A stretch of DNA of 64,000 nucleotides from Candidatus Moranbacteria bacterium GW2011_GWC2_40_12. Its GTDB lineage: Bacteria > Patescibacteriota > Minisyncoccia > Moranbacterales > UBA11712. The notes below the pieces were generated by a model, which worked only from the letters and a program-made list of their open reading frames with translations, was not told where the DNA came from and made no database searches. Numbering within the stretch: position 1 is the stretch's first letter; each line of letters begins with the position of its first letter. Shown here piece by piece: positions 1-64,000 of the stretch. A program made the position numbers and the translations under genes. The stretch spans positions 270,563 to 334,562 of the forward strand of contig LBYD01000002.1 of the NCBI GenBank assembly GCA_000995965.1. The letters are read 5' to 3'.

Positions 1-3
1 TAT

Positions 4-74
4 CGGGCTGTCGTATACTGGCAGTACGCGTGCTTTGGGAGCACGTTGACTGGGTTCGATTCCCAGCAGCCCGA
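4..74 (+). tRNA. tRNA-Pro (anticodon UGG), cloverleaf read by eye; acceptor CGGGCTG/CAGCCCG, T-arm CTGGG-TTCGATT-CCCAG
   Basis: Manual fold: 7-bp acceptor, D-stem CGTA/TACG, anticodon stem CGTGC/GCACG with loop TTTGGGA, GGTTCGATTCC T-loop; no encoded CCA. Confidence 0.75.
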
Positions 75-115
75 AAAAAATTGAACCGGGTAGTATAGTG
101 TGGTAGTATGGTAGT

Positions 116-787
116 ATGAATAAAAGAAAAGAAAAAGCATTTTTATTAAGAAAAAAGGGATATTCCTATAATATGATCACGGATCGTTTAGGGATAAGTA
201 AAAGTACGCTAAGCTGTTGGTTCAAGGAAATTCCCTTTACTCCGAATAAATACGTAATCGGAAGAATTAAGAAGGGACCATTTAAATCAGGACAAATTAG
301 GCACAACCAGAGGGTTGCGGACATTGCAAAAATAAAAAAGCTTGCGAAAAATGAACTCGGTACAATTACAAAAAGGGATTTATGGATGCTTGGATTAGGA
401 TTATACATTGGAGAAGGATCAAAGGCTTATGAAACGGCGCAGATTATCAATTCAGATCCTGCCATTGTGAAGTTGGCGATCAAGTGGTTCAAGGATATTT
501 GCGGAATCGATAACGATCATATTACAATTGCAATGCATCTTTATCCAGATAATAATGAGAAAGAATGCAGAGATTATTGGAAAAAGATCACCGGTCTTTC
601 GAAAAAACAGTTTAGGAAAACGCAGATAGACCGAAGATTGGACAAATCCAGTAGCAAGAGGAGAAAATTACTTTATGGAACCGTTCTGTTATCCATAATC
701 AGCAATGGAGATTCTAATTTTGGAGTAAACCTTCATCGAAGGATAATGGGCTGGATTGAAAGTAGTTTAGTTCAGGCAAAAAAATAA
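116..787 (+). CDS. LAGLIDADG-like homing endonuclease-like protein with N-terminal HTH (single-motif type)
   Basis: Motif WMLGLGLYIGEGSK resembles LAGLIDADG (e.g. LAGFVDGDGS); N-terminal 'ITDRLGISKSTLSCWFKE' HTH-like; located exactly between two tRNA genes. Confidence 0.55.
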   Translation: MNKRKEKAFLLRKKGYSYNMITDRLGISKSTLSCWFKEIPFTPNKYVIGRIKKGPFKSGQIRHNQRVADIAKIKKLAKNELGTITKRDLWMLGLGLYIGEGSKAYETAQIINSDPAIVKLAIKWFKDICGIDNDHITIAMHLYPDNNEKECRDYWKKITGLSKKQFRKTQIDRRLDKSSSKRRKLLYGTVLLSIISNGDSNFGVNLHRRIMGWIESSLVQAKK

Positions 788-792
788 AATAT

Positions 793-864
793 GCGGGTAT
801 AGTATAATGGTTATTATGCGACTCTTCCAAAGTCGATATGCGGGTTCGATTCCCGCTACCCGCT
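793..864 (+). tRNA. tRNA-Gly (anticodon UCC)
   Basis: Acceptor GCGGGTA/TACCCGC, anticodon stem CGACT/AGTCG with loop CTTCCAA, T-arm GCGGG-TTCGATT-CCCGC. Confidence 0.8.
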
Positions 865-962
865 CACTTCTTCGCTCCTTGCGGAGCTTCGAAGCGCAAG
901 CACTGCAGATTTATTGAAAACAGTTATGGAATAAAGAAGGAAGAAGTGCCCTGCGTAGCTTT

Positions 963-1229
963 ATGCGAAGCATGGGCGATTATTGTATGTATTATGTTTA
1001 CGTTTTAAGAAGTATAAAATTCTTAAATCAAGTTTATACCGGCTCTACGGCAGATTTGAGAAAAAGGCTGAGGTCACACAACGAGGGATCAAACAAGCAC
1101 ACAAGTAAATTCAGACCTTGGAAAGTTGTTTGGTACGGTGCATTTTCAACAAGAGAAAAGGCTGAAAGATTTGAAAAATACTTGAAAACTGCTTCTGGGA
1201 TAGCTTTTAAGAGAAAAAGGCTTATTTGA
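963..1229 (+). CDS. GIY-YIG nuclease superfamily small protein (UPF0213/YhbQ-like); true start possibly at 987 (MYYVYVL)
   Basis: 'YYVYVLRS...YTGSTADLRKRLRSHN...WKVVWYGAFSTREKAERFEKYLK' matches GIY-YIG core. Confidence 0.7.
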   Translation: MRSMGDYCMYYVYVLRSIKFLNQVYTGSTADLRKRLRSHNEGSNKHTSKFRPWKVVWYGAFSTREKAERFEKYLKTASGIAFKRKRLI

Positions 1230-1325
1230 ATCCAAATTACAACTTTTTCTGTCTTCGTTAAAATTGGCTTGTTTGAGCCTTTTTTGTTTCTGGCGAATTT
1301 ATTTGTAACTTGTTAGAATTAACGC

Positions 1326-2273
1326 ATGGAACAAGTAGGTAAAAAAGATAAATTGCTCAAAAGTGAAATAACAGCAGCGGCCGTTTTTTTTCAATTGGGA
1401 ACAGTATTTTCTTATTCGCTTATCGGAAGAGGCAACATAAATTCTAATTATATACTTCTGACTAATAGCGGAAAATACTTGCTTAGGGCATATAAGTTCA
1501 AAACAGAAAAAGAGATTATCAGTGAGCTTGGGCTATTAAATTATTTATCTCGGAAGGGTTTTCCATGTCCAATCCCGGTTGGAAATATCTATAAAACTAA
1601 AAAGAAAAACATTTGTTGCTTCAAATATATTGAAGGACGAGAGTTGAAAAAGGTAACTGACAAAAAACTGAGGGAAATAGCAAATCTAATGGCTAATTTG
1701 CATATTTTGACCCGAAATTACCACTTGAAAAATAAGCGAGAAGGTGAAGGTCTGGCGGTTATAAAGCGTTATCTGAAAAATAAAAAAGGCGTCATCTTAA
1801 AAAGTAAATTCAGAAACAGTCAAAAATTTATTGACTTTCTTGAATCTGAAATAAAAAAGCTGCATTTTGACAGTAATTTACCAAGTGGCGCAATACATGT
1901 TGATGTGAAAGCGGAAAATGTTATTTTAGGAAAAGACGGTCGGTTGAGCTTTATTGATTTCGACAATTTTTATCTGGATTCTTTTATTACGGATATCGCC
2001 AACGCTATAATGTGGCTTTGTGTAAATAAGGATCAAAAAAAGCTGGATAGGCGAAAAGCAAAGATTTTTTTGACTGAATATGGAGCTATAAGAAAATTGA
2101 CCAAAAAAGAAATAGCGAATTTACATGAGAATTATAAATTCTACTGTCTGAAAGGAGCATTCAAGTATGCCTATATTTGTCTCCCGAGACTGAAATTTGC
2201 CGAACGCTGGGCATATTATTTCGTTGAACTATACAAAAATATTTCAAAACAAGATATTAGCTGTAAATTTTGA
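1326..2273 (+). CDS. Phosphotransferase-family kinase (APH/choline-kinase-like fold)
   Basis: 'IHVDVKAENVILGKDGRLSFIDFD' = catalytic H-x-D...N and DFD (DFG-like) motif of APH/ChoK-type kinases. Confidence 0.65.
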   Translation: MEQVGKKDKLLKSEITAAAVFFQLGTVFSYSLIGRGNINSNYILLTNSGKYLLRAYKFKTEKEIISELGLLNYLSRKGFPCPIPVGNIYKTKKKNICCFKYIEGRELKKVTDKKLREIANLMANLHILTRNYHLKNKREGEGLAVIKRYLKNKKGVILKSKFRNSQKFIDFLESEIKKLHFDSNLPSGAIHVDVKAENVILGKDGRLSFIDFDNFYLDSFITDIANAIMWLCVNKDQKKLDRRKAKIFLTEYGAIRKLTKKEIANLHENYKFYCLKGAFKYAYICLPRLKFAERWAYYFVELYKNISKQDISCKF

Positions 2274-2286
2274 AGGACGAATTACT

Positions 2287-3195
2287 ATGATTGAGTCAGA
2301 AAGAAAAAAAGAAAAAGAGCCGCATTTCAAAGTGCCGATAATTGATATTTTCCGTCATGGTGAAACCGAATATAAAGAACTGGCAGATCCGAATTTTATG
2401 TTGAATCCTGATGCTCCTGGATTTGCTCTGGATGCTGAACACCTGGATTTAACCGAAGAAGGGATTAGAAATATTCAAGAAGCCGCTGAACAATTGGCTT
2501 TAATAATTGATAAAGAAAAAGAAGCAGTTATTCTCGTAACCAGTCCGCAGCTTAGAGCGTTGTCTTCGATAATGATTATCGAGAAGGTTTTTGCCGAGCA
2601 TGGGATCATTATGCTTAATTCCACTTCTGAAAAAAGGAAGGGCATATCGAAAGGCATAAAAAATTCATCATTGGGGCTTGGACAAATATCCTTTAGGGAA
2701 GATCTAAAAAATGCGGGATTTGGAAAAATATGGCTGAAAGCACATAAACAATATGGAATTGAACATCCTGAAGCCAAAAACATACCACCAGCAGAAGTCC
2801 ATGGGTTAGTTGCCACCGCTCTCGGGAAGGAACTTCCAGATATTTTTTCAAAAAGCCATGACGAAATTGCTTCCGGATTCAAACGATTCTTGAGGCATCT
2901 CATAAATATTGAAATATATCTTCAGAATGGAACGAAGCAGCAATTAGCTGGTAGGCGGTTGCGGATAGTTTTGGTTACCCATGAAGAAAGAATAATGGAA
3001 TTTGCCCAACAATCCTTGGATTTAGAAAAAACGGTGGCTAAGGGTCAGCTTCTTGAAATTAATCCAAAAGGTATAATAAAAAAAGACCAGGAAGCTGAGG
3101 CAGATGTACGGCTTTTTGGCAAAAGGGGAGAGCTGGACTTGTCATCGAGGATAAAGATGAAATTTTCACAAGACGGTCTTTCCATTGGACACTAA
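2287..3195 (+). CDS. Histidine phosphatase (phosphoglycerate-mutase family) protein
   Basis: 'IIDIFRHGETEYKE' RHG catalytic motif near N-terminus; start chosen at ATG 2287 just after kinase stop. Confidence 0.65.
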   Translation: MIESERKKEKEPHFKVPIIDIFRHGETEYKELADPNFMLNPDAPGFALDAEHLDLTEEGIRNIQEAAEQLALIIDKEKEAVILVTSPQLRALSSIMIIEKVFAEHGIIMLNSTSEKRKGISKGIKNSSLGLGQISFREDLKNAGFGKIWLKAHKQYGIEHPEAKNIPPAEVHGLVATALGKELPDIFSKSHDEIASGFKRFLRHLINIEIYLQNGTKQQLAGRRLRIVLVTHEERIMEFAQQSLDLEKTVAKGQLLEINPKGIIKKDQEAEADVRLFGKRGELDLSSRIKMKFSQDGLSIGH

Positions 3196-3264
3196 ATCCT
3201 TGTTGAACGTTTTTTTCCCATAAATTCAGTTCTAATCGCGTGAAGTAGACAGCTAAAATTTTAC

Positions 3265-3293
3265 TTGAAATTAGTTTACTAATGTGCTATAAT
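3265..3293 (+). promoter_or_regulatory. sigma70-like promoter TTGAAA-17nt-TATAAT
   Basis: TTGAAA at 3265-3270, 17-nt spacer, TATAAT at 3288-3293, directly upstream of ORF 3301. Confidence 0.5.
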
Positions 3294-3300
3294 ATTAACA

Positions 3301-3969
3301 ATGGAACGGGTGAAGTCCCGTTCTTTTGCATTTTTAAATGAAATTAGAATAAAAACAGGCCTCAACAGCGTGAAAAAGGGGACAAATAAAAAGAAAAAAA
3401 TGACAAGCAAAAAAATATTGATAAAAAGGGTATCGACGCCTGAAGATTTTTTCTTTGGCTTTTTGGTGGCGGTTTCATTGGTATTCGTCCTTTTGTGTTT
3501 TCGGAGTGTCGCAGCTATTCCGGTTTCGTTGCCGCAGCTTACGCAGTCAAAGGGACCAAATGAAATGGAAAAAAATATTCGAAAAATGGCCAAAGGATAT
3601 CCGATTGAAGAAATGGCTCCTTTTATTGCCGGGAAAAACAAAAAAGTCGCGGCGTTTCTCGTGGCGATAGCCAAAAAAGAAAGCAACTGGGGAGTCCACT
3701 CTCCGAAAAAACAGGGAAAAAACTGTTTCAATTACTGGGGATATCGGGGTCCGGAAAATCCAACCGCGTCGGGATACAGCTGTTTTTCTTCACCGCGCCA
3801 GGCGGTCAATGTCGTCGGGAAAAGAATCAATAGTCTTGTTTCCCAAAAAGTGGACACTCCGCGCGAAATGGTCATGTGGAAATGCGGAGACGCGTGCACG
3901 CGAAGCGGCGCTCGGGGAGAGGCCAAGTGGGTGCGGGATGTTGGATTTTATTACGATAAAGTGCTATAA
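3301..3969 (+). CDS. Membrane-anchored peptidoglycan hydrolase, glucosaminidase (FlgJ-C-like) domain; start may be internal (MTSKK at 3400)
   Basis: N-terminal TM helix 'FFFGFLVAVSLVFVLLCF'; 'AIAKKESNWGVHS...NYWGYRG' resembles glucosaminidase domain motif (ESGWG...NLFGI). Confidence 0.45.
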   Translation: MERVKSRSFAFLNEIRIKTGLNSVKKGTNKKKKMTSKKILIKRVSTPEDFFFGFLVAVSLVFVLLCFRSVAAIPVSLPQLTQSKGPNEMEKNIRKMAKGYPIEEMAPFIAGKNKKVAAFLVAIAKKESNWGVHSPKKQGKNCFNYWGYRGPENPTASGYSCFSSPRQAVNVVGKRINSLVSQKVDTPREMVMWKCGDACTRSGARGEAKWVRDVGFYYDKVL

Positions 3970-3992
3970 TCATAACGTAAAACTTCCAAAAT

Positions 3993-4706
3993 ATGGGCGT
4001 AAAAAATATTTTTTCTCACAAAAAGAAACTTTCGCAAAAAAAGTTTGGAAAAAGATACTTCAAAGACGCAAGAATGGGGGAAGTATTTGGAAATCAGCAA
4101 ATTAGCAAAGCTCTGGACAAAACCAAAGAAAAAAATGAATTTTATGATATGCTGAAAAGCAAGAAAGCAGGCGGGGTGACGAAGCAGGAAATGAAGGAAG
4201 GTCTCGGAGAATGGATGGCCGGCAAAGGACGGACAATAAGCAGAAAAGAAGCCTATGCCGTCGCGAAAGAATTTTTCGGCGGCGAAAAAGTGAAGTATAT
4301 AATGCCGAAGAAAAAGGCGAGCTCGTCAGGTTATGCCGGCAATTCCGGCGCTTTTAGCGGGGCGGGAGGAGCCAGCCAAAATTTTCAAAAAAGCACAGGA
4401 TTATTTGGGAATGCTCCGATAAGCCTTCACAAATCAATTCCCGACAGCCAAAAAAACATTGCATATGGTGATACAAAAATACATAAAAAGGCTTCTTCCC
4501 GCGCCCAAACCCCTTCGCAAAACCAGGGAGGGGATCGCAATGCGTCCAGCAGGGATGCTCAGTCAACAGCGAAAGCAAGGTCAATTGCCCCGGGATTAGC
4601 GGCGATTGTTGGTTTGTCGGGAACCATGAAAAGCAAAGACAGCAAGGCAATCAAGGGCGATTTTTTCCGGGCGATAAACGCGACAAGAAGAAACATTCGC
4701 AGCTGA
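3993..4706 (+). CDS. Hypothetical low-complexity (Lys/Ser/Gly/Ala-rich) protein
   Basis: Long ORF, no recognisable motif; compositional bias. Confidence 0.35.
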   Translation: MGVKNIFSHKKKLSQKKFGKRYFKDARMGEVFGNQQISKALDKTKEKNEFYDMLKSKKAGGVTKQEMKEGLGEWMAGKGRTISRKEAYAVAKEFFGGEKVKYIMPKKKASSSGYAGNSGAFSGAGGASQNFQKSTGLFGNAPISLHKSIPDSQKNIAYGDTKIHKKASSRAQTPSQNQGGDRNASSRDAQSTAKARSIAPGLAAIVGLSGTMKSKDSKAIKGDFFRAINATRRNIRS

Positions 4707-4739
4707 TTATTTCATCAAAAAAAATTCAAATAAAAAAAT

Positions 4740-5663
4740 ATGGCTATAGGCAGTATGATTTTGATTGTCTTAGGATTGTGCTTGTTCGAAATAATAAGCA
4801 GTATAGATAATGCCGTCATCAACGCCGAAGTTTTGTCAACCATGTCACCCAAAGCCCGAAGGTGGTTTCTTTTCTGGGGTCTTTTGTTCGCGGTGGTTAT
4901 TGTTCGCGGGCTTTTGCCGTGGGCCATTGTCTGGGCGACAAATTCTTCGCTCGGTCCGATTGGAGCGCTCACTGCGACCTTCAGTAATAATCCGCATATC
5001 AAAGAAGCTATCGAAACTTCAGCGCCGGTCCTTTTGTCCGGTGGCGGAACTTTCTTGATTTTTTTATTTTTCCACTGGCTTTTCATCGAGCCGAAAAGCT
5101 ACGGGCTCCGGGGTGAAAGATTTTTTCATTCCCAGGGCATCTGGTTTTACGCGGTTGTTTCGGTAATCTTGGCAATCTTAGTCTGGCTTACGCTCAAAAT
5201 CAACCCTATGATGGCCTTTGGAACGGTGGTGGGATCGACCGCCTTTTTCATTACGCATGGCTTCAAGCAAAATGCGGAGCAAAAAGAAAAAGAGCTGAGA
5301 TCGGGAAAAAGCAAATTGTCGGATATCAGCAAAATCCTTTATCTCGAGGTTATTGACACCACTTTTTCCATTGACGGGGTTCTGGGAGCCTTCGCTTTCA
5401 CGCTTTCGGTTCCTTTGATTTTGGTTGGAAACGGAATTGGGGCGCTGGTTCTCCGCCAATTGACGGTCGGAAACATTGACCGGATAAAAAAATATATTTT
5501 TCTCAAAAACGGCGCGATGTACTCCATTCTTTTTCTGGGGATTATCATGTTGCTGGACGCTTTTGGAATGCATATTCCCAGCTGGTTTTCGCCGGTTGTC
5601 ACCTTCGCCGTCATTGGGTATTTTTATCTGAAATCAGTGAAAGCGGCGAATCAAAAAGGATGA
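4740..5663 (+). CDS. Integral membrane protein, DUF475/TerC-like
   Basis: Repeated 'E(I/V)I(S/D)SIDNAV / TTFSIDGVLGAFAFT' motifs typical of DUF475/TerC-type membrane proteins; multiple TM helices. Confidence 0.55.
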   Translation: MAIGSMILIVLGLCLFEIISSIDNAVINAEVLSTMSPKARRWFLFWGLLFAVVIVRGLLPWAIVWATNSSLGPIGALTATFSNNPHIKEAIETSAPVLLSGGGTFLIFLFFHWLFIEPKSYGLRGERFFHSQGIWFYAVVSVILAILVWLTLKINPMMAFGTVVGSTAFFITHGFKQNAEQKEKELRSGKSKLSDISKILYLEVIDTTFSIDGVLGAFAFTLSVPLILVGNGIGALVLRQLTVGNIDRIKKYIFLKNGAMYSILFLGIIMLLDAFGMHIPSWFSPVVTFAVIGYFYLKSVKAANQKG

Positions 5664-5864
5664 AATTTGCATGCCTGATCTGAGGAAAATAGATCGTCTT
5701 CAAAAAATAACAAATTTGATATATTGAATTATAAGAATTAATCTACCCCCACACCAATCCCGAGAAATTTTCGTGCAAATTCATGAAAGAAAGCGAAGCA
5801 ACTTCGCCTTTCGTCTGTTTGTAAGCATAATTAGCGAATAGGATTGGTATGAGGGCGAGCGAAA

Positions 5865-6518
5865 ATGAGGAGGAAAACAAAAAAAACAGGAAAAAAATGT
5901 TGCTTACCGCAGAATCTCGCGGGCGCGGCGAGATCTGACCAGCTTCTTATTGCCGGATTGGTGGTTGTCATTGTCTTATCCGCGGTTGTGAGCGCAAGAG
6001 TGCTTTGTTCTGGGAAGAAGCAATGGATGGGCGATAAGAAATGGTCGCGCGGAAGCGACATTCAGAATATGCAGACGCAAATCAACGCTCTCAGAAAAGA
6101 AGTTGCCAAAAGCAAAGCGAGAACATCCAGTGATGCAGCAGTTCAGACAGCGCCAGCCGGTGAGACAACTTCCGCCGCTTTTGAAAAAGCGGTGAATAGC
6201 AAGGATTTTGCCAAAATTGAATCGCTTATGTCTGCGCGGATCTATTATGTCGTTGACGCGAGTGACTGCTGCGGTGACATCACCAAAAAAGAAGCAGTGG
6301 CGCATCTCAAAAACTATATCCGCGACGCGAAGTCTTTTGATTTTGACCAAAACCAGCAGGTTATCAGGCAAATGAAAGTCAATTTGGCCGACACTTTCGC
6401 CAAATACACAATCGGCATTGCCAATAACCGGATGGTGCTGTCGTATCACCTCGACAAACAGGGGAAGGTGGATGACCTCATGCTTTCCGCTTCGCACCTT
6501 ATGTATGATTTGGAATAG
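5865..6518 (+). CDS. Hypothetical membrane-anchored protein
   Basis: N-terminal TM 'LLIAGLVVVIVLSAVV'; no known motif. Confidence 0.4.
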   Translation: MRRKTKKTGKKCCLPQNLAGAARSDQLLIAGLVVVIVLSAVVSARVLCSGKKQWMGDKKWSRGSDIQNMQTQINALRKEVAKSKARTSSDAAVQTAPAGETTSAAFEKAVNSKDFAKIESLMSARIYYVVDASDCCGDITKKEAVAHLKNYIRDAKSFDFDQNQQVIRQMKVNLADTFAKYTIGIANNRMVLSYHLDKQGKVDDLMLSASHLMYDLE

Positions 6519-6546
6519 TCGTTGAGTTCGAAAATATATAATCCAG

Positions 6547-6570
6547 CAAAACACCCCGCGGGGTGTTTTT
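6547..6570 (+). terminator. Rho-independent terminator (aaaacaccccgcggggtgttttt)
   Basis: GC hairpin ccccgcgggg followed by T-run, just after stop of 5865-6518. Confidence 0.7.
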
Positions 6571-6593
6571 GCATGCAATAGCCCTTTCTGTAT

Positions 6594-6629
6594 CCTGGAA
6601 AAATGCCTTGTTTTGAGGCGTTTTTTGTT
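6594..6629 (+). repeat. Repeated terminator-like motif copy A (cctggaaaaatgccttgttttgaggcgttttttgtt)
   Basis: Near-identical to 7784-7822 and partially to 16937-16957; small hairpin gcct..aggc + T-run. Confidence 0.6.
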
Positions 6630-6734
6630 AAGTGCGGGCACTTGACAAAATAAATAAACCTTGCTATGAAGATACATTGTAATTTAACAATTTATACGCC
6701 AAATTAATCTTTAAATAAAGGAAGGAACACTACG

Positions 6735-7076
6735 ATGAGACTCGAGATGCGCGGTAATAATGTCCTGTTTTGTGTTCAAAGCCTGAAGAACAGCAATGAA
6801 CTGACCAGTACCATGAAATCAGGCGAGCTGGTTGTAACTGGAAATGCAACCCCTTTTGTGCTTCGAAAAATGTGGCAGGGAAAAATCGAGAACATGACGA
6901 GGGAATTTCAAACCTACATCTCCGTTATATCCTTTGAGCGGACCAGAAGTACGAGATTTACGAAGGCAGGATATGTAGGTCTCATGATCGGCAACAGCCA
7001 AGGCCAGATGTTGGTTTACATCAAGAAGGTCTTCCTTAAGGAGTTCTTCTCTGCAATCTGTATGGCGTCGGTATAA
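6735..7076 (+). CDS. Hypothetical small protein (113 aa), first of three-gene small-ORF cassette
   Basis: Strong SD AAGGAAGG 8 nt upstream of ATG; no known motif. Confidence 0.45.
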   Translation: MRLEMRGNNVLFCVQSLKNSNELTSTMKSGELVVTGNATPFVLRKMWQGKIENMTREFQTYISVISFERTRSTRFTKAGYVGLMIGNSQGQMLVYIKKVFLKEFFSAICMASV

Positions 7077-7115
7077 AATAAACCAAGAAGTTAAAGCGGG
7101 GGAGGAGGACGTCGT

Positions 7116-7331
7116 ATGAAAAAAGTTGTTCTTACGTGCAAACCCGGCTATGGCTTTGGGGCTAATATGGGTCCGAAAATTTGTGCGCGCGGGTACTTTG
7201 TTCGCCAAGATGACGAAGATGTCATTGAGGTGGAATCCATTGAAAGGGGGGACCGCCTGGAGATCCTCTTCACCCCTGAGCTCATTCAATCATTGGAAGA
7301 AAGAGGGGTGATTGTGACCGTAGACCCTTGA
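7116..7331 (+). CDS. Hypothetical small protein (71 aa)
   Basis: Strong SD GGGGGAGGAGG upstream; acidic C-terminal half; no known motif. Confidence 0.45.
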   Translation: MKKVVLTCKPGYGFGANMGPKICARGYFVRQDDEDVIEVESIERGDRLEILFTPELIQSLEERGVIVTVDP

Positions 7332-7359
7332 AGCATTTTCAGGAAAAGGAGATGATTTT

Positions 7360-7635
7360 ATGAAGTGCGACTTCTGTAATAAAGATATACCTGAAGGTGG
7401 TCCTTTTAAGGAGGGCGTCACTGTGGGAACTAACGAAGAAGCCGCGCTTTGTGATGGACCTTCTCTGGGAGAAGCTGTCCGTTCCCGTCTTATCGCAACT
7501 GGGTATGTTATACCCTTTAATCCTTCGCCTGAACAGATTACTGAGATTTCCAGTTTGGGACTCTGTGCCGTAGTGTATCAAAACCTGCAGGCGCTTCAGG
7601 GAAACATGGTCATCGTTAACAAGCGTACGCCCTAA
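7360..7635 (+). CDS. Hypothetical small protein (91 aa), N-terminal MKCDFC Cys pair (possible Zn-ribbon-like start)
   Basis: SD AAAAGGAG upstream; no confident family. Confidence 0.4.
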   Translation: MKCDFCNKDIPEGGPFKEGVTVGTNEEAALCDGPSLGEAVRSRLIATGYVIPFNPSPEQITEISSLGLCAVVYQNLQALQGNMVIVNKRTP

Positions 7636-7783
7636 AAATGGGGCAATGGCCAGGGGCCCATCAATGAATCACGATGGGCCTTCTTTTTTAACAACAAAAT
7701 TTACTGCAATAGCGACATATACTAGTCCATTTTTATAATTCCCCGAATGTTTGGTTTCTGACCCTCATATCATCTTTTTGTAG

Positions 7784-7822
7784 CCCGGAAAAATGCCTCA
7801 TTTCGAGGTGTTTTTTTGTTTG
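7784..7822 (+). repeat. Repeated terminator-like motif copy B (cccggaaaaatgcctcatttcgaggtgtttttttgtt)
   Basis: Shares ggaaaaatgcct...ttTgagg..gttttttgtt with 6594-6629; hairpin cctc/gagg + T-run. Confidence 0.6.
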
Positions 7823-7892
7823 ACTTCCTTATTCGTCCCACCTAATATTTAATTATATGGTAAAATTAAAGAACATAGATAAATGAATCCAT

Positions 7893-7948
7893 CCCAACAT
7901 TGAATGTTGGGGTGAAATGCTTGACAGAGGCCAAGATAGTGATATAGT
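7893..7948 (+). promoter_or_regulatory. Perfect palindrome cccaacattgaatgttggg followed by sigma70-like promoter TTGACA-16-TATAGT
   Basis: Inverted repeat 7893-7912; TTGACA 7921-7926, TATAGT 7943-7948; upstream of BRO-N gene at 8002. Confidence 0.45.
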
Positions 7949-8001
7949 GATAGTGTGTTATCCGGGCAGGCTATCTTTATTATTAGAAACAGAAATAAAC
8001 G

Positions 8002-8841
8002 ATGAAAAAAGAAGAGAGAATTGCCATTTTTGAAGGCAAAAAAATCCGCCGGCAGTGGGATGAAAAAGAAGAAAAATGGTATTTTTCGGTTGTTGATATT
8101 GTCCAATTGTTAATTCAGCAAGACAACTATCAAGTTGCCAGAAAATACTGGAATAAGCTCAAAGAAAGGCTTAATAAAGAGGGAAATGAGTCGGTGACAA
8201 ATTGTCACCAACTGAAATTTATGGCTAATGACGGCAAATATTACGCAACTGATGCAGCCGATACAGAGACTCTATTACGTCTTGTTCAATCGGTGCCTAG
8301 CCCCAAGGCCGAACCGATTAAGTTGTGGCTGGCGCGAGTGGGATATGAAAGGATAGAGGAAATAAACGACCCGGAAAAAGCCCTCAATCGTAGTCGCGCT
8401 TATTGGCAAAGAATGGGCCGGAGCCAGAAATGGATCCAGCAAAGAATGATGGGGCAGGGAATCAGGAACAAGCTGACGGATTATTGGAAAAATAATGAAG
8501 TCAAAGAGCGGGACGAATACGCTATTCTCACAAACATAATCCACGAGGAGTGGAGCGATTTATCAGTAAAGGAGCATAAAAATTTGAAAAAACTGGAAAG
8601 AGAAAATCTGCGCGACCATATGACAGACGCGGAATTGGTTTTTACAGCTCTTGCTGAACTCTCCACTCGCCAGATCGCCGAAACTATGGAAACCAAGGGC
8701 TTGGAAGAAAACAAAATCCCGGCCAAACGTGGCGGACAGGTTGCGAAAAACGCCAGACTTGAACTGGAACAAAAAACCGGAAAAAGAGTTGTGACAGATG
8801 AAAATTTGAAGTTACATTATATAAAAAAGATAAAATCTTGA
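8002..8841 (+). CDS. BRO-N domain protein (DinD / prophage antirepressor-like)
   Basis: 'IRRQWDEKEEKWYFSVVDIVQLL' matches Bro-N (KilA-N-like) domain; length ~279 aa as in DinD-like proteins. Confidence 0.6.
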   Translation: MKKEERIAIFEGKKIRRQWDEKEEKWYFSVVDIVQLLIQQDNYQVARKYWNKLKERLNKEGNESVTNCHQLKFMANDGKYYATDAADTETLLRLVQSVPSPKAEPIKLWLARVGYERIEEINDPEKALNRSRAYWQRMGRSQKWIQQRMMGQGIRNKLTDYWKNNEVKERDEYAILTNIIHEEWSDLSVKEHKNLKKLERENLRDHMTDAELVFTALAELSTRQIAETMETKGLEENKIPAKRGGQVAKNARLELEQKTGKRVVTDENLKLHYIKKIKS

Positions 8842-8845
8842 AAAA

Positions 8846-9118
8846 ATGAAAATAGTTTTGAAGATAGATGATAACAATGTCGTCAGAATTTTTCTCTTTA
8901 AAGGGAAAAAAGAGAAAGAAAGCCTTGAGTGGAAAGAAGAAAACTCTCTTTCGCGGTTTTTGCTTGCCAATTTGGACAAACTTTTGCGCAAAAACGGCGC
9001 GGGCCTTGACAAAATTTCTGAATATAAGATAATAAGTGATGTGCCGGAGAATTGGACGAGTGCGAGGATTGCGAAGGTCACATTTGAAAGCCTCGAGATA
9101 GCGACCCTTGCCAAATAA
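8846..9118 (+). CDS. Hypothetical small protein (90 aa)
   Basis: ORF immediately after BRO-N gene; no motif. Confidence 0.3.
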   Translation: MKIVLKIDDNNVVRIFLFKGKKEKESLEWKEENSLSRFLLANLDKLLRKNGAGLDKISEYKIISDVPENWTSARIAKVTFESLEIATLAK

Positions 9119-9256
9119 AATGCCTCGTGCTAGATTATAAATACGATATCTAACTTTGGGGGATTTGGATATATTTTCGAAAAATAATTAAATACTTCTA
9201 ACTAAAACCACTTAGCCAAAACTCTTTGCTCCCCAGAAATTTCGCGGGGCGAAAGG

Positions 9257-12200
9257 TTGGAGAGTGGCGTGTCTTTTATGTCTTTGGGGCAAAAAACTCT
9301 CGGGGTGAAAGAGTCTTTCAGCCCACAATCCTCTCTGCGCAAGAGGAAATTTTTCAGACGGCTTCCGATGGTTTCTCTTCCCAACTTAATTGAGGGGCAA
9401 GTGGCTTCTTATGAATGGTTCATGAGAGAAGGCCTGAGGGAACTGCTTGACGAAGTGAATCCAATCAACGATTTCACGGGGAAGGATCTGGAGCTTTCTT
9501 TCGGAGAATATTATTTGGACGAGCCAAAATACGATGAAAAAACCTCGAAAGCGAAAAATATTTCTTTTGAGGCGCCTCTTCGCTCAAAAGTGAAGCTTCT
9601 CAACAAACAGACGGGAGAAGTGAAAGAGCAGGAAGTTTATCTCGGAGATATTCCCATCATGACCGAGCGGGGAACATTCATCATAAATGGCGTGGAACGC
9701 GTCGTTGTCAGCCAGCTTATTCGAAGCCCAGGCGTCTTTTTTACTATGGAATATAATAAAGGGCAGCGACTTTTTGGGGCGAAAATCATTCCTAACCGCG
9801 GAGCCTGGCTTGAAATGGAAACTGATCTTGACGGCGCCATTTGGGTGAAAATTGACCGGAAAAGAAAAATAGCCATCACGGCGCTTCTTCGCGCGTTTGG
9901 TTTTTCCAGCGATGAAAATCTGGTAAAAACCTTTTCAGACGTTGATACCGGAGAGAAAAAATATATTGAAGCTACGATTGATAAGGATACGACCAAAAAT
10001 CAAGGAGAAGGATTTCTAGAAGTTTATCGGCGCATCAGGCCGGGAGATTTAGCGACCCAGGAAAATGCCAAACAGATGATTGAAGCGATGTTTTTCAATT
10101 TTGAACGCTATGATTTCGGGAAAGTCGGGCGCTATCGCTTGAACCAAAGAATGGAAACGAAGTTTCCTGATGATGAAGCGCATCGGATCATGCGTCCGGA
10201 GGATTTGGCTGAAATTGTCAAAGAAATTATCCGTCTCAACAATGATCCAATGGCAAGTCCGGATGATATTGACCATTTAGGAAACCGCCGAGTGCGCTGT
10301 GTTGGAGAGCTGGTGCAGAACAAATTCCGGGCGGGTCTGGCGCGGATGTCTCGAAATATCAAAGACCGGATGAGTACCTGCGACCTTGCGACGGTTGTTC
10401 CGGGGCAGCTAATCAATTCCCGTCCGGTGGCAGCCGCGGTAAAAGAATTTTTCGCCTCCTCCCAACTTTCGCAGTTCATGGACCAGGTGAATCCTCTGGC
10501 GGAGCTTGAACACAAGAGAAGGCTTTCAGCGATGGGGCCGGGAGGACTGACCCGCGAACGGGCCGGCTTCGAAGTCCGCGACGTGCACCAATCACACTAC
10601 GGAAGGATTTGTCCAGTGCAGACTCCGGAAGGCCCAAATATCGGACTCGTGAATCATTTATCCTGCTATGCCCGAATCAACGAATACGGTTTTATCGAAA
10701 CTCCATACCGAAAAGTGACACACAAAAACGGAAAACATTTTGTTACGAAGGACATAGAGTATTTAAACGCTACCGTGGAAGACCGCAAAATCATCGCTCA
10801 CGCAGATACGGAAATCGACGAAGAAGGACGCATTTTGAATGAAATGCTCGAAGCGAGGGTAAAAGGGAAACCCTCGATGATTGAAGTAGGTCAAGTTGAT
10901 TATATTGATGTTTCTGCCAAACAATGCATTTCCGTTTCTACGGCGCTAATTCCTTTTCTAGAACACGATGACGCTCACCGGGCTCTCATGGGCTCGAACA
11001 TGCAGCGCCAAGCCGTTTCTTGTATTGTGCCCCAGGCGCCATTGGTCGGAACGGGGCTCGAAGACAAAGCGGCGGCAGATTCGGGGCAGGTGGTTCTGGC
11101 CCGGACAAACGGCGAAGTTGTCGAGGTTGACGCTGATCATATTACCTTAAAAGAGGAAGGTATTTCGGGAAAGTCAGCCAAAAGAACTTATCACCTTCAA
11201 AGCTTTGAGCGTTCAAACGCTTTCACCTGCATGAACCAGATTCCGCGTGTTGAAGCAGGCGAACAGGTGAAAAAAGGGCAACTTCTTGCGGACGGCGCTT
11301 CAACAGACAGCGGTGAACTGGCGCTGGGTCAGAACATTTTGGTAGCTCTTATGCCTTGGGAAGGCGCCAATTTTGAAGACGCGATTATTATTTCGGAAAG
11401 ACTTCTTCAGGATGACCGCTATACTTCGATTCACATCGAAGATTTCACAGTTGATATTCGCGACACAAAACTGGGGCCGGAAGTGGTGACGCGGGACATC
11501 CCAAATATTGGGGAAGAGCGACTCAAAAATCTTGACGATACGGGAATAATTCACATCGGAGCCGAGGTTTCTTCCGGCGATATCCTAATTGGAAAAATAT
11601 CTCCCAAGGGCGAGGGGGACCTCACTCCCGAAGAAAGATTGCTGAGGGCGATTTTCGGGGAGAAATCAAAAGACGTAAAGGATACCTCCCTTTATCTTCC
11701 TCACGGGGAACACGGAAAAGTGGTGGACATAAAGATTTTCTCGCGGGAACAAGGAGATAAGCTTCCCGCCGGCGTCATTCAGCAGATTCAGGTCAGTGTG
11801 GCCCAGCTTAGAAAAATTTCAGTTGGCGATAAACTGGCCGGCCGGCACGGAAACAAGGGTGTGATTTCTAAAATAGCTCCGGCTGAAGATATGCCCTATC
11901 TTCCCGATGGAACTCCAGTCGACATTATCCTCAATCCTTTGGGCGTGGCATCCCGCATGAACATTGGCCAGATTCTCGAAGCCCATTTAGGCTGGGCGGC
12001 GGATAAGCTTGGATACAAGGTGGCGAGCCCCTCTCTTGCCGGCGTGAGCGAGACTGATATCAAGACCGAACTGCGTGAAGCGGGACTCCCTGAAGATGGA
12101 AAAATCAGATTGATAAACGGAAAAACAGGCGAACACTTCGATGAAAAAACCATGGTTGGCCATATGTATATAATGAAACTCAATCATTTGGTTGAAGATA

Positions 12201-12562
12201 AAATTCATATGCGTTCGATCGGACCTTATTCTCTGATTACCCAGCAGCCGCTTGGCGGAAAAGCCCAATTTGGCGGTCAGCGGTTCGGGGAAATGGAAGT
12301 CTGGGCGCTGGAAGGATATGGCAGCGCCTATACTCTTCAGGAAATGCTGACGATCAAATCAGACGACGTTTTGGGCCGGTCTAAAGCCTATGAGTCAATA
12401 ATCAAAGGAGAAAAAATCAGAAATCCGAATGTGCCGGCTTCTTTCAACGTTCTTGTGAGCGAGCTCAAAGGACTCTGTCTCAATGTGGAACTGGTTGGGG
12501 AAAAGGAAGAGGCAAATAGCGGGAAGCCGGAGGAGAAAAAAGAAAAAGAGAAAGCCGAATAA
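9257..12562 (+). CDS. rpoB: DNA-directed RNA polymerase subunit beta (start may be internal, e.g. 9365 MVSLPNLIEGQ)
   Basis: Full-length RpoB signatures: 'LIEGQVASYEWF', 'GELVQNKFRAGL', 'GRHGNKGV', 'ITQQPLGGKAQFGGQRFGEMEVWALE'. Confidence 0.97.
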   Translation: MESGVSFMSLGQKTLGVKESFSPQSSLRKRKFFRRLPMVSLPNLIEGQVASYEWFMREGLRELLDEVNPINDFTGKDLELSFGEYYLDEPKYDEKTSKAKNISFEAPLRSKVKLLNKQTGEVKEQEVYLGDIPIMTERGTFIINGVERVVVSQLIRSPGVFFTMEYNKGQRLFGAKIIPNRGAWLEMETDLDGAIWVKIDRKRKIAITALLRAFGFSSDENLVKTFSDVDTGEKKYIEATIDKDTTKNQGEGFLEVYRRIRPGDLATQENAKQMIEAMFFNFERYDFGKVGRYRLNQRMETKFPDDEAHRIMRPEDLAEIVKEIIRLNNDPMASPDDIDHLGNRRVRCVGELVQNKFRAGLARMSRNIKDRMSTCDLATVVPGQLINSRPVAAAVKEFFASSQLSQFMDQVNPLAELEHKRRLSAMGPGGLTRERAGFEVRDVHQSHYGRICPVQTPEGPNIGLVNHLSCYARINEYGFIETPYRKVTHKNGKHFVTKDIEYLNATVEDRKIIAHADTEIDEEGRILNEMLEARVKGKPSMIEVGQVDYIDVSAKQCISVSTALIPFLEHDDAHRALMGSNMQRQAVSCIVPQAPLVGTGLEDKAAADSGQVVLARTNGEVVEVDADHITLKEEGISGKSAKRTYHLQSFERSNAFTCMNQIPRVEAGEQVKKGQLLADGASTDSGELALGQNILVALMPWEGANFEDAIIISERLLQDDRYTSIHIEDFTVDIRDTKLGPEVVTRDIPNIGEERLKNLDDTGIIHIGAEVSSGDILIGKISPKGEGDLTPEERLLRAIFGEKSKDVKDTSLYLPHGEHGKVVDIKIFSREQGDKLPAGVIQQIQVSVAQLRKISVGDKLAGRHGNKGVISKIAPAEDMPYLPDGTPVDIILNPLGVASRMNIGQILEAHLGWAADKLGYKVASPSLAGVSETDIKTELREAGLPEDGKIRLINGKTGEHFDEKTMVGHMYIMKLNHLVEDKIHMRSIGPYSLITQQPLGGKAQFGGQRFGEMEVWALEGYGSAYTLQEMLTIKSDDVLGRSKAYESIIKGEKIRNPNVPASFNVLVSELKGLCLNVELVGEKEEANSGKPEEKKEKEKAE

Positions 12563-12580
12563 TCAAATTATTTTTGCAAT

Positions 12581-15500
12581 ATGAATCAGCCTTCCATTAC
12601 TCGAGTATCCGATTTTGATTCTATCCGCCTGCGCTTGGCCAGTCCCGATAATATATTGAACTGGTCGCACGGCGAGGTAACCAAGCCGGAAACTATAAAT
12701 TATCGCACCCAGCGCTATGAACGCGACGGCCTTTTTTGCGAAAAAATCTTCGGACCGGCCAAAGACTGGGAGTGTTATTGCGGAAAATACAAAAAAATAC
12801 GCTATAAAGGGATTGTTTGTGACAAGTGCGGAGTGGAAGTGACCCGGTCCATTGTTCGCCGAGAGCGCACCGGACATATCAAGCTGGCGGTGCCAGTTTC
12901 GCATATTTGGTTTTTGCGTGGCGTGCCTTCAAAAATCGGGTTGGCGCTTGGCATGACTGCCCAGGACCTTGAAAAAGTTGTCTACTTCGCGAGCTACGTG
13001 GTCATGGAAATTGATGAAGAAGCTCGCAAAGAAACCCTCGCTCGCATTGATTCAGAATACAAAGGCAAACAAAAGAAAATAAAAAGCGAAGCCGAACCGG
13101 GCCAGGAAAAGACAGGCGAACTGAAAAGCGCCTACCAAATCAGCCGCGACGAAATCAAGAATCTGAAGTTGTTCCAAATTCTTTCCGAGGTGGAATATTT
13201 CAATCTCTCCCTGAAATACGGGCATGTTTTCAAAGCTGGAATTGGAGCGGAAGCCATTCGCCGTCTTCTTGAGGAAATTGATCTCGGGAAAGAAATTGAA
13301 AAAATTGAAAAGGCTCTCCAAGACGACAAATCTTCCGACAAAAAAAAGATGCTCAAAAGGCTGAAACTTTTCCAGGGAATGAAACAGTCAGGAATCCGTC
13401 CCGAGTGGATGCTCCCAACGGCTATTCCGGTTATTCCCCCCGATCTTCGTCCGATGGTTCAGCTCGACGGGGGACGCTTTGCCACTTCGGATCTCAATGA
13501 TCTTTATCGTCGCATTATCAATCGCAACAACCGCCTGAAAAAACTCATTGAAATCGGAGCGCCGGAAGTGATTTCCCGCAACGAAAAACGGATGCTTCAA
13601 GAGGCGGTAGACGCTCTCTTCGACAATAGTGCCCGGCGAGGTCAGACTTCAGTTGCGGCCTCCACTGGACAAAGAAGAGCGCTTCGATCTCTTGCGGATA
13701 TGCTCAAAGGAAAGCAAGGTCGGTTTCGGCAAAACCTTTTGGGGAAGCGGGTTGATTATTCCGGTCGCAGTGTTATCGTGGTTGGCCCGCGACTCAAACT
13801 TCACCAGTGCGGTCTTCCCAAGAAAATGGCTCTCGAACTATTCAAACCTTTCATCATCAACAATCTGATTGAAAAAGGATTCGCCCACAACGTCCGGTCG
13901 GCTGGAAAAATGGTTGAATATGAAGCCGAAGAAGCCTACGAAATGCTGGACGACATCATCGAACACCACTACGTCCTCCTTAATCGCGCGCCGACCCTCC
14001 ATCGTTTGAGTATTCAGGCCTTTCAACCTGTGCTGATTGAAGGAAAAGCCATTCAGATCCATCCAATGGTTTGCGCCGCATTCAATGCCGATTTCGACGG
14101 TGATCAAATGGCGGTTCATGTTCCTCTTACGGAAGAGGCCAGGCGGGAAGCAGGAGAAATCATGCTTTCATCCAAAAATCTTCTGAAACCGGCGAGCGGC
14201 GAGCCGATCACGATCCCTTCCCAGGATATGGTGCTTGGCTGTTACTATATGACTCATTTTGTAAAAGGCAGGAAAGGCGAGGGAAAAATATTTTCCGGAA
14301 AAGAGGAAGCTATTCTGGCCTACCACACGGGATATCTGGAGCTTCAGAGTGAAATCGAAGTTGAACTGGACGGCGGGCGAGTGAAAACTTCAGTCGGCCG
14401 GGTTCTTTTCAATGAAATTGTTCCCAAAGAAATCGGTTTTGTCAATCAAGAGCTCGACAAAGGAAAGCTTCGGGAATTGGTTGGGAAATGTCTCGCGGCG
14501 ACATCTTCAGAGGAAACAGCAAAGTTCGTGGATAATCTCAAAAATCTGGCGTTTGGCATCGTTACCCGTTCAGGTCTGAGTTGGGGAATGGACGACCTCT
14601 TGGTTCCAGAAAAGAAAAAAGACATTATCCAGGAAGCCGAGGACCAAGTGGATATTGTCAACAAACAATTTGAAATGGGGCTTCTCACTCACGCGGAACG
14701 GAAAAACCGCATTATCGAAATATGGAATGAAGCCAAAAACAAAATTACTGATGCTGTCCGCGCTTCTCTCGACAGGGAAGGGCCGGTTTATTCGATGGTA
14801 TATTCAAAAGCCCGCGGAACCGAAGCGGTGGTTGTTCAAATGACTGGGATGAAAGGTCTCGTGGCCGGACCTACTGGAGAAACAATCGAGCTTCCTATCC
14901 GGTCTTCTTTCAAGGAAGGTTTCAATGTTTTGGAATATTTCATTGCTACTCACGGCGCGAGAAAAGGTATGGCGGATACGGCTCTTCGAACGGCAACAGC
15001 TGGATATCTGACTCGGCGTCTCGTGGACGTGTCTCAGGATATGGTTGTGCGCGATCCAGATTGCGCCGACGAAGAGGGAGGCTGGATATATCGGGATGAT
15101 TCGGTTGTTGCCGGTGTCAGTTTTTCCTCCCGAATTGCCGGCCGGATTCTTCTTGAAAACGCCGTTGATCCCAAGACAAAAAAAATTATTGCTAAAAAAG
15201 GGGAAATGATCACCAAAGAAGAAGGGGAGGAAATTGAAAAAAAAGGAATTGAAAAAGTGAAAATACGCTCTATCATTACCTGCAAAACGCGCCGGGGAGT
15301 CTGCCAAAAATGCTACGGACTTGACCTTGGAAGAAATGAATTGGTCCAGATCGGCCAGGCGGTTGGGATCGTGGCGGCCCAAGCTATCGGCGAGCCGGGG
15401 ACCCAGCTCACGATGAGAACTTTTCATATCGGAGGAGTGGCCGGGACGGACATCACCCAGGGACTTCCCCGGGTGGATGAAATTTTTGAAGCCCGTCCGC

Positions 15501-16162
15501 CAAAAGGTGAAGCGGCGGTTTCGGAAGTCGACGGAAAAGTGGCTGAAATCACCGAAACGGAAAAAGACAAGATTATCCGCGTGGAAGCGGAAGGGCCGAA
15601 AAAGAAAAAAGACATTCATGAGTATGTCGTTTCGGCTGTGATGAACCTCAATGTTCAAAAAGGAGATCTCGTCACCCGCGGCCAAGTTCTTTCCGAAGGG
15701 CATCTGGATCTCAAAAAGCTTTTCAAGATAAAAGGGCGGGAAGTTGTTCACCGCTATATCACAAAAGAAGTGCAGGAAATTTACAGCGCTCAGGGAGAGG
15801 GCATCAACGACAAGCATATCGAAGTGATCATCCGCCAGATGCTTTCGCGCGTGCGCATTCTCGATCCGGGCGACACCAGTCTTCTTCCAGGCGACACAGT
15901 CGAAGAAGTCCAGCTTCAAGAGGCCAATGAAGCGGCCAAGAAAGCAGGAGGAAATGTGGCCACGGCTGAAAAGCTCCTGCTCGGAATATCGAAAGTCGCC
16001 CTTTCAACAGAAAGTTTCCTTTCGGCGGCGTCCTTCCAGGAAACAGCTAAAGTCCTCATCAACGCGGCCGTCACCGGAAAAGAAGACCGCCTGCGGGGAC
16101 TAAAAGAAAATGTGATTATCGGAAAACTAATCCCGGCCGGAACAGGGTATCGGAAGCAATAA
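12581..16162 (+). CDS. rpoC: DNA-directed RNA polymerase subunit beta'
   Basis: Zn-finger '[23 protein letters not shown]', '[14 protein letters not shown]' catalytic motif, 'RPPKGEAAV' trigger loop region. Confidence 0.97.
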
Positions 16163-16202
16163 TTGGAAAGTATCGAAAAATATTTGGTATTTCGCATAAA
16201 GA

Positions 16203-16226
16203 AAATCCGCCTTGGGCGGATTTTTC
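16203..16226 (+). terminator. Rho-independent terminator after rpoC (aaaatccgccttgggcggattttt)
   Basis: Hairpin ccgcc-ttgg-gcgg + T-run. Confidence 0.7.
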
Positions 16227-16545
16227 TTATGGGGAAAAGATTTAAATTTTAAAACCACAAATGCAATTTATGATTTTGGAAAAGAGGGAGTGAAATATAT
16301 TCTAATAATATAATTCATATCACTTCTCAATTCCTATTCTAACCCTACATTATACGCTTATTTTATGCTTTTGTCAATCTCCCGTGAAACATTTTGAAAT
16401 ACGCTGTGAAACGAAGAATGACGCCTCATATAAAGCATTATTTCGTAAAAAACAACCTTTGCAGGTTATTTTCAAAAAACAAAATACGCCTAAAGATTTG
16501 AATCCAAACTTGAGCTGATTTATTCGCTTTTACTCTCCATAACCT

Positions 16546-16701
16546 TCATCTCCGCGACGCGAGGGCGGCGAGAATGAGCCCGGCTACGTTCACCAGAACC
16601 AGAAGCCCCGCGACCACGAGAGTCGAGACGATGGAGAAGGCGCCATAGAGGCCGTATCTCCCGTGCCGATACTCAGCGGGAGAAATCCAACGCTTTTTCA
16701 T
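16546..16701 (-). CDS. Candidate 51-aa single-TM hydrophobic peptide (MKKRWISPAEYRHGRYGLYGAFSIVSTLVVAGLLVLVNVAGLILAALASRR), locally GC-rich
   Basis: Uninterrupted ATG..TGA ORF below the ORF-track cutoff; strongly hydrophobic C-terminal helix; GC ~60% versus AT-rich surroundings; no obvious SD. Confidence 0.3.
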   Translation of the reverse strand: MKKRWISPAEYRHGRYGLYGAFSIVSTLVVAGLLVLVNVAGLILAALASRR

Positions 16702-16887
16702 AACGATAGCCTAATAATTAGCTATCTTTATTTTTTCCGCCAAATCTGGCGGACAAAACAGCCTATCATGAGGAAAAAAATCTGTCAACAAAAAAATCCC
16801 GAAACAACAAAAAAGGCTTATAAAAAGCCAAATTAATCTATTTCTAAAGTCAAACCCGGAGGGAAAGACTAAATCTACACATATTTC

Positions 16888-16913
16888 AATTGTATCATAA
16901 TAACACGGCCGTC
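16888..16913. repeat. 26-bp direct repeat copy 1 (caattgtatcataataacacggccgtc)
   Basis: Matches 17497-17524 with 2 mismatches; together they bracket the 16928-17485 gene. Confidence 0.6.
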
Positions 16914-16927
16914 TTATTATGATACAA

Positions 16928-17485
16928 CTATCTTCTAAAAAAATGCCTTTTGAGGGCGGGTTCGCTGTCGATGTTTGTCGCGGTGACAACCCTAACATAA
17001 GGCTGGGCCGAATAAAGTGAGACAAGCTCCTGGATGGGCTTTTCAAATGGATGCGGAGAAACAAAAACGCTGTGCTGGAGTTTCAAAAATTTGAGCGTCC
17101 GCAAATGCTCGCGCAGAATATCGCGAAACAGCCGATTTTTCTCCGGAATGTCGAAAAGAACGAGCCGCCATTTTCCATCCCAGCGCTTCGGCCTTTTGAA
17201 ATTTATGGAGCTTCCGATGAGACTCAATATTTTCGCTTCCCGTTTGCCTCTTGTCGTCAGAACCAGTCTGAAAGATCCGTCAGGGAGCCTTTTTTCTTTA
17301 AGGAGTTTTTCATCGGAGAGACGGTGCAAAGAGCGGTTGAAATTCCGTTGGTCAATTTTTCTCCATTCTGACCGCATGAGGCGTAGTGTCCGGTAGTATT
17401 GCCAGGGAGATCGAGAAAAGCCGAGGGCAACACTGCCCATAAGAGCTATGAGTATCTTTTTTTGCACAGGTCCGAATTTATACAT
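16928..17485 (-). CDS. wHTH-like N-terminus fused to Cas2-like domain (PaaX-like architecture); solo, no CRISPR/cas1 nearby
   Basis: 'WRLVLFDIPEKNRLFRDILREHLRTLKFLKLQHSVFVSP...YVRVVTAT' resembles Cas2 core (Y/FDI..D..R.R....L...G.R.Q.SVF.C ... vRvy); N-terminal ~95 aa basic/helical. Confidence 0.5.
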   Translation of the reverse strand: MYKFGPVQKKILIALMGSVALGFSRSPWQYYRTLRLMRSEWRKIDQRNFNRSLHRLSDEKLLKEKRLPDGSFRLVLTTRGKREAKILSLIGSSINFKRPKRWDGKWRLVLFDIPEKNRLFRDILREHLRTLKFLKLQHSVFVSPHPFEKPIQELVSLYSAQPYVRVVTATNIDSEPALKRHFFRR

Positions 17486-17496
17486 GGTCCAATTTC

Positions 17497-17524
17497 CATT
17501 GTATCATAATTATACGGCCGTGGA
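17497..17524. repeat. 26-bp direct repeat copy 2 (ccattgtatcataattatacggccgtgg); contains minus-strand CCGTATAAT -10-like box ~25 nt upstream of ATG 17485
   Basis: See copy 1; a third partial inverted copy AATTATACGGCCGTGG at 61927-61942. Confidence 0.6.
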
Positions 17525-17653
17525 AAGATGATGCGTTGCGGGGTTCTGTAGGGGGAGGATCCTGAATGTGGAGGCTCCTGAAGTTGGACTTTAGGAATGA
17601 TTATCCCGCAGTTTTAAAATCTCTTCAACTGATTGATTATTATTATAACTCAT

Positions 17654-17686
17654 TGAAAAACAAAGACCAGCCCACGGTGGGGCTGG
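17654..17686 (-). terminator. Rho-independent terminator for minus-strand operon (ccagccccaccgtgggctgg + T-run on minus strand)
   Basis: Perfect 8-bp stem hairpin followed by U-run in minus orientation, just 3' of gene ending 17693. Confidence 0.7.
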
Positions 17687-17692
17687 TGTGAG

Positions 17693-18079
17693 TCAGGCCT
17701 TTTTTATTGAGAATATCTCGAGCGTTATGCTCCCGTCAACATGGAAAGTCACTTTTGGCGCAAGTTCAAATTCAATGCTTGTTATGAATTCTTTTGCACT
17801 TTCCCAGGCTTTTTGCAGTCGCCCTCTTTTTTTTGGGTCGAGTTTGAGGTTAAAGAATAGGAAATGACCGTAAAGCTTTGTTTGAACGGGCATTCCATTT
17901 TGATATATTAATACCCCCAGAGTAACCCCTTGTTTTTGCCGAAGTTTTTCAGCAGAAATGGCCATGTCTAGGAAATCTTCCCATGCCTCTGCTTCCAGAT
18001 GCTTTAGCTCCTTTTTACTCAAAACCTCTTTCAGTTCTTTAATTGCCTTATCTGTCGTAAGAAATTGACCCTCGGCCAT
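17693..18079 (-). CDS. Hypothetical soluble protein (128 aa), third gene of XRE/ImmA operon
   Basis: No TM, no known motif; 58-nt gap after ImmA-like gene, same strand. Confidence 0.45.
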   Translation of the reverse strand: MAEGQFLTTDKAIKELKEVLSKKELKHLEAEAWEDFLDMAISAEKLRQKQGVTLGVLIYQNGMPVQTKLYGHFLFFNLKLDPKKRGRLQKAWESAKEFITSIEFELAPKVTFHVDGSITLEIFSIKKA

Positions 18080-18137
18080 GACGAATCCCTCCTTGTTTAG
18101 CTTTTTTTGCTTCCAAAAAGTTAAATCTTAATAATTC

Positions 18138-18659
18138 TCATTCATTGCCTAACTTTAACTCTTTTGCTCTATAATAAATTGCATCACCCGAAACGCCAAA
18201 GAATTTTGCCAACCTTGCCCTCTTCCATATATCTCCATCGGTTATAGAATTCCACTTATCGCGAAACAGTATCTTGGGCATCAAAAAAGCCGCCGCGAAT
18301 CTTTCACAGAATCTTTCTTCGCCCCAGGCAGAATAAATATCCCCAGTTGAGAAACCATACTTTAATCCCGAGTTTCTGATTATATGCGCAATTTCATGAC
18401 ATAAGGTGAATCTTTGCCTATATTCCGGTTCCTTGGAATTTATCCAGATTTGGAAAATATTTCTCGCAGGATCGAAATACTCAAGTCCCGATGGTTTGAA
18501 TTCTTTTGAATCGGTATGAGAAATTTTCACTCTTATTCCAAGATTCTCTTCTGTCCATTTAATCAAGGAAAATTCTGAAGGCATTTCCTCTTTTATGCCG
18601 TCGTAAATCGCTTTGGCAATATCTTCTGCATTTAGATTTATTCCTTCATATGATTTCAT
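18138..18659 (-). CDS. ImmA/IrrE-family metallopeptidase (DUF955/COG2856-like), HEXXH 'HEIAH'
   Basis: 'FTLCHEIAHIIRN' zinc-metallopeptidase motif; overlaps upstream XRE gene by 4 nt (ATGA). Confidence 0.7.
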   Translation of the reverse strand: MKSYEGINLNAEDIAKAIYDGIKEEMPSEFSLIKWTEENLGIRVKISHTDSKEFKPSGLEYFDPARNIFQIWINSKEPEYRQRFTLCHEIAHIIRNSGLKYGFSTGDIYSAWGEERFCERFAAAFLMPKILFRDKWNSITDGDIWKRARLAKFFGVSGDAIYYRAKELKLGNE

Positions 18660-18985
18660 ACTCGCTTTCCGAAATTATCGATTAAATCTTCAATTAACTT
18701 CACATCAATCTCATTTTTAATTTTGTATTTTTTCCGCAAATACATTCTTAGAGGAGATGGCTCATTCTGCTCAATGACATTAAGATTATCAAGTATCTCT
18801 TTGACTTTAATACCTAATCCTTGAGCAAGTTTTATGATTGAATGCAGGGAAATATTTTTTTTGTCAAAATCTCCTTTCTCAATACGCGAAATGAAGGCCT
18901 TTGATAAGCTTGATCTTTCGGACAGTTCGTCGATCGTAAGAGATTTGTTATCCCTATATTTTTTAACAATATTACTTAGTTGCAT
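18656..18985 (-). CDS. XRE-family helix-turn-helix transcriptional regulator
   Basis: 'KSLTIDELSERSSLSKAFISRIEKGD' canonical Cro/C1 HTH; 109 aa. Confidence 0.75.
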   Translation of the reverse strand: MQLSNIVKKYRDNKSLTIDELSERSSLSKAFISRIEKGDFDKKNISLHSIIKLAQGLGIKVKEILDNLNVIEQNEPSPLRMYLRKKYKIKNEIDVKLIEDLIDNFGKRV

Positions 18986-18997
18986 AGAGTATAATTA

Positions 18998-19025
18998 AGT
19001 TTATCACAGTGAATATTTCTGTCAA
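18998..19025 (-). promoter_or_regulatory. Minus-strand promoter TTGACA-16-TAAACT with embedded palindrome TCACTGTGA (candidate XRE operator)
   Basis: Read on minus strand: TTGACAgaaatattCACTGTGAtaaact...ATG; perfect 9-bp palindrome in spacer. Confidence 0.45.
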
Positions 19026-19281
19026 CTCCCTATAAAAAAATCGCCGGTTCCCTGACGAAAATTATTAGTTATCTACTTTTTATAGCAACATCAGATTATT
19101 AAATTTACCACCGCCTCCGCGATGTGTTCGTTCCAATCGTGACGGCGATTGTCTTTTTGCCAACTTTGGTCAATTTTCTCACTTCTCTTTCTTCTTTTTT
19201 GCTTCTTGCCATTTTTTTTTAATTACTTACCTAGTTACGTAATTATGCAAATATCCTATCTCAAAATCCCACATTTGCCAA

Positions 19282-19320
19282 GAAAAAAACCTTGCCGACT
19301 ACACGCACAAGGTTTTTCTT
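19282..19320. terminator. Bidirectional terminator (aaaaaaaccttgccgactacacgcacaaggtttttctt)
   Basis: Hairpin ccttg...caagg flanked by A-run and T-run. Confidence 0.6.
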
Positions 19321-19339
19321 AATAGAGTAGGCACTGCAC

Positions 19340-19828
19340 TTATCCTCTCCCAATCCCATACTTTGCGATGTTCAAAGCGTGCCATCTCCACGCTTTTCGC
19401 GTAATTTCGTAAGTGTCAGCTGATTGATTTGCGGGACTGCGTTTGCGTCCTTTTTTGCAGATAGGTTTCTCCTCCACAAGCCCCAGGCCTTTCATGACCT
19501 TCAGGTGTGGGATCGTTTCAGCTTTCAGGTGAAGCCTGAACTTTCCTCCCTCGCGGGAAAATCCTTCTTTGTCCGCAAAGACAGCAGCTAGTTTGTTTAG
19601 TATGTCTTCAAGAACATTAATGGGAATGATGTTTTGAGTTTCCCACGCTATTTCATTTGGAATCATATAAGCTTCCTCCGTTTCCCGTAGAATATTTCCA
19701 GCTCGTTTGAGCGGGTAAGGAACATTTTTTCTTGTCCCCATCCTATCCCAAAATGGCTGATTTATCAAGAAACTGGAAAGTTTTGACTGAATATGGTAAA
19801 ATAGGATAGTCTTAATTGCGCAAAACAC
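19340..19828 (-). CDS. Hypothetical protein; likely true start at internal Met (19738, MGTRKN) since 19828 abuts divergent ftsK start
   Basis: ORF with no recognisable motif; divergent to ftsK. Confidence 0.35.
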   Translation of the reverse strand: MFCAIKTILFYHIQSKLSSFLINQPFWDRMGTRKNVPYPLKRAGNILRETEEAYMIPNEIAWETQNIIPINVLEDILNKLAAVFADKEGFSREGGKFRLHLKAETIPHLKVMKGLGLVEEKPICKKGRKRSPANQSADTYEITRKAWRWHALNIAKYGIGRG

Positions 19829-19831
19829 AAA

Positions 19832-22105
19832 ATGGGCAGACGCCGAAAAAAAGATAAAAACGGGGAAGAAAAAACAAACGGGCGGGGGAGGACGCCGAGA
19901 AATAAAGGATTGAGCGGTGACACAAAAAGAAGCATTGTCGCTGTTTTTCTCATTGCCTTGGCCATTCTCTCCATTTTCAGCCTTTTTGGAGGAGCGGGAA
20001 CGTTTGGTGTGTATTTCAACAAAATTTTGTCGCTGGCTTTTGGTATTGGGCGCTTTCTTCTTCCGATCCTGATGATTGCCGTCGGATTCATGTATTTCCG
20101 GCGGGATACCGAGGCTTATTATGTCTTTGTGGCAGCCGGATTCATTTTATTTTTCGCGAGTGTTCTCGGTATCGTCCATATTTTCAATCCACTTTCCGAA
20201 ATGCTAGCCGTCGCGAAAGGCGGTTCGGGCGGCGGATTTTTAGGCGCGGCAACCGCTTATCCGGCTCTCAAATTTTTCGGTTTTTGGGCGGGAGCCATTG
20301 TGCTGCTCTCGGTTGCCCTGGCATCTTTGCTGCTTGCGCTCAATGTTCCATTTCGGGCGCTATTGAAACCAATTGAATGGATGAAAGAAGAGGAAGAGGA
20401 GGCCGAAGATGAGAGAGGGGAGGAAGAGCCAAGAGTTTCTGTTGAAGAAAAAAAGTCTGCAGCGGTGAAAATAAGCGAGATACTAAAAAGAAAGCCGGAA
20501 AGAGCGGCAACAGAGAAAAAAATGCCAATTGTGGAAAGACAAAGCGGTCCAATCGGATGGAAATTTCCCCCGCTTGATCTTCTGGAAAAAACAACTGGCA
20601 AGGCCAAGGCCGGCGATATCGAATCGACCGCAAAAGTAATTCAGGAAACATTCAAGAATTTCGGGATCGAAGTCGAAATCGGCGACATCAGTGTCGGACC
20701 GTCGGTGACACAGTATTGTTTCAAACCAGCAGCCGGAATCAAGCTTTCAAAAATAACGGGACTGAATAATAATCTTTCTCTGGCATTGGCCGCGCATCCA
20801 ATCCGTATTGAAGCGCCTATTCCTGGAAAATCTCTTATCGGAATTGAGGTGCCCAACAAGGTTTCGACAATGGTTCGGCTTCGGAATATCATCGAAAGTT
20901 CTGAGTTCGCGGAAAGGAAAACGAATCTCACTTTGGCGCTTGGGCAGGACGTTGCCGGAAATTATATTCTTGGCGATCTCACGGAAATGCCCCATCTCAT
21001 GATTGCAGGTGCGACCGGGACCGGGAAAAGCGTCTGCATCAACACGCTCATCACGTCACTGCTTTACCAAAATTCGCCTGACGATTTGAAGCTGATTTTG
21101 ATTGACCCGAAACGGGTAGAGCTGACAGCGTTCAACGGCATTCCGCATCTTCTCACCCCGACCGTGGTGGATAACGGAAAAGTTGCCAATTCCCTGAAGT
21201 GGGCGATCGGCGAAATGGAAAGGCGCTACAAGATGCTTCAAGAGGCGAGTTCGAGGGATATTTTTTCTTACAACAGCAAGATAAAAGAAGGGCAAACGAA
21301 AAAAATAGTAGACGAGGAGACAGGTGAGGTCGTTGGCGAGGAAGAAGTGAAAAAACTGCCATATATCGTCATCATCATTGACGAATTGGCTGACATTATG
21401 GCTAGTCATTCCAAGGAAGTGGAAGCGGCCATTGTGCGTTTGGCCCAGATGGCGCGAGCGGTGGGTATCCACCTGGTTGTCTCCACACAAAGACCGTCTG
21501 TTGAGGTTTTGACTGGTCTCATCAAGGCGAACATTACGACGAGAATCGCATTCCAAGTGGCGACGCAAATTGATTCGCGGACCATTCTTGATATGGCCGG
21601 AGCGGACAAACTTCTTGGGAATGGGGATATGCTTTTCCTTTCTGCCCGTTCGCCAAAACCAAAAAGGATTCAAGGAGTTTTTGTTTCCGAATCGGAAGTG
21701 AAACGGGTTGTGAAATCAATCAAATCCCAGCTTAAAGAAGAAGTAGAATACAACGAAGAGATTGTTGCGCCGCAGCGGGTAAGTCTGGAAGGGAAAATGA
21801 CAGGGGCAGGTTCTTTGAGCGGAGACGATGAAGGCGATGAACTCTATGAAGAAGCCAAAGATACTGTTTTGAAATCCGGAAAAGCCTCGGCGTCACTTCT
21901 CCAGCGCCGGCTTCGGGTAGGATACGCCCGGGCGGCAAGACTTTTGGATATTCTGGAGGCCAACGGCATTATTGGGCAGGCGGATGGCTCGAAAGCCAGA
22001 GAAATATTGGTTGATAACGGGAACGGATCGAAGCCGGGACAGGAAGAACCCCAGTATGAGGATGATTTTTCAGACCAAAAAGCGAGAGACCGTTGGCAAA
22101 TGTGA
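19832..22105 (+). CDS. ftsK: DNA translocase FtsK/SpoIIIE
   Basis: N-terminal TM segments, Walker A 'GATGTGKSV', 'IIIDELADIM', 'VSTQRPSVEV', C-terminal gamma domain 'SLLQRRLRVGYARAARLLDILE'. Confidence 0.95.
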   Translation: MGRRRKKDKNGEEKTNGRGRTPRNKGLSGDTKRSIVAVFLIALAILSIFSLFGGAGTFGVYFNKILSLAFGIGRFLLPILMIAVGFMYFRRDTEAYYVFVAAGFILFFASVLGIVHIFNPLSEMLAVAKGGSGGGFLGAATAYPALKFFGFWAGAIVLLSVALASLLLALNVPFRALLKPIEWMKEEEEEAEDERGEEEPRVSVEEKKSAAVKISEILKRKPERAATEKKMPIVERQSGPIGWKFPPLDLLEKTTGKAKAGDIESTAKVIQETFKNFGIEVEIGDISVGPSVTQYCFKPAAGIKLSKITGLNNNLSLALAAHPIRIEAPIPGKSLIGIEVPNKVSTMVRLRNIIESSEFAERKTNLTLALGQDVAGNYILGDLTEMPHLMIAGATGTGKSVCINTLITSLLYQNSPDDLKLILIDPKRVELTAFNGIPHLLTPTVVDNGKVANSLKWAIGEMERRYKMLQEASSRDIFSYNSKIKEGQTKKIVDEETGEVVGEEEVKKLPYIVIIIDELADIMASHSKEVEAAIVRLAQMARAVGIHLVVSTQRPSVEVLTGLIKANITTRIAFQVATQIDSRTILDMAGADKLLGNGDMLFLSARSPKPKRIQGVFVSESEVKRVVKSIKSQLKEEVEYNEEIVAPQRVSLEGKMTGAGSLSGDDEGDELYEEAKDTVLKSGKASASLLQRRLRVGYARAARLLDILEANGIIGQADGSKAREILVDNGNGSKPGQEEPQYEDDFSDQKARDRWQM

Positions 22106-22243
22106 TTTGGGGGAGTATAATAAGGGAAAATAAAAAGACAACTTAGCAGGCTTGTTTTCGATCCTGCTTTTATTATGAAAAAAGTGATTTGCAATTTGTA
22201 ATTGGTAATTGGGATAAAAAAGAATTTTTGCAGAATAATCCGA

Positions 22244-22268
22244 ATTACTAATTACTAATTACTAATTA
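22244..22268. repeat. Short tandem repeat (ATTACTA)x3-4
   Basis: attactaattactaattactaatta. Confidence 0.6.
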
Positions 22269-22275
22269 TAGTAAT

Positions 22276-23274
22276 TTGCTTCGCAATTTTACTAAGAAAA
22301 AAATAAATTCCTATACCCTCGGTGAACAGCTGAAAAAGATGCGGAGCGACGGCCGGGTGACTCTTCACGAAGTTTCGCGGGAAACAAAGATTCCAGTTAA
22401 ATATTTGGCGATGATCGAAGAAGGAGACTCGGAAAATCTCCCGCCGGATGTATATGTAAAAGGGTTTCTGAAAAGCTACGCTGAATATCTGGGGATTGAC
22501 CATCAAAAGCTTGTTGCTCTTTATCTGCGCGACAAGGATATCAAGAATAATCTTGGAAAGAACGACCGAAAGGAAAAAACGCCCAAGACCTCCCGGTTAC
22601 CGCGTTTTGTGATTACGCCAAAAATGACCACGGCCGCCGTCGCAATCATTATTGCTGCCAGCGGATTTTATTACTTATACAGTGAAATTGGCCGTTTTGC
22701 CGCCCTCCCGAGGCTTGTTGTCACCGATCCGGCAGGGGACACGTCAGTAGAAGGAAATTCTATCACTATTTCCGGTTTCACCGATCAGGACGCGAAACTT
22801 ACTATCAATGAACAGGCCGTGATGGTGAAGGACAACGGTGAATTTCAGGAAAATCTTTTGCTTCAGGAAGGCGTGAATTCAATCAACATATCTTCGATGA
22901 ACAGGTTTGGGAAAACAGCGGTGAAAACATTGAATATAAGCTCAAACTATAAAAAGCCGGAAATTGCCTTTGATGAAAATGGAGGCGGTGAAGGGCAGGT
23001 AAGCGGAGAGCAAGCGAGGAAAGAAGAGGGTGTCGAGATTGCCTTGAGAGTAGACGCCAACCCGACCTGGCTTTCCGTCGAAATTGACGGGAAACTTGTT
23101 TATTCGGGGACAATGCTTCCTGGAGCGACGCAGAGCTTCAAAGGCGAGAAGGAAGTCAGAGTAACCAGCGGAAAAGCGAATCAAACCTTCATCCAGGTGA
23201 ACGGGAAAGATGAAAAAATTTTGGCGGATGATCCGGGAATAGTGAGGGATGTATTGTTTGGTCCAAATGATTAA
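22276..23274 (+). CDS. rodZ: RodZ-like cytoskeleton protein (HTH_XRE + TM + C-terminal domain)
   Basis: 'LGEQLKKMRSDGRVTLHEVSRETKIPVKYLAMIEEGD' HTH, central TM 'AAVAIIIAASGFYYLY', DUF4115-like C-terminus. Confidence 0.65.
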   Translation: MLRNFTKKKINSYTLGEQLKKMRSDGRVTLHEVSRETKIPVKYLAMIEEGDSENLPPDVYVKGFLKSYAEYLGIDHQKLVALYLRDKDIKNNLGKNDRKEKTPKTSRLPRFVITPKMTTAAVAIIIAASGFYYLYSEIGRFAALPRLVVTDPAGDTSVEGNSITISGFTDQDAKLTINEQAVMVKDNGEFQENLLLQEGVNSINISSMNRFGKTAVKTLNISSNYKKPEIAFDENGGGEGQVSGEQARKEEGVEIALRVDANPTWLSVEIDGKLVYSGTMLPGATQSFKGEKEVRVTSGKANQTFIQVNGKDEKILADDPGIVRDVLFGPND

Positions 23275-23376
23275 CTGTTTTCCAAATAAGAATCTTATAC
23301 GAATATGCAAATGCAAAAATATTCGCAATTGATAAATTCGTTAAGCAAAGCGTATTCATAATTCGTAAAAAAATTT

Positions 23377-24369
23377 ATGTCAAAAGAATCTCAAAACAAA
23401 GAAACTCTGCTAGAGGATACCGTCAAGGAAATCAAGGACCGCTTTGGAGACGGGTCAATTATGAAACTTGGGGATGTGAAAAGAGTTGATGTGGCGGCTA
23501 TCCCGACTGGTGCGCCATCCCTGGATTTGGCGCTTGGGATTGGCGGAGTTCCGCGAGGGAGAATCATTGAAATATACGGCCCGGAATCATCCGGGAAGAC
23601 GACACTTGCTCTCCATATTGTGGCCAATGCCCAAAAAACGGGCTCGGCTGCCTTCATTGACGCGGAGCACGCCCTTGACCCTTCTTATGCCAAAAAAATC
23701 GGAGTAAATCTCAATGATCTTTTGATATCTCAGCCTGACAATGGGGAACAAGCGCTGGATATCGTGGAGACGCTTGTGAAATCGAACGCCGTGGACGTGA
23801 TCGTTATCGACAGCGTAGCCGCCCTGACTCCGCAAGCGGAGATTGAAGGCGAGATGGGAGATAGCCATATGGGGCGGCAAGCGCGACTCATGTCTCAGGC
23901 CCTTCGCAAACTCACGGCAATCGGTGCGAAAAGTAATGTGACCATAATTTTCATAAATCAGATCCGAATGAAAATCGGAGTTGTTTTTGGCAATCCCGAG
24001 ACAACTACCGGAGGAAACGCCTTGAAATTCTATGCTTCCGTCCGTATTGAAGTTCGGCGCGCGGCCCAAATAAAAATGGGAGATCAAGTGGTTGGAAACC
24101 GGGTAAAAGCAAAAATTGTGAAAAACAAAGTTGCTCCGCCATTTCAAGTCACTGAATTCGACATCATGTATAACGAGGGCATTTCAAAAGAAGGGGATCT
24201 CATCGACACAGGCGTGAAATATGAAATCGTGACTAAAACCGGAAACTCTTTTTCTTTTGGCGAGACAAAAATTGGCGTTGGCCGAGAAAAGGCGAAAACA
24301 TTTCTGCGCGAAAACCCGAAAGTTTACAAAGAAATCGAAAAAGCGCTCAAAGAAAAGGTGAAAGAATAG
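23377..24369 (+). CDS. recA: Recombinase RecA
   Basis: '[20 protein letters not shown]', 'IDAEHALDP', '[10 protein letters not shown]' canonical RecA. Confidence 0.97.
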
Positions 24370-24435
24370 TTTTCTTCCGGATAAAAAAGCGATCCCGAAA
24401 TGGCCGCTTTTTGCTTTATATAAAGAATTATTTAT

Positions 24436-24996
24436 TCACTTCGCCCTTTCCACATATTCTCCCGTTTCTGTGTTGATTCGGAGAATGTCGCCAACTTTGA
24501 CAAAGAGGGGGGTATTCACTTTTATTCCGGTTTCGAGTGTCACTTGTTTTGTTCCGCCGTCAGCAGTGTTGCCGCGGATTGCGGGCGGAGCTTCGACGAC
24601 GCGCAATTCAATTTTGACGGGCAATTCTATGTTTATCGGTTTTCCGTTGTAGTTCAGGATTGTTATTTCCGTGCCTTCAAGGAGATATTTCGTCGATCCG
24701 GCAAGAACGGCTTGGGGGAGCGAAAACTGTTCATAAGTCGCGTTGTCCATGAAAAAGAAATTTTCTCCTTCGCGATAGAGATACTGCGCTTTTGTTTTTG
24801 AAATTTGGGCTTCTTCTATTTTATCCGCCCCTTGAAAAGTTTTTTCCATGACCGCTCCGGTATTGAGATTTCTGATTTTTGTCCGCAGCACTGCGCCGGC
24901 CCGCCCGGTCTTTGAATGCTGATGAAAAATAACGAGATAGGGCTCGTTATTTAGCGAAATATTCTTGCCTGTTTTGATGTCAGGAAGATTTAGCAT
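24436..24996 (-). CDS. efp: Translation elongation factor P
   Basis: 186 aa; 'KTGKNISLNNEPYLVIFHQHSKTGRAGAVLRTKIRNLNTG' matches EF-P N-terminal KOW-like domain. Confidence 0.9.
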   Translation of the reverse strand: MLNLPDIKTGKNISLNNEPYLVIFHQHSKTGRAGAVLRTKIRNLNTGAVMEKTFQGADKIEEAQISKTKAQYLYREGENFFFMDNATYEQFSLPQAVLAGSTKYLLEGTEITILNYNGKPINIELPVKIELRVVEAPPAIRGNTADGGTKQVTLETGIKVNTPLFVKVGDILRINTETGEYVERAK

Positions 24997-25238
24997 TATT
25001 TTATCAAATAAGAAATCAGCGCCATTGCCCGCGCTCGTTTAACGGATCTGGCAACCATTCTCTGATGCTTCGAGCAATTCCCGGTTCTTTTTGGCGGCAT
25101 AATCTTGGCCTGGGAACTCATGAACTTCCGGAGGAGAAGGGTATCTTTATAGTCAATGGCGTCAATTTTGTTGGCACAGAAATAACAAGGCTTTTTGGGC
25201 AGCGGCTGGCTGTAATTTAGGTTCATTATTTTTTTCAT
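24996..25238 (-). CDS. rpsR: 30S ribosomal protein S18
   Basis: 'CYFCANKIDAIDYKDTLLLRKFMSSQAKIMPPKRTGNCSKHQR...KRAR' canonical S18; stop overlaps efp start by 1 nt. Confidence 0.92.
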   Translation of the reverse strand: MKKIMNLNYSQPLPKKPCYFCANKIDAIDYKDTLLLRKFMSSQAKIMPPKRTGNCSKHQRMVARSVKRARAMALISYLIK

Positions 25239-25249
25239 GGCGTGTAAGA

Positions 25250-25747
25250 TTAAAACGGAATATCTTCAATTTTTACTTCGTCCTGGCTCTCGTCAATCTG
25301 GATTGTTGGAATTTCTTCGGGTTGGAGCGGAGCGGGTCGGGCAGACGAAGTTTGCGGCGATGGAGACGGCTGGGCTTGTCGAGGCGCAGATGGTTGGAAA
25401 GAAGAAGTCCCTTGAGGTTTTCGATCGAGCATAATCATGTTCTCCATGACTACTTCGGTCATATATCGCTTATTCCCGTCTTGTCCCTGCCAGCTACGGG
25501 TTTGAATACGCCCTTCGACAAAAACTTTGCTTCCTTTTCGGAGATATTGGCCGCAGATTTCGGCCAGTTTTCCCCAAGCGACGATATTATGAAATTCAGC
25601 TGATTCCTTTCTCTCTCCGGAATTTGGATCTTTCCAGACGCGATTAGTGGCCAGGCCAAAATTAGCAACGGATTGTCCCGACGGAGTAGAGCGCAGTTCC
25701 GGATCGCGGGTTATATTGCCAATGAGCATTGCTTTGTTGAGATCCAT
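25250..25747 (-). CDS. ssb: Single-stranded DNA-binding protein
   Basis: 'MDLNKAMLIGNITRDPELRSTPSGQSVANFGLATN', Pro/Gln-rich linker, C-terminal acidic tail ending DIPF. Confidence 0.93.
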   Translation of the reverse strand: MDLNKAMLIGNITRDPELRSTPSGQSVANFGLATNRVWKDPNSGERKESAEFHNIVAWGKLAEICGQYLRKGSKVFVEGRIQTRSWQGQDGNKRYMTEVVMENMIMLDRKPQGTSSFQPSAPRQAQPSPSPQTSSARPAPLQPEEIPTIQIDESQDEVKIEDIPF

Positions 25748-25845
25748 AGTTTTGTGAATTAAGAATTATGAATTGTGAATGGGAATGTAGAATATAGGGA
25801 ATAAAGAATAGTATATTCTCAATTCTAAATTCTCAATTCCCAATT

Positions 25846-26421
25846 CTAGGAGGGTGTTTCTTCCAAAATTTCGCTCAATTTCTCATCAAGCTCGGAAAGA
25901 GAGGCCTTGGGTTTGTCCTCATCGATTTTTGTTTCTGCCACCGGCCCGGCTGGTTTTTCAATCTGTTTAGGACTAGTCGGTTTTTCTTTTCCTCCGCCTG
26001 TTCTTGTCTTGGCTTTTTCTTCTTCGAATTTGATTCCTCCCGATATGATTGGCTTTCCGATTTCTTCGGCTCTGACAACAATATGCCGCATAATATTGCC
26101 GTAAAGGCCTAAACGTTTTCCGATCTCGGGAATATTTTGCCTGTTTTCGTCGTCAAGCGAGAAGCGGACAAAACTGAAAAAAGCGTGGGTGTTTCGCTTG
26201 ATGGGATAAGCCAGCTTTCTTTTTCCGATGTCCGAAAAGCCGCCCGAAAGCTTTCCGCCAAGGCTTTCAAGAATTTCAGTGATATCTTTTTTAATGGAGC
26301 CGATTTTGTCCTCGTTCGCGACTTGGGTGAAAAAAAGAAGTTCGTATTCCACTGGATATTTGATAAAAATTAATCCACCAAGAAAGTCCGTTCCGTTGGT
26401 GGAATTTGGCTCTCTATCCAA
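25846..26421 (-). CDS. rpsF: 30S ribosomal protein S6 with long C-terminal charged extension (N-terminus likely shorter than ORF)
   Basis: 'YELLFFTQVANEDKIGSIKKDITEILESLGGKL...GKRKLAYPIKRNTHAFFSFVRF' canonical S6 core. Confidence 0.85.
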   Translation of the reverse strand: MDREPNSTNGTDFLGGLIFIKYPVEYELLFFTQVANEDKIGSIKKDITEILESLGGKLSGGFSDIGKRKLAYPIKRNTHAFFSFVRFSLDDENRQNIPEIGKRLGLYGNIMRHIVVRAEEIGKPIISGGIKFEEEKAKTRTGGGKEKPTSPKQIEKPAGPVAETKIDEDKPKASLSELDEKLSEILEETPS

Positions 26422-26690
26422 AGAGGCGGAGAACCAATGGACTTTCCTGATTGTGAAATAAGCCTATCATAGAACCTTTTTCTTGGCAAGCCGAAGAAAT
26501 CATGCTAGGATAAATGCATATAAAAAAAGATTCATATGTTCAACGAAGAAAAGGTGAAAAAGGATCTGGAAAAGATGCGGGATATGTATAAAAAAGCCCT
26601 CAAGGATCTCAAAGATATTGATGCGAGGCAGGAGGAAATCGCGAAAAAAATATATTCAATGCCTAAGCGTAATTTGAATAAAAGAAAAAT

Positions 26691-26897
26691 ATGGGAGCAA
26701 TAGAACGAGAAGAAACATTACCAACGCTGGACATGGCTGATCATATGAGAAATGAAATAGAAATGAATGCAAGAAGAATATTGGCAAGAAACAATGATCT
26801 GAAAAACGAAGCTTCACAAAGACCGGGAGCGGAGGTGTATTTTTTGGATTTGGAAAGAATCAAAGAAGAGGTGGAAAAAATTAAAGATAAATATTAG
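26691..26897 (+). CDS. Hypothetical small charged/coiled-coil protein (68 aa); a second 55-aa ORF at ~26537-26704 precedes it
   Basis: ORFs only; no motif. Confidence 0.25.
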   Translation: MGAIEREETLPTLDMADHMRNEIEMNARRILARNNDLKNEASQRPGAEVYFLDLERIKEEVEKIKDKY

Positions 26898-26983
26898 AGA
26901 CCAGAAATATTTCAGATCTTGAACTCAATCACCCCGATAGTGAAAGCCTTGCTTTGCTACGGGGCAAGCATCTCCTTTCAGTT

Positions 26984-28033
26984 TCAGATTTTGAATTCGA
27001 TTACATCGCCATCTTTCACTATATAGTCCTTTCCTTCGGTGCGGAGAGTGCCGAGTTCACGGGCCTTGGCCCAGGAACCGGCTTCGAGAAGTTTTTGCCA
27101 ATTGATCACGTCCGCGCGGATGAATTTTTCTTCAAAATCGCTGTGAATGGCTCGGCCTGCCTCAGGAGCAGTCGAGTCATATTTCACGGTCCAGGCGCGG
27201 GTTTCATCCTCACCGGTCGTGAGAAAAGTTATCAGGTTCAAGACTTCGTATGATTTTAAAATAAGTTTGTCGAGATTTGATTTCATTCCAAGTTCCGCGG
27301 ATTCATTAGCTGACATTTGAGAAAGCTCTTCTTCGATTTTGATGTCTACAGCGACACTATTGACCCTAGAGCTGACCCTAGAGCTGAGCTCTAGGGTATT
27401 TTTTTCGTGGATATTTAGGACATAAAATATTGGTTTCCAAGTGAGGAGCTGCATATCTTTTACCAATGCCATATCTTCGGCAGATAATTTCAGGTCTCTC
27501 GCAAGTTTTCCTTCATCAAGAATAATTTTAATTTTCTTCGCTACCCCCAGTGCGGCGATCGCTTCTTTGTTTTGTCCCCGGGCCTCTTTCTCAAGTTTTA
27601 CAATGCGTTTACTAACAGTATCGAGGTCAGCGAGGATCAGTTCTGTATTGATAATCTCAATATCATTTTGCGGATCAATTTTGTCGTGGATATGAGTAAT
27701 ATTTTTATCTTCGAAGACGCGGACGACTTGGACAATCGCGTCTACTTCTCGGATATGCGCCAAAAATTTGTTTCCCAGTCCTTCGCCTTCGGCGGCGCCC
27801 TTGACGAGTCCGGCAATATCGACAAATTCAATAACCGTTGGCACAACTTTGGCCGACTTCGACATCTTCGCCAATTTCTCGAGCCTTTCATCCGGCACTT
27901 TCACAATCCCGACATTCGGCTCAATGGTGCAGAAAGGATAATTGGCGATATCCACCGGATTTTTGGTGAGGGCTTTGAAGAGGGTGGACTTTCCCACGTT
28001 CGGCAACCCCACGATTCCGACTTTTAGTGACAT
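26984..28033 (-). CDS. ychF: Ribosome-binding ATPase YchF (Obg-family), carrying an in-frame palindromic-repeat-encoded segment
   Basis: 'GIVGLPNVGKSTLFKALT', 'NYPFCTIEPN', C-terminal TGS 'EGKDYIVKDGDVIEFKI'. Confidence 0.93.
   Translation of the reverse strand: MSLKVGIVGLPNVGKSTLFKALTKNPVDIANYPFCTIEPNVGIVKVPDERLEKLAKMSKSAKVVPTVIEFVDIAGLVKGAAEGEGLGNKFLAHIREVDAIVQVVRVFEDKNITHIHDKIDPQNDIEIINTELILADLDTVSKRIVKLEKEARGQNKEAIAALGVAKKIKIILDEGKLARDLKLSAEDMALVKDMQLLTWKPIFYVLNIHEKNTLELSSRVSSRVNSVAVDIKIEEELSQMSANESAELGMKSNLDKLILKSYEVLNLITFLTTGEDETRAWTVKYDSTAPEAGRAIHSDFEEKFIRADVINWQKLLEAGSWAKARELGTLRTEGKDYIVKDGDVIEFKI
27362..27397. repeat. Palindromic repeat element, 1.5 copies (gaccctagagct + gaccctagagctgagctctagggt) inside ychF coding sequence
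   Basis: Perfect palindrome ccctagagct-g-agctctaggg; identical core at 38627-38650; translated in ychF as LELSSRVSSRV. Confidence 0.8.
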
Positions 28034-28037
28034 AAAT

Positions 28038-29117
28038 TTACAGATGCTTTATGTTTCCGCTTTCCTCAAGTTTTTTCACCACATCGGAAACCATTTGCGA
28101 TTTGTTGCGGTCGGCGATGAGGATGGCATCGGGAGTGTCAACGATAATCAAGTCTTTCGCGCCGATAGTGACGACCAATTTATCATCGCCGTATACCAGC
28201 AAGTTCTCACTATTAAAATCCAAATGTTCTCCTTTGATTTTGACCAGATGTTCCTTGTTATTGCCAATCAACGTATCTTTGAGCGCGGTCCAGCTTCCGA
28301 CATCGCTCCAGTCAATCGAAATTGGGATCACTATTACATTTGGCTCGTTTTCCATCACCGCGTAGTCAATGCTGATTTTGTCCATCCGGGGAAATTCTTC
28401 TTCCAGGATTTTTTCGAAATCTGGTTTTCCGACCACATTTTTTATTTTTACGAGCCGCTCATAGATATCCGGAACATATGCCCTGAATCTTTCTATGATC
28501 GTATCGGTCTTGAACAAAAACATCCCGCTATTCCAAAAAAAATCTCCCGAATCAAGATATTCTTGAGCCGTTTCAAGGTCTGGTTTTTCAACAAAGCGCT
28601 TAGCCTTGAAAAATTCAACGGAATCAATTTTTTCGAGCAATTCTCCCTTTTCTATGTATCCATATCCGGTTTCCGGTGCGGTTGGGCTGATGCCAAAAGT
28701 AAGCAAATTGGCCGGATATTTTTCGAGAATTTTTTCGCCTTCCTGAATGGCTTTTAGCAAACCTTCCGGATTTTTGATGAAATGGTCGGCTGGAAAAAAT
28801 CCAATTGTTTCATTCCCGTTTTTGGCAGAGATAATAGCTGCGGAAAGGGCGATACAGGGGGCTGTGTTTCTTCCGACAGGTTCGGCGATAACATTTTCAG
28901 CGGGCATTTTTGGCAATTGTTTTTTTACGATTTCAACGTATTCCTTGTTTGTAGAGACAAAGATGTCTGTTGCTTCAACAATATTTCGAAGCCGTTCGAA
29001 AGTATCCTGGAGCATTGTTTTCTCCGAAACCAGCTTTTGGAATTGTTTGGGCATCCCTTGCCGGCTCATGGGCCATAGCCTTGTGCCACGTCCGCCGGCC
29101 ATAATGACTAGTTTCAT
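28038..29117 (-). CDS. Mannose-1-phosphate guanylyltransferase-like nucleotidyltransferase
   Basis: 'KLVIMAGGRGTRLWPMSRQGMPKQF' N-terminal sugar-1-P nucleotidyltransferase motif typical of ManC/GMP. Confidence 0.8.
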   Translation of the reverse strand: MKLVIMAGGRGTRLWPMSRQGMPKQFQKLVSEKTMLQDTFERLRNIVEATDIFVSTNKEYVEIVKKQLPKMPAENVIAEPVGRNTAPCIALSAAIISAKNGNETIGFFPADHFIKNPEGLLKAIQEGEKILEKYPANLLTFGISPTAPETGYGYIEKGELLEKIDSVEFFKAKRFVEKPDLETAQEYLDSGDFFWNSGMFLFKTDTIIERFRAYVPDIYERLVKIKNVVGKPDFEKILEEEFPRMDKISIDYAVMENEPNVIVIPISIDWSDVGSWTALKDTLIGNNKEHLVKIKGEHLDFNSENLLVYGDDKLVVTIGAKDLIIVDTPDAILIADRNKSQMVSDVVKKLEESGNIKHL

Positions 29118-29223
29118 GCTTTACGAATTACGAATTATGTACGAATATACTAATAAGGTTTTGTTCTGATATAATACTAGTTGAGCAAATGCCTTTTGTA
29201 AAATAATTATTGAGAATAATGTT

Positions 29224-30570
29224 ATGCCGAAAATCAATCCAAAAATATTCAAAGCCTATGACATTCGGGGGATTTATCCGATGGAACTAAATGAGGAAGC
29301 GGCCTATCGGATTGGCCGAGCAGTTGTGCAGGCTCTCGGGGCAAAAAAAATCGCGGTTGGCCGAGATATTCGGGAATCTTCGCCCGCATTGTTCGAAGCG
29401 TTGGCAAGAGGCATTACAGACCAAGGTGCCGATGTTTTGAATCTGGGACTGACTTCCTCGCCTATGGTTTATCACGCTTCCGGGAGTCTGAATGTTGATG
29501 CATCAATTTCGATGACTGCTTCTCATAATCCACCTGAATGGAATGGACTGAAGTTTTGCAAACGGGATGGCTATCCAGTGAGCGAAGAAACTGGTCTTTT
29601 AGAAATAAAAAAGATGACGCTTGCGGGGAATTTCGAGAATAGTGAAAAAAAAGGGAAAATAGTAGAAGAAAATTCTCTCAAAGAAAAATATTATAAGTAT
29701 TTTTTGTCTTTTGCTAATTTGGGTGATAAGAAATTTAAGATTGTGGTGGATACAGCCAATGCGATGGGAATTCTGGAGCTCGAGATTTATAAAAGGCTTT
29801 CGGGTAACATTGAACTTGTAACGCTTTACGATGAATTTGACGGAAGATTCCCTAATCACGAAGCCAATCCCTTGAAAACCGAAACCTTGGCAGAACTGCA
29901 AAAAAAAGTTATTGAAGAAAAAGCGGATTTGGGAGTTGCATATGATGGGGATGCTGATCGAGTCGGTTTCATCACAGAGAAAGGGGATTTTATTCCCATG
30001 GATCTTGTGACCGCAATTCTCTCTAAACTGATTTTAAAAAAGCATCCTGGTGGAAAAATTTATTTCGATCTTCGATCTTCCAAGTCGGTGAAAGAAGTGA
30101 TTGAAGAGAACGGGGGAGTGGCTCTTGAATGCCCGGTGGGATATTCAAAAATAAAAAAACTTATTCGTGACAACGGAGCAGTTTTCGCGGGTGAACTGTC
30201 GGGCCATTATTATTTTCAAGAAAATTTTTACTCTGAAATTGGAACTCTGGTTGCCATTATGTTTCTCAATCTTATGGCGGAAACAGGAGAAAAAATATCA
30301 GAACTCGTGAAGGATGTGAACAGGTATTTTCATTCTGGGGAAATCAACAGCGAAGTCGAGGATAAGGATGCGGTGATAGCGAAGCTCAAGGAAAAATATG
30401 CCGATGGAAAAATCAGTGAAATGGACGGAGTGAAAATTGAATTTCCCGACTGGTGGCTGAATGTCCGTCCCTCAAACACCGAGCCAGTCTTGCGCCTCAA
30501 TCTCGAAGCGAATACGAAGGAAATGATGGAAGCCAAAAGAGACGAGGTTTTGAAAATAATTCGGGGATAA
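29224..30570 (+). CDS. Phosphomannomutase/phosphoglucomutase
   Basis: 'IFKAYDIRGIYP', active-site 'TASHNPPEWNGLKF', 'GVAYDGDADRVGF' metal-binding loop. Confidence 0.9.
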   Translation: MPKINPKIFKAYDIRGIYPMELNEEAAYRIGRAVVQALGAKKIAVGRDIRESSPALFEALARGITDQGADVLNLGLTSSPMVYHASGSLNVDASISMTASHNPPEWNGLKFCKRDGYPVSEETGLLEIKKMTLAGNFENSEKKGKIVEENSLKEKYYKYFLSFANLGDKKFKIVVDTANAMGILELEIYKRLSGNIELVTLYDEFDGRFPNHEANPLKTETLAELQKKVIEEKADLGVAYDGDADRVGFITEKGDFIPMDLVTAILSKLILKKHPGGKIYFDLRSSKSVKEVIEENGGVALECPVGYSKIKKLIRDNGAVFAGELSGHYYFQENFYSEIGTLVAIMFLNLMAETGEKISELVKDVNRYFHSGEINSEVEDKDAVIAKLKEKYADGKISEMDGVKIEFPDWWLNVRPSNTEPVLRLNLEANTKEMMEAKRDEVLKIIRG

Positions 30571-30675
30571 GGAACCTTCAAACATTGGATGTTTGGAGCG
30601 ATTGCAAGAAAAAAAAGAAGCCTGCTCCGTGGCGACTCGGGGCAGGCTTTTAATTTTGCACGGAAATAATTCTTT

Positions 30676-31380
30676 TTATCTCCCGCTTACTTTTTCGGCG
30701 AAGTAGTAATTTTTCAAGCCGCGGAGGCCGTAATCCGCTCCACTTCCGACTGCGAGCCAAAATGAGGCTTTCAAAAGAATGTCACCAATTTTGGCAACTT
30801 GGTTCAAATCATCGAATCCGAACCCAAAAGGACGAAGATACACAAAAAAGCACAAGAAGTGAAAAGCGCACTCGACATTCATCTTTATCTTACCTACTCG
30901 GCCGGCCTTGTTCGGGATGATCGGGAACCACAAGCTCAAAAAGCCCAAGATAAGCAAGCCCCCTTCGGCAATGAGGAGATACATTAGCCACTCGGGTGAA
31001 AGTTGAATGACTGTTTTACTAAACTTGGGTGCGAGATATCCAGTGAGTAACAGGAACATTATTCCTGTTAGGGAGCCAATAACAATTTTGTCCGTCAGCT
31101 TGTCAAAAAGTCCGCCAAGAATTGTTTTGCAGTTATACCTTCTCGCGGCCCAGCCATCAGCGCCGTCCAAAGCGCAGGCGATTGTTAAAAGAGAAAAAGT
31201 AAGAGTAGGCAAAATGCCAAAAAGCAAAAAGGCAATTGCTGGAAAAACAAGTCCGAGCCGAAAAGCAGTTATTTTGTTGGCTCTTGTCCAAAAACCAAAA
31301 TATTCCAACTCTTTCCGGATCAACTCGATGTTGCTGGCTAAATATTTCACGACTCTTCCCCCCTTGTTGTTAAAGGTCAA
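30676..31380 (-). CDS. CDP-alcohol phosphatidyltransferase family protein (PgsA-like)
   Basis: 'LDGADGWAARRYNCKTILGGLFDKLTDK' = D-x2-DG-x2-AR...G-x3-D-x3-D motif; multiple TM helices. Confidence 0.8.
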   Translation of the reverse strand: MTFNNKGGRVVKYLASNIELIRKELEYFGFWTRANKITAFRLGLVFPAIAFLLFGILPTLTFSLLTIACALDGADGWAARRYNCKTILGGLFDKLTDKIVIGSLTGIMFLLLTGYLAPKFSKTVIQLSPEWLMYLLIAEGGLLILGFLSLWFPIIPNKAGRVGKIKMNVECAFHFLCFFVYLRPFGFGFDDLNQVAKIGDILLKASFWLAVGSGADYGLRGLKNYYFAEKVSGR

Positions 31381-31419
31381 AAAGAATTTTTATTTTAGAA
31401 AAAAGTTTTTATTTTTCAA

Positions 31420-32433
31420 TTACAGCAGCCCGATTTTTTCCCGGATTTTTTCCATTTTTTCTTCGGCCATTTTTTTGGCTTTCTCTCTTCCTTCTTCCAA
31501 TATTCTCAAAACTTCTCGGTCTTCGATATTGTTGTATTTTTCCTGAAACGGTTCCAAAAATCCGACCACCACTTCAGCCAGATCTTTTTTGAATTCGGCA
31601 TATCCTTTTCCCTGATAGGATTCAACAATTTCTTTTGGCTTGGCGTTATCGAGCAGGGCATAGATGTTTATCAAATTCTTGATGGCCGGCTTGTCGGCCG
31701 AATATTTGATTTCCTTGCCGCTGTCGGTGACGGATTTTTTGATTTTTTCGCGGATTTTTTCTGGCGTGTCAGTGAGGGAGATATAATTGTATTCCGACAG
31801 AGCCGATTTTGACATCTTTTTCTTCGGATCGTCAAGTCCCATGATGCGCATGCCCTCTTTCACTATGAATGGCTCGGGAACGACGAATGTTTCTCTGAAC
31901 AGGCTATTGAAGCGGCGGGCGAGCGTGCGCGCCATTTCCACGTGCTGAAGCTGGTCTTCGCCAACCGGAACCAGATTTGTATCGTATAAAAGTATATCCG
32001 CAGCCATAAGCACCGGGTAACTGAAAAGTCCGGCGTTGATATTTTGCCTATTTTTTGAAGATTTATCCTTGAATTGGATCATTCGCTCGAGCTCGGGAAT
32101 TTTGGTGATGGTGTTCAATATCCAGGCCAGTTCCGCGTGCTCGGGAACGTGCGACTGGACAAAAATGAGCGATTTTTCGGGATCTATTCCGGCAGCGAGA
32201 TAGGTTTTTGCAACCTCTAGCGTTTTTTGGCGGAGTTCATCCGGTTTTTGGTGAACGGTGATGGCATGAAGGTCAACCACGCAAAAAATAGGGTCATACC
32301 CGCCTGCATCGCTATGCGAAGCATTGCGGGCAGGTTTCTCCTGAAGAGCCACCCAGCTTTTGATGGCTCCGAGATAGTTTCCCAAATGGAGCACGCCCGA
32401 AGGCTGAATGCCGGAAAAAATGCGTTTTGGCAT
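31420..32433 (-). CDS. trpS: Tryptophan--tRNA ligase
   Basis: 'SGIQPSGVLHLGNYLGAI' HIGH-region, 'KMSKS' (KKKMSKS) present. Confidence 0.92.
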   Translation of the reverse strand: MPKRIFSGIQPSGVLHLGNYLGAIKSWVALQEKPARNASHSDAGGYDPIFCVVDLHAITVHQKPDELRQKTLEVAKTYLAAGIDPEKSLIFVQSHVPEHAELAWILNTITKIPELERMIQFKDKSSKNRQNINAGLFSYPVLMAADILLYDTNLVPVGEDQLQHVEMARTLARRFNSLFRETFVVPEPFIVKEGMRIMGLDDPKKKMSKSALSEYNYISLTDTPEKIREKIKKSVTDSGKEIKYSADKPAIKNLINIYALLDNAKPKEIVESYQGKGYAEFKKDLAEVVVGFLEPFQEKYNNIEDREVLRILEEGREKAKKMAEEKMEKIREKIGLL

Positions 32434-32519
32434 AAACTTGAAAAATGTTAGTGTCTAGGGTTATAATACATTGTGTAATTCAATAGTATCCGCAAATTGG
32501 TAATTAGTAAAGTCAGCCT

Positions 32520-33128
32520 ATGAAAATTGACTTCAAAAATGTTCCAAAACATTACGCTTCCCGTCCGCATGAAAAAATGAAAGAAGTTCTTATGGATCCT
32601 GAGGGAGTCGGACCGGCCATTCACTACTATATGATTCGGGGAGGGACCGAGCAAAAAAACGTGACTGTCTGGGAGCCGGGAACGGTGTCCGGAGAATACA
32701 TAAAAACTTACGGCCATTATCACGTCGGCAAATTGAGCGAGACTTATTGGATTGTGTTTGGCCAGGGCGTGGCCTTGCTTCAAAAATTAGCCGAGGATGA
32801 AAACGGAAAAATGATCAGCGATGTTGCGGAAGAATTCAAGGCTATCCCGGTTAACGCCGGCCAGAAAGTTTTCATGCCGGAAAAATTCGGCCATTTGCTT
32901 GTCAACACCGGGGAAACATATTTCGTCACTCTTGACGACAGTCCCGTTGATTTCGAAGACCGCGATCCATCCAGTTTCCCGGGACATGCTGATTATACTC
33001 CGGTCCAGAAGATGAGAGGATTTGCCTACTATGTTGTTAATCATAAAGGCAAGCCTGCCCTCAAAAAAAATCCTCTCTACAAATCAATCCAGAAAGAAGA
33101 CCTCGGCGGACTAGAGGTGATTGAATAA
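32520..33128 (+). CDS. Cupin-type glucose-6-phosphate isomerase-like protein
   Basis: 'TYGHYHVGKLSETYWIVFGQGV' resembles cupin-type PGI metal-binding motif (T-x-G-H-x-H...E); moderate. Confidence 0.5.
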   Translation: MKIDFKNVPKHYASRPHEKMKEVLMDPEGVGPAIHYYMIRGGTEQKNVTVWEPGTVSGEYIKTYGHYHVGKLSETYWIVFGQGVALLQKLAEDENGKMISDVAEEFKAIPVNAGQKVFMPEKFGHLLVNTGETYFVTLDDSPVDFEDRDPSSFPGHADYTPVQKMRGFAYYVVNHKGKPALKKNPLYKSIQKEDLGGLEVIE

Positions 33129-33142
33129 GCAATATAATTTTT

Positions 33143-33556
33143 ATGAATATGCCGGATAATAATTATAACAAAATGGAAGAAAGGCCCTGGGGGAAATTCG
33201 AAATATTTGCCACAGCCAAAAATTATCAAGTCAAAAGGCTTACGGTCTATCCAGAAGGCAAATTGAGCCTCCAGTCCCACAAACATCGTTCGGAACATTG
33301 GGTTATTGTTCACGGCACGGCAAAAATCACCAACGGCGAACAAGAAATAATTCTGCACGAAAACGAAAGCACTTTTATACCAGTAGGTCATATTCATCGT
33401 TTAGAAAATCCGGGCAAAACTAATCTGGAGGTCATTGAAGTGCAAACTGGAGATTACCTTGGCGAAGATGATATCGTCCGTTATGAAGATATTTATAATC
33501 GTCTAGAAGAAAAAGGTAGTCTTTCAAAGAATAATTCGATGAAAAATATTTCTTGA
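33143..33556 (+). CDS. Cupin domain protein, mannose-6-phosphate isomerase type-II C-terminal-domain-like
   Basis: 'RPWGKFEIF...YQVKRLTVYPEGKLSLQSHKHRSEHWVIVHGTAKI' matches MPI/GMP cupin. Confidence 0.7.
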   Translation: MNMPDNNYNKMEERPWGKFEIFATAKNYQVKRLTVYPEGKLSLQSHKHRSEHWVIVHGTAKITNGEQEIILHENESTFIPVGHIHRLENPGKTNLEVIEVQTGDYLGEDDIVRYEDIYNRLEEKGSLSKNNSMKNIS

Positions 33557-33593
33557 CTCAAGGTTTTTTATTTGCTAATCTCTCTCAAGTCAT

Positions 33594-33944
33594 ATGCTTC
33601 GATTGATCTTCCATATTCTCTCCAACGCGCTTGGCATCTGGGCGGCGGCGAGGCTGGTTCCGGGGATATTTTTCGACGGCGACTGGAGGTGGCTCATTCT
33701 GGCCGGTGCCGTTCTGGGATTTGTCAATTTTTTCGTGAAACCGATCGTGAAAATCATATCCCTCCCGCTAATTTGGATAACTCTCGGCCTTTTCACAGTA
33801 GTCATCAACGTCTTGATGCTCAATCTCGCGGCGCGTATTGTCGGCGCGCTCATCATCGAAACTTGGACAGCCGCTTTTTGGGCGGTGATCGTGATAAGCG
33901 TGATAAACTATGTCATTTCCTCTTTTCTGCCGGAGGAAAAATGA
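33594..33944 (+). CDS. Small 4-TM membrane protein, DUF360/holin-4-like
   Basis: 116 aa, four hydrophobic helices; overall pattern similar to DUF360 family. Confidence 0.4.
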   Translation: MLRLIFHILSNALGIWAAARLVPGIFFDGDWRWLILAGAVLGFVNFFVKPIVKIISLPLIWITLGLFTVVINVLMLNLAARIVGALIIETWTAAFWAVIVISVINYVISSFLPEEK

Positions 33945-34022
33945 TATTACATTTTCTTTTTAATAATATCCAAATAACAAAAGCGCTTTGTTGCGTATAA
34001 CAAGCGTAGACCAGTATCAGGT

Positions 34023-34253
34023 ATGGAAAAAGGATTAATCGTCGGTCAAATAGTCATTTCGGTTTTTCTCACGATTTCTATTTTGCTCCAAAACCGCGGT
34101 GCGGGATTGGGCTCCACTTTTGGAGGAGATTTTGGGGGATACTATACGAAAAGAGGCTTTGAAAAATTCCTATTTTGGACATCGGTTGTTTTGGGCGCTT
34201 TGTTCATTGGCATTTCAGCGACAATTTTTTATATAACTTCGCAGGGTATATAG
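34023..34253 (+). CDS. secG: Preprotein translocase subunit SecG
   Basis: 'ISILLQNRGAGLGSTFGG' canonical SecG motif; 76 aa, two TM. Confidence 0.85.
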   Translation: MEKGLIVGQIVISVFLTISILLQNRGAGLGSTFGGDFGGYYTKRGFEKFLFWTSVVLGALFIGISATIFYITSQGI

Positions 34254-34263
34254 AGCTAAGACT

Positions 34264-35955
34264 TTGATACAAATAGCGAAAATGAATACTTGGCAAAAAA
34301 TATTTCAAGCATTTTCCAGCCGCGAAAGGTTTACGGTCAACATTCTCATCCTCGTTATTATCGTTTCGCTGACCGGGACTGTTTTGGGATTTTATTTCCA
34401 TTTCACGAAAAAAGTTCCCATTCCGGGAGGAGAATATATCGAAGGGATTGTCGGACAGCCTCTTTATGTCAATCCGGTTTTGGCCGGAAGCAACGATGCG
34501 GACGCCGATCTCGCGTCTTTGATATATTCCGGTCTTTTCAAATACGGTTCCGACGGGAAGCTGATCGCTGACCTTGCGGAAAGCTACGAAGTTTCGGAGG
34601 ACAAGCTGACTTATACGATCCATCTCAAAAAAGACGTGAAGTGGCACGACGGGGAGTCTTTCACGGCTGACGACGCGCTTTTTACTGTCCAAGTCATTCA
34701 GGATCCCATATACAAAAGCCCTCTGCGCCAAAGCTGGCAGGGAGTTGGGGCGGAAGTATCCGACGAAAACACAATCCGCTTCATACTTCAGACACCTTAT
34801 GCTTTCTTTCTCAACAATTTGACGGTTGGAATTCTTCCTAGGCACATCTGGGAATCTGTTGCTCCCGGAAATTTTCCACTCGCGGAATATAATCTGCGCC
34901 CGATAGGAACGGGATGCTACAGATTTTCTGACTTTGAAAAAGACGGCGAAGGAAACATTCTTTCATACACGCTGGAAGCGAATGAAAATTATTATGGCCA
35001 GAAACCTTTTATAACAAGTATGCAATTCTCTTTCTTCTTTGATGAAGATTCCCTGCTTCAAGCTTACAATGACAAGCAGGTTTTCGGAATGAGTTATATT
35101 TCTCCAGCGAGGCTTGCCGACTTGAAAAGCAAGAGAAGCAGCAATATTCTCTCCATCAATATTCCGCGCTACTTCGCCTTTTTTTTCAATCAGCAGAAAA
35201 GCAAAGTTCTGGCGAACCGTGAAGTGAGAAAAGCCCTGTCTCTCGCAATCGACAGGCAGGCGATCATTCGAGATATCCTGTCTGGAGAAGGAAAGGAAAT
35301 ATTTTCGCCTATTTCTCCGGGAACATTTGGCTTCACTGACGATGTAAAGAAATTTGAATTTGATGCGGGAAAGGCGAATGAGACCCTGGAAAACGACGGC
35401 TGGAAAAAGGGCGACGACGGCTTTCGAAAAAAAGACAATCTTCCTCTGGAATTCAGTCTTGTCACGACCGACTGGCCGGACTTGGCTGAAACGGCTGACA
35501 TGCTCAAGCAGCAGTGGGAAGCCGTCGGCGCGAAAGTAAATGTCGAATCTCTCCCCGTGGCGGACATTCAACAGAATTATATCCGTCCCCGTGAATATGA
35601 CGCGCTGCTCTTCGGACAAGTTTTGGGCGTCGATCCTGATCCGTATGCTTTCTGGCATTCATCACAAACAAGAGATCCAGGATTGAATTTGGCCCTCTAT
35701 TCAAATCAAAATGTCGATAAAATTTTGGAAAAGATTCGACTGGAAACAGATGAAGGAAAAAGAGCGGAACTTCTCAAAGAATTCCAACAGACCGTGACAG
35801 ATGATGTTCCAGCACTCTTTCTTTACAGCCCAAATTATCTTTACGTCGTTAATAAAAAAGTCGAAGGCATAAGTATCCGTTCAATGGTGACGCCTGACAA
35901 AAGATTTTCCAATGTCGAGAATTGGTATGTGAAGACGAAGAGGGTGAGGAAATAG
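34264..35955 (+). CDS. ABC transporter substrate-binding protein, family 5 (oligopeptide/nickel type)
   Basis: N-terminal TM anchor; 'LTYTIHLKKDVKWHDGESFTADD' SBP_bac_5 signature. Confidence 0.8.
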   Translation: MIQIAKMNTWQKIFQAFSSRERFTVNILILVIIVSLTGTVLGFYFHFTKKVPIPGGEYIEGIVGQPLYVNPVLAGSNDADADLASLIYSGLFKYGSDGKLIADLAESYEVSEDKLTYTIHLKKDVKWHDGESFTADDALFTVQVIQDPIYKSPLRQSWQGVGAEVSDENTIRFILQTPYAFFLNNLTVGILPRHIWESVAPGNFPLAEYNLRPIGTGCYRFSDFEKDGEGNILSYTLEANENYYGQKPFITSMQFSFFFDEDSLLQAYNDKQVFGMSYISPARLADLKSKRSSNILSINIPRYFAFFFNQQKSKVLANREVRKALSLAIDRQAIIRDILSGEGKEIFSPISPGTFGFTDDVKKFEFDAGKANETLENDGWKKGDDGFRKKDNLPLEFSLVTTDWPDLAETADMLKQQWEAVGAKVNVESLPVADIQQNYIRPREYDALLFGQVLGVDPDPYAFWHSSQTRDPGLNLALYSNQNVDKILEKIRLETDEGKRAELLKEFQQTVTDDVPALFLYSPNYLYVVNKKVEGISIRSMVTPDKRFSNVENWYVKTKRVRK

Positions 35956-36050
35956 AAATTAGCTGATGGAAACTGGAAATTTGCAATAGAAATTAGAAAA
36001 TGGAAATTTTAGTATCTATTTTCCAGTCTCGGCAACTATTTTCGCCCAGA

Positions 36051-36079
36051 TTGACAAAAAAACCAAAAGGGTATATAAT
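36051..36079 (+). promoter_or_regulatory. Consensus sigma70 promoter TTGACA-17-TATAAT
   Basis: TTGACA 36051-36056, 17-nt spacer, TATAAT 36074-36079; ~110 nt upstream of HIT gene. Confidence 0.6.
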
Positions 36080-36189
36080 TAAATAACTAGAATATCTTCT
36101 TCGTGTTTTCCTTTATTTAAGCCTTTTTTATTTCTTTCATATAACTTGGACTCTATTCAAAGCCCAGCTTTGAGTTTGAGACGCTATTT

Positions 36190-36663
36190 TTGATGTATAA
36201 CCACGCAGGACGGGATTATAAATGTCCAATTTGTCTTGGTATTCAAGGTGTTGAGAGTAAAGACACTCTCATAAAAAGAAGCGATATTGTCTTTAGGAAT
36301 AAATTTGTTACCGCTTTTATCGCGTCGTTTTTTATTGGCAAAAATTCAGGACACACAATTATTGTTTCAAATCGGCATTTTGAAAACCTGTATGATCTGC
36401 CTGAAGCATATGGAAAAGAAATATTCAGGATTTCTAAAAAGATATCTTTGGCGATAAAAAAAGCTTATAAATGTGAAGGAATAACTATTTTACAAAATAA
36501 TGAACCTGTCGGTGACCAGCATGCTTTTCACTATCATTCGCATATTTTTCCAAGATATCAAAAAGACAATCTTACAAAAAATCTTACAAACAAAAAGATT
36601 GCCAGCCCAAAAATCAGGAAAATATATGCCGAAAAACTGAAAAGAGCACTGAGAATAAAATAA
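36190..36663 (+). CDS. HIT-family (histidine triad) protein
   Basis: 'DQHAFHYHSHIFPR' H-x-H-x-H-xx motif; N-terminal CPIC zinc-binding-like. Confidence 0.8.
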   Translation: MMYNHAGRDYKCPICLGIQGVESKDTLIKRSDIVFRNKFVTAFIASFFIGKNSGHTIIVSNRHFENLYDLPEAYGKEIFRISKKISLAIKKAYKCEGITILQNNEPVGDQHAFHYHSHIFPRYQKDNLTKNLTNKKIASPKIRKIYAEKLKRALRIK

Positions 36664-36669
36664 ATACTT

Positions 36670-36694
36670 TCCTTGGCGGCGGAATTGGCAGACT
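36670..36694 (+). repeat. Partial duplicate of tRNA-Leu 5' end (ccttggcggcggaattggcagac)
   Basis: 23/24 nt identical to the 5' acceptor/D-arm of the tRNA at 36706; lies 12 nt upstream. Confidence 0.7.
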
Positions 36695-36705
36695 AAATTT
36701 TACAA

Positions 36706-36789
36706 GCCTTGGTGGCGGAATTGGCAGACGCACTGGCTTCAGGAGCCAGCGAGAGCAATCTCATGGGAGTTCGACTCTCCCCCAAGGCA
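36706..36789 (+). tRNA. tRNA-Leu (anticodon CAG), long variable arm
   Basis: Acceptor GCCTTGG/CCAAGGC, anticodon stem CTGGC/GCCAG loop TTCAGGA, long extra arm, T-arm GGGAG-TTCGACT-CTCCC. Confidence 0.8.
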
Positions 36790-36829
36790 CAAATTTAATC
36801 AATCTTTTAAAGAACAGAAACAATGATCT

Positions 36830-38587
36830 TTGATCACTGTTCCTTGTTCACTGAAAAAAATGATAGCAACAAGAACTCGCCCCGATACGTCAGGTGCCAG
36901 GCGCCGTGCCAACCGAGGGGCTGTCAGAAACAATTTGAGAGTCATCCCGCTGGGAGGGCTTGAAGAAGTCGGCCGAAATATGACTGTCTTTGAGTATGGG
37001 AAAGACATTGTCATCGTCGATATGGGGCTGCAATTTCCGGAAGAGGATATGCCGGGGATTGACTATATAATCCCGAACTCCGATTATCTTCGCGGAAAAG
37101 AAAAAAATATCCGCGGTGTTATCATTACCCATGGCCATTATGACCACATCGGGGCCATTCCGCATCTTATTCCCAAACTTGGAAACCCTCCAGTCTTCGC
37201 GACAGAACTCACCCGCGGGATAATCATGAAACGTCAAGAAGAATATAAAAATCCGATCACAATCAAAACTGTCAAAAAAATAGACCGTTTGAAACTTGGA
37301 ATTTTCGACATCGAATTTTTTCACGTCAACCATACTATTCCAGACGGAGTAGGAGTATCGATAGGGACTCCGGTGGGAACAGTGATAGCGACGGGGGACT
37401 TCAAATTCGACCACAGCCCAATCGGTGACGCGCCGGCCGATATTGCCAAAATAGCCCGCATTGGCTCAGAGGGGGTACTTGCGCTTCTTTCTGATTCGAC
37501 GGACAGTCAAACGCCGGGATATTCTATTTCTGAATCTACGATCAAAAAAAATCTCGACGAAGTTCTCGAACACACCAGCGGAAGAATTATCGTCGCTACA
37601 TTCTCATCGCTCATCAGCCGCATCCAGCAGCTCATCCAGCTTTCAGAAAAATACGGGAGGAAGGTGGCAATCGACGGATATTCCATGAAAACAAATGTGG
37701 AAATCGCGAGGACGCTCGGGTATCTCGAAGTGCGCAAAAATACACTAATTCCGATCAACGAGGTGAATGATCATCCCGACAGTAAAGTGACGATTATTTG
37801 CACCGGCGCCCAGGGTGAAGACAAGGCGGTTCTGATGCGGATCGTAAACAACGAACACCGCTTCGTGAAAATCCACAAAAACGATACAATCGTATTTTCC
37901 TCTTCAGTTGTTCCGGGGAATGAACGGACGGTTCAAGGCCTCAAAGACGGGCTTTACCGTCGGGGCGCGAGAGTAATCCACAATGATATGCTTGATGTAC
38001 ATGCCGGAGGCCATGCCCGCCAGGAAGATCTCAAAATGATGATCAATCTTCTGCGGCCCAAATATTTGATTCCGGTGCACGGCCACTATTATATGAGGCG
38101 CCTGCACGGAGAACTGGCCGAGCAAGTCGGCATGAGCCTTGAGAATGTCTTTATTGGTTCTAATGGCCAGGTGATTGAATTCGATTATCGCGGAAACGGG
38201 AAACTGATGGATGAAAAAGCGCCTTCAAGTTATGTAATGGTAGACGGTCTTGGCGTCGGCGACATCGGCCAGGTTGTTCTTCGCGACCGGCAGGTTCTGG
38301 CAAAAGACGGAATGTTCACGATTGTGACAATCATTGATTCCAAAACCAAGCGGGTCATCGGCGAGCCGCAAGTTACTTCGAGGGGTTTTATATATGTGAA
38401 GGAAAATTTTGATCTCGTGAACGCGACCAAAAAGAAAGTGAAAGACGTGGTCCACAACGCGACTTCAAAAGACGAGAAAGTCAACTGGGCCTATGTCAAA
38501 GACAATATCCGCGACACGGTCGGCCAATTTCTCTATTCGAAAACCCAACGCCGCCCGATGGTCCTGCCAGTGGTGATTGAGGTGTAG
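36830..38587 (+). CDS. rnj: Ribonuclease J (metallo-beta-lactamase/beta-CASP RNase); N-terminal ~25 aa of ORF probably not translated
   Basis: 'LRVIPLGGLEEVGRNMTVFEYG..IVIVDMGLQFP', 'VIITHGHYDHIGAIPHL', beta-CASP and C-terminal domain. Confidence 0.93.
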   Translation: MITVPCSLKKMIATRTRPDTSGARRRANRGAVRNNLRVIPLGGLEEVGRNMTVFEYGKDIVIVDMGLQFPEEDMPGIDYIIPNSDYLRGKEKNIRGVIITHGHYDHIGAIPHLIPKLGNPPVFATELTRGIIMKRQEEYKNPITIKTVKKIDRLKLGIFDIEFFHVNHTIPDGVGVSIGTPVGTVIATGDFKFDHSPIGDAPADIAKIARIGSEGVLALLSDSTDSQTPGYSISESTIKKNLDEVLEHTSGRIIVATFSSLISRIQQLIQLSEKYGRKVAIDGYSMKTNVEIARTLGYLEVRKNTLIPINEVNDHPDSKVTIICTGAQGEDKAVLMRIVNNEHRFVKIHKNDTIVFSSSVVPGNERTVQGLKDGLYRRGARVIHNDMLDVHAGGHARQEDLKMMINLLRPKYLIPVHGHYYMRRLHGELAEQVGMSLENVFIGSNGQVIEFDYRGNGKLMDEKAPSSYVMVDGLGVGDIGQVVLRDRQVLAKDGMFTIVTIIDSKTKRVIGEPQVTSRGFIYVKENFDLVNATKKKVKDVVHNATSKDEKVNWAYVKDNIRDTVGQFLYSKTQRRPMVLPVVIEV

Positions 38588-38917
38588 TGAAAAGTCCGGC
38601 TCTGGGGAATTGCGGCAACTTAACTTTACCCTAGAGCTGAGCTCTAGGGTCAGTGAACCTTTTTTGTCCGTAAAGCGAAGCAAATAAGCGCATTCAGGAA
38701 TTTCAGTAAGATGCTTTCCTCTGAGCACCAGGCGCAGGCGCATTCCTTTGTGCCACAGATCAGGCAGAATGTTGTGAAAAACCATTACCGCTCCGCGTAA
38801 TTCCGTAATCAGGAGAGTGCTGACTTTAGCGGGAAAATTGCTAAGAGTATCCTGTTCCAGATCACTGAGCTGGTAACGAGAAACTTCCCAGTCGTATATA
38901 TCTTCGAAAAAAGCCAT
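38465..38917 (-). CDS. Hypothetical protein; ORF reads through the palindromic element (LTLELSSRVKL) into antisense of rnj 3' end - C-terminal ~75 aa doubtful
   Basis: N-terminal ~90 aa (38651-38917) in clean intergenic space; remainder overlaps repeat and rnj. Confidence 0.35.
   Translation of the reverse strand: MAFFEDIYDWEVSRYQLSDLEQDTLSNFPAKVSTLLITELRGAVMVFHNILPDLWHKGMRLRLVLRGKHLTEIPECAYLLRFTDKKGSLTLELSSRVKLSCRNSPEPDFSLHLNHHWQDHRAALGFRIEKLADRVADIVFDIGPVDFLVF
38627..38650. repeat. Palindromic repeat element (accctagagctgagctctagggt) + T-run, second locus
   Basis: Identical core to 27374-27397; followed by ttttttg so likely acts as terminator after rnj. Confidence 0.8.
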
Positions 38918-39047
38918 GTGTTTTTCTCCGGATATTTTTTTCGAATGTAGCTAATTAACCCAAAAAAAGCCAACTTTAGCGTAAGCTCTTTACTTTTTAT
39001 TCAAACTGCTATACAATAAACGCTTAGCAGTTTTCTTTTGCTTCAAA

Positions 39048-41840
39048 ATGAACAAATCCCATCTTATCATCAAAGGGGCGCGGGTGAATAATTTGAAAAA
39101 CGTCTCCGTCAAGATTCCCCGTGACAAAATTGTGGTCATCACCGGCCTTTCGGGCTCCGGGAAAAGCTCGCTTGCTTTTGACACGATTTTCGCCGAAGGG
39201 CATCGCCGCTATGTTGAAAACCTTTCCGCCTACGCGCGGCAATTTTTGAACGTTGCAAAAAAGCCGGATGTCGACAAAATCGAGAACCTTTCGCCGGTGA
39301 TCGCCATCAATCAGATAAACGTCAACCGTTCGCCGAGGTCAACTGTTGGAACAATGACCGAGATATACGACTATTTCCGGATTCTTTTCGCTCAAATAGG
39401 GAAACCGCATTGCCCGAAATGCGGCGCAGCGCTCACTCGAAAGACGGCCGCTGAAGTTGCAAAAGAAACGATTGCGCATTCAGGCGGGAGAGAAGCGCAA
39501 ATTGCGGTTCTGGCGCCGATTCAAATCGGGAACGAAAGCGCCAAAGAAAAATTATCCGAAATCAAGCAGTCCGGATACGCGCGCCTTCGGGTAAACAAAA
39601 AAATAATGACGGCTGACCAGCTTCAACTGGCGGGCCATCCCGGGATTGAAAGCTTGGAAGTCGTTGTTGATCGAGTGACGATAAAAAACAACTTTCAGGA
39701 CAAGGAAAGGCTGATTGACTCGATTGAAACTGCCATGAAATTGGGGAAAGGCGAAGTGATAATTGCTTCGACTGAAAAAAACGATTTAGAAAAAAGATAT
39801 AACCGTTATCTTTTTTGCGCGGACTGCCAGATCACAATTCCTGAAATCACCCCCCGCCATTTTTCTTTCAATAACCCCGAAGGAGCCTGCCCCGCTTGCT
39901 CGGGACTCGGAACAAAGCTCGAAGTTGATATAGGCCAAATAATCCCAAACAGGAATCTTTCTCTTCGGGAAGGGGCGGTGAGGCCCTGGAGCGGGCTGGG
40001 TCTTCGCGGCGGAATCCAAAATGGCTATCATAAAGCCCTTGAAGCGCTGTCAAAAAAACACCATTTTTCCATGGATAAGCCAGTCAAGGAATTGAAGAAA
40101 ATTGCTTTTGAAGTTCTTCTTCAGGGTGACCAGGAGCTCGGGTACGAGGGAATTGTTCCCACTCTTGAGCGAAAATTCCGTGAAGCTGGATCCGATTTTG
40201 TCCGGTCGGAAATCGAGAAATACATGATTATCAAAATCTGCCCGGTCTGCCGGGGAAAACGTTTGAAGCCGGAATCACTTTCCGTGAAAATTGGCGGCAA
40301 AACGATTGATGATATCAGCAAAATAAGCCTCGACAAATTCAATGCTGAGATCAAAAAAATGATGGGAAGCGAGCAGCTGACATCCGTTGAAAGAGATTTG
40401 TTCAAGGAAATTTTCAAGGAAACGGAAAAGATCGTGGACCATCTTTCAGAAACCGGACTGGGGTATCTCAACCTATCGCGAAACGCCAACTCGCTTTCCG
40501 GCGGGGAGGCGCAAAGGGTGCGTCTGTCAACCCAAATCGGGTCGGGACTAACCGGAATCCTTTACGTTCTCGATGAACCCTCAATCGGACTTCATGAGAG
40601 GGATACCGAAAAACTGATAAGCGCATTCCGGAAGCTCAAAGAAGAAGGGTCAAGTGTCATAGTGGTCGAACATGACGGAAAAATTATCCGTGCGGCTGAC
40701 TGGGTGGTTGATATGGGACCGGGAGCTGGGGATGCCGGAGGCGAGATAGTTTTCGAGGGAACTTCTCAAAAGCTTTTTCTTTCAAAAACTTCAACGGGAA
40801 AATATCTACGCGGAAAGAAAAAAGTTTTTGATAAGAAAAATTTCAGAAAAGGAAATGGAAAAAAGATTGAAATTATCGGCGCAAGCGAAAATAACCTTCG
40901 GGATATCAATGTTTCTTTTCCTCTCGGCAAATTTGTGGCAATGGCCGGTGTTTCGGGATCAGGAAAAAGCACGCTAGTCGAAGACATTCTGGCGCGGTCA
41001 CTTCGCAAACACTTTTGGAAGACCAAAGATATTCCTGGAGCGCATAAAAAAATAAAAGGGTTTGAAAATATCTCAAAGGTAGTGAGTGTTGACCAGTCGC
41101 CGATTGGCCGCACGCCTCGTTCCAATGCGGCGACCTATACGGGAATTTTTTCTTATATCCGGGATATTTTTGCCGATACCGACGAGGCTAAAAAACGCGG
41201 TTATATTCCTTCACGCTTCAGCTTCAATATGAAAGGCGGGCGCTGCGAGGCCTGCCAAGGCGAAGGACAAAAGAAAATCGAAATGCATCTTCTTCCTGAC
41301 ATTTTTGCTCCGTGTGAAATTTGCGCCGGGTCGCGTTTCAACGCGAAAACGCTGGAAATTGAATACCAGGGAGTGAATGTGGCCGAAGTTCTTGATATGA
41401 GCGTTGATTACGCCCTTCGTTTTTTCCATCGTTTTCCGCTGGTGGCAGAAAAACTGAAAACTCTTTCCGAAGTGGGGCTTGGATATTTGAAGCTTGGTCA
41501 GTCGGCGATGAATCTTTCCGGAGGGGAGGCCCAGAGAATCAAACTTTCAACGGAGCTGGCCCGCCGAACCAATGGAAAAACGTTGTATATTCTCGACGAG
41601 CCGACTATCGGTCTTCACTTCGAGGATGTTTCGCGGCTTCTCAAAATTCTTGATGAACTGGTGGAAAAAGGAAACACAGTTCTGGTAGTTGAACATAATC
41701 CGGACGTTATCCGCGCGGCCGATTGGGTGATTGAGCTGGGTCCGGAAGGGGGCGAGGATGGTGGCCGGGTAGTTTTTGAGGGAACGCCGGACAAACTTGC
41801 AAGAGCGAAAACGTGGACAGCGCGCTATATGAAACTCTAA
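39048..41840 (+). CDS. uvrA: Excinuclease ABC subunit A
   Basis: Two ABC ATPase modules '[19 protein letters not shown]' and '[15 protein letters not shown]', zinc-finger cysteines, 'LSGGEAQR' signatures twice; 930 aa. Confidence 0.97.
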
Positions 41841-41953
41841 ATCCGAAATCCTAAATTCTAAATAAATTCTAATTTTCCAAATTCGAATGATCAAAGTGTT
41901 TTGTATTTTGATATTATTTCGGATTTAGTGCTTAGGATTTAGGATTTGATCTT

Positions 41954-42871
41954 ATGCAATCTCAACTTTCCAAAAATATCTTTCAAACTATTCTATATTA
42001 TGATATTCTAAACTATCCGTTGACTTCTTTTGAGGTCTGGAAATATTTGATCGCGGAGAATAGTTGCGGTTTGGGTGATGTGGTTGAAGCGCTTGAAAAA
42101 AGAGATATTGAAAAATATATCGAGGAGTTTCAAGGATTTTATTTTCTGCGCGGGAGGAAAGAATTGGTCGAGCGGCGGATCCAGAATGACAAAAATTCAA
42201 TTCTGAAATACAAAATTGCCGAGCGAGTCGTGAAATGGCTGAGATTTGTCCCGTTTGTTCGGATGATTGCCGTGACGGGAACGCTCGGGATGAAAAATTG
42301 TGAAAAAGATAGTGATATAGATTTTTTTGTGGTTCTCAAAAAAGGAAGAATATTCACCGGGCGGCTGCTGGTTACATCTTTGGTGCACATTTTAGGAAAA
42401 AGAAGATACGGAAACAAAATCAAGAATAGAATATGTTTGAATTATTTTATCACTACTGAGAACTTAGAAATCGGGCGCCAGAACCTTTTTGCCGCGAACG
42501 AATATTCCTTTATATATCCTCTTTTTGGGTTTGATGCATATCAGCGTTTCAGTGAAGAAAATATCGCCTGGATCAAAAAATACAAGTCTAATTTTGAATA
42601 CGGAGACCTAATGCCGGCTAAATATTTCGTGGAGATCGAATCTCTACAGGAGAAAATACAAAGTTTTTTTGAAAGCTTGATAAATCTATTTTGGGGTGAT
42701 AGGATAGAAGCCTGGTTCAAGAGGAAACAGATTGAAAAAATAAAGCGCAACCCGCTCACGTATAAAAAAGGGGGGTACGTGGAATATAATGACGAGAATC
42801 TGATTTTTCTGCCAGAGCCGCAAGGAGAGAAGATCTTTCAAAAATTTCAGGAAAAATTAAAAACGAGCTAA
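41954..42871 (+). CDS. Hypothetical protein with nucleotidyltransferase-fold-like motif
   Basis: 'VTGTLGMKNCEKDSDIDFFVVL' resembles G[SG]-x9-13-D-x-D minimal NTase motif; otherwise unassigned. Confidence 0.4.
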   Translation: MQSQLSKNIFQTILYYDILNYPLTSFEVWKYLIAENSCGLGDVVEALEKRDIEKYIEEFQGFYFLRGRKELVERRIQNDKNSILKYKIAERVVKWLRFVPFVRMIAVTGTLGMKNCEKDSDIDFFVVLKKGRIFTGRLLVTSLVHILGKRRYGNKIKNRICLNYFITTENLEIGRQNLFAANEYSFIYPLFGFDAYQRFSEENIAWIKKYKSNFEYGDLMPAKYFVEIESLQEKIQSFFESLINLFWGDRIEAWFKRKQIEKIKRNPLTYKKGGYVEYNDENLIFLPEPQGEKIFQKFQEKLKTS

Positions 42872-42899
42872 GCCCGATTTAGCTCAATGAGGAGGAGAC

Positions 42900-43154
42900 A
42901 TGGCTGAAAAAGTCGCAAAGGTGGTGCTGACGTATCCGCCAGAAGTGTGGGAAAGAATAAATCCCGAGCAGGAAGCCATGACACTTGGGACTAGAGGTTT
43001 TTACTGCGTGACTGATCTAAAGGAAGGAATTATCAACGCTGTTCCTTTCAGTCACATTGACCCCCGAAAGGTTTTTAACGACGATGTCGTAAGAAATCTG
43101 AAATTGATGGGGATTGGAATTGAATTTAAACCGGAGGAAGTCCAACGATATTAA
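42900..43154 (+). CDS. Hypothetical small protein (84 aa)
   Basis: Strong SD AGGAGGAG upstream; no motif. Confidence 0.4.
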   Translation: MAEKVAKVVLTYPPEVWERINPEQEAMTLGTRGFYCVTDLKEGIINAVPFSHIDPRKVFNDDVVRNLKLMGIGIEFKPEEVQRY

Positions 43155-43202
43155 AACGGATGGCCTGGCGCAACGCCGGGCCACCCAACTTCTTGACAAC
43201 AA

Positions 43203-43278
43203 AAAATAATTTTCTATAATACCTATTGCGGTTGGCAGTCTCGGCGTTCGAGTGCTAACGCTCTCGAACGGAATTGTG
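43203..43278 (+). promoter_or_regulatory. sigma70-like promoter (TTGACA-16-TATAAT) followed by CIRCE-like inverted repeat TTCGAGTGCTAACGCTCTCGAA upstream of groEL
   Basis: TTGACA 43203-08, TATAAT 43225-30; inverted repeat 43257-43278 contains GAGTGCTAA half-site of the CIRCE consensus (TTAGCACTC-N9-GAGTGCTAA). Confidence 0.45.
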
Positions 43279-43369
43279 AAGTGAGAATTGTGAAGTGAGA
43301 ACACGAATATTGAATAAGTGAATCCAGATTCTTTATTCCCATTCTCAATTCCTAATTCATAATTCCTAA

Positions 43370-45130
<1,761 letters not shown>

Positions 45131-45291
45131 AGTAAACTAGTATATTTTTAAGAATAAGGCTTGTATAAGCCTTTTTCTTTTGTTCGGGTTTGTCAAAATC
45201 TGAGAAATGTTCTAAAAAAAGATTAGATTACAAAGTAATCTTTTCCCGAAACTAAATCAATATTAACAATATTTTTGCGCAGGAGGGCGCC

Positions 45292-45657
45292 ATGGGAGAA
45301 ATTGAGGCAGTATTGTTTGGAAATGGACCCGGCGGGTTAGTTTTTTCGGGCAGAGTAGAGTTAAGTGAAATTCCCGGAGATGAAGAAGGCCCATTCAACA
45401 TGGACTGGCCAATGGATGAGAGGGTTTATGAAAAACCCAAAGTAATGACGGAAGTCATCCCGCCATCCAAAAAAGGCCGACACAGGACATTCAAATGCCT
45501 GGTGACTTTCTACACCGGGGAAGAGGTCGCCTTTTACTTCAAAGAAGGCAGGGATACTGTCGAAGAAGACGGTGAGAACTTGCCACTAAAGATGGGTCTT
45601 ATCATGACTGGTGACCGGGGGACACCGTCTGATTACTATGCCTCTCTCCATCTTTGA
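45292..45657 (+). CDS. Hypothetical acidic protein (121 aa)
   Basis: SD GGAGGG upstream; terminator hairpin at ~45688-45725; no motif. Confidence 0.4.
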   Translation: MGEIEAVLFGNGPGGLVFSGRVELSEIPGDEEGPFNMDWPMDERVYEKPKVMTEVIPPSKKGRHRTFKCLVTFYTGEEVAFYFKEGRDTVEEDGENLPLKMGLIMTGDRGTPSDYYASLHL

Positions 45658-45843
45658 ACTTAGGCCGATATTTTTTAGGGGGGAGTAGGCGCCTGTCACG
45701 CGTGAGTTTCCGCGGGGCAGGCGTATTTTTTTCCGGATAGTCTGAAATATATTCGATATTTTACCTTGTGGCATTTTTTTGTGCCCTTTTCTTTTATTTG
45801 TGGTATAATGTAGCTATGAATAATCCGCATAAAACAGAAAAAT

Positions 45844-46800
45844 ATGTTCTGGAAGTTTCTCGACGATATCAATTTTGTCGCCCGGTGCAAAAAGTATAAT
45901 ATAGGCATGTGGCAGTGTCCGAATTTCCTTTTTTTGGTGATGGGCTTCCTGACTGTAGTGTCAATGTTCGGGACATATTTTGCCTCGAAAAGTTTTGACG
46001 ACGAGACAGTGACGATTGTGAGTGTGACCATCGTTGCCGCCATTATTGTCACTATCGGCAGCCTAATTATTCGCGGGGTAGAAAGAATAGCCGAAGCAAA
46101 TGTAATGAAAAACGAGTTCATTTCCATTGTTTCCCACCAGCTTTGCAGTCCTCTTTCGGCGATCAAGTGGAATATGGAGATTTTGGAAAACGATGAATTC
46201 ACAGATTATTCTAAGCTGACTTCAAAACAAGTGATTTTTCTGAAAAATGTCAAAGAGGCTAATGATAAGATGCTAAAGCTCGTTAACCAGCTGCTTGAAG
46301 TCAACCGCATTGACGAGGGAAGGGCGGTCTTGAAACATGAAAATGTTGATCTTGGTGAAATAGCCGACCAGGCAATTTCAGAGCTGAAAGACCTGATATC
46401 GGAGCGGGAGGTTGAAGTAAAGAAAAGAATAGCCCCGGACCTGCCCCCTGTTTCCGCGGACGCAGCGGGAATAAAAACCGCGATCAAGAACCTTATAAGC
46501 AACGCGATAAAGTATTCTCGCCAAAAAGGAGAAGTGGAGGTGGACTTGAAAGCGAACGGAAGAAAAATTCTCCTTACGGTGAAAGACCGGGGGGTCGGTA
46601 TCCCCCGCTACCAGCACAGGAAAGTTTTTGAAAAATTTTTCCGCAGCGCCAACGAAGCCCGATACCGGACGGACGGGATAGGTCTTGGACTTTATCTCGC
46701 GAGAGCAATTGTTGAAAACCTCGGAGGAAAGCTCTGGTTTGAAAGCGAAGCCGGGAAAGGATCAACTTTTTTTGTGAGCATCCCGGTCGTTCAAAAATAA
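45844..46800 (+). CDS. Sensor histidine kinase (TM + HisKA + HATPase_c)
   Basis: 'ISIVSHQLCSPLSAIKW' H-box, 'GIGLGLYLARAIVENLGGKLWFESEAGKGSTF' G-boxes. Confidence 0.85.
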   Translation: MFWKFLDDINFVARCKKYNIGMWQCPNFLFLVMGFLTVVSMFGTYFASKSFDDETVTIVSVTIVAAIIVTIGSLIIRGVERIAEANVMKNEFISIVSHQLCSPLSAIKWNMEILENDEFTDYSKLTSKQVIFLKNVKEANDKMLKLVNQLLEVNRIDEGRAVLKHENVDLGEIADQAISELKDLISEREVEVKKRIAPDLPPVSADAAGIKTAIKNLISNAIKYSRQKGEVEVDLKANGRKILLTVKDRGVGIPRYQHRKVFEKFFRSANEARYRTDGIGLGLYLARAIVENLGGKLWFESEAGKGSTFFVSIPVVQK

Positions 46801-46860
46801 TCGCACAACAAAAGAGCAAACGATTGCGGATCAATAAAACTAACAATTTAATCAAAAAAA

Positions 46861-47241
46861 ATGCCAGAGCAAGAAAAAAAGAAAATATTGGTTATCGAAG
46901 ACGACCGGTCTCTCCAAAACGCCCTGGTTGAAATTATCACTCAGGAAGGATTTGCGTCAGAAAGCGCGTTGGATGGAGAAGAAGGTCTTGCGAAAATAAG
47001 GACTTTCGCGCCGGATCTTATTCTTCTTGACATTATCCTTCCAAAAAAAGACGGCTTTGAGGTGCTGGCGGAGATCAAAAAGGACGAAGCGATGAAAAAT
47101 ATTCCGGTTCTGATTCTCACCAATCTGGAAGAAGTGGATAATGTCCAAAAAGCCCTGGATCTCGGAGCGACAAATTATATGGTGAAATCTGATTTCAGTC
47201 TCAAGGATGTGGTGGAAAAGATAAGAGCATCTATGAAATAA
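46861..47241 (+). CDS. Single-domain response regulator (CheY-like receiver)
   Basis: 'KILVIEDD', phospho-acceptor 'LILLDIILPKKDGFEVL', 'LILTNL..', conserved Lys 'MVKS'. Confidence 0.85.
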   Translation: MPEQEKKKILVIEDDRSLQNALVEIITQEGFASESALDGEEGLAKIRTFAPDLILLDIILPKKDGFEVLAEIKKDEAMKNIPVLILTNLEEVDNVQKALDLGATNYMVKSDFSLKDVVEKIRASMK

Positions 47242-47286
47242 TATTTCAATATTTCTTTTTTATCCTAAACCAAAAATAAAGAAAAA

Positions 47287-49026
47287 ATGTTTGTTGATAA
47301 TGAGAGACTGAAAAGTTTCCTGTTGGACTCTGGAATGGCAAAGGCGGATGTGATCGACCAGGAAATGGAAGAAAGCCAAAGAACCGGCAAACGCCTCGGG
47401 GACCTTTTGGTCGAAAAGAAAATTCTCGACAGCAATCAAATCCGCCAACTTTATTCCTATATTCTGGGGATTCCATTTGTAAATCTTGAAAAGGAACCTA
47501 TCCCGAAAGAGGTTCTTCAGATAATTCCGGAACCGATTGCGAAAAAATACAAGATTGTCGCTTTCAAAAAAACCAATCTTGAGCTCAAAGTGGCCATGCT
47601 CAATCCGGAGGATATCCAGACGATTGACTTCATCCGCAAAAAAACCGGTCTCAAAATTTCTCCTTGCATCACGACGGAAGACGGAATCACAAACGCCCTC
47701 AAGCAATATGAGCAAAGTCTCAAAGCGGAATTCGGAGATATTATCGAAAAAAACAGCGGCGTGATTTCAGGAAAAGGCGATCTTGAAAAGGCGGCCCAGG
47801 ACCTTCCGGTAATTCGGATCGTTGACACGCTTCTCAAGCATGCGATTCTGCAAGAGGCAAGTGACATTCACATTGAGCCCGATGAAAAAGAAGTGAGAGT
47901 AAGATACCGGATTGACGGAATTTTGCATGACGCTATGTCGCTCCCAAAAGCGATCATTGACGGTATTGTCGCTAGAATAAAAATTTTGGCAAATCTGAAG
48001 CTCGACGAGCACCGCATGCCGCAGGATGGAAGATTCAAAATTGATCAGGACGGCCACAGGGTGGCCTTTCGCGTTTCGATTCTTCCTGTTTATTCCGGTG
48101 AAAAAGTTGTGATGCGGCTTCTTGATGAATCGTCGAAGGGCCTTACGCTTGAAGCAATGGGATTATGGGGGAGTCCTCTTGAAAAAATTCACCAAGCAAT
48201 CAAGCGGCCTAATGGAATGATACTGGTGACCGGACCAACTGGATCAGGAAAAACAACAACCCTTTATACAGTAATGGATATTCTCAATACTCCCCAGGTG
48301 AATATTTCCACCGTTGAAGATCCTATAGAATACAAGATGTTTCGCATCAACCAGACACAGGTGAGCCCCCAAATCGGCCTAACTTTTTCCCAAGGACTGC
48401 GGGCGCTTCTTCGGCAAGATCCGGACATCATCATGGTCGGGGAAATTCGCGATAATGAAACGATGGAAATCGCTATTCACGCGGCGATGACCGGCCACCT
48501 GGTTCTTTCCACGCTTCATACAAATAGCGCAGCTGGAACGGTTCCGCGGCTTCTTGATATGGGTGCCGAGCCTTTTCTCATCGCCTCGACAGTCAATGTT
48601 GTGATGGCTCAGCGGCTAGTGCGCCGGTTGTGTTCCGACTGCCGGCAGGGCTTTACTCTAGATAAGGATCTTCTGGAATCTCTTCGCGGGCAAGTCGATT
48701 TGGACAGAGTTCTCGACTTGGCCCGTCAGAATAATATATTGGAAAAATCGCTGGCCGATAACAACGACTGGTCAAAAATCACTTTTTACCGTCCAGGAGG
48801 CTGCTCGCGCTGCCGAAATGAGGGGTACAAAGGAAGAATTGGAATTTTCGAAGTTTTGGAAATCTCTGAAACAATTTCCCAAATGGTCTCGAAGCGGGCA
48901 AGCAGTGATGAGATTGAGGAGCAGGCCAAAAAAGAAGGAATGATGCAAATGATGGAAGACGGAATGATAAAGGCTGTGCAAGGAATCACCTCAATTGAAG
49001 AGATATTGAGAGTAACAAAGGATTAG
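47287..49026 (+). CDS. pilB: Type IV pilus assembly ATPase PilB / GspE family
   Basis: N-terminal GspII-like domain, Walker A 'GMILVTGPTGSGKTTTLY', Asp box, His box, tetracysteine 'CSDCR...CSRCR'. Confidence 0.93.
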   Translation: MFVDNERLKSFLLDSGMAKADVIDQEMEESQRTGKRLGDLLVEKKILDSNQIRQLYSYILGIPFVNLEKEPIPKEVLQIIPEPIAKKYKIVAFKKTNLELKVAMLNPEDIQTIDFIRKKTGLKISPCITTEDGITNALKQYEQSLKAEFGDIIEKNSGVISGKGDLEKAAQDLPVIRIVDTLLKHAILQEASDIHIEPDEKEVRVRYRIDGILHDAMSLPKAIIDGIVARIKILANLKLDEHRMPQDGRFKIDQDGHRVAFRVSILPVYSGEKVVMRLLDESSKGLTLEAMGLWGSPLEKIHQAIKRPNGMILVTGPTGSGKTTTLYTVMDILNTPQVNISTVEDPIEYKMFRINQTQVSPQIGLTFSQGLRALLRQDPDIIMVGEIRDNETMEIAIHAAMTGHLVLSTLHTNSAAGTVPRLLDMGAEPFLIASTVNVVMAQRLVRRLCSDCRQGFTLDKDLLESLRGQVDLDRVLDLARQNNILEKSLADNNDWSKITFYRPGGCSRCRNEGYKGRIGIFEVLEISETISQMVSKRASSDEIEEQAKKEGMMQMMEDGMIKAVQGITSIEEILRVTKD

Positions 49027-49148
49027 TTCGAAATGTCTGCTGAAAATGAGAAATTTATTTTATACATTCAGTTAGTTTTGGCTTTGTAATCATTCTCAAA
49101 TTAAGATCGTCATATTGCATTTAGTTTATAAATTATAATTTACCTTTC

Positions 49149-50357
49149 GTGCCGACCTATATCTTCGTGGCGAAAAATTCAAAGGGCGAGATAAAGAGCG
49201 GGGAGATGGAGGGAAAAGACGAGCATCAAGTCGCTGAAAACCTCCGGGGAGAAGGATTTTTTTTGACGGCCATTCATGGAAAAGAAAAGGAAAAAGAATC
49301 AAAATTCAAAATGCCTTCTTTCGGCGGCGTGTCTCTCAAAGACAAAATGATGTTTGCGAGGCATTTGGGAGTTATGCTTTCTTCCGGTCTTTCACTTCCC
49401 AAAGCTCTCACGGTGATATCCAGCCAAACCAAAAACAAGAAATTCAAGACTGTTCTTGAAGAATTGGGAGAGGAAGTAAAAATGGGGAACAGCCTCGCGG
49501 ACAGCCTCGCGAAACATCCGGTTTTTGACGAACTTTCGGTGAATATGATCCGAGTCGGCGAGGTGGGTGGCAATCTGGAAGAAGTATTGAAACTCTTGGC
49601 CGATCAGCTGGAAAAAGAGCATAATCTTTTGAGCCGGGTAAAGGGAGCGATGTATTATCCGTCAGTGATTCTACTGGTGATGCTTGGAGTCGGAATTGCC
49701 ATGATGACCTTCGTTGTTCCGAAACTCACCACAATTTTTGAGGACATTCAAACTCCGCTTCCCCTGACGACGCGCATCATCATCTCCGTCAGTGATTATA
49801 TGGCCTCCCATCAAATAATTGTCGGGCTGGCTCTTGTCGGAACAGTGGCAGTGCTGATTGTATTTTTCAAATCATCTTTTGGGAAGAAAACGGCCAGCAC
49901 TATATTCGCGAAAGCGCCTGTGATCAAAAAAATGATGATCAAGATCAACAACGCCCGTTTCGCGAGAATCTACAGTTCGCTCACAAAAAGCGGCGTGTCC
50001 GTGGTAGAATCTCTGAAAATTATTTCCCGGACACTGACGAATGATTATTATCAAAAAGCCTTTCTTGAAATTGGTGAAGGGGTCCAGAAAGGAAAGACGC
50101 TCCATGAAGAACTTTCAAAATTTCCCAAACTTTTCCCTATTCTCACAATCCAGATGGTGGAAGTGGGCGAGGAAACCGGAAAAACCGCTGATGTCTTGAC
50201 GAATCTTGCCGATTTTTATGAAGAAGAGATAAACCAGATTACGAAGAACTTATCTTCAATCATCGAACCGGTTCTCATGGTAATGATTGGCGTGGCGGTT
50301 GGTTTTTTCGCCATCTCTATGATCTTGCCTATGTATTCGATCATGGACCAAATGTAG
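49149..50357 (+). CDS. pilC: Type IV pilus inner-membrane platform protein PilC / GspF family
   Basis: 402 aa, two GspF repeats, 3 TM regions. Confidence 0.9.
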   Translation: MPTYIFVAKNSKGEIKSGEMEGKDEHQVAENLRGEGFFLTAIHGKEKEKESKFKMPSFGGVSLKDKMMFARHLGVMLSSGLSLPKALTVISSQTKNKKFKTVLEELGEEVKMGNSLADSLAKHPVFDELSVNMIRVGEVGGNLEEVLKLLADQLEKEHNLLSRVKGAMYYPSVILLVMLGVGIAMMTFVVPKLTTIFEDIQTPLPLTTRIIISVSDYMASHQIIVGLALVGTVAVLIVFFKSSFGKKTASTIFAKAPVIKKMMIKINNARFARIYSSLTKSGVSVVESLKIISRTLTNDYYQKAFLEIGEGVQKGKTLHEELSKFPKLFPILTIQMVEVGEETGKTADVLTNLADFYEEEINQITKNLSSIIEPVLMVMIGVAVGFFAISMILPMYSIMDQM

Positions 50358-50392
50358 TTTATTCCGCGATATTTCCGAAACAAAAATTCAAA

Positions 50393-51784
50393 ATGCAAAA
50401 ATCAAAATTCAAAATTGAGGTACCGCATAGAGATACCAAATATGATAAAAAAGGATTTTCGATTCTTGAGGTCGTTGCCGCCACCTTTATTTTTTCGATT
50501 GTCACGATTACGATTTATGGATCTTTTTCGGCAGGAATGAAATCCCTGGCCCAATCCAAGCATCGCATAGCGGCGACTAAATTGGCCAATGAAAAAATGG
50601 AAATCATCCGCAATATGCCGTATAGCGATGTCGGAACCCAGGGAGGCGTTCCTGAAGGGTCGCTAATTCAGGAAGAAACAATTTGGAGAAGCAACCAGAA
50701 ATTTAATGTACGGACAAATGTTATATATGTTGATGACGTTCTCGACGGTGTAGCGGGAGGAACCCCCAATGACACGGTTTCAAGAGATTACAAGGAAGCG
50801 AGAATTGAAGTCACTTGGGGAGAAGTCAGCTGGGGAAAAGGAGTGGTTCTGGTTTCGCGTTTTGTTCCAGATGGAGTCGAAAGCGAGAGCGGGGGAGGCA
50901 CTTTCGTTTTGAATGTCATTGACAGCACGGGGCAAGGAATTTCAGGAGCTGATGTCCATATCGAAAATAGCGAAGTTGACCCGCAAGTCGATACCGCCAT
51001 GGAAACCGATTCAACTGGAAGCATTCTGTTGGCTGGAATGCCGGCAGGGGACCGGAATTATAAAATCAGCGTTTCCAAAGAATTCTTTGAAAATATTTCC
51101 ACTTTGCCTCCTTTTCCCGCGACGGCCTATGACCCAACGGACATCCATGGATCAGTCGAAGAAGGAGGTTTGAGCAGTAAAACAATCATTTCTGACCAGA
51201 CAGGAACAGTGGGTATCACCTCCGAAGATCTGAACAGCAATCTGGTCCCGGAAATGGATTTTCACCTGGAAGGCGGCAGGATTATCGGGACAACAAGAGA
51301 AGCACCGTCACAGCCTGTTTTCGAGTGCGATCAGGATTTTGCGACGGATGGAAGCGGTGGTCTCACTTTGGAAAATATGTCGCCAGGCAACTATACGGTG
51401 GACTTTGCTGAAAGCGGCTATACGCTAATTGGCACCGAAGCACCGCTGCTTCATTTTTCTCTCGCTCCGGCACAAAGCATCAATGTGACACTGCTTGTCG
51501 TGAGCAGCAGTATCAATTCTCTCATTGCAAGCGTCAAAAATCCGACTACTGACGAACCAATAAAGGGAGCCAGCGTGCATGTTTTCAACGGAACAGACTT
51601 TGATCAGATTCTCACTACGGGAGATTCAGGGAGAGTATATTTCCCGCCAAATTTGGATCCGCCGGTAACAATGAGTTCGAGCACATATAGCGTTGAGGTA
51701 GCTGCCGATGGTTTTGAAAATTATTTCGGATCGGTTGACGTGAATCAGCTCACGCAAACCACAATTGAACTGGTTTCGCTGTGA
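50393..51784 (+). CDS. Large type IV (pseudo)pilin with prepilin N-terminus
   Basis: Class-III signal 'KKG|FSILEVVAATFIFSIV' (Gly-1, Glu+5); ~440-aa beta-rich C-terminal region. Confidence 0.8.
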   Translation: MQKSKFKIEVPHRDTKYDKKGFSILEVVAATFIFSIVTITIYGSFSAGMKSLAQSKHRIAATKLANEKMEIIRNMPYSDVGTQGGVPEGSLIQEETIWRSNQKFNVRTNVIYVDDVLDGVAGGTPNDTVSRDYKEARIEVTWGEVSWGKGVVLVSRFVPDGVESESGGGTFVLNVIDSTGQGISGADVHIENSEVDPQVDTAMETDSTGSILLAGMPAGDRNYKISVSKEFFENISTLPPFPATAYDPTDIHGSVEEGGLSSKTIISDQTGTVGITSEDLNSNLVPEMDFHLEGGRIIGTTREAPSQPVFECDQDFATDGSGGLTLENMSPGNYTVDFAESGYTLIGTEAPLLHFSLAPAQSINVTLLVVSSSINSLIASVKNPTTDEPIKGASVHVFNGTDFDQILTTGDSGRVYFPPNLDPPVTMSSSTYSVEVAADGFENYFGSVDVNQLTQTTIELVSL

Positions 51785-52434
51785 ATTTGAAAATAAATGG
51801 TTATTTCACTAAGATGAAACATAGTAAGGAAAAAGGGATGACACTTGTTGAAATGCTGATTGCGATTTTTATTTTCATGTTGTTGATGTTTGGGTCGACA
51901 TATCTTCTGGGCCAAATATATAAGCGCTACGGATTTGCCATAGAGCAAGGGCTGTCAATCCGTGCTGTGCAGCATAGTTTAGGGAGCGTACTCGAAGAGA
52001 TGAGGGGAATCAGGCAGTCTGATGCTGGGTCATATCCAATTGAGGAAGCCAATGCTTTCAGCTTCGCAGCCTTTTCCGATGCCGACAATGACGGAGTGAC
52101 GGAAAAAGTCCATTATTTTTTTGAAAATGGAGAAATAAAAAAAGGAGTTTCCGAACCCAGCGGAACTCCTCCTGCATATCCAGTCGGTGATGAATTGGTC
52201 TCCACCATTTCTGAAAATGTGGTCAACACCGCGGAACAGCCACTATTTTATTATTTTAATTCGGATTACCCGATAGATCTCGTGAATAATCCACTCGCGG
52301 TTCCCGTTTCTCCGGTCAGCGATATAAGATTGGTTAAAATCGACATATATTACAACCTTGATCCACTGCGCGCACCTGATAACATTCGACTAGAATCATT
52401 CGTGGAGCTTAGAAATTTAAAAGATAACTGGTGA
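51781..52434 (+). CDS. Prepilin-type N-terminal cleavage/methylation domain protein (minor pilin); start likely 51814
   Basis: 'KG|MTLVEMLIAIFIFMLL' prepilin motif with Glu+5. Confidence 0.8.
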   Translation: MNLKINGYFTKMKHSKEKGMTLVEMLIAIFIFMLLMFGSTYLLGQIYKRYGFAIEQGLSIRAVQHSLGSVLEEMRGIRQSDAGSYPIEEANAFSFAAFSDADNDGVTEKVHYFFENGEIKKGVSEPSGTPPAYPVGDELVSTISENVVNTAEQPLFYYFNSDYPIDLVNNPLAVPVSPVSDIRLVKIDIYYNLDPLRAPDNIRLESFVELRNLKDNW

Positions 52435-53981
52435 ACATGAAAAGCCGAAAATATCTGCCAAAGGCGGAAACAATCAAAAATAAAAAGTATAGACGCAAGG
52501 GCTCTGTTCTTATTTTCATTGTCGTTATTTCCGCTGTCGGAGCCACAGTACTCCTGGGGCTGGTCACTTTTGTGGCGTCCCAGGATAAAAATAGCAGAAG
52601 AGAGAGCGCCAAAGAGCAGTCATTTGGAGTGGCAGAAGAGGGAATATACTGGTACCGATGGTATTTGGCTCATATGATCGAAGGGAAAACAGCTCGAGAA
52701 GTGGACGAGTTTTGGACAAGCGGCAATCCGATCGGCGTGACAATTCCTTATGAAGTTGAAGTACGCGATCCTTCCGGCGGAGCACTTGGAAAATACAAGC
52801 TTGAAATCACGCCCCCGCCAACCGGATCCTCCATCATCATCGCGAAATCAACCGGTTGGACTTATAAGCAACCAAATGTCAAAAGAGTGATCCAGGTCCG
52901 CTTCAGAAAACCGGCTTGGTGCGAATATGTGGTTTTAGGAAACAGCGATATTCGTTTTGGGGCGGGAACAGAAGTATACGGGATGATTCACTCGAATGGC
53001 GGCGTGCAGTTTGACGGCGTAGCTCACCATCTGGTGACGGCTCTTCCGGAAGAATATTGGAGCAACGATAACGATGTGAAAGGTTGGCACGACGGAGTTT
53101 GGACAAATAATCCTCCCGAATCGGAAAGATTTCTGGCGGGGAGACAATTTCCTGTTGCGGAAAAAAGCTTCAATTCGGTGATAGCTAACCTGAATTTAGC
53201 CAAAGATTATTCTCAACCAGGAGAAGGCGGCCTTTATCTTGGCCAGGACAAGGTTGATCAAGAATATTGCGATTGGGTGAGAGTGGGGAACAGAAGAGTC
53301 TGGACTTGCTGGACGGAAAACAAAAAAGTGAGAGGTTATCACATTGTCTTCAATCCTGTTTCCGGAGAAGGAAACGACACGATGTCAATTTCAATGGTGG
53401 TTGACTATGGATCCAACAGTTATAAAATAGAAGAAGAAACGCCAGCCGTAATATATAATATTCCCGAAAACGGGCTCATTTTTGTCGAGAACAATACTTG
53501 GGTAGAAGGACAAATTGACAATGAGCATCTCACTGTTGTGGCGGCGGATTTGACAGAAGCAGAAGGGGAGCCGGAACCACCCGGCCATGACAAGGATATT
53601 TATATTAATAACGATATCCTGTACACTAACAAAGACGGCCGGGACATTTTAGGGCTTTTAGCGCAAGATAACGTCACAGTCGGCCTCTATAGCGACGATA
53701 ATCTTGAAATAGACGCCGCGGTTTTAGCGCGGCGCGGACGGGTAGGAAGGGATTATTACAACGATCACGAGCCAGCCTATTATAAGCGAGACACGATTAC
53801 CATATTTGGCGCGATCGTGACCAACGGCCGCTATGGTTTTTCCTGGCTTGATATTGCCGGGAATTGGGTTTCCGGCTACGAAACCCGCAACATCGTATTT
53901 GACAACAATCTTCTCTATTATCCGCCACCCTTTTTTCCGACCGGTGACAAATACCAAATTGATCTGTGGGAAGAATTGTGA
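52431..53981 (+). CDS. PilX-like pilus assembly protein (N-terminal TM, no Glu+5)
   Basis: 'RKGSVLIFIVVISAVGATVLLGL' PilX-like N-terminal hydrophobic segment; 516 aa. Confidence 0.55.
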   Translation: MNMKSRKYLPKAETIKNKKYRRKGSVLIFIVVISAVGATVLLGLVTFVASQDKNSRRESAKEQSFGVAEEGIYWYRWYLAHMIEGKTAREVDEFWTSGNPIGVTIPYEVEVRDPSGGALGKYKLEITPPPTGSSIIIAKSTGWTYKQPNVKRVIQVRFRKPAWCEYVVLGNSDIRFGAGTEVYGMIHSNGGVQFDGVAHHLVTALPEEYWSNDNDVKGWHDGVWTNNPPESERFLAGRQFPVAEKSFNSVIANLNLAKDYSQPGEGGLYLGQDKVDQEYCDWVRVGNRRVWTCWTENKKVRGYHIVFNPVSGEGNDTMSISMVVDYGSNSYKIEEETPAVIYNIPENGLIFVENNTWVEGQIDNEHLTVVAADLTEAEGEPEPPGHDKDIYINNDILYTNKDGRDILGLLAQDNVTVGLYSDDNLEIDAAVLARRGRVGRDYYNDHEPAYYKRDTITIFGAIVTNGRYGFSWLDIAGNWVSGYETRNIVFDNNLLYYPPPFFPTGDKYQIDLWEEL

Positions 53982-54032
53982 GATCTCTTCAAATTGCGAT
54001 TCTCTTATGAATATTCGAATAAATAGAATAAT

Positions 54033-55112
54033 ATGAGTTTGTTTATCTATAACTTATTGGGGAAAAAGCCGAAGGGGTTCGGGCTCGAAATCGAAGACCG
54101 ATCGCTCAAGGCTTTTATGTTTGAAAAAAGAAGAAGAGGAACATGCCGGATCTTGTCCTGCGGAATGAAAAATCTCAAGAAAGGAATCATACAAGGCGGC
54201 CAAGTTATTGATGCCGAAGTCCTTGCCTTTGAAATCAAAGAACTGTTGAAATCGACCAAACCCTATCCGATAAGAAGCTATTCGGTTGTTTTTTCTGTTC
54301 CGGAAAACAAGGCATTTATCAGAACAATCACGATACCAAAAATGGAAAGAGATGAAGCCGGAGAGGCCATCAAGTGGGAAACTGAGGCCAATATTCCCAT
54401 TGCCGTGGACCGGGTTTATCTTGATTGGCAGGTGATCGAAGAGCTTGCCGATAAAAATGAAATCCTTGTTACGGCTGTTCCCAAGGAAATAATAGACAAA
54501 TATAGCGAGGCAATGAAATTGGCCGGCCTTGATATTTTGGCGGTTGAAGTGGACATCATCGCGACTGTCCGGAGTTTAACTGGGGGAAAGGATTTTTCAG
54601 AAAAGCCGGTCGCCATTGTGGATTTGGGAGAAAGCATAACGAGTCTGGCTATTTCAAAGAACCAGGTTCCTTATTTTACTTCCAGTATTCCCGTGGGAGG
54701 GATCACCTTCACAGATGCGCTTCAAAAAGGTTTGGGCGTAAGCTATGAAAAGGCGGAAGAGCTGAAGCTCAAATACGGACTTGGAAAAATGAAGGAAGAT
54801 GACATATTTTACAAAATATATAATCCGATAATCGAGAATCTTGTCGCAGAAATAGAAAAGTCAGTCAAATTTTATGAAGATTCGATCAATGCCAAAGAAA
54901 AAGTTGAAAAGATAATTCTTTCCGGGGGAGGATCGCTTTTGCACGATATTGTCGACTATCTTTCCTTGCGTGTGAAAAAAGAAGTGATTATAGGAGATGC
55001 TGTTTGGGGTCTTGGACTTCCTAAAGATTTTCCTGAAGAAATAAAAAGAAGCCTAATTCCTTTTTCCACGGCTATTGGCCTGGCTGAAAGGGCATCAAAC
55101 TGCGATGATTAA
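54033..55112 (+). CDS. pilM: Type IV pilus assembly protein PilM (actin-like ATPase fold)
   Basis: Length and motifs 'VAIVDLGESITSLAI', 'IILSGGGS' typical of PilM/FtsA-like. Confidence 0.85.
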   Translation: MSLFIYNLLGKKPKGFGLEIEDRSLKAFMFEKRRRGTCRILSCGMKNLKKGIIQGGQVIDAEVLAFEIKELLKSTKPYPIRSYSVVFSVPENKAFIRTITIPKMERDEAGEAIKWETEANIPIAVDRVYLDWQVIEELADKNEILVTAVPKEIIDKYSEAMKLAGLDILAVEVDIIATVRSLTGGKDFSEKPVAIVDLGESITSLAISKNQVPYFTSSIPVGGITFTDALQKGLGVSYEKAEELKLKYGLGKMKEDDIFYKIYNPIIENLVAEIEKSVKFYEDSINAKEKVEKIILSGGGSLLHDIVDYLSLRVKKEVIIGDAVWGLGLPKDFPEEIKRSLIPFSTAIGLAERASNCDD

Positions 55113-55650
55113 GATAAACCTTCTTTCCGACCAAGAAAAAAATGAAAGGCTAGTCGACAAAAAAGTGGGAACCATTGTCCGGCTTGGCCTTTCCATTTTT
55201 TTTGCCTTGATCATCTTGGCTTCAGTGATGTTTTCCGCGCTGGTCATTCTGGAAATAAATCTCAAGTCAGTCAGAGAAGAAACAAAGACCTATTCCGTGG
55301 GATCCGTCAAGAAAATAGAAGAAACAGAGCAACTATTGAAGGATGTCGAATCGGTATCGCAAAAAATAGCAAAAAATTCGCAAAATGTCCCCTACTGGGG
55401 AAAAATCCTTGAAACCATTTCAACTATTTCTCCTGACGGAGTGAAAATAACGAATGTTCATATTGAAAAAGAACATGTGAAACTGTCAGGATTTTCCGAA
55501 ACTCGGGAAGGATTTCTGGCTTTCCAAGAAGGCCTGAAGAAAGATTATTTCACGAATTTCAGCTCTCCCATTTCGAATCTTGTTTCACCGAAAGATTTTT
55601 CTTTTATGGTGGAGTTTGATGTTGAAAAAAATTATCTTAATCGGATATAA
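55075..55650 (+). CDS. pilN: PilN-like fimbrial assembly protein
   Basis: 'INLLSDQEKNER' + single TM; position after pilM. Confidence 0.7.
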   Translation: MAWLKGHQTAMIKINLLSDQEKNERLVDKKVGTIVRLGLSIFFALIILASVMFSALVILEINLKSVREETKTYSVGSVKKIEETEQLLKDVESVSQKIAKNSQNVPYWGKILETISTISPDGVKITNVHIEKEHVKLSGFSETREGFLAFQEGLKKDYFTNFSSPISNLVSPKDFSFMVEFDVEKNYLNRI

Positions 55651-55655
55651 CTTTT

Positions 55656-56378
55656 ATGCCGGCGAAAAAAGACAAGAAAATAATTGTAGCGGTTCTGGTG
55701 ACAGCTCTCACCGTTTTGATTTTGTCCTGGCTGGTGATTTATCTTTTGGGGAACAAGGTAAGACAATCTTTTGAAAACTACCAGAAAGAAAAACTCAACT
55801 CCCTGGTCCTTGAGGAAAAAAGAAATAAGATTTTGCAGCTGGAAAGGGAATTGCCCGGGCTCAAGGAGGAAAGGAACAGCTTGGATTCGATGCTTATCAA
55901 AAAAGACGCGGCTGTTTCTTTTTTGAGAGCTTTGGAAGAAGCCGCCGCGAACGCGTCCTGCCAGATAAAAGTGGAACCTGCCGATATCAGCAAAATAAAG
56001 TTTGAAAAAAAGGCTGCCGGCGCGACAAAAAAGCCAGAAACCGACGATCTGGATACAGCCCAAAAAGATGATCAGGAAAAAGTCCCCGGAGAAAAAAACA
56101 AAAAAGAAGACGAATTGGCCTCACTCAAGGATTATCCCGCTTTTTCTGTTGAAATTACGGGACGCTTTGCCTCGATAGTAGATTTTTTCGAGAAATTCGA
56201 AAATATGCCCTACTTCATCCGGCCGCTTGTCGTGGATATTTCTTCGGGTGAAAGAAATAGTTCAACAGCAGTAAGCGCGGGAGCACTCTCGGCGGGGAAT
56301 CAAATTTCCCCGGAAAATGAAAATTCGGATGAAAAAAATATCAAAATGAAAATGACCTTTGTCATCTATGGGAGCTGA
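55656..56378 (+). CDS. PilO-like protein (TM + coiled coil)
   Basis: Position/architecture in pilMNO block; N-terminal TM, coiled-coil segment. Confidence 0.5.
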   Translation: MPAKKDKKIIVAVLVTALTVLILSWLVIYLLGNKVRQSFENYQKEKLNSLVLEEKRNKILQLERELPGLKEERNSLDSMLIKKDAAVSFLRALEEAAANASCQIKVEPADISKIKFEKKAAGATKKPETDDLDTAQKDDQEKVPGEKNKKEDELASLKDYPAFSVEITGRFASIVDFFEKFENMPYFIRPLVVDISSGERNSSTAVSAGALSAGNQISPENENSDEKNIKMKMTFVIYGS

Positions 56379-56688
56379 AAATAAAATAAAAAGCGAAAAA
56401 ATATCCAGAGTAAACAGGGCGTTTCAGAGAGGCTTCAGCTTTTTTTTGCGCTGGTTCTATTTATTGATAATTGTCATCGCTTCGGCGTATGCCGTGTTGA
56501 TTTGGAAAAAATATATTCTGAACGCCGAGTGGAGCGAAGAAAAGAAAAAAGCCTATATCAGCGAGCAGTCGGTTTTGCAGTTCGATGAGGAAAAATATAA
56601 AAAAGCGCTCGAGATCATGAACAGCCGGCGGGAAAAATTGAAAAACGGAAAAAAATATTTTGGCCGGGATATCTTCTTTCCTGAATAA
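56359..56688 (+). CDS. Hypothetical small membrane protein
   Basis: TM 'FFLRWFYLLIIVIASAYAVLIW'; overlaps pilO-like stop. Confidence 0.4.
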   Translation: MSSMGAENKIKSEKISRVNRAFQRGFSFFLRWFYLLIIVIASAYAVLIWKKYILNAEWSEEKKKAYISEQSVLQFDEEKYKKALEIMNSRREKLKNGKKYFGRDIFFPE

Positions 56689-56771
56689 TCATAATTACTC
56701 AACTTTCCATGAAAGATCGGATTTGGCGCATATTGACCTTTTGGGTTTTTTTTATTATGATATTATAATTT

Positions 56772-56845
56772 GCGCCCTTAGCTCAATCGGATAGAGCGTC
56801 TGGCTTCGGACCAGAAGGCTCCAGGTTCGAGTCCTGGAGGGCGCA
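56772..56845 (+). tRNA. tRNA-Arg (anticodon UCG)
   Basis: Acceptor GCGCCCT/AGGGCGC, anticodon stem TCTGG/CCAGA loop CTTCGGA, T-arm CCAGG-TTCGAGT-CCTGG. Confidence 0.8.
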
Positions 56846-56899
56846 CAAAAAAATCGAGGGTTGATCCCTTGATTTTTGGTTGGCATTTTTATTCGGTTC

Positions 56900-58024
56900 T
56901 CAGGAAATTGGGAGCGTAATCGTGAAAGTGGTTCCCCGGTTTTCTTCGCTTTCGAGGGTGATCGTTCCTCCGTGCTTTTCAATGATGTTTTTGGCAACAT
57001 AAAGCCCGAGGCCCGATCCGGAAGTCTCAAAGCCAATCGCGTTTTTAGAGCGATAAAATTTTGAAAATATTTTATCCATGTCTTTCTTGGGAATTCCAAT
57101 TCCCGTGTCGGATATTTTAAACTGTATGTCTTTTTCCCTTCGGAAAGATTTGAGACTGATTTTCCCTCCCGGCGGAGTGTATTTCACCGCGTTGGCAAGG
57201 ATATTGTCGAAAACAATGGACAGCCGCTCCTTGTCAAATTTGAATGAAAAAGAAGAAGAAAGAGGCATATCAATGTCCATTTTTATTTTCTTTTCTTTTA
57301 TCGTTGGATTGTGCTGATTGATTATTTCATCGATAATTGGCCCGATAGCCTGGACAGTGAAATTGAAGCCGGTTTTTCCCTCTTCGAGGCGGGCGGTATT
57401 CAAAAGATCATTAATGACGCTTATGGCGTAGTCAATCGTTTCCAATCCCTTCTCGACGATTTCCTTTTGAACGCCATTCAGCGATCCGGTATCTTTTTCA
57501 AGAAGAGTTGTATATGACCATTTTATTCCTGTTAGGGGCGTTCGGAGCTGGTGAGCAGCGACGGAGACAAATTCAGATTTCACATTGTCAACTTCCTGGA
57601 GGCTTTTATTGGCTTGGGTGAGTTCCCTCTCTCTCTCAAAAAGTTTTTTTGTGGTTTCCATGAAATCCTGGTTTGTTTTTTGCAATTTTTTGTTTATTTC
57701 TTCCAAGTCTCTTTCCCGCTGGCTGGATTTGTTGCTGGGGATGACAGTCGTATGTTTCTCCCAGCTTTTTTCCATTTCAGATTGGCGCTCCTGGATTCTT
57801 TTTGCGAATCTCCAATTCTGGAGGATTAAAAAAAAGCCCGCGAGCAGGCTCAATATTGCGGCGGCCGAAAGGGCCAGATATTTTTGTCCGAAATTCGGAG
57901 AAAAAAGAAACCAGACGAGATTGATTGAAATGAAACCCAAAAATAAAATAAAAAAATTAAACCAGCCGAATCCGGCAACGTTTGAACTGAGATTATTTTC
58001 TTCCGTTTTTATTTCCTCATTCAT
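56900..58024 (-). CDS. Sensor histidine kinase (two TM + HisKA + HATPase_c)
   Basis: 'VSVAAHQLRTPLTGIKW' H-box; 'GSGLGLYVAKNIIEKHGGTITLESEENRGTTF'. Confidence 0.85.
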   Translation of the reverse strand: MNEEIKTEENNLSSNVAGFGWFNFFILFLGFISINLVWFLFSPNFGQKYLALSAAAILSLLAGFFLILQNWRFAKRIQERQSEMEKSWEKHTTVIPSNKSSQRERDLEEINKKLQKTNQDFMETTKKLFERERELTQANKSLQEVDNVKSEFVSVAAHQLRTPLTGIKWSYTTLLEKDTGSLNGVQKEIVEKGLETIDYAISVINDLLNTARLEEGKTGFNFTVQAIGPIIDEIINQHNPTIKEKKIKMDIDMPLSSSFSFKFDKERLSIVFDNILANAVKYTPPGGKISLKSFRREKDIQFKISDTGIGIPKKDMDKIFSKFYRSKNAIGFETSGSGLGLYVAKNIIEKHGGTITLESEENRGTTFTITLPIS

Positions 58025-58413
58025 TTTTTCAGGACGGATTTCACTTTTTCGACTATCTCCGCCGGAGCGGTGTTGGCTTTCACGATATAATCAATTGCTC
58101 CCGCCTGGAGTCCTCGCTCAACTTCTTCAGGCTGGCCCAAATTAGACGTGATTATCACGGGGATATCTTTATATCCAGGGTCTTTTTTGATGTTGCCAAG
58201 CAAAACAATTCCGTCCGTCCCGGGAAGGATTATATCAAGAAGAATAAGGTCAATCTTGTTCTTTTTGAGTGTTTCAAGAGCGGCCTCGGCATTTGTCGCA
58301 TTGAAAATCCCGTAGTTTTCCTGGGAGAATTTTCTCTGAAGAAGTCCGCTGATAAAGGCGTCGTCTTCGACAATAAGAATATATCCTGCTTTATTTTGAT
58401 CCTTGTTTTCCAT
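58021..58413 (-). CDS. Single-domain response regulator receiver
   Basis: 'YILIVEDDAFISGLL', 'LILLDIILPGTDG'; 4-nt overlap with kinase gene. Confidence 0.85.
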   Translation of the reverse strand: MENKDQNKAGYILIVEDDAFISGLLQRKFSQENYGIFNATNAEAALETLKKNKIDLILLDIILPGTDGIVLLGNIKKDPGYKDIPVIITSNLGQPEEVERGLQAGAIDYIVKANTAPAEIVEKVKSVLKK

Positions 58414-58556
58414 GTTTTTTATTGAGTTTATTATTTCTGCTTATAATTCTATATTTATCCTGCGATAAGGTCAAATTTTCCCGGGAGTATGTCCTGAAAA
58501 GAAAAAGCCGCCCTCTCTTGCGGGAAGGCGGGTGGTTTGGCAAGGCAGGCCCTTTA

Positions 58557-60035
58557 TCATTTCGTGATTCTTTCCGCGAAGCCAATGAAGTGTTCTCCGA
58601 AGATTGCATGGACGACAGCTTCAGAAAAAAGGCCGGGCTTGAACAGAGCTGTTTTCACAAGAAGTTTCCAATATAGCCAGCGCTGTTTCGACAAAAAGCC
58701 GATTTTCCAGAGGCTTCCGAGAAAAGCTTTGATATCTCTCCCGGATATTTTTCCCTTGACCGTTCGATGATAGACTTGAAACTCTGTGTAAATTCTCCCG
58801 TAGTAATTTTTCGGAGAATAAAGTTCCTCGATCAAGAGCTTGTATCCTTTCAAAAGATTCTCCTTACCCATTTTTGGGACGATATTAGTGTCGTTGAAAG
58901 TGTTGTCCCATTTTTTATACCCGTTATCAATGCGGCCCTCTCCGTCAAGTCTCATATAGAGATCGGTTTCCGGCAAGGCAATCAAGGGACCAACCATCGC
59001 GACGACGATACCTGTCAATTCGATAAAATCAGCCATGGCTTTGAAGGCAGCAAGAGTGTCGCTATCAAAGCCGACAATGAATCCAGCCATCACTTTCATG
59101 CCGTGCCGCTGGATGATTTCAACTGAATCGGCGAGGTTTCGTTTGAGGTTTTGATATTTCCCGCAATCTTGCAAGGCTTTCAGGTTTGGGGTTTCAATGC
59201 CGACGAAGACCTGGTGAAAATTCGATTCACTCATGAGCCGCATGAGCTCCTCGTCTTCGGCGATGTTTATGCTGACTTGGGAAAAAAACTTGAAGGGATG
59301 GCCATGCTGTTTTTGCCACGCGATGAGAACGCGCAGAAATTTTTTGGCTGCCATTTTATTGCCGATAAAGTTGTCATCGACAATAAATACAGAGCCGCGC
59401 CAGCCTAATTCATATATTGCTTGCAATTCGGCCATCATTTGAGTTGGCGTTTTTGTCCGCACTTTCTCCCCAAAGATTTTTCTGATGTCACAAAACTCGC
59501 ATTTGAATGGGCACCCGCGTGAAAATTGGATAGACATAGTCGCGTATTTATCCATTTTTATCAGGTGCCACGCTGGGAGAGGCGTTTCGCAAAGATCGGG
59601 AAATTTTTGGCAGGTGTAGCTCGGCAACGCGTTTCCCGCTTCAAGATCCGACAGCAGGGAGGGCAAGACATTTTCCGCCTCGCCCCGGAGGACATGATCG
59701 ACGCCCGGAAATTTTTCCCGAGCCGTGGTGAAAGCGGGGCCGCCTCCCACTACAGTTTTTCCAAAATCCTTGCACCGCTTTATTACCTCGTTGGCGCTTT
59801 GGAGCTGAATGAGCATCGCGCTGACAAAAACAACATCTGCCCATTTTATATGTTCTTCAGTGAGAGGCTCGATATTGATGTCAACAAGCTCTATTTCCCA
59901 TTCTTTTGGGAGCATGGAAGCAATTGTGGGAAGTCCAAGGGGAGGAAAAGCGGCTTCCTTGCCGACAAATGGCAGGGCCCCTTCATATTCCCAGAAAGAC
60001 GGCGGACACTTTGGATAAACAAGCAACGCTTTCAT
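58557..60035 (-). CDS. B12-binding domain radical SAM protein (class B rSAM, DUF4070-type C-terminus)
   Basis: N-terminal B12-binding fold 'MKALLVYPK..', 'FSRGCPFKCEFC' CxxxCxxC cluster. Confidence 0.8.
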   Translation of the reverse strand: MKALLVYPKCPPSFWEYEGALPFVGKEAAFPPLGLPTIASMLPKEWEIELVDINIEPLTEEHIKWADVVFVSAMLIQLQSANEVIKRCKDFGKTVVGGGPAFTTAREKFPGVDHVLRGEAENVLPSLLSDLEAGNALPSYTCQKFPDLCETPLPAWHLIKMDKYATMSIQFSRGCPFKCEFCDIRKIFGEKVRTKTPTQMMAELQAIYELGWRGSVFIVDDNFIGNKMAAKKFLRVLIAWQKQHGHPFKFFSQVSINIAEDEELMRLMSESNFHQVFVGIETPNLKALQDCGKYQNLKRNLADSVEIIQRHGMKVMAGFIVGFDSDTLAAFKAMADFIELTGIVVAMVGPLIALPETDLYMRLDGEGRIDNGYKKWDNTFNDTNIVPKMGKENLLKGYKLLIEELYSPKNYYGRIYTEFQVYHRTVKGKISGRDIKAFLGSLWKIGFLSKQRWLYWKLLVKTALFKPGLFSEAVVHAIFGEHFIGFAERITK

Positions 60036-60151
60036 AGCGCTTTCTCCTTTTTTGAAGTGGGGTTTGCTATTTTAACGGATTTTTCCGATTGATATTTTAA
60101 CGAGCCAAAGCTATATATAATATCAGTTCGTTGAACTGGTGCTTTCGAAAT

Positions 60152-60224
60152 GGGCGACCAGAGGGAATCGAACCCTCGTTCTTGGGACCACAACCCAATG
60201 TCCTGCCATTGAACGATGGCCGCC
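60152..60224 (-). tRNA. tRNA-His (anticodon GUG) with encoded G-1
   Basis: Minus-strand read GGCGGCCATCG...TTGGG-TTGTGGT-CCCAA...GAGGG-TTCGATT-CCCTC-TGGTCGCC; extra 5' G pairs with discriminator C. Confidence 0.75.
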
Positions 60225-60234
60225 ATGTTTTTTG

Positions 60235-60307
60235 TGCGCGCACCAGGGCTCGAACCTGGGACCGTTTGCTTAAGAGGCAACTGCTCTACCAGCTGAGCTA
60301 TGCGCGC
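60235..60307 (-). tRNA. tRNA-Lys (anticodon CUU)
   Basis: Minus-strand GCGCGCATAGCTCAGCTGGTAGAGCA-GTTGC-CTCTTAA-GCAAA...CCAGG-TTCGAGC-CCTGG-TGCGCGC-A. Confidence 0.75.
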
Positions 60308-60423
60308 AGATAAATATTGCCCAGTGTACTGAATAATTAGGTGTAAGGCAACAAAGACTTGTCTCCCGGGGAGGCCCGTCTCCAATGAATTTTCGGCGGG
60401 TAAAAATCTCACCTCCAGTTTTG

Positions 60424-60495
60424 TGTCCCCGCGAGGAATCGAACCTCGATCTAGAGCTTAGAAGGCTCCCGTTCTATCCGTTGAACTACAGGGAC
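60424..60495 (-). tRNA. tRNA-Arg (anticodon UCU)
   Basis: Minus-strand GTCCCTGTAGTTCAACGGATAGAACG-GGAGC-CTTCTAA-GCTCT...CGAGG-TTCGATT-CCTCG-CGGGGAC-A. Confidence 0.7.
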
Positions 60496-60559
60496 AAGCA
60501 TACGAACAAATTATCACATTCAGTGAGTATATCTAATTTAGATGTTGAAGTCAATTATC

Positions 60560-61861
60560 TCACAATCCATTGGCTTTTTTGTATTCTTTCCATTCTTTGC
60601 TTGACCAATCAGACGGTTTTTCAGTTATCTTTTCTTCTCCGGGATGGGGATATTTGGATGGCGAGTCGTAGCTCGATTTGAATTCCGATTTTCGGATGAG
60701 ATTTCCGTCCGCGCCATAGACTTCCTGATAGAGAACCGTTTTCATGGCGCCGCCTGCGCCGCGCGAAGTGATCGTCGGTCCTACAAGCTTTGTCTCACGC
60801 CCGTCTTTGGTTCCATAAAAATCAAATGTGAGCTGAGTCCCTTCGATATGGGTTTGGATGAGGATATATCCCGGCGTATCGTTTACGAAGCGAAGATCGG
60901 GATTGGGAATATATACCGTCGCGTCGGTTCCCTGCGGGGCGTAGTATTGCACCGGGTAGGCGTGGTTGGTGCGGGCGGTGATTTTGAGGCCGGCGTTGAG
61001 CGCCGCCCGAAAGCAAGTCGTTGAAACCTGGCACATTCCTCCGCCGTATTCGGGAATGGTTTTGTCCACCTTGATGACGAGTTCTGGAAGATATCCGGTT
61101 GACTTGTCGACAGGGCCGAGCGTTTTGATGAAAGAGAACTCCTCACCGGGTTTTATCAGCACGCCGTTGAATCGCTTCGCGCCGACTCCAATATTATGGA
61201 TCCGGTTCTTGGGCGAGCCGCGAAAATTGGAAATTCCTGTTGCGATGAGTTCCTTGATGCCGTATTGAGCGACGTCGGAACTTGAAACCTCTGGTTTCAT
61301 GATATTCGTTTCAATTTCGATATCTTTCGCGTAGGGATTTTTTTCGAGTTCCGAGCGGATTTTTTCGAGGCTCTTTTCAGGGTTGATTTCAAATCCGTTC
61401 TTGCTTACGGCAAAGGCGGAAACTTTTCCCTCCGAAAAAGTGAGTTTCGCGTTTTCGGGATTCACGCGAGTCTCATTTTGGGCGTTTTCGAGATATTTCT
61501 TGAGGCTAACCTCGTCAACGGAAAGCCTGGTTGATATTTTGGTGTGATAGCGGTCCCGGATCTGGGTCAGAAAGCGGAAATATATCGTGAGGCTCGGATG
61601 GCTGGACGGAGAAAAATTTATATTCTCGGCTTCGGAGTCGTAGCCCGAATTGATTTTGAGCGACGGGCGGATCCTTATCCAGCCAAGAAGACTGTTTTTT
61701 TCGACGGCGATCTTTTGTCCGCTGAAATGAAAGAAGAGCGGAGAGCCGATCACTTCCTGGACTTTGTCCACTGAAAAATCGCCGAGACTCAACTCTTCGG
61801 CCTGGGTAATCAGCGGAAAACTCAAAAATAAAATTGTAGCAAAAATAATTTTCTGCCTCAT
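60560..61861 (-). CDS. VanW-family protein with signal peptide (start at MRQKIIFATILFL rather than ORF start 61981)
   Basis: 'EYGGGMCQVSTTCFRAALNAGLKITARTNHAYPVQYY' VanW signature; N-terminal signal peptide from Met41 of ORF. Confidence 0.75.
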   Translation of the reverse strand: MRQKIIFATILFLSFPLITQAEELSLGDFSVDKVQEVIGSPLFFHFSGQKIAVEKNSLLGWIRIRPSLKINSGYDSEAENINFSPSSHPSLTIYFRFLTQIRDRYHTKISTRLSVDEVSLKKYLENAQNETRVNPENAKLTFSEGKVSAFAVSKNGFEINPEKSLEKIRSELEKNPYAKDIEIETNIMKPEVSSSDVAQYGIKELIATGISNFRGSPKNRIHNIGVGAKRFNGVLIKPGEEFSFIKTLGPVDKSTGYLPELVIKVDKTIPEYGGGMCQVSTTCFRAALNAGLKITARTNHAYPVQYYAPQGTDATVYIPNPDLRFVNDTPGYILIQTHIEGTQLTFDFYGTKDGRETKLVGPTITSRGAGGAMKTVLYQEVYGADGNLIRKSEFKSSYDSPSKYPHPGEEKITEKPSDWSSKEWKEYKKANGL

Positions 61862-62107
61862 TGTATTTAGAATACTTGAAAATGCATTATTATACAATAT
61901 TACAATATTTATTTTCGGAAATAAATACAATTTAGCATTTTCCCACGGCCGTATAATTTTGCTAATTTTGTGCGTTCTCAATAAAAAACAGGCCGGTCCG
62001 CGACGGAAACGTGTCCGTCGGGATCAGCCTGGGTATAATCCCTTCTAACATTTAATGTTAGGATAATATTATATCAATATTTTCGATATTCTTGCATAAG
62101 AAAACCC

Positions 62108-62140
62108 TGTCCCGAGGGAGGGGGACAGGGTGCTGAGGTT
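62108..62140 (-). terminator. Terminator for purC-like gene (ccctgtccc-cctccctc-gggacaggg + U-run on minus strand)
   Basis: 9-bp perfect stem; minus-strand T-run tttcttatgc. Confidence 0.6.
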
Positions 62141-62161
62141 ACTGTTTCAGTAAAGGTGCCG

Positions 62162-63328
62162 TTAGATTTGATGCTGATGCATTGCCAAACAGCAGCGCAG
62201 ATTACGGCGGCCGGTTTCCAGGACGTTGGCATTCGTCATGGTAACTGTCTTATCGGCGGCAATGTGATAATCGCCCTGGCCGGTCTCCTTTGACCGGAGC
62301 CGAAAGTTCTCTTTGCAGTCATATTCACGCATGCAAGCCAAGGCCAGCTCTTCCATGCCGCGGGCGCGGTATTTGTCTCCCAGCTCCGTCCAGAACGTCG
62401 GGCGCCAGCGGCTACTGTCCGTGGTGCCTTTTTCGTCGCCGAGGCGGACCACGCCTTTTTCCCGGTTGTAGCGGGCAAAGTCCATGAATGCCCGAGGGTT
62501 GAATTCCGGCCATTCCTGCCATTCGTTTCTCCGGCGGCCGATACTGGTCAGAGCCTTACCGAAAAAATAGTCTATGAATTCGTTGAAGTCATGAGGCACA
62601 TAGCCGACCGGGTTAATGGGCAGGCCTTCCGGAAACTGGAAAAATTCAAATTTGTCGTCCGGATGCTGGTAACCGCACCATTTGCCATGCCGGGCGATCT
62701 CGAGGTGCAGTTTCATGGAGATGCCGTAAATATAGTTGGCGACATCGGCGTCGCCGACCGTTTCCGCAAATTCCTTGAGCGTCAAGTTCTGATCCTTATG
62801 GCCTTTCGACGCCTTGGAAGTCGGAGTCAGCATGAGGCGGGGCAACTCGTCGCCGAGCCTCAGACCTTTGGGAATTTCCTGGCCGCAGATTTCGGTTTTT
62901 CCCACGCCAGATCCCTCTAGAGTGTCTCGGACAATGCATTCGACTTTGAATGGGCTTTCCGCCTGAAGATGCAGGGTGCTCCTCAAGAGAATTTCCGGCG
63001 GCAGGAGCCGCGTCAATTCTTTGTGCTCTCCTTCGAGGTCCAATGTAACCTGGTCAATGGGCACAAAGCCACCGACAATTTGGGTGAACAGCTTGTCCAG
63101 GGCCCGGATGATCATGCCTTTTCCCGGATAATGGGCCGGGACATTACCTTCCAAAAGATGCTTTTGGTCAAAGGCGCCGATGAGGTCCCGGACGACCATC
63201 AGTAAGAGGCTATAGAACTCAAAGATGGCTCTGACTTTACCGTCATAATACTTTTTGAGCCCCGGAATCTGGACATCGATCACCGGCGCGGCTGTCAAAG
63301 GGTTCATTCCACCAAAAAGTTTTAACAT
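62162..63328 (-). CDS. purC: Phosphoribosylaminoimidazole-succinocarboxamide (SAICAR) synthase, long form
   Basis: 'VVRLGDEKGTTDSSRWRPTFW' aligns with PurC 'VLGDEFSPDGSRLWD'; 'ECIVRDTLEGSG' with 'ECVVRNRAAGS'; adjacent to purE; GC-rich. Confidence 0.6.
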   Translation of the reverse strand: MLKLFGGMNPLTAAPVIDVQIPGLKKYYDGKVRAIFEFYSLLLMVVRDLIGAFDQKHLLEGNVPAHYPGKGMIIRALDKLFTQIVGGFVPIDQVTLDLEGEHKELTRLLPPEILLRSTLHLQAESPFKVECIVRDTLEGSGVGKTEICGQEIPKGLRLGDELPRLMLTPTSKASKGHKDQNLTLKEFAETVGDADVANYIYGISMKLHLEIARHGKWCGYQHPDDKFEFFQFPEGLPINPVGYVPHDFNEFIDYFFGKALTSIGRRRNEWQEWPEFNPRAFMDFARYNREKGVVRLGDEKGTTDSSRWRPTFWTELGDKYRARGMEELALACMREYDCKENFRLRSKETGQGDYHIAADKTVTMTNANVLETGRRNLRCCLAMHQHQI

Positions 63329-63384
63329 ACTCGTCTTCTCCTCTCCGTTATTAATTATTCCCCGGCTTTTGAGGGGGTTAGGGA

Positions 63385-63963
63385 TTATGCAGGCCAGCCG
63401 TGCTCGTCGGCTAATTTTAGAGCAGCTTTCTCCACGTCCTGGACCATGCCGATACGCTTGTTTTTCAGTTTCAGCTCAAAAAGCTTTTCCTTAATGGCTA
63501 AAATCTGGATGGCAGCAATAGCGGCATTTTTTGCTCCGTTAATGGCCATAGTCATAACGGGTACGCCGGGCGGCATCTGGACAGATGCCAGAAGAGCGTC
63601 CAGGCCTCCAAGCGTCGAGGAAGACGAAGCAAGCGGAACGGCGATGACTGGTAGCGTTGTATGGCTGGCGACAATGCCGGCCAAATGGGCGGCCATGCCA
63701 GCGGCGCAGATAAACACCTTGCAGCCGCGCTTTTCCCATTCTTTTACTGTATCTTCGACTCTCTTTGGTGTGCGATGGCCGGATGCAACAGTGCTGGCAA
63801 AGAGAACTTCATACTCTTCCAGCGTAGCCTTTGCCGGTTCAACCAGAGGTCGGTCGGAAATGCTGCCCATGATAATACCGGCCAAAATAGGATATTTTGG
63901 TGCCATAACATCCTCCATTTTCAGCCCGTTTGCACAGGCCGGGTTCAGGTTATTCCGCATCAT
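63385..63963 (-). CDS. purE: N5-carboxyaminoimidazole ribonucleotide mutase (true start probably internal, MAPKYPILAGIIMGS)
   Basis: 'AGIIMGSISD', 'SGHRTPKR', 'AGMAAHLAGIVASHTTLPVIAVP' canonical PurE motifs. Confidence 0.85.
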   Translation of the reverse strand: MMRNNLNPACANGLKMEDVMAPKYPILAGIIMGSISDRPLVEPAKATLEEYEVLFASTVASGHRTPKRVEDTVKEWEKRGCKVFICAAGMAAHLAGIVASHTTLPVIAVPLASSSSTLGGLDALLASVQMPPGVPVMTMAINGAKNAAIAAIQILAIKEKLFELKLKNKRIGMVQDVEKAALKLADEHGWPA

Positions 63964-64000
63964 GCGGCAATTTTGAAATGTAGAGTAATTTATCCGCTGC

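What the first reader, a model, noticed from the sequence alone, without database searches (positions are those of the whole stretch)
17693..19030. XRE-HTH / ImmA(IrrE) metallopeptidase / unknown 128-aa protein operon: candidate regulated defence or TA-like module
Three co-directional minus-strand genes: an XRE HTH (18656-18985), a DUF955/ImmA-type HEIAH metallopeptidase (18138-18659) overlapping it by 4 nt, and an unassigned soluble protein (17693-18079). A TTGACA promoter with an embedded perfect TCACTGTGA palindrome lies upstream and a clean terminator downstream. HTH + ImmA-like peptidase pairs are known as ImmR/ImmA regulators of mobile elements, as CapH/CapP-type regulators of anti-phage operons, and as Xre/COG2856 toxin-antitoxin pairs. 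Here the pair sits in a non-core island between rpoC and ftsK with an uncharacterised third gene as possible cargo/effector. No integrase, phage or known defence effector is adjacent.
Basis: partly seen in the sequence, partly recalled or inferred. Interest (0 to 1): 0.72.

Follow-up and report, generated by a model that had tools for sequence, protein, structure and literature searches.

The report
Repressor–protease switch with orphan cargo gene
A groundwater Moranbacteria (CPR) genome carries a small repressor-plus-protease switch of a known type (ImmR/ImmA, CapH/CapP) that in related genomes sits in front of changing anti-phage genes, but here it precedes a one-of-a-kind 128-residue protein whose first 46 residues were copied from a sulfate-reducer's APS reductase gene.

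Summary
Three co-directional minus-strand genes sit at the stated coordinates: an XRE HTH, an M78 HEIAH peptidase overlapping it by 4 nt, and a 128-aa ORF, with a TTGACA promoter upstream and a strong terminator downstream.

The conserved unit is only promoter + HTH + M78 (about 18150–19040). About 40 relatives (46–82% identity) occur in Patescibacteria. In at least five lineages the pair lies beside rpoC and/or ftsK, so it is an old resident of a variable gap rather than a recent island.

The gene after the pair differs in every genome: a CBASS cyclase, PADLOC candidates PDC-S54 and PDC-M36A, an NYN RNase, Cas4-like nucleases, a radical-SAM enzyme, and decayed genes. The peptidase is ImmA-sized, with no GAF domain and no cysteine switch. 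The cargo is co-directional, unlike canonical CapH/CapP.

Most likely the pair is an autorepressed switch that releases the downstream cargo after repressor cleavage.

The window's cargo is a true orphan. Residues 5–46 derive from AprA (78% identity; public records misname it APS reductase) and residues 47–128 match nothing among 1.84 billion proteins. Its function is untested.

I found no phage, integrase or regulon link. This is a new variant of a known kind, of moderate interest.

The parts
18998..19025 (-). Sigma-70-type promoter: -35 TTGACA (19020-19025), 16-nt spacer, TG-extended -10 TAAACT (18998-19003). The ATG of the HTH gene follows about 13 nt after the -10 box, so the mRNA is leaderless or has a very short leader with no SD.
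   Evidence: Promoter scan, (10/12 match with TG). The same layout is seen in 8 orthologous loci.
19000..19013 (-). Candidate operator: the dyad TTCAC-TGTG-ATAAA overlapping the -10 box. The family consensus is TTyAC-N4-GTAAA.
   Evidence: Alignment A3 of 8 promoters. L012 carries a perfect 16-bp palindrome TTTTACTATAGTAAAA. The motif occurs only once in the 64-kb window. That the HTH protein binds it is inferred.
18656..18985 (-). XRE-family HTH repressor, 109 aa. The HTH domain spans about residues 1-67, followed by a C-terminal helical region with an invariant Y82-L83-R84-x-K86-Y87 motif, which is the candidate cleavage site.
   Evidence: Pfam HTH_3 1.2e-10. PADLOC capH 4.9e-10 over residues 7-107, and R-M Control_protein 3.7e-10. 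Alignment A2 gives the invariant columns.
18138..18659 (-). ImmA/IrrE-type M78 zinc metallopeptidase, 173 aa. It has a peptidase domain and a C-terminal helical bundle, with no GAF domain. The start codon overlaps the HTH stop by 4 nt.
   Evidence: Pfam Peptidase_M78 7e-19. PADLOC capP 5.3e-18 covering only profile positions 6-153 of 242. H88/E89/H92/E115 are invariant. AF2 model pLDDT 84.5. Foldseek finds IrrE/PprI with TM 0.65-0.67 normalised by query and 0.48-0.50 by target.
18080..18137 (-). 58-nt spacer without a terminator. It contains the Shine-Dalgarno AAGGAGG (18088-18094), 8 nt before the third gene's ATG.
   Evidence: Sequence. RNA fold of the spacer shows no hairpin plus T-run.
17693..18079 (-). 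Third gene ('cargo slot'): a 128-aa soluble orphan protein. Public records misannotate it as 'Adenylylsulfate reductase, alpha subunit'.
   Evidence: It is identical on 51 contigs of one species and has no full-length homologue among 5.8 billion clusters or 1.84 billion representatives. The codon-usage score favours this frame (0.164 against -0.39 to -0.63 for the other frames). There is no Pfam, PADLOC or PHROG family. The AF2 single-sequence model has pLDDT 48.5 and is not usable.
17942..18079 (-). aprA-derived 5' segment of the third gene (codons 1-46). It corresponds to AprA capping-domain residues about 339-387 (A. fulgidus 333-372) and includes the WEDFLDM motif with the Asp-A361 equivalent.
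   Evidence: PDB 3gyx_A and 1jnr_A matches. P0046 (654-aa AprA) is 78% identical over residues 7-46. tblastn gives a single hit at 18079-17942 and no out-of-frame remnants. pS 0.93 against pN 0.14 relative to a donor-like aprA. AprA residue roles are from PMC2211403.
17656..17687 (-). Intrinsic terminator ACCAGCCC-CACCGT-GGGCTGGT followed by CTTTGTTTTT. It ends the three-gene unit.
   Evidence: Terminator scan. Fold energy -20.2 kcal/mol for the region.

Best explanation
The locus is a single autoregulated three-gene transcription unit.

Proposed mechanism:
1. The 109-aa XRE protein, as a dimer or oligomer, binds the dyad overlapping the -10 box of its own promoter. This keeps transcription of itself, the peptidase and the downstream gene low.
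2. The 173-aa ImmA-like M78 peptidase, when activated by a stress or infection cue, cleaves the repressor in its C-terminal oligomerisation region, probably at the invariant YLR-x-KY motif.
3. The repressor falls off and the whole operon, including the downstream 'cargo' gene, is expressed.

Across Patescibacteria this two-gene switch is the constant part and the cargo position is exchangeable. It is often filled by defence or toxin-type genes. In this genome the cargo is a lineage-specific 128-aa chimeric orphan whose head was captured from a sulfate-reducer aprA gene. Its activity is unknown, and it may be a small effector or a recently assembled gene of little function.

Shown: gene identities, intact catalytic motif, fold, promoter/terminator layout, a conserved dyad, module boundaries, cargo variability, and the orphan and chimeric nature of the third gene.

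Inferred: repression, cleavage and its site, the trigger, co-transcription, and any role of the cargo.
For: - Domain identities.
- Catalytic residues invariant in 25 relatives.
- High-confidence model superposing on the IrrE/PprI peptidase plus helical region.
- Full-length capH-profile match of the HTH protein and an invariant YLRxKY in its C-terminal part. This lies at the same relative position as the CapH F82|R83 cleavage site. ImmR is cleaved at F95|M96.
- Promoter with a conserved dyad over the -10 box in 8 orthologues.
- DNA homology to the nearest relatives covers exactly the promoter through the end of M78 (18150-19025 and 18160-19043).
- The next gene is co-directional within 4-99 nt, with no terminator, in every HTH-containing locus (L165: a 44-aa ORF).
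- Cargo identities: CD-NTase 4.5e-142 plus a downstream 178-aa protein with hydrophobic stretches read by eye (L011); PDC-S54 5e-82 (L007); PDC-M36A 3.5e-28 (L008); NYN 1.9e-16 (L173); Cas4-like nucleases (L012, L165).
- In the window there is a strong SD before the third gene and a strong terminator after it. The third ORF has codon usage typical of coding sequence.
- The mechanistic precedent is experimentally established for CapH/CapP, ImmR/ImmA and DdrO/IrrE (cited).
Against: - There is no expression, binding or cleavage data for this system.
- The peptidase lacks the GAF domain and the cysteine switch that mediate ssDNA sensing in CapP and IrrE, so the trigger is unknown.
- Canonical capH/capP are divergent from their cargo, whereas here the cargo is downstream in the same operon. 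Basal read-through would therefore always express some cargo.
- Several cargo-slot genes in relatives are not defence genes or are decayed: split inositol-monophosphatase in L006, split NYN in L174, radical SAM in L166.
- The PDC systems are only candidates.
- The window's cargo has no homologues, no confident fold and no population variation to test selection. It may be a non-functional chimera.
- Three relatives have M78 without an adjacent HTH.
Confidence: 0.55

Rival explanations
1. The HTH-M78 pair is a self-contained two-gene unit (a local regulator, or an Xre/COG2856 toxin-antitoxin-like pair). The third ORF is an unrelated or non-functional neighbour: a chimeric leftover created when foreign DNA, including an aprA fragment, landed in a recombination-prone gap.
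For: - The conserved DNA block ends at the M78 stop.
- The third protein is a species-restricted orphan with a captured gene fragment.
- The neighbouring slots in relatives hold split or decayed genes (L006 IMPase, L174 NYN, frameshifted M78 in L173).
- PADLOC lists an HTH+M78 two-gene candidate (PDC-M69A/B) that weakly matches both proteins.
- Makarova et al. classed Xre-COG2856 as a TA-like pair.
Against: - There is a strong SD, no terminator between M78 and the ORF, a strong terminator right after it, and in-frame codon bias.
- The AprA-derived peptide keeps 19 of 19 core residues although synonymous sites are saturated and GC3 has dropped from 0.84 to 0.39, which suggests constraint.
- Co-directional tight linkage to cargo is seen in 8 of 8 HTH-containing loci.
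- For the TA version: intact solo M78 genes exist, and pneumococcal COG2856 proteins were not toxic.
Confidence: 0.3
2. The pair is the immunity module (ImmR/ImmA) of a decayed prophage or integrative element whose other genes have been lost.
For: - The sizes and gene order (HTH first, overlapping minimal peptidase, third gene in the same operon) match immR-immA-int of ICEBs1.
- There are superfamily-level PHROG matches to phage repressors and metalloproteases.
- The pair has lower GC (0.32-0.38) than its flanks.
Against: - There is no integrase, excisionase or phage structural gene within +/-10 kb in the window. No tRNA gene lies between rpoC and ftsK, and no direct repeats flank the module.
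- No close relative occurs among 2.9 million viral contigs (best 34%, core only). Only one weak hit occurs among 50,697 phage genomes.
- The pair has the same chromosomal neighbours (rpoC and/or ftsK) in at least five lineages at 53-82% identity, which indicates long vertical residence.
Confidence: 0.08
3. The pair is a housekeeping DdrO/IrrE-like master regulator of a DNA-damage regulon in Moranbacteria. Its position near recA, ssb and ftsK reflects that role.
For: - The pair is syntenically conserved next to ftsK and rpoC in several lineages, with recA about 4 kb away.
- IrrE is the closest solved structure.
Against: - The operator motif occurs only at the pair's own promoter in 64 kb. A permissive search gives 7 hits against 7.06 expected, with no exact match apart from the pair's own promoter.
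- Other copies of the family sit beside R-M and defence genes at unrelated loci.
- A LexA-like S24 protein is present in the same gap in one lineage.
- The GAF and three-domain architecture of IrrE is absent.
Confidence: 0.07

Closest known systems
ImmR/ImmA (ICEBs1, phage phi105-type) repressor / anti-repressor peptidase
   Same: Both have an XRE repressor of about 110-127 aa followed by an overlapping minimal M78 peptidase of about 170 aa without a sensor domain. In both, a third gene is co-transcribed from the autoregulated promoter (immR-immA-int). The expected cleavage is in the repressor's C-terminal helical region (ImmR F95|M96; PMC8960796).
   Different: The window's module is not inside a mobile element. 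The third gene is not an integrase. The pair is chromosomal and syntenic across Moranbacteria. No close relatives occur in phage or viral collections.
CapH/CapP regulators of CBASS and other immune operons (Lau et al. 2022; Calloji et al. 2026)
   Same: These are the best PADLOC matches for both proteins (capH 4.9e-10 full length; capP 5.3e-18). The repressor is the same length, with a conserved motif where CapH is cleaved (F82|R83). Family members sit next to CBASS and other known or candidate defence genes.
   Different: CapP is 288 aa with peptidase, HTH and GAF domains and often a cysteine-switch loop, and ssDNA binds between the peptidase and GAF domains. The protein here is 173 aa, has no GAF domain and has no Cys in the equivalent loop. 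Canonical capH/capP lie upstream of and on the opposite strand to the cargo. Here the cargo is downstream in the same operon.
DdrO/IrrE (PprI) radiation-response switch of Deinococcus
   Same: It has the closest solved structure to the peptidase (3dte/3dti, 8sln) and uses the same logic of a peptidase cleaving an XRE repressor.
   Different: IrrE has three domains (peptidase, HTH, GAF), is encoded apart from ddrO, and controls a regulon. No regulon signal was found here.
Three-component Xre + COG2856 + toxin modules predicted by Makarova et al. 2009; Rosmer (RmrT/RmrA)
   Same: All share the concept of an Xre repressor and a COG2856 protease controlling an adjacent toxin or effector. There are partial PADLOC RmrA matches to the M78 part.
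   Different: In those systems the HTH and peptidase are usually fused (RmrA is about 380 aa) and the partner is a recognisable toxin such as RelE or PIN. Here the two proteins are separate and the partner is an orphan.
AprA (dissimilatory adenylylsulfate reductase alpha subunit), the public annotation of the third gene
   Same: Residues 5-46 are 69-78% identical to AprA capping-domain residues about 339-387, including WEDFLDM.
   Different: AprA is an FAD flavoprotein of about 650 aa. Only a two-helix piece is present here, there is no FAD-binding or helical domain, and the remaining 82 residues are unrelated. The annotation is wrong.

Membership tests
Peptidase_M78 / ImmA-IrrE (COG2856) superfamily | Pfam PF06114 match above gathering score, with an HExxH motif and a downstream Glu zinc ligand | tested here: met
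   68.3 bits against a cut-off of 22. H88, E89, H92 and E115 are invariant in 25 relatives.
Peptidase_M78 / ImmA-IrrE (COG2856) superfamily | Fold of the IrrE-type peptidase domain | tested here: met
   AF2 model pLDDT 84.5. Foldseek top hits are IrrE and PprI at E 7.6e-7 to 1.4e-5 with TM (by query) 0.65-0.67.
XRE/Cro-C1 HTH repressors | HTH_3 domain | tested here: met
   41.6 bits against a cut-off of 23.
ImmR/ImmA modules of mobile elements | Adjacent, co-transcribed XRE repressor and minimal (about 170 aa) M78 peptidase | tested here: met
   109 aa and 173 aa, 4-nt overlap, one promoter.
ImmR/ImmA modules of mobile elements | Located in a prophage or ICE with integrase and excision functions under its control | tested here: not met
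   No integrase or phage genes within +/-10 kb. No close relatives in viral contigs or phage genomes. The position is syntenic and chromosomal in five lineages.
ImmR/ImmA modules of mobile elements | Peptidase cleaves the repressor | not testable with these tools
   This needs biochemistry. Only a conserved candidate site (YLRxKY) is seen.
CapH/CapP | CapH: N-terminal HTH plus a C-terminal two-helix oligomerisation domain, about 107 aa | tested here: inconclusive
   The PADLOC capH profile matches residues 7-107 (profile positions 11-100 of 103) at 4.9e-10. The C-terminal part was not modelled, and oligomerisation was not tested.
CapH/CapP | CapP: peptidase + HTH + C-terminal GAF domain forming the ssDNA groove | tested here: not met
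   The protein is 173 aa. The capP profile is matched only over positions 6-153 of 242. TM-score normalised by the IrrE target is 0.48-0.50 because the extra domain is not covered.
CapH/CapP | Cysteine-switch loop between HExxH and the third ligand (present in many but not all CapP) | tested here: not met
   The loop 93-114 has no Cys in any of 25 relatives. The loop is predicted to be disordered.
CapH/CapP | Genes lie upstream of, and on the opposite strand to, the regulated immune operon | tested here: not met
   The cargo is co-directional and downstream in the window and in all 8 HTH-containing loci.
CapH/CapP | Association with anti-phage systems | tested here: inconclusive
   At family level this holds: CBASS (L011), PDC-S54, PDC-M36A, NYN and nucleases. 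In the window the cargo is an orphan with no defence-family match.
CapH/CapP | Activation by single-stranded DNA / DNA damage | not testable with these tools
   Requires cleavage assays with and without ssDNA.
DdrO/IrrE | Repressor controls a multi-promoter damage regulon through a shared operator | tested here: not met
   The operator motif is found only at the pair's own promoter. The permissive search gives chance level. Only 64 kb of the genome was available.
Type II toxin-antitoxin Xre/COG2856 | M78 protein is toxic and is neutralised by the cognate HTH antitoxin | not testable with these tools
   Indirect evidence is against it: intact solo M78 genes in L009, L167 and L168, and pneumococcal COG2856 proteins were non-toxic.
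AprA (adenylylsulfate reductase alpha), the public name of the third gene | Flavoprotein of about 640-660 aa with FAD-binding, capping and helical domains, encoded with aprB | tested here: not met
   Only residues 5-46 match AprA. NCBIfam aprA scores 22.9 bits against a cut-off of 641.75. There are no other aprA pieces in the window.

The most novel reading that the evidence does not exclude
The 128-aa orphan is a working, inducible small effector built around a domesticated piece of a sulfate reducer's APS reductase. The same AprA two-helix segment also ends a membrane/coiled-coil protein (P0003) wedged between an Mrr restriction gene and an ORF that, by eye, starts like a type I methylase, in an unrelated bacterium. 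It could therefore be a recurring, so far unrecognised module of defence-island proteins. Alternatively it could be a footprint of gene flow from a sulfate-reducing host into its Moranbacteria episymbiont. In parallel, the GAF-less, co-directional HTH-M78 'cargo slot' anchored beside ftsK and rpoC would be a CPR-specific way of wiring exchangeable defence genes to one stress switch.
Probability: 0.12. Interest if true: 0.65.

Novelty: new variant of a known kind. Interest (0 to 1): 0.38.

Why it matters
Repressor/peptidase switches are an established way of tying mobile-element induction (ImmR/ImmA), DNA-repair genes (DdrO/IrrE) and immune operons (CapH/CapP) to cellular stress.

This locus and its roughly 40 relatives suggest that ultra-small CPR bacteria use a stripped-down version. 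It has no GAF sensor, the cargo sits in the same operon, and it is parked at a conserved chromosomal position while the cargo is swapped. If confirmed, this would:
- give a handle for finding new defence or toxin genes in CPR genomes, where most genes are unannotated;
- raise the question of how a sensor-less peptidase is triggered.

The third gene also corrects a public misannotation: a 128-aa protein named APS reductase could mislead sulfur-cycle surveys. It is a clean example of a chimeric orphan built from a captured gene fragment.

Tried and rejected
- **Homologues of the third protein.** The word-indexed search of 5.8 billion clusters and the exhaustive HMMER search of 1.84 billion representatives found only AprA matches to residues 5-46. 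Pfam, NCBIfam, PADLOC and PHROGs gave no family apart from the sub-threshold aprA hit. Phage genomes gave none.
- **Structure of the third protein.** The single-sequence AF2 model has pLDDT 48.5, so I did not run a fold search on it.
- **Out-of-frame aprA.** I tested whether the rest of the ORF or its flanks are out-of-frame aprA. They are not.
- **Population-level selection test.** This was impossible because all contigs of the species are clonal.
- **Prophage or ICE origin.** Rejected.
- **Regulon.** Rejected within 64 kb.
- **Known RNA families in the island.** None reach threshold. One sub-threshold hit falls on a terminator hairpin.
- **AprA motif in viral contigs.** None found.
- **Genome-contig scan with the M78 alignment.** Generic M78 proteins dominated the result and it added only two subfamily loci. 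The metagenome scan with the HTH alignment returned just nine loci.
- **Cassette-junction repeat.** I checked whether the GC-rich repeat at cargo boundaries in relatives occurs in the window's module. It does not.
- **Sulfur-nucleotide link.** I considered a functional link between AprA (APS) and the split IMPase/CysQ-like cargo of the sister genome. I have no evidence beyond the coincidence.
Full report
**1. Observation**

- 18656-18985, 109 aa.
- 18138-18659, 173 aa, whose start overlaps the previous stop by 4 nt.
- 17693-18079, 128 aa.

Pfam assigns HTH_3 (1.2e-10) to the first and Peptidase_M78 (7e-19) to the second, and nothing to the third. The consensus scan finds TTGACA-16-TAAACT with a TG extension at 19025..18998. 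It also finds a strong hairpin with a T-run at 17687..17666. TCACTGTGA is present at 19004-19012. The gene tables of identical contigs show no integrase or phage gene within 10 kb. The flanks are rpoB/rpoC on one side and ftsK, a RodZ-like gene and recA on the other. The organism is a Candidatus Moranbacteria (CPR/Patescibacteria) population from groundwater.

**2. The conserved unit is two genes plus a promoter**

The peptidase has about 40 relatives of 46-82% identity. All are about 170-178 aa, and where named they come from Moranbacteria, Parcubacteria or Patescibacteria. H88, E89, H92 and E115 are invariant.

DNA comparison with the two closest loci shows homology only over 18150-19025 (L006) and 18160-19043 (L007). 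That span runs from the -35 box to the end of the peptidase gene, and homology stops before the third gene.

A 108-123-aa HTH partner precedes the peptidase in the window, L006, L007, L008, L165, L166, L011 and L012. In L009, L167 and L168 an intact peptidase gene stands alone.

All eight HTH promoters share a TTGACA -35 box and a dyad TTyAC-N4-GTAAA laid over the -10 box. L012 has a perfect 16-bp palindrome. In all eight the ATG follows about 13-17 nt after the -10 box, so the mRNA has little or no leader.

**3. An old resident of a variable gap**

The pair, or the peptidase alone, lies beside rpoC and/or ftsK in these lineages:
- the window;
- L006 (82% identity);
- L166/L172 (59%);
- L168 (53%);
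- L173/L174, next to ftsK.

The genes around it differ in every case. Other copies lie at unrelated loci directly downstream of restriction-modification genes (L008, L009, L165). The 'island' is therefore better described as a hot spot whose constant element is the switch.

**4. The position after the peptidase is a cargo slot**

In all eight HTH-containing loci the next gene is co-directional, 4-99 nt away, with no hairpin plus T-run terminator in between. What occupies the slot:

| Locus | Gene(s) after the pair | Evidence |
|---|---|---|
| L011 | CD-NTase (PADLOC cyclase 4.5e-142; Pfam DncV-like/SMODS/AGS_C), then a 178-aa protein with hydrophobic stretches (by eye): a minimal CBASS | |
| L007 | PDC-S54, 5e-82 | |
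| L008 | PDC-M36A, 3.5e-28 | |
| L173 | NYN RNase, 1.9e-16 | |
| L012 | 159-aa unknown, then a Cas4-like PD-(D/E)XK nuclease | |
| L165 | 44-aa and 112-aa unknowns, then a 500-aa PD-(D/E)XK/RNase_H_2 protein | |
| L166 | radical SAM/SPASM enzyme | |
| L006 | split inositol-monophosphatase | |

This is the pattern described for CapH/CapP, one regulator pair with many immune cargos. It was also anticipated by the three-component Xre-COG2856-toxin idea of Makarova et al..

**5. Which known system it resembles, and where it fails membership**

PADLOC's best matches are capH, over the full length of the HTH protein, and capP. Three CapH/CapP features are not met:
- CapP is 288 aa with peptidase, HTH and GAF domains, and ssDNA binds between the peptidase and GAF domains. 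The window's peptidase is 173 aa.
- CapP usually has a cysteine-switch loop. In the window's peptidase the equivalent loop (99-114) is disordered and has no Cys.
- Canonical capH/capP are divergent from their cargo. Here the cargo is in the same operon.

The confident model of the peptidase (pLDDT 84.5) superposes on the peptidase plus helical part of IrrE/PprI. The TM-score is 0.65-0.67 normalised by the query and 0.48-0.50 by the target.

Architecturally the pair is closest to ImmR/ImmA. ImmR is a 127-aa repressor, ImmA is a minimal peptidase, and int is co-transcribed with them. However, there is no mobile element here. No close relative occurs among 2.9 million viral contigs, and only one weak core match occurs among 50,697 phage genomes.

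A DdrO/IrrE-like regulon is not supported. The dyad occurs once in 64 kb, and a permissive search gives 7 hits against 7.06 expected.

A toxin-antitoxin reading is weakened by the solo peptidase genes. It is also weakened by published non-toxicity of COG2856 proteins.

The HTH family has an invariant Y82-L83-R84-x-K86-Y87. This is where CapH is cut (F82|R83), so I propose it as the cleavage site. That is an inference.

**6. The third gene**

It is preceded by AAGGAGG 8 nt before its ATG and followed at once by the strongest terminator in the region. Its frame has a codon-usage score of 0.164, against -0.39 to -0.63 for the other five frames. That is similar to the HTH gene and better than the peptidase gene. 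It is therefore probably transcribed with the pair and translated.

It is nevertheless an orphan. It is identical on 51 contigs of this one clonal population and has no full-length relative anywhere.

Residues 5-46 are 69-78% identical to the capping-domain segment of AprA (residues about 339-387). The closest complete AprA belongs to a cluster named from Deltaproteobacteria MAGs. The ORF's start Met aligns with an internal AprA Met. This explains the public name 'Adenylylsulfate reductase, alpha subunit', which is wrong: NCBIfam aprA scores 22.9 bits against a cut-off of 641.75. The segment contains WEDFLDM with the equivalent of Asp-A361, which lines the APS pocket in AprA. A two-helix piece cannot form that site.

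Residues 47-128 match nothing in 1.84 billion representatives. They are not out-of-frame aprA.

Against a donor-like aprA (GC3 0.84), the captured segment (GC3 0.39) has saturated synonymous differences (pS 0.93) but pN of only 0.14, and 19 consecutive identical residues. This is consistent with constraint on the peptide. It is not proof, because the true donor is unknown.

The only other non-AprA protein with this segment is P0003, a protein that by eye has a hydrophobic N-terminus and a coiled coil, ending in the AprA-like tail. It lies between an Mrr restriction gene and what by eye looks like the start of an hsdM methylase, in a 51% GC organism. No viral contig carries the motif. I cannot tell whether this recurrence is meaningful.

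**7. Verdict**

- It is a two-gene conserved switch of ImmA-like architecture.
- It is an old resident beside rpoC and ftsK.
- The cargo slot is exchangeable and co-directional.
- Here it is filled by a chimeric orphan of unknown function.

It is a new variant of a well-known kind of system. The mechanism is inferred from experimentally studied relatives, and none of it was tested here.

Noticed in passing
window 17693-18079 (-): Public records name this 128-aa protein 'Adenylylsulfate reductase, alpha subunit'. Only a 46-residue segment is AprA-like, so the name is a misannotation that could mislead sulfur-cycle gene surveys of CPR genomes.
   Followed up: yes
L169 942-1469 (protein P0003): This is the second non-AprA protein carrying the same AprA segment. 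It is 175 aa and by eye has a hydrophobic N-terminus, a coiled coil and a C-terminal AprA-like tail. It is encoded between an Mrr_cat restriction gene and an ORF that by eye starts like hsdM, on a 2.1-kb contig of 51% GC. It shares 74% DNA identity with the window over 89 nt.
   Followed up: partly
L007 7906, 8335, 9202, 10108; L006 4851, 5864; L166 6566: A GC-rich intergenic repeat, CCGCGGATTTCGGCGGGG(G)AAAAT, follows each of four consecutive genes downstream of the HTH-M78 pair in L007. It also sits at cargo boundaries in L006 and L166. It could be a REP-like element or a cassette-junction signature. It is absent from the window's module.
   Followed up: partly
window 16890-16927 and 17493-17532: The PaaX_M (Cas2-like domain) gene 16928-17485(-) is flanked by palindromes sharing TTGTATCATAAT. 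One is a 19-nt-arm, 95% perfect palindrome right after its stop, and the other overlaps its promoter. This may be the binding site of that regulator.
   Followed up: no
window 16546-16701 (-) vs L006 3622-3888: A conserved 51-aa ORF with a hydrophobic C-terminal half (by eye) lies downstream of the module in the window but immediately upstream of the HTH gene in the sister genome. This indicates a local rearrangement within the rpoC-ftsK gap.
   Followed up: no
window 19105-19212 (-): A 35-aa ORF (MARSKKEEREVRKLTKVGKKTIAVTIGTNTSRRRW) lies between the upstream 133-aa gene and the HTH promoter. By eye it resembles the N-terminus of AbrB/MazE-type antitoxins and may be a truncated remnant. It has no Pfam match.
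   Followed up: partly
L006 4880-5675; L174 5932-6445; L173 4293-4745: Genes in or next to the cargo slot are often broken in relatives: the inositol-monophosphatase is split in two (L006), the NYN RNase is split (L174) and the M78 gene is frameshifted to 150 aa (L173). These are either real decay or MAG errors.
   Followed up: no
L009 6001-6519; L167 6001-6510; L168 6001-6525: Three lineages have an intact-looking M78 peptidase gene (HExxH retained) with no adjacent HTH gene. In L168 it sits directly after rpoC, with a LexA-like Peptidase_S24 gene nearby.
   Followed up: partly
window 8002-8841 (+): A 279-aa protein with a weak Bro-N domain hit lies just upstream of rpoB. Bro-N proteins are often phage- or antirepressor-associated. 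It is about 10 kb from the module.
   Followed up: no
window 19283-19317 (-): A strong terminator hairpin (AAAAACCTTG...CAAGGTTTTT, then a T-run) ends the upstream 133-aa orphan gene 19340-19741(-) and isolates it from the HTH promoter. The only Rfam hit in the island (DUF805b, 19.7 bits against a gathering score of 35.6) overlaps this hairpin and is probably chance.
   Followed up: no
L179 531-4945: The donor-like aprA locus (sat, aprB, aprA) on a 425-kb contig of about 60% GC has aprA called as several fragments (91, 48, 67, 215, 202, 104 aa). This suggests frameshifts or long-read assembly errors in that record.
   Followed up: no

Follow-up and report, generated by a model that had tools for sequence, protein, structure and literature searches.

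The locus raises the question of how a perfect palindrome comes to be translated within ychF, a universally conserved gene, and to recur close to rnj. In the window (the whole 64-kb stretch of Candidatus Moranbacteria DNA analyzed here), the 23-nt palindrome ACCCTAGAGCTGAGCTCTAGGGT, built as 11+1+11 (ACCCTAGAGCT-G-AGCTCTAGGGT), was found at 27375-27397 and 38628-38650. Each position is one base off that given in the original prediction, as is that of the half-copy, which lies at 27363-27374; the claim that both sites carry the palindrome holds. No other copy was found in the 64 kb with up to three mismatches allowed, and 100 dinucleotide shuffles of the window gave 0 matches, so no copies are expected by chance. 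The hairpin is near-perfect, with a loop of 1 to 3 nt, and stable (about -20 kcal/mol in context). The relevant features of the window are as follows.

26984..28033, minus strand: ychF, 349 aa; the protein is 100% identical to that of Ca. Moranbacteria GW2011_GWC1_45_18
27363..27374, again at 27375-27386: 12-nt tandem duplication ACCCTAGAGCTG, the left arm plus centre of the palindrome, which adds SSRV to YchF
27375..27397: copy 1 of the repeat, here termed REP-1 (21-nt core, 27376-27396), inside ychF, with the minus-strand reading T-L-E-L-S-S-R-V
36860..38587, plus strand: rnj (RNase J, 575 aa per public assemblies)
38610..38655: 46-nt segment that holds copy 2 and replaces 853 nt of the syntenic relative L027
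38628..38650: copy 2 of REP-1, 41 nt 3' of the rnj stop codon
38654..38917, minus strand: gene remnant, residues 1 to 88 of a conserved protein of ~277 aa, 84% identical to P0394

We read the palindrome, with a probability of about 0.78, as a copy of a REP-like family that forms part of a REP/RAYT-type system in Ca. Moranbacteria. The observations behind this reading are a repeat family with copies in coding sequence, the adjacency and fold of a transposase, insertions of seven codons in leuS and glmM, and a deletion junction. Perfect palindromes can be chimeric artefacts, but the probability that this one arose from assembly, amplification, or adapters is negligible: the same sites are present in independent NCBI, JGI, ENA, and Logan assemblies, and orthologous copies in other species carry species-specific substitutions. 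The ychF palindrome with its duplication is also found in the independent metagenome contigs L011 and L014, and the rnj-adjacent palindrome recurs in L021 and L022, which rules out misassembly.

The REP-1 family and its coding phase

The 21-nt core of REP-1, CCCTAGAGCTNAGCTCTAGGG, mostly has TA on either side. A scan of metagenome contigs found 15 stretches; the exact matches fall at about 10 different sites in the clade. Six sites are proven in this organism, two in the window and four in a further 22 kb (L023); the latter quartet falls within 7 kb on L023-L026 and comprises copies in leuS, in glmM, and on both flanks of a Y1 gene. The GlmM bearing TLELSSRV is recorded under GW2011_GWC1_45_18, the organism to which the window is assigned. 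Copy number is probably low, judging from the window, the further 22 kb, and the metagenome contigs. The sole core match in a scan of genome contigs, in Paenibacillus, and the sole one in a scan of viral contigs, after a tRNA in a phage of 57% GC, belong to unrelated hairpins and were taken as chance.

Seven codons fit the core exactly, and only one of its phases, the same for either strand, is free of stops; this phase always reads LELSSR. Given this single open phase and the seven-codon length, about one-third of insertions into coding sequence would cause neither a frameshift nor a stop. REP-1 is in frame in five proteins, namely YchF, LeuRS, GlmM, SecA (in a linker), and a DUF2207 protein, and encodes the same octapeptide in each; about half of all copies are intragenic, in unrelated essential genes. 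The intergenic copies lie 6 to 10 nt past stop codons, between codirectional genes. Also in favor of the REP reading, two species agree at 59 of 63 positions of the core over three coding sites, whereas the flanking genes are 71 to 79% identical (P of about 1e-4). The expectation that a dispersed REP-like element is tolerated as coding sequence is thus borne out by leuS, glmM, secA, and the DUF2207 gene, and the element also flanks a RAYT-like transposase gene. A length of multiples of three and one stop-free phase shared by both strands provide a sequence-level reason why palindromes can reside in universally conserved genes.

The presence of the octapeptide in five proteins could also mean that TLELSSRV is selected as a short linear peptide motif, with the DNA palindrome as a by-product. 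This is very improbable, because identical DNA stands at noncoding positions and at a deletion junction, synonymous positions are conserved, and the palindrome can be translated without a stop in no other way. Moreover, a sister species has LEPSSR or LELGSR while its DNA keeps one species-wide variant, and no relative was seen to encode the peptide by nonpalindromic synonymous codons. In annotation, segments reading LELSSR and loops of CPR proteins that contain a hairpin should be taken for selfish DNA and not for functional motifs.

REP-1 is without the canonical 5' GTAG tag: CTAG lies within the stem and GGGTA[A/G] at its foot, and GTAG occurs in some copies only (sites F and A). The comparison with MITEs does not extend to size, since MITEs are elements of 50 to 500 bp with terminal inverted repeats and a target-site duplication and REP-1 measures only 21 to 25 nt. 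Most copies have TA on both sides, which may stem from duplication of TA or may belong to the palindrome itself; leuS has gained exactly 21 nt.

An old copy in ychF

YchF reads ...HEKN-TLELSSRV-SSRV-NSVAVD... around the repeat (spanning segment, ...NTLELSSRVSSRVN...), which confirms that the palindrome is translated in frame, as TLELSSRV-SSRV. It occupies a hypervariable loop that follows YVLN, a G4-like motif; residues 214 to 221 are helical in an AF2 model that is poor (pLDDT, 59) and unreliable. The identical protein was found on 24 contigs (NCBI, JGI, Logan, and ENA). The 12-nt duplication is missing from the orthologue L017.

The original prediction took the ychF copy for an insertion, and on this point it fails as regards any net gain. 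The loop is 22 aa long here versus 18 to 25 aa in orthologues without REP, among them loops equal to or longer than the present one, and the REP peptide aligned to native residues of the Haemophilus influenzae YchF (1JAL); the element takes the place of native codons and is not an addition to them. According to the same prediction, a segment of the same length and similar sequence in relatives lacking the element would speak against insertion, and this was found in part, in that equal-length loops without the element exist. Other relatives have an intact or decayed element at the same ychF codons, which marks the copy as old and shared beyond this genome. In the best explanation, the copy is old and fixed and has come to fill the native loop; slippage later duplicated 12 nt, which added SSRV. 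The idea that TSEKETSDFASLREKYP, the common loop without REP, is a decayed REP was rejected, as its DNA in L029 is similar at no more than chance level. With the loop masked, 99 YchF proteins gave a star-like neighbor-joining tree, in which REP-bearing loops could not be assigned to one clade or to several.

Clean insertions in leuS and glmM

In LeuRS, the repeat stands in the context CKNCS-TLELSSRV-VPIPEND (spanning segment, ...CSTLELSSRVVPIPE...). The site has 16 residues in about 105 of 120 orthologues versus 23 in REP-bearing ones, a gain of 7 aa or 21 nt, and an empty leuS site is found at the DNA level in L019. Alignment of GlmM with PDB entry 3PDK likewise gave a 7-residue gap facing 'tlelssr'. 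The leuS and glmM copies are thus clean insertions of seven residues, in frame in functional genes and absent from orthologues, as in Rickettsia palindromic elements (RPEs), while the ychF copy is in frame without net gain. Net length gain is also absent from the genes for the transposases RAYT-2 and RAYT-3 described below, and simple insertion therefore fails as an explanation for these three genes. All sites examined are fixed in the population and several are common to species with proteins diverged by 15 to 30%, so there is no sign of recent transposition.

Y1/HUH transposases and their cognate hairpins

No RAYT homologue and neither of two further repeats, REP-2 and REP-3, was found in the 64-kb window. 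Elsewhere in the same genome, a gene for a 219-aa Y1/HUH transposase (RAYT-1) lies between glmS and an Nramp gene with REP-1 on both sides, at distances of 40 nt (upstream) and 6 nt (downstream) in L015, L010, and L023, and also flanking it in L012 and L020. Because the central base is identical in both flanking copies, the clear inversion of a classical REPtron is not seen. In all, three transposase paralogues were found, pairwise 42 to 52% identical, each with its own type of 21-nt palindrome on both sides: REP-2, GTAGAGGTTWAACCTCTAC, which begins with GTAG, flanks the paralogue in L006 (RAYT-2), and REP-3, GACGAGAG-N5-CTCTCGTC, flanks that at 553..1227 of L023 (RAYT-3). The three types of hairpin share a length of 21 nt, which is a multiple of three. 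RAYT-2 and RAYT-3 each hold their own hairpin in frame, in the same loop of the ORF and without change in length. The ultra-small CPR genome offers a compact and tractable example, with three transposase-hairpin pairs and hairpins of seven codons each.

The transposase matched Pfam Y1_Tnp (PF01797) at 28 to 31 bits (cutoff, 23). Its best and only NCBIfam match was the RAYT equivalog REP_Tyr_transpos (NF047646), at 27.9 bits, well under the membership cutoff of 80. The HxH motif (H89-Y-H91), Y149, and N153 are invariant in 25 to 32 homologues, some of which carry the JGI label "REP element-mobilizing transposase RayT." Sequence searches against the PDB (single sequence and profile) gave zero matches; only the fold search with the AF2 model (pLDDT, 81) gave any, with 4ER8_A as the top Foldseek match (E = 1.9e-5; probability, 1.00). 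The 4ER8 structure is that of the Escherichia coli REP-associated tyrosine transposase (TnpA-REP) bound to a REP hairpin. IS608 and ISDra2 TnpA were also matched, with E values about 1,000-fold worse than that of TnpA-REP. The transposase, a protein of 219 aa whose C-terminal helix is long, represents a distant subfamily that is Patescibacteria-wide. A truncation of RAYT in this organism, suggested by a 182-aa annotation, was rejected, as the DNA is identical to that of the 219-aa version.

Enzymes of the IS200/IS605 type act on subterminal hairpins of single-stranded DNA and insert without target duplication. A Y1_Tnp gene bracketed by hairpins, with HxH, a catalytic tyrosine, and a fold that also matches IS608 and ISDra2 TnpA, raises the alternative that the palindromes are ends or solo remnants of an autonomous insertion sequence of this type, in which gene and hairpins move as a unit. 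Such elements typically form multiple identical units of gene plus ends, often with tnpB, whereas the genes here are diverged, syntenic, apparently single copies with different ends and only the hairpins are dispersed. No near-identical copies of gene and ends were found, no tnpB was called next to the Y1 gene in the 22-kb neighborhoods, solo hairpins outnumber the genes, and the top fold match is TnpA-REP. Three species (L015/L023, L012, and L020), with proteins 79 to 85% identical, retain the glmS-RAYT order together with REPs on both flanks; this conserved synteny and the diverged paralogues are those of a vertically inherited gene that is probably single copy. An autonomous insertion sequence is accordingly improbable.

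Under the preferred REP/RAYT reading, RAYT-1 would, by analogy with TnpA-REP and IS200/IS605 TnpA, recognize the REP-1 hairpin on single-stranded DNA and cut and rejoin the DNA beside it; hairpin recognition is established for the IS200/IS605 enzymes and proposed here. Cutting and rejoining would disperse, and perhaps rewrite, the hairpin, and in-frame copies that land in a loop or linker could persist in essential proteins (YchF, LeuRS, GlmM, SecA, and DUF2207). Movement of the repeat by the transposase, and the route it takes, are inferred.

A deletion junction downstream of rnj

The copy near rnj was originally proposed to serve as the rnj terminator, for which the case is weak. The nearby T-run begins 10 nt past the stem, whereas an intrinsic terminator combines a G+C-rich stem with a U-tract within 0 to 2 nt, and none was called at this copy by the terminator scan. 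Moreover, the T-run is coding sequence of the other strand, where it forms the DKKG codons of a gene remnant.

That remnant also accounts for the antisense ORF that was reported to read through the palindrome. The 150-aa minus-strand ORF (38465..38917) reads ...GSLTLELSSRVKL...; from the remnant it continues via the only open phase of the REP into the antisense of rnj, to 38465. The read-through is thus confirmed. The ORF is not an independent gene, nor is it a pure artefact, as its first 88 residues are those of a truncated ~277-aa protein. The rnj copy marks the junction of an 853-nt deletion, and the neighboring convergent gene is truncated. The position of the junction suggests that the deletion was REP associated, which would tie a REP to a gene-truncating event.

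More generally, the hairpin could serve the host in regulation or structure, as a terminator, an mRNA stability hairpin, or a protein operator, and be spread or kept by selection and recombination, with the Y1 gene as an incidental neighbor. The intergenic copies, 6 to 10 nt after stop codons, are in a position typical of 3' hairpins, the hairpin is stable, and the nucleotides of the core are more conserved than the flanking genes, as described above. About half of the copies, however, lie in essential coding regions, where a terminator would be harmful, the rnj copy has no adjacent U-tract, and no Rfam family matched at the ychF or rnj palindrome site. The pairing of three hairpins each with its own Y1 paralogue would also go unexplained if the neighbor were incidental. 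We consider this alternative unlikely.

Comparison with known palindromic repeats

REP/RAYT systems have been studied almost exclusively in Proteobacteria, and the role of the RAYT is debated. Like those of Escherichia, Pseudomonas, and Stenotrophomonas, the present system has dispersed palindromes within the 20- to 40-bp range of REPs, a Y1/HUH gene bracketed by its cognate repeat, apparently one gene per repeat type, several coexisting pairs, a vertically inherited gene position, and intergenic copies 3' of ORFs. It differs in its distant transposase subfamily, in the 21-nt length common to its hairpins, in the absence of the 5' GTAG tag from REP-1, in having about half of the copies intragenic, and in the low number of REP-1 copies seen, versus typically >100.

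RPEs, palindromic selfish DNA described by Ogata and colleagues in 2000, reportedly lie in frame in essential genes of a small-genome bacterium, with orthologous sites kept across species. No transposase is known to be associated with RPE-1. The size of RPE-1 is 100 to 150 bp, or 30 to 50 aa, while REP-1 is 21 to 25 nt long, with a core of only seven codons, and has a cognate Y1 gene.

Intragenic REPs are already known. Those of Opitutus terrae and Thioalkalivibrio and RPE-4 and RPE-6 of Rickettsia conorii are in frame in genes of known function and are thought to lie in loops or linkers and assumed to be neutral (PMC3733652). The REPs of Di Nocera et al. (2013; PMC3733652) are GTAG/CGTC tagged, are often dimers of 20 to 30 aa, and are enriched in DNA repair genes, whereas REP-1 forms single seven-codon units in translation, secretion, and cell wall genes and the hairpins occur in transposase genes as well. 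The PARCELs of Mollicutes share with REP-1 a palindromic DNA readable as protein in either orientation; they are tandem coding modules of ~100 bp or more in surface proteins, without a Y1 transposase (PMC2996958). Although selfish DNA of this kind is known, we found no papers on it in this host group or in this form.

Possible concerted evolution of the copies

The loop is TGA/TCA in every copy seen in this organism and CGA/TCG in a sister species, in leuS, glmM, ychF, and both RAYT flanks alike. These species-specific variants at orthologous sites hint at concerted evolution, for which the system provides a natural test bed. We tentatively raise the possibility that REPs at fixed orthologous sites, those in essential genes and in the RAYT genes included, are no passive relics but are continuously rewritten to the current "master" hairpin of the genome, either by RAYT acting as a hairpin exchange enzyme or by REP-to-REP gene conversion. 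Compatible with this are the loop variants, the orientation of the glmM copy, which is flipped between the two species, the in-frame hairpins that RAYT-2 and RAYT-3 hold without change in length, and the replaced native codons of ychF. If this is true, the shared 21-nt length of the hairpins would be an adaptation to gene-dense CPR genomes.

REP-1 is a dispersed repeat family with one open phase

The perfect 11+1+11 palindrome ACCCTAGAGCT-G-AGCTCTAGGGT lies at window positions 27375-27397 and 38628-38650, and ACCCTAGAGCTG is tandemly duplicated directly to the left of the first copy (27363-27374 and 27375-27386). The original prediction had described the palindrome and half copy exactly, with coordinates off by one base. 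No further copy was found in the 64 kb with up to three mismatches allowed, and shuffled sequence gave 0 copies. The ychF palindrome and its duplication were found again in the independent contigs L011 and L014, the rnj copy was found again in L021 and L022, and an identical YchF protein is recorded on 24 contigs from four sources; an assembly artefact is therefore ruled out.

A scan of JGI metagenome contigs with CCCTAGAGCTNAGCTCTAGGG returned 15 stretches representing about 10 distinct sites, several of the stretches coming from the window's own organism, where the encoded GlmM is named GW2011_GWC1_45_18. Four perfect copies lie within 7 kb in the 22-kb loci L023 to L026. Approximately half of the sites are located within long ORFs, and the remaining copies lie between co-directional genes, 6 to 10 nt 3' of stop codons.

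In-frame copies of REP-1
Leucyl-tRNA synthetase (leuS): ...CKNCS-TLELSSRV-VPIPENDLPV...
SecA, linker from the scaffold-wing domain to the C-terminal zinc finger: ...ADESS-TLELSSRV-ESRG...
Phosphoglucosamine mutase GlmM: ...SYFF-TLELSSRV-KKRLVLDCANGA...
DUF2207 membrane protein, directly past the N-terminal domain
YchF, window 26984..28033, minus strand, 349 aa: ...YVLNIHEKN-TLELSSRV-SSRV-NSVAVDIKIEEE...

Two of the three phases of REP-1 contain TAG, and the third encodes (T)LELSSR(V) for any central base. Because the DNA is palindromic, the open phase is the same on both strands, and because only one phase is free of TAG, the peptide is constant across sites. The original idea that a small palindrome spreads and is tolerated within coding regions is supported and extended.

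Two different species (L003 10132 and L005 4615) have an intergenic copy at an orthologous site, which follows a small membrane protein encoded downstream of nrdG; the central base is oppositely oriented in the two. Next to RAYT genes and in ychF, one arm of a full hairpin is repeated once more behind it (e.g., AGCTCTAGGG and AGCTCTCGTC; L015 3801-3850, L020 14062-14095, L023 1216-1250, and window 27363-27397). This recurring arrangement hints at a shared by-product of slippage or processing.

Insertion in leuS and glmM and occupation of the YchF loop

In about 105 of 120 LeuRS orthologues, 16 residues separate the conserved PIP and LPV motifs (CxxCG-xx-PVPEKD), versus 23 in REP-bearing LeuRS, a clean gain of 7. 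In DNA, the difference between filled (L009 and L020) and empty (L019) sites is 21 nt, exactly the REP-1 core, and REP-1 in leuS is clearly an insertion. Alignment of GlmM to the solved Bacillus anthracis enzyme (3PDK) likewise places a 7-residue gap facing "tlelssr". The LeuRS CxxC loop that hosts REP-1 carries unrelated 20- to 35-aa lysine-rich insertions in other Moranbacteria (P0275, P0295, P0296, P0305, P0321, and P0322) and is therefore an insertion-tolerant hot spot.

The YchF loop is hypervariable in Moranbacteria, at 18 to 25 aa, and REP-bearing loops (18 aa, or 22 aa in the window, with the duplication) are not longer than REP-free ones. Against Haemophilus influenzae YchF (1JAL), the REP peptide stands opposite native residues, with a loop 5 aa shorter, and the REP-free orthologue L029, in whose loop DNA no palindrome remnant was found, has 13 codons versus 10 in REP-bearing L017. 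This absence of length gain implies that the element occupies the loop and does not extend it, either by insertion with loss of native codons or by replacement. The predicted net insertion in ychF is thus contradicted: orthologues such as L029 do lack REP-1, but REP-free loops are as long or longer.

The ychF copy is old. The sister-species contig L017 (YchF 85% identical) carries ACCCTAGAGCTCGGCTCTAGGGT at these codons but not the 12-nt duplication, in L018 the copy has decayed to AACCGGGAGCTCGGCTCTTGGGT, and loops of the EKN(T/N)xE(L/P)(S/G)S(R/W)x type occur in eight more orthologues, with identities as low as 72%. A neighbour-joining tree of YchF with the loop masked was star-like, with no resolved clade of REP-bearing loops. 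The 30 nt that encode the conserved LLTWKPIFYV, immediately upstream of REP-1, are missing from the ychF fragment of L011, through either variation in the population or misassembly.

Genome-specific variants at orthologous sites

Compared genes of this organism and the sister species (L017 and L020) share 71 to 79% DNA identity and a third-position identity of 0.53 to 0.57; at the three coding sites that both carry, 59 of the 63 positions of the 21-nt core nevertheless agree (binomial P of ~1e-4). In this organism every copy seen is of the perfect form, and the copies observed in the sister species (at leuS, glmM, and ychF and on both sides of RAYT) all belong to a single variant, CCCTAGAGC-CGA-GCTCTAGGG or its complement; the loop orientation of the glmM copy differs between the two. 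Such genome-specific hairpin variants are what is most unusual here, and they hint at either concerted evolution or a "perfecting" of the hairpin in parallel.

A RAYT-like transposase bracketed by REP-1

RAYT-1, a 219-aa ORF, has glmS on one side and an Nramp gene on the other; REP-1 copies lie 40 nt upstream and 6 nt downstream of it. Its score with Pfam Y1_Tnp (IS200-like transposase) exceeds the gathering threshold, and its sole NCBIfam match is "REP-associated tyrosine transposase" (27.9 bits versus a cut-off of 80). Its homologues number more than 2,000, some labelled RayT by JGI, and the organism-named ones are Moranbacteria, Parcubacteria, or Patescibacteria. The HxH motif (H89 and H91), Y149, and N153 (Tyr+4) are invariant in 25 to 32 homologues. 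Sequence searches of PDB gave no match to RAYT-1; the best Foldseek match of its AlphaFold model (pLDDT of 81) is 4ER8 (E = 1.9e-5), the Escherichia coli REP-associated tyrosine transposase with bound REP hairpin, followed by IS608 and ISDra2 TnpA (E of ~0.02).

RAYT-1 is intact in this organism, a 182-aa annotation being an alternative start call on identical DNA. The glmS-RAYT order with flanking REP-1 is kept in two other species (L012 and L020; 79 to 85% protein identity), which is how a vertically inherited RAYT behaves and not a hopping insertion sequence. The allele of GW2011_GWF1_44_4 (L009 332-928; 198 aa) has an in-frame 21-aa deletion with loss of conserved N-terminal residues, and RAYT-1 may be decaying in some strains.

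Two paralogues are flanked by other hairpins, 21 nt each with the closing pair included.

RAYT paralogues and their hairpins
L023 553..1227, same genome, 224 aa, 52% identical, flanked by GACGAGAG-N5-CTCTCGTC (REP-3); copies at 519-539, 758-778, and 1216-1236 (both flanks and internal)
L006, downstream of secA, 213 aa, 49% identical, flanked by GTAGAGGTTWAACCTCTAC (REP-2); copies at 5207-5225, 5677-5695, and 5886-5904 (both flanks and internal)

In both, the third cognate copy lies in frame within the transposase gene itself, where it occupies the same loop ahead of the HUH strand (PVEVKPLR and RRELSSRQ) and leaves net length unchanged.

REP-1 and the associated transposase work like a REP/RAYT (REPtron) system, although two tested features, the threshold of the curated RAYT model and a GTAG tag, place them outside strict membership, and REP-1 abundance looks low. 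Intragenic, in-frame location is already described for the larger Rickettsia RPEs. It is likewise described for REPs (Di Nocera et al. 2013, PMC3733652). No paper that connects RAYTs to the Candidate Phyla Radiation or to Patescibacteria turned up in a literature search. Distinctive of the system here are the Patescibacteria-specific RAYT subfamily, the perfect 21-nt (7-codon) hairpins, the high intragenic fraction, transposase-gene copies included, and one REP copy at a gene-truncating deletion.

The rnj copy marks a deletion junction

Features at the rnj copy
38587, end of rnj
38465..38917, minus strand, 150-aa ORF spanning the second REP copy as ...KKGSLTLELSSRVKLS...

In an exhaustive HMMER search, residues 1 to 88 of the 150-aa ORF matched the N termini of 250- to 293-aa proteins (best match, P0394, 84% identical over residues 1 to 88 of 277 aa), and homology ends exactly at the palindrome. 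The syntenic relative L027 has the full-length gene between uvrA and rnj, convergent with rnj, and by blastn, window positions 38610-38655 (46 nt, with REP-1 inside) replace 853 nt of L027; REP-1 therefore marks a deletion junction. The ORF, initially read as a meaningful antisense ORF, is thus a truncated gene: it starts with 88 residues from the N terminus of a conserved protein of ~277 aa (HEFAH-motif family) and continues through the open phase of REP-1 into rnj antisense for 62 read-through residues. The proposed role of this copy as the rnj terminator is weak: the T-run starts 10 nt past the stem, the site was uncalled by a terminator scan, and the T-run corresponds to codons ...TDKKG of the remnant. 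The hairpin may still contribute to ending the rnj transcript. Between the convergent rnj and 277-aa gene of L027 (reverse strand, 3952-3972) lies a hairpin, aaaaCCCGGGAGCGAGGCTCTCGGGtttt, that agrees with the REP-1 core in 16 of its 21 positions and has one compensatory pair; it could be either a REP that has diverged or a bidirectional terminator of the ordinary kind.

Other repeats in the window

The tRNA that precedes rnj (36706-36789) has its first 23 nt duplicated 36 nt further upstream, at 36671-36693 (22/23 identical), possibly a scar left by integration or duplication. The motif TTGTATCATAAT...ACGGCCGT...ATTATGAT, with internal dyad symmetry, occurs in three copies (16883-16923, 17492-17532, and 61923-61963). 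AATTC-rich degenerate repeats (e.g., ATTCTCAATTCTAAATTCTCAATTC) lie in the intergenic spacers at 25750-25846, 41834-41865, and 43331-43378, and a similar tract is found between glmM and glmS in L016.

What the first reader, a model, noticed from the sequence alone, without database searches (positions are those of the whole stretch)
62050..64000. Abrupt GC-rich block encoding purC and purE at the right edge
GC rises from ~40-45% (VanW gene and upstream) to roughly 55-58% across the purC-like and purE genes (62162-63963), with different codon preference (CTG/GCC/GGC-rich). Isolated purC+purE without the rest of the de novo purine pathway in the window, in a compositionally foreign segment, suggests horizontal acquisition or a chimeric contig join near 62.0-62.15 kb.
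Basis: seen in the sequence. Interest (0 to 1): 0.5.

Follow-up and report, generated by a model that had tools for sequence, protein, structure and literature searches.

The report
Mosaic purine-synthesis operon in a Moranbacterium
The GC-rich block is real and is not an assembly error: it is most of a three-gene purine-synthesis operon (purB-purE-purC) in a tiny groundwater bacterium, and its purE and purC genes appear to have been swapped in from elsewhere, a known way for operons to evolve.

Summary
purC-like is 53.8% GC and purE 52.5%, against a window mean of 44.2%.

The block is the 3' two-thirds of a minus-strand operon, purB-purE-purC. It runs 1.6 kb past the window edge and ends in two tandem terminators. 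These three genes are the three GC-richest of 63 ORFs, and the operon is the top tetranucleotide and codon-usage outlier.

A chimeric join is excluded. Four independent assemblies are base-identical across the junction.

Horizontal replacement is supported. A syntenic relative (L007) carries TsaD-hyp-HSP20-lyase-AIRC-PurC-VanW. Its flanking genes are 65-73% identical to the window's, but its PurE is only 23% identical and its PurC gives no significant match. A closer relative (L092) shows PurB 82%, PurC 91% and VanW 84%, but PurE only 51%.

PurE is an ordinary class I N5-CAIR mutase. PurC belongs to a very rare ~386-aa SAICAR-synthetase subfamily with about 90 extra residues. That subfamily was found directly downstream of a lyase gene and purE in all seven contexts examined.

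This is a new example of in-situ gene displacement, and of modest interest.

The parts
62162..63328 (-). purC-like gene: 388-aa SAICAR-synthetase homologue of a rare ~386-aa subfamily. GC 0.538, GC3 0.658.
   Evidence: Family scores: Pfam PF01259 gives 63.9 bits (cut-off 20) over aa 27-232 only. The best NCBIfam PurC equivalog gives 95 bits against a cut-off of 251. Structure: AlphaFold2 pLDDT 90.6 and pTM 0.90. The top 38 Foldseek PDB hits are all SAICAR synthetases or PAICS, with target-normalised TM 0.75-0.80 to the yeast and Mycobacterium enzymes. Rarity: only 13 full-length relatives among 5.8e9 proteins, and 16 hits at E<=1e-30 among 1.84e9 representatives.
63338..63346 (-). Shine-Dalgarno-like GGAGAGGAG, 9 nt upstream of the purC ATG
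   Evidence: Read directly from the sequence.
63385..63906 (-). purE: 173-aa class I PurE (N5-CAIR mutase). The longest ORF would start at 63963, but the ATG at 63906 has a GGAGGA 4 nt upstream and is the start used in the NCBI record.
   Evidence: TIGR01162 gives 160.7 bits against a cut-off of 149.6; Pfam AIRC gives 176 bits. The best PDB sequence matches are all class I PurE: 3trh, 1o4v, 3ors, 1u11. It is 51-59% identical to ordinary bacterial PurE. The 173-aa call is in L002.
63911..63916 (-). GGAGGA ribosome-binding site of purE
   Evidence: Read directly from the sequence.
63950..64000 (-). 3' end of the purB-like lyase gene (538 aa). The gene continues 1,566 bp beyond the window edge.
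   Evidence: L001-L004 extend the window with zero mismatches. Pfam Lyase_1 plus ASL_C. It belongs to a Patescibacteria-specific clade of 520-565-aa lyases and is only 27-29% identical to canonical PurB.
62094..62131 (-). Intrinsic terminator 1, directly after purC: 10-bp stem with 7 G-C pairs, then UUUUCUU
   Evidence: Terminator scan (L001 11198-11225, which is window 62104-62131) and RNA fold.
61981..62030 (-). Intrinsic terminator 2: long hairpin CAGGCUGAUCCCGACGGA...UCCGUCGCGGACCGGCCUG followed by UUUUUUAUU. It is conserved in the close relative L092.
   Evidence: RNA fold of 61970-62165: MFE -71.4 kcal/mol, z -7.2. The same element is present in the L092 intergenic sequence.
63397..63983 (-). 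Segment with no nucleotide homology to the close relative L092. It covers the last ~11 codons of purB, the spacer and nearly all of purE, and so marks the purE swap.
   Evidence: The blastn alignments end at 63984 and resume at 63396. Sliding identity is about 57% here, against about 76% in purB and about 91% in purC.
61862..62161 (.). AT-rich purC-VanW intergenic region (GC as low as 0.33). It makes the GC step look abrupt.
   Evidence: The VanW start at 61861 follows the JGI/NCBI gene calls.

Best explanation
**What it is.** The GC-rich block is a genuine chromosomal segment of a Candidatus Moranbacteria (Patescibacteria/CPR) genome. It is the distal two-thirds of a three-gene operon, purB-purE-purC, on the minus strand. 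The operon follows the terminator of the HSP20 gene upstream and ends in two tandem terminators before VanW.

**What it does (inferred).** It encodes three consecutive steps of de novo purine synthesis:
1. PurE (class I): N5-CAIR to CAIR.
2. PurC: CAIR + Asp + ATP to SAICAR.
3. PurB: SAICAR to AICAR + fumarate. PurB also catalyses adenylosuccinate to AMP.

**How it evolved (inferred).** The operon is an evolutionary mosaic.
- The lyase is the resident CPR-type PurB, in a conserved TsaD-hyp-HSP20-purB locus.
- The purE-purC pair downstream was replaced in situ. A divergent CPR-type AIRC/PurC pair gave way to a canonical class I purE and a rare 386-aa-type purC.
- purE was then exchanged a second time between close relatives.
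- purC was shared between those relatives more recently than its flanking genes.

**Where the GC excess comes from.** Part is amino-acid composition: all of it for purE and about a third for purC. The rest is a strong preference for C-ending codons in purC and purB.

**Shown versus inferred.**
- Shown: gene identities, synteny, discordant identity levels, composition statistics, fold.
- Inferred: direction of replacement, enzymatic activities, cause of the codon bias.
For: **1. Real, not chimeric.** There are zero mismatches to four independent assemblies across the junction. The protein occurs on 20 contigs up to 482 kb, in MAGs from three studies.

**2. Operon anatomy.** The lyase stop lies 43 nt before the purE start, and there are 56 nt between purE and purC. 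Both genes have ribosome-binding sites. Two terminators follow purC.

**3. Synteny with discordance.** L007/L014 carry TsaD-hyp-HSP20-lyase-AIRC-PurC-VanW. Identity to the window is TsaD 66%, HSP20 73%, VanW 65% and lyase 54%. PurE is only 23%, and PurC gives no hit at E<=1e-3.

**4. Window PurE is closer to unrelated bacteria.** It is 51-59% identical to PurE of Desulfovibrio, Ruminococcus and Bacteroidales. It passes TIGR01162, whereas the L007, L034 and L010 AIRC proteins score only 46-61 bits.

**5. Three histories in three adjacent genes.** Comparison with the close relative L092:

| Gene | aa identity | identical codons at conserved residues |
|---|---|---|
| PurB | 82% | 52% |
| PurE | 51% | 30% |
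| PurC | 91% | 81% |
| VanW | 84% | 62% |

**6. Polarity.**
- The CPR-type lyase is paired with divergent AIRC/PurC proteins in distant CPR lineages (L034, and Berkelbacteria L010).
- It has variable or no purE/purC partners in other loci.
- The 386-aa PurC type otherwise travels with a canonical-type PurB (TIGR00928, 272-379 bits).

**7. Function.**
- The PurC model is a SAICAR-synthetase fold.
- Residues matching the E. coli ligand-binding positions are invariant in the family (K31, R134, S140, D224, K226, E228, D298, R307, K339, R343). The correspondence to E. coli R94, S100, D175, K177, E179, D191, R199, K211 and R215 is by my inspection.
- All seven contexts examined place the gene right after lyase-purE. 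L093 reads purM-purH-purB-purE-purC386-pyrF.

**8. Composition.**
Against: - No mobility gene, tRNA or direct repeat directly flanks the operon. The nearest recombinases are 2.9 kb beyond purB, on the far side of the core gene TsaD.
- The GC-independent dinucleotide signature is not anomalous.
- purB, inferred to be resident, carries the same GC3 excess as purC (+0.054 vs +0.064). The clearly replaced purE shows no codon-choice excess. Composition and phylogeny therefore do not map onto each other gene by gene.
- Known relatives of the 386-aa purC sit in loci of 39-44% GC, with GC3 of 0.43-0.53. The high GC3 was therefore not obviously inherited from such a donor.
- pur genes are also somewhat GC-richer than their flanks in L007, L010, L093 and L094.
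- No donor has been identified.
- The trees are NJ or identity-based only, and the PurE tree is poorly resolved.
- The direction of replacement (window lineage versus L007 lineage) rests on parsimony.
Confidence: 0.7

Rival explanations
1. Whole-operon transfer. purB, purE and purC entered together, already assembled as a hybrid, from a GC-richer Patescibacteria donor. They replaced the resident purBEC between HSP20 and VanW by homologous recombination.
For: - The compositional anomaly covers exactly the three genes, with sharp edges at the operon ends.
- purB and purC share the same C-ending codon bias.
- PurB identity to the syntenic L007 (54%) is hardly above its identity to non-syntenic or distant CPR (47-56%). 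TsaD, HSP20 and VanW are 65-73% identical. At the greater L008 distance PurB (50%) is no more diverged than TsaD (44%), so about 65-70% would be expected for L007.
- Hybrids of a CPR-type lyase with a canonical purE exist elsewhere (L021, L029-L032).
Against: - L007 is still the nearest PurB outside the 82-88% clade, and the four-taxon pattern agrees with TsaD.
- Between the window and L092, purB and VanW show similar synonymous divergence (52% vs 62% identical codons). purC (81%) and purE (30%) differ from both, so the three genes did not move as one unit recently.
- No candidate donor has a closer PurB.
Confidence: 0.15
2. No transfer at all. The block is vertically inherited, and its GC-richness is intrinsic: Gly/Ala/Arg/Pro-rich enzymes plus translational selection, or GC-biased gene conversion, on a well-expressed operon.
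For: - The GC excess of purE is explained by its amino-acid composition, as is about a third of purC's (expected GC 0.476 vs a mean of 0.439).
- pur genes exceed their flanks in GC in L007, L010, L093 and L094.
- Housekeeping genes in the window (rpoB/C, GroEL, FtsK) are also above average at 0.48-0.49.
- The dinucleotide signature is normal.
- There are no flanking mobility signatures.
Against: - This cannot explain PurE at 23% and PurC with no detectable match to the genes in the same slot of a relative whose flanks are 65-73% identical.
- It cannot explain PurE at 51% between flanks of 82-91% in L092, with synonymous sites saturated in purE only.
- Codon-choice excess in purC and purB (+0.064, +0.054) exceeds every other gene, including rpoB/C and GroEL (maximum +0.032).
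Confidence: 0.12
3. Assembly artefact. A chimeric contig joins a ~44% GC genome to a fragment of a ~53% GC genome near 62.0-62.15 kb.
For: Only the abrupt GC step next to an AT-rich intergenic region.
Against: - Independent JGI, NCBI, ENA and Logan assemblies have an identical junction.
- 44 collection blocks and 20 contigs up to 482 kb carry the same gene.
- The same purC-VanW adjacency occurs in L092 at 81-91% nucleotide identity and in L007.
- GC returns to 42-48% in HSP20, the hypothetical gene and TsaD beyond purB.
Confidence: 0.01

Closest known systems
Mosaic operons formed by in-situ xenologous gene displacement (Omelchenko et al. 2003, Genome Biology, cited from my own knowledge; the concept is also used in PMC9425974)
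   Same: A gene inside a conserved operon or locus is replaced by a distant homologue of the same function, while gene order and neighbours stay the same. Here purE and purC sit between a conserved purB and VanW.
   Different: Two or three separate replacement or recombination events are packed into 1.8 kb. One of them, the purE swap, separates genomes whose flanking genes are still 82-91% identical. No donor is identified.
Long-form SAICAR synthetase (PurC; yeast Ade1 1a48/2cnq, Mycobacterium abscessus 6yvq/3r9r)
   Same: Same fold: Foldseek E 2e-16, target-normalised TM 0.75-0.80. The N-terminal 245 residues align by profile at E 3e-25. The GKVR, VE.IVR..EGS, D.KFEF, DE..T.DSSR and K(D/E).FR motifs are conserved. 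The gene neighbours purE and purB.
   Different: It is about 90 residues longer, mainly from an insertion of about 62 aa between the KFEF strand and the DE...SSR motif, plus about 20 aa after that motif (by my inspection). Only 19-21% identical. Below every NCBIfam PurC cut-off. The subfamily is extremely rare.
Class I PurE, N5-carboxyaminoimidazole ribonucleotide mutase (E. coli 1qcz, A. aceti 1u11, T. maritima 1o4v, C. burnetii 3trh)
   Same: Passes TIGR01162. All the best PDB matches are class I enzymes. The SxHRTP and AAGxAAHLAG loops are present.
   Different: The first loop reads SGHRTP rather than SAHRTP. No purK, the usual partner that makes N5-CAIR, lies within the 73 kb examined.
Genomic island acquired by integration
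   Same: A compositional outlier of a few kb carrying accessory metabolic genes. Recombinase genes and a tRNA cluster lie within a few kb.
   Different: No flanking repeats. The recombinases are separated from the block by the core genes TsaD and HSP20, and the tRNAs by VanW. The slot is occupied by homologous genes in relatives, so this is replacement, not insertion.

Membership tests
SAICAR synthetase (PurC) | Matches the Pfam SAICAR_synt domain above the gathering score | tested here: met
   PF01259 gives 63.9 bits against a cut-off of 20, but over aa 27-232 only.
SAICAR synthetase (PurC) | Reaches the curated equivalog score of an NCBIfam PurC model | tested here: not met
   The best is NF010568 at 95.2 bits against a cut-off of 251. 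TIGR00081 gives 37.8 against 189.9.
SAICAR synthetase (PurC) | SAICAR-synthetase three-dimensional fold | tested here: met
   AlphaFold2 pLDDT 90.6. The top 38 PDB matches are all PurC or PAICS, with target-normalised TM 0.75-0.80.
SAICAR synthetase (PurC) | Conserved ATP/Mg/CAIR-binding residues (E. coli K11/K13, R94, S100, D175, K177, E179, D191, R199, K211, R215) | tested here: inconclusive
   Counterparts K31, R134, S140, D224, K226, E228, D298, R307, K339 and R343 are invariant across 12 family members. The correspondence was made by motif inspection and my recollection of the E. coli structure, not by structural superposition.
SAICAR synthetase (PurC) | Genomic association with other purine-pathway genes | tested here: met
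   The gene lies directly downstream of lyase-purE in 7 of 7 contexts. L093 reads purM-purH-purB-purE-purC-pyrF.
SAICAR synthetase (PurC) | Catalyses CAIR + Asp + ATP to SAICAR | not testable with these tools
   Needs an enzyme assay or genetic complementation.
Class I PurE (N5-CAIR mutase) | Reaches the TIGR01162 equivalog score | tested here: met
   160.7 bits against a cut-off of 149.6. LarB scores only 43 bits.
Class I PurE (N5-CAIR mutase) | Class I rather than class II loop signatures (SAHRTP and AAHLPG-type loops) | tested here: met
   SGHRTP and AAGMAAHLAG are present and align to the class I enzyme 3trh. All PDB hits at E<=1e-10 are class I type. The class definitions come from my own knowledge.
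Class I PurE (N5-CAIR mutase) | A PurK partner encoded in the genome | not tested
   None within the window or the 9.3 kb beyond it. The whole genome could not be searched, because it is not among the GTDB species representatives.
Adenylosuccinate lyase (PurB), the gene at the window edge | Reaches a curated PurB equivalog score | tested here: not met
   PRK09285 gives 159 bits against a cut-off of 446, and TIGR00928 gives 89.8 against 326. It belongs to a separate CPR clade that is 27-29% identical to canonical PurB.
Horizontally acquired or xenologously displaced gene | Compositional deviation from the host genome | tested here: met
   Top outlier in GC, tetranucleotide and codon usage. The dinucleotide signature is not deviant, and the purE excess is due to amino-acid composition.
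Horizontally acquired or xenologously displaced gene | Phylogenetic discordance with flanking or core genes in a conserved locus | tested here: met
   Against L007: flanks 65-73%, PurE 23%, PurC no hit. Against L092: flanks 82-91%, PurE 51%. These are identity-based comparisons and NJ trees only.
Horizontally acquired or xenologously displaced gene | Identified donor lineage | tested here: not met
   The nearest non-clade PurE (58-59%) sits in an ordinary bacterial purE-purC-purM operon. The nearest non-clade PurC is 37-41% identical and of unknown taxonomy.
Integrative genomic island | Flanking direct repeats or att sites, with an adjacent integrase or tRNA | tested here: not met
   No flanking repeats. 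The recombinases lie beyond TsaD, and the tRNAs beyond VanW.
Chimeric contig | Junction not reproduced in independent assemblies | tested here: not met
   The junction is identical in four assemblies and conserved in relatives.

The most novel reading that the evidence does not exclude
The ~386-aa PurC-like proteins are more than diverged SAICAR synthetases. They may be a functionally distinct subfamily whose ~90-residue insertion changes regulation, oligomerisation, partner binding (for example channelling with PurE or PurB) or substrate choice. Separately, the purE-purC slot downstream of the CPR-type purB may be a recombination hot spot through which ultra-small bacteria repeatedly exchange alternative versions of the AIR-to-SAICAR steps.
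Probability: 0.15. Interest if true: 0.5.

Novelty: new variant of a known kind. Interest (0 to 1): 0.3.

Why it matters
**For the scan.** A compositional step at a contig edge is explained here as a real biological feature and not a mis-assembly. The case also shows that GC alone mis-assigns which genes are foreign.

**For Patescibacteria biology.** It documents that the AIR-to-AICAR segment of purine synthesis is evolutionarily fluid in these reduced genomes. Downstream of one conserved, lineage-specific adenylosuccinate-lyase type, different lineages carry any of the following:
- divergent AIRC/PurC pairs
- canonical pairs
- PurC alone
- nothing

Swaps have occurred even between close relatives. 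This bears on automated calls of pathway completeness in CPR, where about a third of MAGs were reported to have complete de novo purine synthesis (PMC11608272). The divergent proteins fall below curated family thresholds and can therefore be missed or mis-scored.

**The rare 386-aa PurC subfamily** is a tractable target for biochemistry, but nothing here suggests a new kind of chemistry.

Tried and rejected
**Searches that found nothing.**
- Scan of 185,579 GTDB species-representative genomes with the PurC-388 family profile: no relative found, so no taxonomy for other family members. The window genome is not in that set either.
- Scan of IMG/VR viral contigs for the family: none found, so there is no evidence for a phage-borne auxiliary gene.
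- Rfam scan of 59.9-64.0 kb: only the three tRNAs, and no purine riboswitch or other known RNA near the operon.

**Ideas rejected.**
- Direct or inverted repeats flanking the operon as att-like sites. Only short chance-level matches appeared. The best is a 38-nt 74% match between the 5' end of HSP20 and the 3' end of purE.
- LarB (nickel-pincer cofactor) identity for the PurE homologue: 43 bits against a cut-off of 175.
- Class II PurE identity, on motifs and PDB matches.

**Analyses that were uninformative or inconclusive.**
- Donor inference from GC. Other members of the PurC-386 family lie in 39-44% GC loci, so the high GC3 cannot be attributed to them.
- The NJ tree of PurE has too little resolution to place the L092 or window PurE relative to particular bacterial groups.
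- A MAFFT alignment of PurC388 with canonical PurCs misplaced the C-terminal motifs, so the insertion boundaries were set by eye.
- Literature searches on Moranbacteria purine metabolism returned nothing specific.
Full report
**1. Observation**

The window averages 44.2% GC. Its last two 1-kb windows are the highest of 64, at 53.4% and 51.1%. At 300-nt resolution GC falls to 32.7% in the intergenic stretch 61800-62099. It then rises to 55.7-59.3% at 62100-62599 and stays mostly at 50-56% to the edge, with a dip to 47-48% around 63200-63599.

Two minus-strand ORFs fill the block:
- 62162-63328, 388 aa, a Pfam SAICAR_synt match.
- 63385-63963, a Pfam AIRC match and a TIGR01162 PurE match.

The stated CTG/GCC/GGC preference is correct: CTG 0.31 vs 0.18, GCC 0.46 vs 0.35, GGC 0.57 vs 0.27. 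There is also a general preference for C-ending codons, for example GTC 0.50 vs 0.28 and AAC 0.69 vs 0.39.

**2. The block continues beyond the window**

An exact-sequence look-up of the PurC-like protein found it in 44 blocks of the public collection. Four loci were retrieved: JGI 3300025121 (a 139-kb contig), NCBI GCA_001784895.1, Logan SRR6488211 and ENA ANAN16. All four match the window with zero mismatches over the whole overlap, including 61.9-62.2 kb.

They show that a 538-aa Lyase_1/ASL_C gene (purB-like) lies immediately upstream of purE, with its last 51 bases inside the window. Further upstream come HSP20, a hypothetical gene, TsaD, a serine recombinase and a tyrosine integrase.

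NCBI names the source Candidatus Moranbacteria. The identical protein is deposited from GW2011, RIFCSP and TPA MAGs, on 20 contigs up to 482 kb. The chimeric-join reading is therefore rejected.

**3. How unusual the composition is**

The analysis used 63 ORFs of the window plus the 9.3-kb extension.
- purC, purE and purB are the three GC-richest genes (0.538, 0.523-0.525, 0.512). The maximum elsewhere is 0.489, for rpoC.
- GC3 is 0.658 for purC and 0.627 for purB, against 0.452 +/- 0.067 elsewhere (maximum 0.542).
- The operon ranks first in synonymous-codon divergence among all ~3-kb gene runs (KL 0.087). The next is 0.078, for a low-GC region at 116-3969.
- It also ranks first of 140 sliding windows in tetranucleotide distance (z about 3.9) and in GC (z about 2.9).
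- The dinucleotide relative-abundance signature, which is independent of GC, is unremarkable (z about 1.2).

I then separated amino-acid composition from codon choice.
- purC would be 0.476 GC under the window's average codon usage, against a gene mean of 0.439. It gains a further 0.064 from codon choice.
- purB gains 0.054 from codon choice.
- No other gene exceeds 0.032.
- purE's excess is essentially all amino-acid composition.

**4. What the genes are**

*PurE.* It starts most plausibly at 63906, where a GGAGGA lies 4 nt upstream; this is also the NCBI call. It is an ordinary class I PurE:
- It passes TIGR01162.
- It carries the SGHRTP and AAGMAAHLAG loops.
- Its best PDB matches are class I mutases.
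- It is 51-59% identical to PurE of Desulfovibrio, Ruminococcus, Bacteroidales and others.

*PurC-like.* This protein is unusual.
- It scores far below every NCBIfam PurC cut-off (95 vs 251).
- It has only 13 full-length relatives among 5.8 billion clustered proteins: one at 86% identity, and the rest at 37-41%.
- An exhaustive profile search of 1.84 billion representatives found 16 hits at E<=1e-30, of which only four are full-length 50% clusters. Canonical PurCs follow at 120 bits or less and align only over the first ~240 positions.
- Its AlphaFold2 model is confident (pLDDT 90.6, pTM 0.90). It matches only SAICAR synthetases and PAICS in the PDB, with target-normalised TM 0.75-0.80 to the yeast and Mycobacterium long forms.
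- The family alignment shows invariant residues at the positions I equate with the E. coli ATP/Mg/CAIR ligands.
- The extra length is chiefly an insertion of ~62 residues between the KFEF strand and the DE..T.DSSR motif, plus ~20 residues after that motif (by inspection).

*Context.* In all seven genomic contexts I could see, the gene directly follows a Lyase_1 gene and an AIRC gene. In L093 the order is purM-purH-purB-purE-purC386-pyrF. SAICAR-synthetase function is therefore the best-supported inference, although it is untested.

*Termination and RNA elements.* Two strong hairpins, each followed by a U-run, terminate the operon. The second is conserved in L092. No known RNA family lies in the region apart from three tRNAs.

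**5. Evolutionary history**

*The lyase.* It belongs to a large Patescibacteria-specific clade of 520-565-aa proteins, found in Doudna-, Falkow-, Gribaldo- and Berkelbacteria among others. Members are 41-55% identical to the window protein, whereas canonical PurB is 27-29% identical.

*The syntenic relative L007.* One member, L007 (the same contig as L014), lies in a locus with the same gene order as the window: TsaD-hyp-HSP20-lyase-AIRC-PurC-VanW. Identities to the window:

| Gene | aa identity to window |
|---|---|
| TsaD | 66% |
| HSP20 | 73% |
| VanW | 65% |
| lyase (PurB) | 54% |
| AIRC (PurE slot) | 23% |
| PurC (330 aa) | no hit at E<=1e-3 |

The L007-type AIRC is itself highly divergent, at 46 bits on TIGR01162. 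So the same slot in two related genomes holds non-orthologous purE-purC pairs.

*Variation across the CPR lyase family.* Across 35 further loci of the family, the downstream partners vary:
- divergent AIRC + PurC (L034, and Berkelbacteria L010, where purL-purQ lie upstream)
- canonical PurE + canonical PurC (L021, L029-L032, L038)
- PurC alone (L017, L027, L035)
- nothing (many loci, often with TsaD upstream)

*Polarity.* The 386-aa PurC type elsewhere accompanies a canonical-type PurB (TIGR00928, 272-379 bits). Parsimony therefore favours replacement in the window lineage, with the resident lyase retained.

*The close relative L092.* This gives the sharpest evidence:

| Gene | aa identity | identical codons at conserved residues |
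|---|---|---|
| PurB | 82% | 52% |
| PurE | 51% | 30% (saturated) |
| PurC | 91% | 81% |
| VanW | 84% | 62% |

Nucleotide homology breaks at about 63984 and resumes at about 63396. purE was therefore exchanged again between close relatives, and purC shares a more recent ancestor than its flanks do. Codon bias cannot explain the low synonymous divergence of purC, because purB is equally biased and yet diverged.

*Window PurE affinities.* It groups with P0136/P0137 (80-85% identical; 100% bootstrap). It does not group with L092's PurE, nor with the PurEs that accompany other 386-aa PurCs (weak NJ tree). Its next nearest relative (59%) sits in an ordinary bacterial mutL/purE-purC(235 aa)-purM locus.

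**6. What remains unexplained**

- *The GC3 excess of purB.* Either the whole operon came from a GC-richer CPR donor, or a local process raised C-ending codons in purB and purC. The first option has some support: PurB identity to L007 is lower than expected from the flanks. The local process could be translational selection or GC-biased conversion at a recombination-prone site. I could not discriminate between these. Known relatives of the 386-aa purC lie in 39-44% GC loci, so they do not account for the bias.
- *Mobility signatures.* No repeat or mobility gene directly flanks the operon.
- *The rest of the pathway.* Whether the genome encodes it, including purK, could not be tested, because the genome is not among the searchable species representatives. 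One study reported complete de novo purine synthesis in about 32% of CPR MAGs (PMC11608272). A scattered pathway is therefore plausible.

**7. Verdict**

The chimera reading is rejected. The horizontal-acquisition reading is supported in a refined form: in-situ xenologous displacement and recombination within a resident purB-purE-purC operon.

This is a known evolutionary mechanism. The enzymes are known kinds, and one of them (PurC) is a rare structural variant. Interest is modest.

Noticed in passing
L007:7642-9204, L034:3168-4654, L010:7684-9129: Several Patescibacteria carry a highly divergent AIRC protein downstream of the CPR-type lyase. It scores only 46-61 bits on TIGR01162 against a cut-off of 149.6, and L034 has SCHWH where class I PurE has SAHRTP. 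An equally divergent PurC of 284-330 aa follows it. Whether these still perform the PurE and PurC reactions is open.
   Followed up: partly
beyond the window edge (L001:7763-9379), and L008, L015-L036: A Patescibacteria-specific clade of 520-565-aa adenylosuccinate-lyase-like proteins has more than 100 members and is only 27-29% identical to canonical PurB. The gene often stands alone, and several loci have TsaD just upstream.
   Followed up: partly
L031:4323-4960 and L038:943-1580: Downstream of the CPR lyase there is a 111-aa PurE fragment overlapping a 115-aa C-terminal PurC fragment. L030 has the intact 171-aa PurE. This looks like a deletion that fused and inactivated purE-purC, that is, decay of the same slot.
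   Followed up: no
L017:6616-8115: A 499-aa ORF begins as a PurC directly after the CPR lyase. It is about 200 aa longer than usual and may be a fusion.
   Followed up: no
L001:1-4900 (4.4-9.3 kb beyond the right edge of the window): A serine recombinase (511 aa), a tyrosine integrase and several small low-GC genes (GC 0.34-0.38) lie just past TsaD. This looks like a mobile element separate from the pur operon. The resolvase ORF is intact in the DNA of all assemblies, but it is not called in the gene tables of two of them.
   Followed up: partly
window 1-3969: A low-GC segment (0.36-0.38) lies directly after tRNA-Pro and tRNA-Gly. It encodes an APH-family phosphotransferase and hypothetical proteins. 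It is the strongest dinucleotide-signature outlier of the window and the second strongest in codon usage, so it is a better classical island candidate than the pur block.
   Followed up: no
window 60152-60495: A cluster of tRNA-His(gtg), tRNA-Lys(ctt) and tRNA-Arg(tct) on the minus strand, between the B12-binding radical-SAM/DUF4070 gene and VanW.
   Followed up: no
window 61981-62131: Two tandem intrinsic terminators follow purC. The distal long hairpin is conserved in L092, while the proximal one is not.
   Followed up: partly
window 18001-19000: A low-GC pocket (0.35) with negative GC skew that holds small minus-strand ORFs of 109-173 aa.
   Followed up: no
L001:6914-6951 and L001:9906-9943: A 38-nt imperfect direct repeat (74% identity) lies between the 5' end of HSP20 and the 3' end of purE. 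It is probably a chance match.
   Followed up: no
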